This document shows, one piece after another, positions 1-20,568 of a stretch of DNA of 20,568 bases. The notes under the pieces were generated by a model. The model was given only the letters and a program-made list of their open reading frames with translations, was not told the origin of the DNA and did no database searches. The stretch is from Candidatus Aenigmatarchaeota archaeon (lineage in GTDB: Archaea > Aenigmatarchaeota > Aenigmatarchaeia > Aenigmatarchaeales > JACQIB01). Where the stretch lies: contig JBHIDR010000014.1 in assembly GCA_046760225.1 (NCBI GenBank), positions 1-20,568 of the forward strand, given 5' to 3'. Position 1 is the first letter of the stretch. Each line of letters opens with the position of its first letter. Position numbers and translations under genes: made by a program.

Positions 1-1266
1 AATTCCAATGAAAGATATCCACAGACCTACTCCTAATGCCAGGACCTTTATCATTGCCTCCCTTTTCCCATATTCAACAACAAGCCCGAAGCCTGCTGCA
101 ATAATAATTAGAAACAGGGCTGATGTGAATTCAGTGAACCTGATGCCCCTGAATGTCGTGTAAATGCCTATTAAAAATAATGTGATAAGGAACGACAGCT
201 TGTTTGTATCCTTCTTTCCCAATGTATATACCAGGCCGAACAGTATGAAGAAAATGAAAAGAAGGAACGTCAATATATCAAGCACACCTTCACCTATCAG
301 GAAATTTCCTGTTGATGCTATCCACCCCCCAAGATTGAAGATATTGAAAGGCTGAAGTTCTGCTATGGATATGTTTACAATCCATCTTTCAGCTGCCTGT
401 GCAAAGCCGACCACAGCAAGAGAACTCCCTATAGGGTTTCCTCCCCCCGTTATATAACCTATTATATTTATAGACAAGAATATAGCAAATATAATAGCTA
501 AGTTAAGCTTAAGGTTCCTCAAGGCAAGACTTACTCTTTCCCTTCCTTTTGGCATTATTTTTGCTTTTTCTGTTCTTGTGACCCATTCTTTGTGCCCCAA
601 GAACCATTCAATGAAGAAATTAACAATAACAAAACCTATCAAAATAAAAATTGTATAGGTGAACATTCCCCAAGTAAGCATGAAGGCTGAAAACCCCATG
701 ATAGCAAGTGATATACTACCTACGGTTTTCTTTCTTATGGCATAGAAGCCCAAGTAGAGTGTTAGAACAATAAAGAAAAGCGCTAGCTGATCAGTGTCAT
801 ATGAACCCCCGAACGTTCTTATCAAAATCTGGGGGGCAGTGCCAATGAGAAGGGCTGCAAGAAGGCCGCCATACTTGTTTGATAATTCTCTTCCCAGAAG
901 AAAGGCCGGTATGACTATTGCAGCGCCGTAAATAGCAGAAGCATATGATGCTGTTGTTAAAAGAGAGAAGCCGAAGAGCGGACTGAAAACCCAAAAAAGC
1001 AAAGTTGTGAAATAGAACATTAGAGGAGAAACGAGGGTGGGATTTACCTCTCTCCCGACATAGTATGTAAGTTCGTCCCATGCAGGTAGGTGGCCCCAAT
1101 CAGCGAAATACTTTGTGAACCTGAACTGGAAAGTGGGGTCGTAGCCGAGAATCTTGTCAGGCACTAGATTGAATGCCCTTATCTGATAGGAAAACAGGAA
1201 TATGAGAATTAGTGCTATCAGCCACCAATTTTTTTGAAATACCTTCAGTATGCCTTTCATGTCCAT
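1..1266 (-). CDS. aglB: Oligosaccharyltransferase AglB/STT3 family, N-terminal membrane region (continues past the window's left edge)
   Basis: Not in the ORF track; translated by hand from ATG at 1266: MDMKGILKVFQKNWWLIALILIFLFSYQIRAFNLVPDKILGYDPTFQFRFTKYF...WDELTYYVGRE...RTFGGSYDTDQL...SIAELQP...GIRF. It is a multi-TM protein with STT3 hallmarks (GYDP, DxD, SIAE, RF) and is open to position 1. The WWDYG motif would lie outside the window. Confidence 0.9.
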   Translation of the reverse strand, partial: MDMKGILKVFQKNWWLIALILIFLFSYQIRAFNLVPDKILGYDPTFQFRFTKYFADWGHLPAWDELTYYVGREVNPTLVSPLMFYFTTLLFWVFSPLFGFSLLTTASYASAIYGAAIVIPAFLLGRELSNKYGGLLAALLIGTAPQILIRTFGGSYDTDQLALFFIVLTLYLGFYAIRKKTVGSISLAIMGFSAFMLTWGMFTYTIFILIGFVIVNFFIEWFLGHKEWVTRTEKAKIMPKGRERVSLALRNLKLNLAIIFAIFLSINIIGYITGGGNPIGSSLAVVGFAQAAERWIVNISIAELQPFNIFNLGGWIASTGNFLIGEGVLDILTFLLFIFFILFGLVYTLGKKDTNKLSFLITLFLIGIYTTFRGIRFTEFTSALFLIIIAAGFGLVVEYGKREAMIKVLALGVGLWISFIGI

Positions 1267-1338
1267 CTTCAATCACTTGAACTATGACTTTGTGATATTT
1301 TAAATCTTTTATAGTTTTGTATTCTTAAAGAAAGAGTA

Positions 1339-1461
1339 CTACCACTCCTCATCTTCCTGCGTCAGGTCCCATTCGTCCTCATCTTCCTCTTCCTTAGGAG
1401 TCTCTTCAAATTCCTCCTCCCAGCCTTGGGGAGGCATGGCATTTTTAGAGGGTCTTCCCAT
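1339..1461 (-). CDS. 40-aa highly acidic, Trp-containing microprotein (hypothetical)
   Basis: ATG 1461 to TAG 1339: MGRPSKNAMPPQGWEEEFEETPKEEEDEDEWDLTQEDEEW. It has coding-like GAG/GAA purine bias, fills the aglB-NOG1 gap, and has a TTTAAATA box 23-30 nt upstream. Confidence 0.7.
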   Translation of the reverse strand: MGRPSKNAMPPQGWEEEFEETPKEEEDEDEWDLTQEDEEW

Positions 1462-1483
1462 GTTGAGCAATATCTTAAAAAAC

Positions 1484-1491
1484 TATTTAAA
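1484..1491. promoter_or_regulatory. Candidate bidirectional TATA box (TATTTAAA / TTTAAATA)
   Basis: Lies 23-30 nt from minus-strand ATG 1461 and 24-31 nt from plus-strand ATG 1515, the spacing expected for leaderless archaeal transcripts. Confidence 0.6.
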
Positions 1492-1514
1492 GCTTGCGGA
1501 AACCCAATAAGGTT

Positions 1515-2504
1515 ATGGAGAACCCTTTTAAGCGAGTTAAGGCCCTTGACAGGGAGACTTTGATCGGGCAGGCCTTCAGGGAGGCAGCAAAAAAGGTGAA
1601 AAGAACAGAGTTCCGTGGCAGTGTTGTGGAGAAGGCAAAACAGAAGGAGGGCCTGAGGATAAAAGTAGCGGGCAACCTGGTTTATGTTAAGTTGAAGGAA
1701 TCCTCAAGATCATTCCCGAATTTCAGCAAGATGCCCAAAATATACCAGGAACTGGCAAGGATACTGGTTCCAGAGGAAAAGCTGAAGAAAGCTCTGGCAT
1801 CTCAGATATGGGCTGCAAACAAGATAAGGGAACTGCAGATGAAGTACTACAAGAAAGTCAGTGTTGCAAGGCATACGCAGGATTGCAGGGCATTAAGAAA
1901 AGAATTCTATGGCAGGATGAACTCCTTTCTCGGGAAAATAGAGAAGGAAATGGGTTTGTTAAGGGATTCCGCGCCACTGCTGAGGAGATTTCCCGACATA
2001 ATGGAAATGCCAACTGTTGTGATTGCTGGACTGCCCAATGTGGGCAAGAGCAGCCTGCTCGCAAGATTGAGCGGCAGCAAACCGAAAATACAGCCATACC
2101 CCTTTACAACAAAGGGCCTAATGTTCGGGTATTCTGAAATCGGTTTTAAAAAAGTGCAATTCATTGATACACCTGGCCTGCTGGACAGGCCAATGGCAAA
2201 GAGGAGCAGGATAGAGAAGCAGGGCATAGTTGTTCTTGAACTTATTGTTGACATGATTGTGTATGTTTTTGACATGTCCGAGACATGCGGCTATACAATA
2301 GGGCAACAGCTAAAACTTTACAACGAACTGAAGGAAACATTCAACAAGCCTGTGGTACCTGTTGCAAACAAGGCAGATATAATTGGCAGAAAGCCAACAG
2401 AGAAGCTCGGTGTTGAAGAGAAGGTCATAGAGGTTTCATGTGAGACAGGAAAGGGCATAAAGGAACTGAAAAAATATATTAAAGAATCATTAAAATACGT
2501 GTAG
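1515..2504 (+). CDS. NOG1-family (Obg-like) ribosome biogenesis GTPase
   Basis: Helical N-domain followed by G1 GLPNVGKS, G2 YPFTT, G3 DTPGLLDRP, G4 NKAD and G5 SCETG. ATG 1515 is preferred to TTG 1494 because of the TATA spacing. Confidence 0.93.
   Translation: MENPFKRVKALDRETLIGQAFREAAKKVKRTEFRGSVVEKAKQKEGLRIKVAGNLVYVKLKESSRSFPNFSKMPKIYQELARILVPEEKLKKALASQIWAANKIRELQMKYYKKVSVARHTQDCRALRKEFYGRMNSFLGKIEKEMGLLRDSAPLLRRFPDIMEMPTVVIAGLPNVGKSSLLARLSGSKPKIQPYPFTTKGLMFGYSEIGFKKVQFIDTPGLLDRPMAKRSRIEKQGIVVLELIVDMIVYVFDMSETCGYTIGQQLKLYNELKETFNKPVVPVANKADIIGRKPTEKLGVEEKVIEVSCETGKGIKELKKYIKESLKYV
2439..2504 (+). repeat. Repeat A copy 1: 3' end of the NOG1 gene
   Basis: 2439-2479 is identical (41 bp) to 3279-3319. 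The next 22 nt differ at 8 positions, and both copies end in TAG at the same offset. Confidence 0.95.
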
Positions 2505-2510
2505 ATTAGT

Positions 2511-3077
2511 ATGGCAATAACCGACATTACAATACCAAGGAGGGTAGCAATAATCCAGTCCAACCTCGGGTCTGAAGATAAGGTCCTGGAAATAGGTTGC
2601 AAGGAAGGAAGGCTCACGCATCATCTGGAGGCAAAGGAAATAATAGGAGTTGACATAGACGAGAAAGCCATAGTTGAGGCAAAGGAAAAGGAGAAAAGGC
2701 CGAATGTAAAATTCCTTGTAGGCGATGCTTATGATTTAAAATTTTCTAATGAAGAGTTTGATGTTGTCATAATGGGAGATATAATAGAACACCTTTACAA
2801 TGGAAACAAGGCACTTTCTGAAGCAAACCGCGTCCTCAAGAAAGGAGGTAAGCTTCTTGTCTCATGCCCTTATCATGGTATGTTAAAGAACATTGTGATT
2901 ACTTTTTACAATTATGACAGGCATTATGATGTCGAAGGGGAGCACATAAGGTTCTTTACAGTAAAGAGCCTGACTAGGCTTCTGAAAAAGAATGGGTTCA
3001 GAGTAAACAAAAAGCACTTCATCGGAAGGGCTCCTTTTCTCTGGAGAAGCATGCTCTTTGTTTGCGTCAAAGGCTAA
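2511..3077 (+). CDS. Class I SAM-dependent methyltransferase (Methyltransf_11-like)
   Basis: Motif I VLEIGCKEG, IIGVDID, VGDA, FDVVIMGDIIEHL, RVLKKGGKLLVSCP. Confidence 0.9.
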   Translation: MAITDITIPRRVAIIQSNLGSEDKVLEIGCKEGRLTHHLEAKEIIGVDIDEKAIVEAKEKEKRPNVKFLVGDAYDLKFSNEEFDVVIMGDIIEHLYNGNKALSEANRVLKKGGKLLVSCPYHGMLKNIVITFYNYDRHYDVEGEHIRFFTVKSLTRLLKKNGFRVNKKHFIGRAPFLWRSMLFVCVKG

Positions 3078-3280
3078 TGATTCCAGGCTTGCCTCTTTCC
3101 CCTTCTACACTGAATTTGACAGGAAGGAATTTCTCAATCACTGATATATTTGTTAAAGAATGATGGGTTATCTGGCTTGTCTTTATCTTTCCTTTTCCTG
3201 CGAGTGCCATGTAGGGGAGCAGCATGTCTGATGCATGGCGGTCAACTGCTCCGTTCGTAAACTCGAAGAGAAAATTCTTG
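3067..3280 (-). pseudogene. Duplicated 3' fragment of rtcA (last 70 codons plus stop; repeat B copy 1)
   Basis: 3086-3280 is identical (195 bp) to 3820-4014. It ends ...KPGIISL*, versus ...KPGIIRL* in the intact rtcA, and has no 5' part. Confidence 0.9.
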
Positions 3281-3344
3281 TGAGACAGGAAAGGGCATAA
3301 AGGAACTGAAAAAATATATAAAGGAGCCATTAAAGTATTTATAG
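3279..3344 (+). pseudogene. Duplicated, allelic 3' fragment of the NOG1 gene (repeat A copy 2)
   Basis: Reads CETGKGIKELKKYIKEPLKYL*, versus CETGKGIKELKKYIKESLKYV* in the intact gene. It is followed by GGTGA and the Hsp20 ATG. Confidence 0.9.
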
Positions 3345-3352
3345 GTGAGAAA

Positions 3353-3814
3353 ATGGTAAAGAAAAAGAAGAAAGTTCCACTTTGGTTCGAAGACCCCTTT
3401 GAGAGAATGTCAAGAATGGAAGAGGAAATGCGCAGGATGATGAGAGAACCCTTCACTCTCAGGATGAGGCTCCCAGAAGCCAAATTCTTCAGAAGCTTTC
3501 CAGTTGATATGTCAGAGACAGGGAAGGAACTCATAGTAAGAGCAGACCTGCCTGGCTTTGAAAAGGACGAGATAAAGCTGAAAGTGACAGAAAATACAAT
3601 CGAGATAACAGCAGAGAAAAAGAGGGAGAGGAAGGAGAAGGGAAAGCATTTCTTCAGGCAGGAAAGGATTTATGGCTCTGCAAGGAGGGCAATGATGCTT
3701 CCTGTGAAAATAAATACTGACAAGGTGAAAGCGTCCTTTAAGAAAGGTGTGCTTGAGGTCATAATGCCAAAGGCGGAAGTCAAGAAGAAGGGAAGGGAAG
3801 TCAGAGTCGAATGA
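3353..3814 (+). CDS. hsp20: Small heat-shock protein, Hsp20/alpha-crystallin family
   Basis: WFEDPF N-arm, PVDMSET...ADLPG, ERIYG, ASFKKGVLEVIMPK, C-terminal VxV motif (EVRVE), and a GGTGA RBS upstream. Confidence 0.95.
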   Translation: MVKKKKKVPLWFEDPFERMSRMEEEMRRMMREPFTLRMRLPEAKFFRSFPVDMSETGKELIVRADLPGFEKDEIKLKVTENTIEITAEKKRERKEKGKHFFRQERIYGSARRAMMLPVKINTDKVKASFKKGVLEVIMPKAEVKKKGREVRVE

Positions 3815-4014
3815 TTCCTGGCTTGCCTCTTTCCCCTTCTACACTGAATTTGACAGGAAGGAATTTCTCAATCACTGATATATTTGTTAAAGAATGATGG
3901 GTTATCTGGCTTGTCTTTATCTTTCCTTTTCCTGCGAGTGCCATGTAGGGGAGCAGCATGTCTGATGCATGGCGGTCAACTGCTCCGTTCGTAAACTCGA
4001 AGAGAAAATTCTTG
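3801..4014 (-). repeat. Repeat B copy 2: 3' end of intact rtcA
   Basis: Matches 3067-3280 at offset 734, with differences confined to the last ~20 nt of the gene. Confidence 0.95.
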
Positions 4015-4805
4015 GCAGCTTCTTTTCCAACTTCTTCTGCTCTCTTTCCCCTTTCTCCAATTGCATCAGCACCGATAATCGAGTTATGGGTTATCGCGTA
4101 AATCAGAATTCCTGAGCCAGGGCTCACGGAGTCCCTATATTCTATTTCAATGTGCGCATCCTTCAATGTGCCGGAAAGCAGTTCCCTGGCTGCTTCGACC
4201 TGCCTTTCTGCAACCCTGTTCTTCTGAAGACTTTTAGATGCAATTGAAATTATGAAGCTTTCAGCCAGAAGACCCTTTTCTAGGATTTCCAGTGGCTTTG
4301 GTTCAAAAGGAAAGACAACTGTTTCTACTTTTGCTCCTCCTTTTGGATAAAAACCTTCCCTGAGCATGTTGAACTCTACCCTGTGGTCTATGAGGGGAAG
4401 GAAAACCCTGTTCATGTATTCTACAGGCGGTGCCCACTTGTTCCATGTGCCCCCGCCATCAAAGTTTATCTTTATTGTTTTCTTTGTTTTGGCCATTGCA
4501 AGAAGAAGCGCCTGCAGGACAAGGCCTATTGAGCCAGCTGTGGAGATTTCAATTGTAATATCCCTTGGTTTGAGTTCTTTTGGGTGAAATTCCAGTTCTT
4601 TGGAGCCAAGAACAAGCCCCCAGACTTCAGCCCCACATAGCTCTGCTATTGTCCTTATTCCCTCCATATGCTGGGTCTTGAGCCCTGGCTGGGGTCTTGC
4701 GCCTCTTATGTTTTTCATTTCCATTGGCTTTCCTGTAAGGGCAGACAGGGCAACAGCAGTCCTCACTAACTGGCCCCCTGCTTCAGAACCATCAATCTCA
4801 ATCAT
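3801..4805 (-). CDS. rtcA: RNA 3'-terminal phosphate cyclase
   Basis: Starts MIEIDGSEAGGQLVRTAVALS (ATG 4805 overlaps the upstream stop as ATGA). Motifs RPQPGLKTQH, TAGSIGL, GFYPKGG and the catalytic-His region THHSLTN. Confidence 0.95.
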   Translation of the reverse strand: MIEIDGSEAGGQLVRTAVALSALTGKPMEMKNIRGARPQPGLKTQHMEGIRTIAELCGAEVWGLVLGSKELEFHPKELKPRDITIEISTAGSIGLVLQALLLAMAKTKKTIKINFDGGGTWNKWAPPVEYMNRVFLPLIDHRVEFNMLREGFYPKGGAKVETVVFPFEPKPLEILEKGLLAESFIISIASKSLQKNRVAERQVEAARELLSGTLKDAHIEIEYRDSVSPGSGILIYAITHNSIIGADAIGERGKRAEEVGKEAAKNFLFEFTNGAVDRHASDMLLPYMALAGKGKIKTSQITHHSLTNISVIEKFLPVKFSVEGERGKPGIIRL

Positions 4806-6049
4806 ATCTTGATCACATCGCCGTTCATTGGAGCGATTGCATCGACTTCGAACCTTCCCCTGAGCTCTGTTGCAAACCTTTCCGCATATTCGCCATGCAT
4901 GCATATCACTTTTTCAGGAGAGATTTTCTGCACAAGCTTGATAAGGCCAGCCCTTCCTGCATGTGCTGAGAAATCTAAGAACTCCATCCTCATCTTAACC
5001 TTCAAATCAAAGCCCTCTGTCACGAACCTGCCAGTGTCCATCAAATATCTTCCTGCTGTACGCGGTATCTGGAAGCCTGTGAATATCAAAGAACATTCGG
5101 GTCTTGTGTAGAGCTGTTTTATGTAATAGACAACAGGCCCGCCCTCCAGACAACCGCCTGTTGTGACAATCACACAGGGTCTTTTCACTATCTTCTTCCT
5201 ATCCTCATCACTGCTTATCAGTTTCACCCCATCAAATACTTTTTTCAGTTCCTTTGGATTGCGCAGGAACTCAGGATATTTCAGAATAATCTTGGTTGCC
5301 TGCCTTGCCATACCATCAAGGTAGATGGGAATGTTATTTGGAAGCTCGTTAAGTATCATGAGGATTTCTGCTGCCCTTCCTACGGCAAAGGAAGGTATGA
5401 TGGCAATGCCATCATTTGCTATTGTTTCCTTTATTATCTTCAGCAGCTTTCTTTCTGTCTGTACTCTTGGCGGATGCTCCCTGCTAGAATAGGTTGTTTC
5501 CATTATAAGGACATCGATGTCCTTTGCCATACTTATGTCCGCTCCCTTTAACAGTCTGGTTGTTTCTAGCTTGAAGTCGCTCGTATACATTACCCTTTTC
5601 TTTCCAGTATCAACAGTGAACATCAGGGAGCCTGGTATGTGGCCAGCGTCCATTGTCTCTATGACGCATTTCTCTGTCTCAATCTGCTGGTTATAGGTAA
5701 CGTATATCTGATTTCTCTCAAATTTGGCCAGTTCCCTTTTTGAGAAAAGCTTTGGCCTTCCCCTCAGCCTTGCGACCTTCATGCTGTCCATCAAAAGCAG
5801 ATGGGTCTGGTCAAATGTGGATATGGTTGAATAGGCAGGGAACGATGCTCTCCTGTAAAGCACCGGGACAGAGCCGCTGTGGTCAAGATGCGGATGGGCA
5901 AGGAGCAGGACATCCACCTTTCCTGGGTCCCGTGGTATGTCACCGACTTCAACTTTCAGGCCATAATCGAAGAGTATCTTTTCCTTTGCATCAAGAAGTA
6001 CAGCGTTCCTTCCGACCTCCCTAAATCCGCCCAGGCATTTAATCTGCAT
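4802..6049 (-). CDS. MBL-fold beta-CASP ribonuclease (aCPSF-like, no N-terminal KH domains)
   Basis: LGGFREVGRN, HPHLDH, AGHIPGS, YTSD, METTY, FAVGR, GFQ, FSAHA and MHGE motifs. Confidence 0.92.
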   Translation of the reverse strand: MQIKCLGGFREVGRNAVLLDAKEKILFDYGLKVEVGDIPRDPGKVDVLLLAHPHLDHSGSVPVLYRRASFPAYSTISTFDQTHLLLMDSMKVARLRGRPKLFSKRELAKFERNQIYVTYNQQIETEKCVIETMDAGHIPGSLMFTVDTGKKRVMYTSDFKLETTRLLKGADISMAKDIDVLIMETTYSSREHPPRVQTERKLLKIIKETIANDGIAIIPSFAVGRAAEILMILNELPNNIPIYLDGMARQATKIILKYPEFLRNPKELKKVFDGVKLISSDEDRKKIVKRPCVIVTTGGCLEGGPVVYYIKQLYTRPECSLIFTGFQIPRTAGRYLMDTGRFVTEGFDLKVKMRMEFLDFSAHAGRAGLIKLVQKISPEKVICMHGEYAERFATELRGRFEVDAIAPMNGDVIKI

Positions 6050-6099
6050 AGAAACCTTTATGTATGTTCCTCTAATAAATCTTTACTAAAAGTGATATC

Positions 6100-7068
6100 A
6101 TGCACATTAAAAGCAAGATGGGTCTGATAAAGGACAATGTAGTAGAGATAGTAACAGAAAAGGAGCTAGAGGCGTTACTAAAATCTAAGAAGAGGCCCGT
6201 TACTTACTGTGGATACGAAATCAGCGGTCCAATACACCTGGGACACATGGTTACAACAACCAAGCTCATGGAGCTGGGTAATGCAGGATTTAAGGTAAAA
6301 GTGCTTCTTGCTGACCTTCATACCAAACTAAATATCAAGGGTTCTGACGAGTTCATAAGGGAACAGCACAAGAAATGGGAAAGAGGCATGAAGGCCTTGG
6401 GCCTTAAGGCTGATTTTATTCTTGGTTCAAGCTTTCAATTCAAGAAAGAATACTGGGACGATGTCATGACAATGGCAACACTTACTTCAATGAAAAGGGG
6501 CCTGAGAAGCATGCAGGAGATTGCCAGGGACATAGAGAACGCGAGAGTGTCTCAGATCCTCTATCCGCTCATGCAGATAGAGGACATAAAGGCACTCGGG
6601 GTGGATGTTGCATATGGCGGTATAGAGCAAAGAAAAATACACATGTTGGCAAGAGAGCTACTGCCAAAGGTAGGATACAAAGAGCCTGTGGCACTGCACA
6701 CACCACTGATAACATCCTTGTTGGGACCAGGAAAGAAGATGTCATCCTCTGTTCCCAAGTCAAGCATATTCATAACAGATAATGAGAAGATGATAAGAGA
6801 GAAGCTAAATGGAGCACATTGCATTGCAGGAGACGTGAAGGAGAACCCTGTGATGGACATATTAAGGCTCGTTATTTTCCCAAGAATCGACAAGTTCAAG
6901 ATAGAGCGCAGCAAGAAGCATGGCGGTGACCTAGTTTTCAAGGAATACGGGGAGATTGAAGCAACATTCAAAAACAAGAAGGTACATCCCCTTGACCTGA
7001 AGAACTCTGTTGCTGAGGAAATTATTAAGATACTTGAACCAGTGAAAAGGAAAGCAAGATTTAAATAG
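6100..7068 (+). CDS. tyrS: Tyrosyl-tRNA synthetase, archaeal type
   Basis: YCGYEISG, HLGH (HIGH), LLADLH, YPLMQxxDI, GGIEQRKIHMLARE, KMSSS, HPLDLK. Confidence 0.96.
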   Translation: MHIKSKMGLIKDNVVEIVTEKELEALLKSKKRPVTYCGYEISGPIHLGHMVTTTKLMELGNAGFKVKVLLADLHTKLNIKGSDEFIREQHKKWERGMKALGLKADFILGSSFQFKKEYWDDVMTMATLTSMKRGLRSMQEIARDIENARVSQILYPLMQIEDIKALGVDVAYGGIEQRKIHMLARELLPKVGYKEPVALHTPLITSLLGPGKKMSSSVPKSSIFITDNEKMIREKLNGAHCIAGDVKENPVMDILRLVIFPRIDKFKIERSKKHGGDLVFKEYGEIEATFKNKKVHPLDLKNSVAEEIIKILEPVKRKARFK

Positions 7069-7199
7069 CTTTATTCTCTAGTATACTTAGGTGCATGGTG
7101 ATGCTGTACCAATCAGAATGAACAGCGACGTTTTCTTAGGCATACTTATAAAACAAAAGAAATTTAAACTGCTATTCACAAAGCTAAAGGGGTGCTTTG

Positions 7200-8711
7200 A
7201 TGCGATTTGAACTTGAGGGGCGATTCAAGATGAGCAAGGATGTATCCAAGCTCGAGAAGGAGATAGGAGAAATAATAAAGACTGCGAATGAGACATTTTC
7301 AAAGGGCATTGATAAGGATAAAGCAGGCAAGGTCACAGAGTGGAGTGTAGAGAAGGATGTTGTGAAAATGAAAATAGTTTCTGGTGGTGTTCCAAGGCCC
7401 CATGAATTCATGATAAGGCTGAGGAAGCTGATAGGAGAAAAGCTGGGCAAGGAGCACAAGATAGGAATCAGGAGCATGTCAATAGAGAAGTATGTGATAG
7501 AAATCGAGGTTGAGATGGAGCCACTTGGTCCAATAAAGATGCCTTATGTTGAATCTGTTGATGTAAAGGACAAGAAAGCAGTGCTTGTGCTGAAGGACAT
7601 TGACGAGGATTTCTTGCAGAAGAACATTATTGACAGGCTGATTAACCTCGTGGACGACAAAATAAAAAACCAGCATTATGCAGGAAAGGGGGAGTTCAGG
7701 GAAGAGTTGTGGAGAAGTGAGGAAAAGACAATGAATTACAATGGAGATCCTGCAGCTGATATGGAAAAAATGGGATGGATAAGAAGAGCTCCAGGCAAAG
7801 GACAATGGGTATACGGGAGGGAGGTAACTGCTCTCTTCAACATCATGAAGAGATTGATGATAAAGTACATGTACAAGCCTCTTGGATTTCATGAAATGAT
7901 ATTTCCGAAATTCGAGCCTTGGGAAATCACGAAAAAGAGCGGACATGCTAAGAACGTGTATAATGTTGCATACTTTGTAATGGTGCCCAAGGACTCCAGT
8001 GAGGAGAACTGGGAAGACGTTGGCGACCACTTCAAGATTACAGGAGATATAGACAAGAAAGGGGTAATTGATAGAGTGGACTGTGTTGGAATACTCTCTT
8101 ATGCACAGTGCCCTCCTTTCTGGCCATTTCTTCAGGGCAGGACAATTGATGAAACCACATTGCCGCTGAAGACATATGACTGGTCTGGACCAACCTATAG
8201 GAACGAGTCAGGAGGAACACATGGTCTTGACAGGATAGAGGAATTTCACAGGGTTGAGACCCTCTGGGTTGGTACAAAGCAGCAAACAATTGATGTCTGG
8301 AACCAGACAAAAGAGGCATTCAAGAAAATATTTTATGAAGTGCTTGACATGGAGATTAGGATAGCTCTTGTTGCTCCATGGTGGATGGCACATGCTGGTC
8401 TTGCCTCTCAGAGAGGAAAGGAAGGACTAGGAACATATGATTTTGATGCTTATCTTCCTTATAGAGGCGATAGGAGCACTGAGTGGTTGGAGATGCAGAA
8501 CACAAGTTCCAATGGGCCAAAATATCCAAATGCATTTGCTGTCAAGGGAAGGAAAGAGGAGCTGTGGTCTGGATGTTCTGGAGGCAGTATACAGAGATGG
8601 ATAGCTGCATTCCTTGCCCAGAAAGGCCTTGATCCAAAGAATTGGCCAAAGGAGGTAAGGGAAATGTATGAGGAAGAACTTAAAGGAATGAAAGAGTTGA
8701 AGTTCTGCTAG
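7200..8711 (+). CDS. serS: Seryl-tRNA synthetase, atypical methanogen type (Zn-dependent)
   Basis: Mixed alpha/beta N-domain (MRFELEGRF...PRPHE), YAQCPPFW, motif 2 SGPTYRNESGGTHGLDRIEEFHRVE, PWWMA, EWLEMQN and motif 3 LWSGCSG...RW. GGGGTG RBS upstream. Confidence 0.92.
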   Translation: MRFELEGRFKMSKDVSKLEKEIGEIIKTANETFSKGIDKDKAGKVTEWSVEKDVVKMKIVSGGVPRPHEFMIRLRKLIGEKLGKEHKIGIRSMSIEKYVIEIEVEMEPLGPIKMPYVESVDVKDKKAVLVLKDIDEDFLQKNIIDRLINLVDDKIKNQHYAGKGEFREELWRSEEKTMNYNGDPAADMEKMGWIRRAPGKGQWVYGREVTALFNIMKRLMIKYMYKPLGFHEMIFPKFEPWEITKKSGHAKNVYNVAYFVMVPKDSSEENWEDVGDHFKITGDIDKKGVIDRVDCVGILSYAQCPPFWPFLQGRTIDETTLPLKTYDWSGPTYRNESGGTHGLDRIEEFHRVETLWVGTKQQTIDVWNQTKEAFKKIFYEVLDMEIRIALVAPWWMAHAGLASQRGKEGLGTYDFDAYLPYRGDRSTEWLEMQNTSSNGPKYPNAFAVKGRKEELWSGCSGGSIQRWIAAFLAQKGLDPKNWPKEVREMYEEELKGMKELKFC

Positions 8712-8722
8712 AATCGAAACCT

Positions 8723-8730
8723 ATTTAAAC
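8723..8730 (+). promoter_or_regulatory. Candidate TATA box of topA
   Basis: TATTTAAA preceded by purine-rich GAAA, 24-31 nt before ATG 8754. Confidence 0.55.
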
Positions 8731-8753
8731 TATGCCTATATTATAATGTTCTC

Positions 8754-10952
8754 ATGAGTTATACACTTGTGCTAGCAGAGAAGCCCAATGCTGCACAGAA
8801 AATAGCGCAGGCGCTTGCTGAAAAAAAGCCAGGACTGGTAACAACAGAGGACGGGGTAAAATACTATGAGTTCGCAAAGGGAAAGAAAAAGTTCATTGTT
8901 GTGCCTGCTGTTGGACACCTCTTCTCATTAAAAGACGTATCAAAGGGTGGATGGAACTATCCTGTACTGGAGTATGAGTGGAAGCCCACGTTTGAGATAA
9001 ACAAGAGAGCTGCTTTTGCAAAAAAGTATTTCGAGAATATAAAGAAGATTGCAGGAGAGGCAGATGATTTCATAGTTGCAACAGATTTTGACATAGAAGG
9101 GTCTGTGATAGGGTATAATGTTATAAGGTTCATATGTGGGAGGGATGATGCAAAGAGGATGAAGTTCTCCACACTGACAAAGCAGGACCTCAAGGAATCC
9201 TATGAACATGTGATGAAGCATCTTGACTTTCCTCAGATAGAGTCTGGTCTGGCAAGGCATGAACTGGACTTTCTTTGGGGCATCAACACCTCAAGGGCAC
9301 TGACACTTGCGATAAAAAAGGCCGGAAAGAAATTGAGCTTCTTCCTGCTTTCAGCAGGAAGGGTGCAGACACCAATGCTGTATTTCCTCATGAAGAAGGA
9401 AAAGGAAATCAGGGCATTCAAGCCAAAGCCCTATTGGCAGATAGAGGCAAAGGTGGAAATAAACAAGGAGCTTGTTGTAACCCCGCTGCACCTCGAGGGT
9501 AAGTTCTGGGGGAAACCAAGTGCACAGAAAGCATTTGGAAAGGCAAGGAAGGCAAAGAAAGCAAAGGTAGTCAGCATAGAGACAAAGCAGTACAAACAGA
9601 AGCCGCCTGTTCCTTTTGATTTGACAACACTACAAACAGAGGCATACAGGTTTTTTGGATGGTCACCCAGGCAGACCACCAACATAGCACAGACACTCTA
9701 TGACGGAGGTTATATATCCTATCCAAGAACAAGCTCACAAAAGCTTCCTCCGCAAATAGGCTATGAGAACATACTTTCATCGCTTTCAAGGATAAAGACA
9801 TACAAGAAGCTGTGCGGGAAGCTTCTTTCAGGCGAGCTGAAGCCAAATGAGGGAAAGAAAAAGGACCCTGCACACCCTGCTGTATATCCAACAGCAGAAG
9901 TGCCTGATGTCAAGAAGCTGGCAGGCCAGCCAAGGAGGCTGTACGACCTTATTGTGAGGAGGTTCCTTGCTGTTTTTGCTCCTGAGTCCAAGAGGGAAAG
10001 CGTGAAAGTGATATTTGACATAGGAGGAGAAAAATTCCCTACAACCGGAAGGAGAACAATTGAGAAAGGATGGACAGAGTTCTATGGCAAGTATGCAAAG
10101 GTGGATGAAGTAATATTTCCAGAGATGAAGAAGGGGGACATGTTCCCTGTGAAGAGAGTAATCCTGCTTGACAAGGAAACGAGCCCGCCGCCAAGGTTCT
10201 CGCAGGGCTCGATAGTGAGGGAGATGGAGAAGCATATGATTGGCACGAAAACAACAAGGGCACAGATACTCCAGACCCTCTATGACAGGGAGTATGTTAG
10301 TGGCAAGAGCATAGAGGTGACTGACCTTGGAATGAAGGTTTCAGCAGCACTTGCCAAATATGTTCCTGACATTGTTTCAGAGGACCTGACAAGGAAGTTC
10401 GAGAAGGAGATGGAGAAGATAGAGAAGGGAAAGAAGAAAAGGGGGAAGGTTGTAGAGGATGCAAAGAAGGTCATAAAGAAGATCTCCAATGAGTTCAGGA
10501 GCAATGAGATGAAGATAGGAAGGGAGCTTGAGAAGGCAGTGCTGAGCATGAAGCAGAAGAAGAGCATACTCGGGCCGTGCCCGAACTGCGGCAGCGACCT
10601 GAAGGTGCTATTTTCTCCGCGCACAAAGAAGAGATTTGTCGGATGCGGTGGCTATCCAAAGTGCAGGACAGGCTTTCCATTACCACTTTCAGGAATGATA
10701 AGTACCATAGGGAAGATATGCGACAAGTGCAACACGCCAATGATACAGGTGTGGAGGAAGGGCAGGAGACCTTTCAGGATGTGCCTTGATCCCAAGTGCG
10801 AGACTAAAAAAGATTGGGCAAAGCCTGGTGAAAAGAAGGTAGAAAAGAAGGAAGTTGCAAAGAAAGAACCTGAAAAGAAAGTGAAAAGGAAAGCAAAGAA
10901 GAAGGCGGCAAGGAAGGCCAAGAAGAAATCAACAAAAAGGAAGAAGACTTAG
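8754..10952 (+). CDS. topA: Type IA DNA topoisomerase with C-terminal Zn ribbons and Lys-rich tail
   Basis: TOPRIM AEKP and ATDFDIEG, SAGRVQTP, catalytic ISYPRT, AHPAVYPT, IGTKTTRA, and C4 ribbons CPNC..C..YPKC and CDKC..C...KC. Confidence 0.96.
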   Translation: MSYTLVLAEKPNAAQKIAQALAEKKPGLVTTEDGVKYYEFAKGKKKFIVVPAVGHLFSLKDVSKGGWNYPVLEYEWKPTFEINKRAAFAKKYFENIKKIAGEADDFIVATDFDIEGSVIGYNVIRFICGRDDAKRMKFSTLTKQDLKESYEHVMKHLDFPQIESGLARHELDFLWGINTSRALTLAIKKAGKKLSFFLLSAGRVQTPMLYFLMKKEKEIRAFKPKPYWQIEAKVEINKELVVTPLHLEGKFWGKPSAQKAFGKARKAKKAKVVSIETKQYKQKPPVPFDLTTLQTEAYRFFGWSPRQTTNIAQTLYDGGYISYPRTSSQKLPPQIGYENILSSLSRIKTYKKLCGKLLSGELKPNEGKKKDPAHPAVYPTAEVPDVKKLAGQPRRLYDLIVRRFLAVFAPESKRESVKVIFDIGGEKFPTTGRRTIEKGWTEFYGKYAKVDEVIFPEMKKGDMFPVKRVILLDKETSPPPRFSQGSIVREMEKHMIGTKTTRAQILQTLYDREYVSGKSIEVTDLGMKVSAALAKYVPDIVSEDLTRKFEKEMEKIEKGKKKRGKVVEDAKKVIKKISNEFRSNEMKIGRELEKAVLSMKQKKSILGPCPNCGSDLKVLFSPRTKKRFVGCGGYPKCRTGFPLPLSGMISTIGKICDKCNTPMIQVWRKGRRPFRMCLDPKCETKKDWAKPGEKKVEKKEVAKKEPEKKVKRKAKKKAARKAKKKSTKRKKT

Positions 10953-11620
10953 TGGTCCTTTTGATTTTCTATCATTTTTGTAACAATTAAGTCATCATAT
11001 ACCTCTCTTAACTGATTATCCTCCTTAACTACTGCCTTAAACAATTGTTTATAGAACTCTACTGATTGATGTGTATCAAAGCCCACATACTCGAATTCCG
11101 GAGGATTAAGGATATTTTTCGGTCCGGTATATTTTCTTATGGTATATCCTATTATTGCTGGTGCTGTTAAGTGCGCTAATTCCTCATGAGGCCAGTTGAA
11201 CCATGGTATTTCTTTCTTTGTGGCCCTTATGTCAGCCTTTTCATTCGGGTCTTCAAGAACGCAGTATATTGCGTCTGGGTCGTGCTCCTTGAGTATTTTT
11301 CCAAGGCTACCTGTCTTGGTTCTCCTGTCAATATAAAATCTTCTTTTAGGAGATTTCCTTAGGCCGCTCATCCTCTCCATGTCAATAGTTCCATGTTTTG
11401 AACTCATGATGATGTTGTCGTAATGCGGTATGACGTTTCTTGGATAAAAGACGATATCCAATGCCATTATGAGCGGTGTTCCGTCAAGATAAATGCCTAT
11501 TACCTTGTCCTTAGAATCAAGACCATAATCAATCATGTTCTTTCCAAGCTGAACAATGTTCTTGGCGACTACAGCCAAGTCATCATCAGAAATTATTTCA
11601 CCAATTCCAGATATCTTCAT
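10949..11620 (-). CDS. Hypothetical protein, probable PRTase fold, StiP/Ter-associated PRTase-like
   Basis: 223-aa ORF with a candidate TATA ~25 nt upstream. Ordered motifs VIGIYLDGTPL, HYDNII..KHGTID, FYIDRRTKTGSL and VLEDPNEKADIRAT resemble a type I PRTase layout (by eye). Confidence 0.5.
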   Translation of the reverse strand: MKISGIGEIISDDDLAVVAKNIVQLGKNMIDYGLDSKDKVIGIYLDGTPLIMALDIVFYPRNVIPHYDNIIMSSKHGTIDMERMSGLRKSPKRRFYIDRRTKTGSLGKILKEHDPDAIYCVLEDPNEKADIRATKKEIPWFNWPHEELAHLTAPAIIGYTIRKYTGPKNILNPPEFEYVGFDTHQSVEFYKQLFKAVVKEDNQLREVYDDLIVTKMIENQKDH

Positions 11621-11651
11621 ACATTATATGTCCCGAGAAAAGATTTAAGCG

Positions 11652-11939
11652 TTATTTCGTTGCAATGCCCATTATCATTGACCATGCGCCCTTTACTATG
11701 ACAAATATCCAGAGCAATGGTATAGACCAGCCCATTATCAATGAAAGCCCTGCAACCAGGTCAAGGAAACCGAGCACATCTGCCCAGAACCCTACTGCTA
11801 TGCCGTTGAGTATTGACCAGATACCTTTGAGAAGCGCGATAATACCCAGGGTCAGCACAATACCTGCACCAATTGCATTGTGCGCAACAAGAGCTGCGCC
11901 AACCCCTATGTCCAACATGCCGAGTATGAGCAGTATCAT
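11652..11939 (-). CDS. Small multi-pass membrane protein with a two-fold internal repeat
   Basis: 95 hydrophobic aa from ATG 11939. Repeats LGMLDIGVG...LLKGIWS and LGFLDLVAG...IVKGAWS. Confidence 0.8.
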   Translation of the reverse strand: MILLILGMLDIGVGAALVAHNAIGAGIVLTLGIIALLKGIWSILNGIAVGFWADVLGFLDLVAGLSLIMGWSIPLLWIFVIVKGAWSMIMGIATK

Positions 11940-11962
11940 AGTATGTTCTATGGAAGACAAAC

Positions 11963-11970
11963 ATTTAAAT
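11963..11970. promoter_or_regulatory. Candidate bidirectional TATA box (palindrome ATTTAAAT)
   Basis: Lies between divergent starts 11939 (-) and 11999 (+), about 25-35 nt from each. Confidence 0.5.
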
Positions 11971-11998
11971 CTGAGCAAGAACAATCACGTGAGGGTAC

Positions 11999-12475
11999 TT
12001 GAACAGGAAAAAACACCTGATTGAACTTTTTCACGAGCTCGGTGCCATCAAATACGGAGATTATTATCTTGTTTCTGGCAAAATTTCACACTACAAGATT
12101 CATGCAGACATTGTCTTGAACAGTCCAGAGGGCTATAGATTAGCTGGTGAGCTGGGAAGGGGGAGAATAAAGGACCATGCACTTGCAGGTGTTGCAACAG
12201 GAGGCGTGCTGTTTGCCCGGGCAGTTGGTGACAATGTGCTTTCTGTTGACCCCAAGAGAAAAGTTGTTGAGGGGGTGGTGGAGAAAAGGCCTTATGCTCT
12301 TCTGGAGGACGTGACAACAACAGGAGGATCGGTCCTGAGGAGCATAGAGCTGATGAGAGGAATAGAAGTGAACTACGTGCTTGTTCTGGTTGACAGATGC
12401 GAAGGTGCGCTGGAGAGGCTCAAGGATTACAATGCAGAATGCATACTCACTTCAGAAGATCTAGGCATTCTATAA
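11999..12475 (+). CDS. pyrE: Orotate phosphoribosyltransferase-like protein (compact, divergent)
   Basis: GAIKYGDYYLVSGKISHY, LAGVATGG, PRPP motif LLEDVTTTGGS, and LVDRCEGA. TTG start after GAGGG. Confidence 0.78.
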   Translation: MNRKKHLIELFHELGAIKYGDYYLVSGKISHYKIHADIVLNSPEGYRLAGELGRGRIKDHALAGVATGGVLFARAVGDNVLSVDPKRKVVEGVVEKRPYALLEDVTTTGGSVLRSIELMRGIEVNYVLVLVDRCEGALERLKDYNAECILTSEDLGIL

Positions 12476-13115
12476 CTTCCCTTATAGGGTTTTCTGATTC
12501 GCCTATCTTTCTTCCCACAATAGGATAGTCTACTCCTAACTCGAGTATGTCCTCAAAAGAACCTCCCTGATTGAACAGACCGGGCGAGCACAAATATACA
12601 GAACTGTTCTTTTGTTTGATTATTTTGGATACCTTCTCTACTGAGACTATCTTGTTTGCGGGTGCAACAAGGCCCCTGGCACCTGCTTCGATTGCAGTTT
12701 CAGCTACTTCTTCTACAATATCTTTGTAATAGGAATCAGTATCAGAAGTGTCGCATACAACAATTGTATCGATGTTTGTTTCTTCTAATTGTTTGACAAG
12801 TTCTTCAATTGCACCTTTACCTATGAAACCATGTGTAATAATTCCGTCTATCTCAAGGTCTCTGTACTTGTCAACAACAGGCTTGACATAGTCCTTCACC
12901 TCTGCCATCTTAAGGTCAAGAACAATGTTCCCATATTCCACAAGAATTTCCAGTTCATCTTTATTAAGATAAGTTAGAGAAGAATTTCCGATTTTGTATA
13001 CTATGTTGTCTTCCCCTGTTGAGAGAGCAATTGTACCAATAATGAAATCATACATGTCCCTGAACGATATCTGATCAAGGGCAACCATTAGTCCTCTTTT
13101 CTTTTCAAGGCCCAT
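12447..13115 (-). CDS. pyrF: Orotidine-5'-phosphate decarboxylase-like TIM barrel (divergent)
   Basis: LMVALD, YKIG, LDLKMAEV (DxKxxD-like), ITHG, GLVAPA, SPG..QGG and IVGR. ATG 13115 is the probable start. Confidence 0.8.
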   Translation of the reverse strand: MGLEKKRGLMVALDQISFRDMYDFIIGTIALSTGEDNIVYKIGNSSLTYLNKDELEILVEYGNIVLDLKMAEVKDYVKPVVDKYRDLEIDGIITHGFIGKGAIEELVKQLEETNIDTIVVCDTSDTDSYYKDIVEEVAETAIEAGARGLVAPANKIVSVEKVSKIIKQKNSSVYLCSPGLFNQGGSFEDILELGVDYPIVGRKIGESENPIREVIECLDLLK

Positions 13116-13153
13116 TCTAACACCAGAAGTATATAGAGGCAAAGAAATTTAAA

Positions 13154-13837
13154 TCAGAACACGCGGAATTTTGAGACTTCTTTCAGTCCTTCTTGTGCTA
13201 TCTGGAACTCTATGTGTTTGTCCTCTGGAAGCGACCTTGCCTTTGCTATGCGGGCAATTCTGCAGCCTGTTCTTCCTGCATGGCTGAGTTCGACCATGTT
13301 CTTTGACCACCATTTGACAATGTTCTTGCTGGAGAGCTCTATTTTTCCTGATTCAAGGTCAGCATAGACCTGATTGGTAACAAGTATGGGTATGTTCCTG
13401 TCCCTTGATATCTTTGACAGCAGGGCAAGCTGTGATGCAAGCTCACGGTTAACCTCATTGAAATTATTGTCTGTTATTTCCAGCCTCCACAGAGCAACAA
13501 TGCTGTCAACAACTATCAATCCTATATTCTCTTTTTTACAGAGCTTTTCCAGCTTCATCATGCTCTCGTTCTGCTCTTTCCATGACTTTGGTTCAAGAAG
13601 GATTATGTTCTTTGCTGTTTTCTTCCCACTGCTTATCTGTTCCAGCCTTTCCAGGGAAAAGCCACCTTCTGTATCAACAAAAACAGCCCTTTTCCCTGAC
13701 TCTACACAGGACACGCATGCCTGCAGAGCCACCTGGCTCTTGCCAGATGCAGGTACACCGTAAAAATTGGTTATGCAGCCCGATTCTATACCACCATTCA
13801 GAAGTTTGTCAATTGGTGTGGCAACAGTAAGTTTCAT
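13154..13837 (-). CDS. radB: DNA repair and recombination protein RadB
   Basis: 227-aa RecA core with no N-terminal HhH domain: IDKLLNGGIE, Walker A GVPASGKS, FVDTEGGFS, Walker B LIVVDS, VTNQV. Confidence 0.9.
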   Translation of the reverse strand: MKLTVATPIDKLLNGGIESGCITNFYGVPASGKSQVALQACVSCVESGKRAVFVDTEGGFSLERLEQISSGKKTAKNIILLEPKSWKEQNESMMKLEKLCKKENIGLIVVDSIVALWRLEITDNNFNEVNRELASQLALLSKISRDRNIPILVTNQVYADLESGKIELSSKNIVKWWSKNMVELSHAGRTGCRIARIAKARSLPEDKHIEFQIAQEGLKEVSKFRVF

Positions 13838-13860
13838 GACATTAGATATGCTGTTAAACC

Positions 13861-13867
13861 TTTTATA
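13861..13867. promoter_or_regulatory. Candidate bidirectional TATA box (TTTTATA / TATAAAA)
   Basis: 24-30 nt from radB ATG 13837 (-) and 22-28 nt from ATG 13889 (+). Confidence 0.5.
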
Positions 13868-13888
13868 GATTAAATTCGAATACAGGAT

Positions 13889-14851
13889 ATGGTAAGTGAG
13901 GCAAAGGTAAGGCGTGCGCATAATTTCAAGGAACTTTATTCTTCAATAAGAGAAGCCGGTGAAATAAAGGGAGCAAGAAAGAGCTATAAGCCGGTTGAAA
14001 TTATAGGAATCATAGATAAAACAAGGAAAGGAAAGTTGGATACGAGCTATGTAACAAGAACCGCCGGATTAAGGAGTAAAGTTGAAAGTCTGATAAAAGA
14101 GGAACACACCAGAAAAATCAGGGGTGCTAGAAACTTAGACGACCTTTATTCTGTTCTTGATGATATAGGGAAGATAAAGGGGAGAGCTAAAGACCCGAAA
14201 ACAGGTAAGGAGCCTGAATTTTCAGCTAACTACTTGAAGAAACAGATAGGGGAAGTGAAGAAAGGAAAGCACATATCTTATGTTACAAGCTCAGATGGTC
14301 TTAGAGACAAGGTAGCTGAGTTGGTAAGTGATTTCAGGGAGGAACTCAAAGAAGAGGGATATAGCCGCCAGGGCATCTTTATGCTAAAGGGATTTCCTGA
14401 GAGAAAGGAAGGAATAAAGCTTCATGTTTCTTCTAATCTTGAACATTCCAGAGCAGTAAGAGAAATAGTATTGCCCATACTTCAAAAATACGACGTTACA
14501 CACAAGATAGTGAAAAGTGGTGTGGGACTCAGGGATGTCATGGGAGCCAAAGAGTCACAGAAAGGAAAATTCATAACAGTATATCCCGAAAGTGATAAAG
14601 AAGCAGTGAAAATTGCCAGAGAAATAGATAGTGCATTGGCAGGAAAGAAATTACATGGACCAAAGATAGCGAATGAAAATAAATTGCCTGGTGGAAAATC
14701 GGGTCTTGTTTTCTACAGGTATGGTGCATTTAAAGGAGAATACGTAACAGGCCCCAAGGGAGAGAAAATAAAGGACGATAAGATAAGGTACGGTATTCTA
14801 CCACCTGTACCAAAGGGATTTAATGACCCTTTCAAGGAGAAGAAAAAATAA
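13889..14851 (+). CDS. Two N-terminal ~65-aa repeats fused to a phosphoSer/Thr lyase-like domain (LanKC/LanL N-terminal, OspF/SpvC-like)
   Basis: GIKLHVSS, THKIV, QKGKFITVYP, GPKI and VFYRYGAF match the order of the class III/IV lanthipeptide synthetase lyase motifs GWKIHVS, FK, GKFITIYP, GP and YRYG. Confidence 0.75.
   Translation: MVSEAKVRRAHNFKELYSSIREAGEIKGARKSYKPVEIIGIIDKTRKGKLDTSYVTRTAGLRSKVESLIKEEHTRKIRGARNLDDLYSVLDDIGKIKGRAKDPKTGKEPEFSANYLKKQIGEVKKGKHISYVTSSDGLRDKVAELVSDFREELKEEGYSRQGIFMLKGFPERKEGIKLHVSSNLEHSRAVREIVLPILQKYDVTHKIVKSGVGLRDVMGAKESQKGKFITVYPESDKEAVKIAREIDSALAGKKLHGPKIANENKLPGGKSGLVFYRYGAFKGEYVTGPKGEKIKDDKIRYGILPPVPKGFNDPFKEKKK
13904..14326 (+). repeat. Protein-level tandem repeat, aa 6-69 and 76-146
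   Basis: KVRRAHNFKELYSSIREAGEIKG...KG...SYVTRTAGLRSKVESLI versus KIRGARNLDDLYSVLDDIGKIKG...KG...SYVTSSDGLRDKVAELV. Confidence 0.85.
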
Positions 14852-14881
14852 TTTTTAATAAATTAGATGCTCATTATTCTT

Positions 14882-16216
14882 ATGAAAATAAGTTTTGTAG
14901 TTGATAAGAAAGGCATAACAGCAGAGCTCTTGGGAGACAAATACAGGCTGGTTTATCCTGCTGAAATATGGAAGGGATTCAGGCAAAAGGAAATATTCCT
15001 TGATAATACGGCTTATCTGCTTACAGTAAACATGCCCATGGTTTCGAACTTTAGGGCGCTTGAGTACAACACATCACTTCCGCTGTTCAAGCCGTTCTTT
15101 GACAAGCTGATTCTTGGAGGAATACCTGGTGCAGTTGATGCTTACAGAGCTAACACGAAAAAGACAATAAAGAAGTTTCTTTCAATCAGATACTCATTCA
15201 AGAACAGCAGGATAAAGATGCCAGAGAAGGCAAGAATAAAGACAAACAACAGGGCTGTTGTGGGTTTTTCCTGCGGAAAGGACAGCCTGCTCTCATTGGG
15301 TGTTTGCAATGAGCTGGGACTTGATCCAGTGATGACGTACATAAACGATACTGTTTCTCCTGGAGAGAACACCTTGAAATTAAGATTCACAAGAAGGATA
15401 GCAAGGAAATTTGGTCTGGATCATGTAATTGTGAGGAACGAGATGGAGAAGCTGAATGATTTTGAGACATGGGGAACTCCAGAGACCTGCCTAGGCTATA
15501 GCCACATGCTTGCTAGCTTTTGCTTGATATCACTTCCCATTGCCCAGCATTTCAGCGCTAACAGTATAGTATTGGGATGCGAGCAGGAATTCAACCACCG
15601 GTTCAAGAACAAGGATGGCATAATGACCTATCCTTCATTTGACCAGACAAGTGAGAGTGTTAAAGGTCACAGTGCAATGATCCAGTGCCTCTCGAACAAC
15701 AAGATAGGAGTATCAAGCGTCATAGAGCCACTGTGTGATATGGCGATATTGAAAATACTTTACCATAGGTATCCTGAGCTGGCGAAATTCCAGGTAACAT
15801 GTGGTGAGCTCGATGCAAGCAAAGAGCCCAGATGGTGTCATGAATGCTATGATTGTACTGACACCTTCATAACGCTGATGGCTCTGGGAATAAACCCGAA
15901 AAAAGTAGGTTTTCACAAGAACCTGCTCAAGAAGAAGTACAAGAAATATTATCTTATTTTTGGTGGAAAAAAGCTTCCCAGGCATTGCATTACAAAGGAT
16001 GAAAGAGACGGGGAACTGCTATTCCTTTACCTTGCGCACAAGAGCGGGTTCAGAGGATATCTGATAGACCTATTCAGAAAGAAGTTCCTTGAAGAAACAA
16101 AGAAAAGGGAAGACGAACTTCTGAAGAAGGAACTCAAGATAACAGAGCCCGTGACAATGCCAGCCAAACTGAAGAGACAAGTGATGAGCATCTACAAGGA
16201 AGAGCTGAACCGATAG
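14882..16216 (+). CDS. PP-loop (N-type) ATP pyrophosphatase with Cys cluster, MurL/QueC-like
   Basis: AVVGFSCGKDSLL (SGGKDS variant), IVLGCE, VSSVIEPL and QVTC...RWCHECYDC. Start is 14882 or 14867. Confidence 0.7.
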   Translation: MKISFVVDKKGITAELLGDKYRLVYPAEIWKGFRQKEIFLDNTAYLLTVNMPMVSNFRALEYNTSLPLFKPFFDKLILGGIPGAVDAYRANTKKTIKKFLSIRYSFKNSRIKMPEKARIKTNNRAVVGFSCGKDSLLSLGVCNELGLDPVMTYINDTVSPGENTLKLRFTRRIARKFGLDHVIVRNEMEKLNDFETWGTPETCLGYSHMLASFCLISLPIAQHFSANSIVLGCEQEFNHRFKNKDGIMTYPSFDQTSESVKGHSAMIQCLSNNKIGVSSVIEPLCDMAILKILYHRYPELAKFQVTCGELDASKEPRWCHECYDCTDTFITLMALGINPKKVGFHKNLLKKKYKKYYLIFGGKKLPRHCITKDERDGELLFLYLAHKSGFRGYLIDLFRKKFLEETKKREDELLKKELKITEPVTMPAKLKRQVMSIYKEELNR

Positions 16217-16217
16217 C

Positions 16218-16251
16218 TTTAAATAGTTTACTGTATATACATACTAATTAG
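16218..16251 (+). promoter_or_regulatory. TATA box plus two palindromes upstream of the cdc48 operon
   Basis: TTTAAATA at 16218-16225, with perfect palindromes TGTATATACA (16232-16241) and CTAATTAG (16244-16251). Confidence 0.5.
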
Positions 16252-16269
16252 CATGGATGTGATGTAAAA

Positions 16270-16631
16270 ATGGTCAAGATTGTAGTTAAGAAGAAGGGAG
16301 GCAGGACAGCAATACTAATAAGCTTTGACACTGACTCCAGCAAATTCAGATCGCGCTCAGAGAGGAACAGGTTCTTCTCCAAGTTGCACGGGAGAAGACA
16401 AATCATTAAAAGAGAGAAGCGCAGATATGTATACCATAGAAGCGGCATACTGGACGAGGTGCCGCATATTAAAGTTGATAATTCAGTATTCATAGTTGCA
16501 ATGGAGCACCTGAGAAGGATGGAGGAATTTTTCAATAAATGGGAGGACAAGGTGATGTTCAAGACATTCCCTGTGCTTCTGAACGAGAGACAGGTGAAGA
16601 AACTCGAAAAAGCAAGGGAGGTTGAAACAGA

Positions 16632-16635
<4 letters not shown>
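16270..16635 (+). CDS. Small basic protein with Cas2/VapD/PaaX-like ferredoxin-fold signature
   Basis: ILISFDT (compare hhhYDI), a RNRFFSKL helix, and KVDNSVFIV (compare xVQxSVF). Confidence 0.55.

Positions 16636-20568
<3,933 letters not shown>

Follow-up and report, generated by a model that had tools for sequence, protein, structure and literature searches.

A predicted kinase-less phospho-Ser/Thr lyase of the lanthipeptide synthetase type, preceded by a tandem repeat module, in an aenigmatarchaeal genome

What a free-standing protein related to the lyase domains of lanthipeptide synthetases might do in an archaeon is the question raised by one gene in the 20,568-nucleotide stretch of Candidatus Aenigmatarchaeota DNA analysed here (the window). 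The open reading frame pointed out in a preliminary description, which had been made from the sequence alone, is real: it occupies 13889..14851 of the + strand, starts at the first ATG, five codons past an in-frame stop, and translates into 320 amino acids, and its full-length relatives are 39–49% identical to it. All the motifs that had been listed are present, including GIKLHVS (K177, H179), GKFITVYP (K227, Y232) and FYRYG (R277), as well as K206 and E263, which lie within T-H-K (H205, K206) and IANEN, respectively. The accompanying picture of a bare lyase held for the C-terminal half only, the repeat module that makes up the N-terminal half (aa 10–148) having been overlooked. The protein thus has two parts, a tandem repeat of an undescribed unit in one half and the lyase in the other, arranged as follows:

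13889..14851, + strand: whole gene with its stop codon, coding for the repeat module and the lyase domain (ORF list)
13916..14101, + strand: repeat unit 1, aa 10–71 (iterated HMM)
14126..14332, + strand: repeat unit 2, aa 80–148 (iterated HMM)
14330-14848, + strand: structural lyase domain, approximately aa 148–320 (fold comparison)
14396..14767, + strand: lyase core, Pfam RamC_N match, aa 170–293 (Pfam; fold comparison)

The family of the C-terminal half is clear. In the Pfam scan, RamC_N (PF25816) scores 79.5 bits over aa 170–293, where the cut-off is 27 (E 2.9e-22), a match that at the sequence level is far beyond chance and that was recovered again in a genome-wide search. Both LanL and LanKC of NCBIfam match the protein too, through the N-terminal parts of their models (E 2e-24 and 2e-20), with scores of 85.9 and 73 bits that do not reach the respective cut-offs of 650 and 575, and LanKC chains in the PDB match it by sequence with an E of 7e-11. 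The AF2 model of the protein (pLDDT 94.4, pTM 0.85) was aligned by VIA-align with CuvL (8CAR, Z 18.6), ThurKC (8SAM, Z 18.5) and SalKC (9UGQ, Z 17.0), with an rmsd of 2.3–2.9 Å over 161–166 residues for the LanKC/LanL lyase domains. The remoter folds were SpvC (2Q8Y, Z 9.9, superposed at 3.3 Å over 147 residues), HopA1 (Z 8.2) and LxmY (Z 7.9), and the first unrelated row had a Z of 6.3. Foldseek agrees, giving an E of 1e-8 for the LanKC/LanL lyase fold and 3.5e-3 to 1.4e-2 for SpvC/OspF entries; OspF and SpvC are 12–16% identical to the protein, for which no Pfam family besides RamC_N passes. Both the lyase fold and the SpvC/OspF kinship proposed in the preliminary description are therefore borne out: the C-terminal half is a true LanKC/LanL-type phospho-Ser/Thr lyase fold related to SpvC/OspF.

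The catalytic and phosphate-binding residues of ThurKC are given as K65, H67, K94, K117, D152, R163 and R191 in the excerpted text of the ThurKC paper (PMC10604976), from which residue roles were taken, positions being transferred by alignment to the ThurKC PDB chain. All seven positions are filled in the archaeal protein (K177, H179, K206, K227, E263, R277 and K298), with two conservative changes, D to E at 263 and R to K at 298. The codons, with their ThurKC and SpvC equivalents according to the source excerpts, are:

14417..14425, + strand: K177 and H179 codons, equivalent to ThurKC K65/H67 and SpvC K104/H106
14501..14506, + strand: H205–K206 codons, K206 corresponding to ThurKC K94 / SpvC K136, the presumed catalytic base
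14567..14569, + strand: K227 codon, equivalent to ThurKC K117 / SpvC R148, kept in 69/69 kinase-less domains
14675..14677, + strand: E263 codon, at the site of ThurKC D152 / SpvC D201
14717..14719, + strand: R277 codon, equivalent to ThurKC R163 / SpvC R213, kept in 68/69 kinase-less domains
14780..14782, + strand: K298 codon, at the site of ThurKC R191 / SpvC R220

Conservation was counted in 69 other kinase-less RamC_N domains and set against 42 kinase-fused ones. The active-site positions are kept in 65–69 of the 69 kinase-less domains (K at the K177 site in 67, H at the H179 site in 65, K at the K206 site in all 69, and R at the K298 site in 66); at position 263, 39 of them have E and 25 have D, whereas D occupies it in 41 of the 42 kinase-fused domains. 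Within the protein's own seven-member family, K177, H179, K206 and K227 are invariant, position 298 is R in five members and K in two, and in one member (P0015) Thr replaces R277. The doubt about activity that had been attached to Glu263 is largely removed, because Glu is the commonest residue at this position among kinase-less relatives. A pseudoenzyme, in which the fold would bind phospho-Ser/Thr without turnover and serve as an adaptor or inhibitor, would fit with Glu for the Asp of characterised enzymes, Lys for Arg at 298, the family member that lacks R277, and the many proteins composed of the repeat only, which suggest binding roles. We nevertheless regard it as improbable, since conservation of K177, H179, K206 and K227, invariant in the family and kept in 65–69 of 69 kinase-less relatives, is expected for catalysis and not for binding alone, and in the kinase-less branch Glu predominates at 263.

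By homology, the lyase half would be catalytically competent and would remove phosphate from phospho-Ser/Thr of a peptide or protein by beta-elimination, with K206 serving as the base, H179 and E263 as the other acid/base residues, and K177, K227, R277 and K298 probably holding the phosphate. Such a reaction would leave dehydroalanine or dehydrobutyrine behind and would thereby bar the site from renewed phosphorylation for good.

The domain belongs to a lineage separate from that of the lanthipeptide synthetases. A quick ML tree was built from 133 RamC_N domains (midpoint root, weak backbone support). All 42 kinase-fused rows fall into one 57-row clade (SH-aLRT 95); the archaeal protein is not part of that clade but groups with its full-length relatives in another one of 7 rows (SH-aLRT 92). 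The kinase-less and kinase-fused branches are told apart by His205 versus Phe (H in 61/69 kinase-less rows, F in 39/42 kinase-fused rows), and the RamC_N score is 79.5 bits in the archaeal protein versus 110–201 bits in kinase-fused forms. The protein ends 27 residues past the RamC_N match, and the Pfam scan found no match to a kinase (Pkinase) or LanC domain in it. Its stand-alone character, as initially described, extends to the surroundings: the scanned ORFs of the 20.5-kb window gave no match to a kinase, transporter, protease or LanC family, and no precursor-like gene was found among them. A kinase or LanC elsewhere in the genome had been suggested as a check; in the assembly (0.85 Mb, 83% complete), LanC (PF05147), FHA and PP2C were not found, and Bud32 and Rio1 were the only kinases, with no other APH-type or Hanks-type kinase, although at 83% completeness a kinase or LanC could sit in the unassembled part. 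The organism shows almost no Ser/Thr phospho-signalling of its own. The small size of the genome accords with the CPR/DPANN affiliation at which the preliminary description had hinted.

The class III/IV LanKC/LanL enzymes (ThurKC 8SAM/8SAO, CuvL 8CAR, SalKC 9UGQ and PneKC) share the RamC_N family and fold with the archaeal protein, but they have a kinase, LanC and a precursor, all three of which are lacking here, and they are without the N-terminal repeat module; their kinase-fused domains have Phe and Asp where the archaeal protein has His205 and Glu263. A fragment of a split LanKC was considered and rejected, because the quick, midpoint-rooted tree places the domain outside the kinase-fused clade and no LanC was found in the 83%-complete genome. 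Lanthipeptide synthesis is most probably not the role of this protein. The HopA1-family lyases (HopA1 4RSW; class V LxmY 9DK1) are distant fold kin that are likewise stand-alone lyase subunits, but their family (PF17914) does not match the protein, and LxmY works in complex with a dedicated kinase, none of which was found in the 83%-complete genome. A related proposal would be a split RiPP dehydratase, with the lyase and a separate kinase dehydrating a small peptide in the manner of class V LxmK/LxmY or the thioamitide pathways. Split kinase/lyase systems do exist, LxmY matches the model, and clusters with a stand-alone kinase and lyase are mentioned in the excerpted text of PMC4159009; moreover, the lyase gene is followed after 15 bp by a MurL-like gene on the same strand, whose ATP-dependent product might participate in a variant of the scheme. 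This proposal is very unlikely, given an 83%-complete genome in which no LanC was found and the kinases found are Rio1 and Bud32 only, no precursor-like or transporter gene among the window ORFs scanned, and the position of the domain outside the kinase-fused clade. The MurL-like gene is also missing both beside the orthologue on metagenome contig L019 and beside the G002 copy; for want of a conserved pairing, a link between this neighbour and the lyase was rejected.

The N-terminal module (aa 10–148) consists of two copies of a conserved unit of approximately 62 aa, the second of which holds an additional loop (aa ~99–110) that is absent from relatives. An iterated HMM applied to 161 retrieved proteins detected 78 repeat units in 38 proteins, and no Pfam or NCBIfam family matched the unit. 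The module alone was modelled with a pLDDT of 90.8. In VIA-align comparisons with 48,161 chains its best Z was 4.5, with none at Z ≥5, and its best E in Foldseek against the PDB was 0.64; the best BFVD match was an uncharacterised Alteromonas phage protein (E 0.046), and ESM Atlas gave no usable feature match for aa 1–160, all structure rows being under the bar. Judging from the model, no known fold can be named for the repeat module, which does not in itself prove a new fold.

The domain partners of the repeat were taken from the best 150 matches of a search with the 320-aa query, which held both the repeat and RamC_N and thus favoured fusions of the two. Among the matches listed, such fusions occur in several arrangements (P0017, P0028, P0073 and P0019), with the repeat C-terminal to the lyase in P0068; the repeat is also fused once each to a PP2C phosphatase (P0021), a HopA1-family domain (P0158) and a transglutaminase core (P0152), and many proteins consist of the repeat without any further domain. 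A profile search for longer repeat-bearing proteins returned one match. The annotated fusions that link the repeat to phospho-erasers are few (PP2C, HopA1 and transglutaminase, one case each). Most likely, the two repeats serve to direct the enzyme to its target.

The genomic setting bears on whose phosphoproteins these would be. The radB gene, whose start at 13837 on the - strand was placed by the RadB model match and a corrected frame, diverges from the lyase gene across a short spacer:

13838..13888, no strand: divergent spacer of 51 bp common to radB and the lyase gene (sequence reading)

A single TATA-like element lies in it at ~13861-13871, approximately 20 bp upstream of the ATG, and the region shared with radB, which had been noted previously, may accordingly be regarded as a putative promoter region. 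The ORFs scanned in the window are members of housekeeping families or encode conserved small proteins, the latter also present in lyase-free relatives. With a GC content of 39.8%, where the ORFs average 44.6% (z -1.2), the gene is no outlier, and its composition hence does not hint at recent transfer. Of 301 sampled genomes of the phylum, 3 gave a RamC_N match, and 2 of 41 relatives contained the whole protein. In all five family relatives radB and cdc48 adjoin and the lyase gene is missing, with no remnants at these loci by tblastn (best E 9), and metagenome contig L019 carries the lyase gene at the same place. A contig scan with the single protein as query gave 84 pattern matches and no relative, and a scan with the relatives' alignment gave two loci; four sequencing runs matched, all of them DNA from one hydrothermal-vent study, with no RNA run listed. 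The lyase gene is a patchy accessory gene.

Such a distribution weighs against an endogenous eraser, that is, an irreversible off-switch or quality-control enzyme acting on the archaeon's own phosphoproteins, for example proteins phosphorylated by Rio1 or Bud32, or these kinases themselves in autophosphorylated form. The protein does look cytosolic, without a signal peptide or transmembrane segment, its surroundings are of the housekeeping kind with a spacer shared with radB, the genome encodes Rio1 and Bud32, and the composition of the gene resembles that of the genome. A domain present in 3/301 genomes of the phylum and a gene missing from the radB-cdc48 locus in 5/5 family relatives do not, however, indicate a core function, the search of the 83%-complete genome found no FHA, PP2C or Hanks-type signalling kinase, and the loss of Ser/Thr from an essential protein would be a costly form of regulation. 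An endogenous role is unlikely on these grounds.

Kinase-less relatives of the domain occur on toxin-type scaffolds. Among the matches listed, RamC_N is C-terminal to eCIS_core in at least five proteins (P0023, P0033, P0042, P0057 and P0150) and to pretoxin-HINT in at least two (P0062 and P0125), and it occurs together with FHA in at least three (P0035, P0066 and P0100). In eCIS toxins, an N-terminal DUF4157/eCIS_core is followed by a C-terminal toxin (PMC8213781, excerpted text), and the kinase-less RamC_N kin of the archaeal protein hold this C-terminal "toxin" position in eCIS and polymorphic toxins; the main texts of PMC8213781 and PMC11297309, as excerpted, do not mention a lyase among eCIS toxins. 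The archaeal protein has no N-terminal eCIS_core or PT-HINT domain and carries the repeat module instead, and the Pfam scan found no known delivery domain in it. No contractile-injection gene was found among the scanned ORFs of the 20.5-kb window, and no candidate for an immunity-like gene is apparent beside the lyase gene, the downstream gene being MurL-like.

We favour, with a probability of roughly 55%, the reading that the protein is a lyase that is active, directed to a target and employed in conflict between organisms or in host manipulation. It would be a soluble two-part protein, with the repeat module joined to a phospho-Ser/Thr lyase of the kinase-less branch of the RamC_N fold, and its targets would be phosphoproteins made by the kinases of another organism. 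This role is suggested by the combination of near-absent phospho-signalling in the organism itself, a patchy accessory gene, and sister domains on toxin-delivery scaffolds. Of the roles put forward in the preliminary description, it is the effector-like one that relatives fused to toxin-delivery domains indirectly support. Observations that run against a conflict role are that no delivery route is evident, that the neighbours are housekeeping genes and that the composition is genome-like.

A closely comparable situation is offered by the type III effectors OspF, SpvC and VirA, which have a related fold, are likewise stand-alone and kinase-independent, and act on the phosphoproteins of another organism, as the archaeal protein is presumed to do; they use type III secretion, whereas the archaeal protein has no such context. 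The N-terminus of OspF and SpvC carries a MAPK-docking motif, in place of which the archaeal protein has the repeat module. The suggestion in the preliminary description that the enzyme counters kinase toxins appears chemically unattractive, because elimination would destroy the Ser/Thr residue and not restore it. A non-protein substrate (free O-phospho-serine or O-phospho-threonine, for example, or else a carrier or lipid head group that bears phosphoseryl) would suit an organism with hardly any protein kinases to make protein substrates. Nonetheless, the characterised members of the fold all act on peptides or proteins according to the excerpts of PMC10604976 and the SpvC/OspF entries, and the FHA, PP2C and toxin-delivery fusions point to protein targets, making a small-molecule or carrier-bound substrate a long shot.

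With regard to archaea, a 2014 survey placed SpvC- and LanL-like lyases "exclusively in bacteria" (Khater and Mohanty 2014, PMC4159009, excerpted text). The BLES03-like predicted archaeal phosphothreonine lyases described there are also eliminylating but belong to a family that is only structurally related; unlike them, the archaeal protein studied here is LanL-like by sequence.

A broader and more doubtful reading, which we hold to be rather unlikely, is that the ~62-aa repeat is a targeting module joined again and again in evolution to erasers of Ser/Thr phosphorylation (RamC_N lyase, HopA1-type lyase and PP2C phosphatase) and that the kinase-less His-Lys branch of RamC_N is a widespread weapon. 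If this were true, bacteria would deliver eliminylation by contractile injection systems and polymorphic toxins, and a near-kinome-less DPANN archaeon would irreversibly shut down kinase signalling in a host or competitor.

Eliminylation, by which phosphorylation sites are irreversibly lost, is known from a handful of effectors of animal and plant pathogens and from lanthipeptide synthesis. If the findings are borne out, the lanthipeptide-type lyase domain would have a large kinase-less branch, recognisable by its own sequence signature, members of which sit on toxin-delivery scaffolds and one of which is encoded by a genome-reduced archaeon without signalling kinases. Taken jointly, these points would turn eliminylation into a tool of general use in microbial conflict and symbiosis. 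The repeat module that travels with the lyase would offer a concrete handle for finding the target, and stand-alone lyases of this kind may be of practical interest for the installation of dehydroalanine in proteins.

The open reading frame proposed in the preliminary description is real, and every motif and residue number reported for it was found again in the 320-aa translation: K177 and H179 in GIKLHVS, H205-K206, K227 and Y232 in GKFITVYP, E263, and R277 in FYRYG. Translation starts at the first ATG, with an in-frame stop five codons before it, and the gene is the first in the following arrangement:

13889-14851, + strand, lyase gene, ORF of 320 aa
14867-16216, + strand, MurL-like gene, 449 aa, separated from the lyase gene by 15 bp
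16270-16635, + strand, small basic protein of 121 aa, no Pfam family
16632-16907, + strand, small basic protein of 91 aa, no Pfam family
16912-20568, continuing past the window end, + strand, Cdc48/VCP-type AAA ATPase with at least two intein-like insertions

RamC_N (PF25816), the phospho-Ser/Thr lyase domain of class III/IV lanthipeptide synthetases (LanKC/LanL), was detected by Pfam on aa 170-293 (E 2.9e-22, 79.5 bits; cut-off 27), and matches to the NCBIfam LanL and LanKC models were confined to their N-terminal ~120 positions. A sequence search of the PDB retrieved class III/IV lanthipeptide synthetases only (E 7e-11 to 6e-6). Judged from these matches, the lyase similarity is no chance pattern, and the C-terminal half belongs to RamC_N by family. 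An AlphaFold2 model, for which a 51-row alignment served as input, was confident (mean pLDDT 94.4, pTM 0.85) and was compared with solved structures by VIA-align and Foldseek, both of which gave the same ranking. The superposition on lanthipeptide synthetase lyase domains and on SpvC, together with the family and PDB matches, bears out the lyase identity originally suggested.

VIA-align comparison of the model with solved structures (Z; rmsd/aligned)
CuvL (8CAR): Z 18.6; 2.3 A/166
ThurKC (8SAM): Z 18.5; 2.6 A/163
SalKC (9UGQ): Z 17.0; 2.9 A/161
SpvC (2Q8Y): Z 9.9; 3.3 A/147
HopA1 (4RSW): Z 8.2; 3.3 A/149
LxmY (9DK1): Z 7.9; 3.6 A/141
First unrelated row: Z 6.3; 3.5 A/80

Active-site residues were mapped by a phmmer alignment to the ThurKC chain, combined with the catalytic and phosphate-binding roles given for ThurKC in PMC10604976. 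Since all seven ThurKC positions are matched, with a constant 3-residue offset, the active site is complete, with two conservative changes. By analogy with the characterised enzymes ThurKC and SpvC, K206 would take the alpha-proton of the substrate and H179, helped by E263, would protonate the leaving phosphate, while K177, K227, R277, and K298 would hold the phosphate; the expected product is dehydroalanine or dehydrobutyrine.

Active-site correspondence (alignment and PMC10604976)
K177: ThurKC K65, SpvC K104
H179: ThurKC H67, SpvC H106
K206: ThurKC K94, SpvC K136
K227: ThurKC K117, SpvC R148
E263: ThurKC D152, SpvC D201
R277: ThurKC R163, SpvC R213
K298: ThurKC R191, SpvC R220

An exhaustive search yielded 1357 proteins at E <= 1e-3, the best 150 of which were examined, and every lyase-bearing protein among these was run against Pfam. 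In a quick maximum-likelihood tree of 133 lyase domains (midpoint root, weak backbone), the 42 kinase-fused rows, of which 16 include LanC and 26 are lyase-kinase, all fell into one 57-row clade (SH-aLRT 95), whose 15 remaining rows comprise two LanKC-type proteins (P0142 and P0154) and 13 proteins of 167-309 aa with RamC_N only (127-181 bits). In the same quick tree the window protein is not part of this clade but groups with its full-length relatives in a 7-row clade (SH-aLRT 92). Residues at two sites agree with the division between kinase-fused and kinase-less domains.

Residues at two sites of the lyase domain
Position 205: Phe in 39/42 kinase-fused; His in 61/69 other kinase-less; His in 7/7 of the window family
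Position 263: Asp in 41/42 kinase-fused; Glu in 39/69 and Asp in 25/69 other kinase-less; Asp in 5/7 and Glu in 2/7 of the window family

Among the 69 other kinase-less domains, 65-69 retain each catalytic position, and this conservation argues that they are active enzymes. The earlier reservation that Glu263 might compromise activity is thereby mostly removed, Glu being present there in 39 of 69. The window lineage never carries a kinase, and its lyase domain, with the right fold and a complete active site, is joined to a conserved repeat module.

This module occupies the N-terminal half, which the preliminary description missed; its observation of a stand-alone lyase was otherwise confirmed and its interpretation partly supported. 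Two copies of a ~62-aa unit (aa 10-71 and aa 80-148) are present, and an iterated HMM detected 78 units in 38 of 161 proteins, with Y-x-P-x-E-L and T-R-x-x-G-L-R-x-K-V as conserved stretches. No family for the unit exists in Pfam or NCBIfam, and fold searches with a model of the module alone (pLDDT 90.8) gave nothing convincing in the PDB (best Z 4.5; Foldseek best E 0.64) or BFVD (best E 0.046). The unit occurs on its own in small proteins of two or three units, N-terminal to RamC_N in the window's family and in P0017, P0028, P0073, and P0019, C-terminal to RamC_N in P0068, after a PP2C phosphatase in P0021, before a HopA1-family domain in P0158, and after a transglutaminase-like core in P0152. 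Since the unit can precede or follow the enzyme, a binding module fits better than an N-terminal export signal. RamC_N-repeat fusions were favoured by a query containing both parts; among the Pfam-annotated partners reached via the repeat alone, two of three remove Ser/Thr phosphorylation, although these numbers are small.

Two further repeat-bearing proteins, P0077 (aa ~30-360) and P0109 (aa ~330-650), share a conserved ~300-aa region upstream of the repeats that has no family in Pfam or NCBIfam and could represent a further enzyme joined to the module. In addition, a 258-aa protein from another family of the same class (L012 1153-1929, G065:C36) combines one degenerate repeat-like stretch with RamC_N (44 bits), in which Phe-Lys replaces His-Lys.

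Within the same best 150 of 1357 proteins, Pfam placed other kinase-less RamC_N domains after eCIS_core (DUF4157) in five (P0023, P0033, P0042, P0057, and P0150), after pretoxin-HINT in two (P0062 and P0125), together with FHA in three (P0035, P0066, and P0100), and adjoining a calcineurin-like phosphoesterase in one (P0076); several domains lie within giant proteins, the largest of 4005 aa. An N-terminal DUF4157 with a C-terminal toxin is the layout described for eCIS toxins (PMC8213781); no lyase is mentioned in the main text of that paper or of PMC11297309. A Candidatus Iainarchaeum contig (L010 61-7737) encodes a further case, in which a RamC_N-like segment is embedded in a giant protein (at least 2558 aa) that is highly charged. 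Further along this protein is a YGTL-containing stretch, which we take to resemble a gamma-glutamyl-cyclotransferase-type domain.

The genome (0.85 Mb, 83 contigs, 83% complete) is archaeal, with RadB and an intein-bearing Cdc48. The remainder of the window encodes housekeeping proteins, including STT3, a NOG1-type GTPase, a methyltransferase, RtcA, Hsp20, a beta-CASP nuclease, two aminoacyl-tRNA synthetases, a topoisomerase, and a pyrF-like member of the OMP-decarboxylase family alongside RadB and Cdc48. One of the synthetases, a seryl-tRNA synthetase (7197-8711, + strand), is of the rare type with a tRNA_bind_4 N-terminal domain. Whole-genome searches of this 83%-complete assembly found one RamC_N and one repeat-bearing ORF, and no LanC, FHA, or PP2C. 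The search for an orphan kinase or LanC that had been suggested earlier thus returned only two kinases, Bud32 and Rio1.

The lyase gene is accessory. Of 301 phylum genomes sampled, 3 were found to contain RamC_N, and the whole window-type protein was found in 2 of 41 relatives; radB adjoins cdc48 in all five family relatives, with the 121-aa gene between them in four, and none of the five has the lyase gene or remnants of it there. The 121-aa and 91-aa genes are kept between radB and cdc48 in relatives, lyase present or not. An orthologue occupies the exactly equivalent place on a metagenome contig (L019), and another genome (G002) has a copy elsewhere, among unrelated genes. The gene does not stand out in GC content (z -1.2). 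Between the window and L019 the lyase protein is 44% identical and RadB 63%, so the former evolves faster. The Cdc48 orthologue of L019 is uninterrupted (792 aa). A radB orthologue in a same-genus genome (L024; G001:C12:26-706, - strand) has one in-frame TAA inside the match, which may reflect gene disruption or misassembly.

The adjacent MurL-like gene, missing at the equivalent locus in L019 and in all five family relatives, encodes a PP-loop-like SCGKDS motif. Its product resembles MurL, an ATP-dependent UDP-MurNAc-L-Ala-L-Glu epimerase family (ESM Atlas score 0.97, structure TM 0.8); the NCBIfam MurL match is weak and a PDB sequence search gave no match. The gene resides in a wall-less-type archaeon.

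Kinase, LanC, and precursor features were each searched for and not found, as had been described, and the window protein is therefore not a LanKC/LanL enzyme. Membership in the OspF/SpvC or HopA1 families was rejected at the sequence level. As a kinase-independent lyase, its activity being predicted, it is closest to OspF/SpvC in working mode, and the repeats would choose the target. Two points favour a target phosphorylated by the kinases of another organism, host or competitor: the cell is nearly devoid of kinases and has neither FHA nor PP2C, and toxin scaffolds carry sister domains; the weak points of this reading are that neither a delivery route nor an immunity gene was found for the lyase protein. 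A role as a counter to kinase toxins, also suggested previously, is unattractive, since elimination would not restore Ser/Thr.

According to a 2014 survey (PMC4159009), lyases resembling LanL and SpvC occur "exclusively in bacteria", and none of the papers listed in our literature search deals with an archaeal LanL-like lyase. Among the matches listed, "phosphothreonine lyase" did not occur in papers on polymorphic toxins, DUF4157, eCIS, or contractile injection, and none linked DPANN to such lyases; searches pairing OspF with polymorphic toxins, or for RamC_N/PF25816, returned nothing relevant. The catalytic domain is a known one, and what is new is an undescribed kinase-less branch, an undescribed partner module, and an unexpected host.
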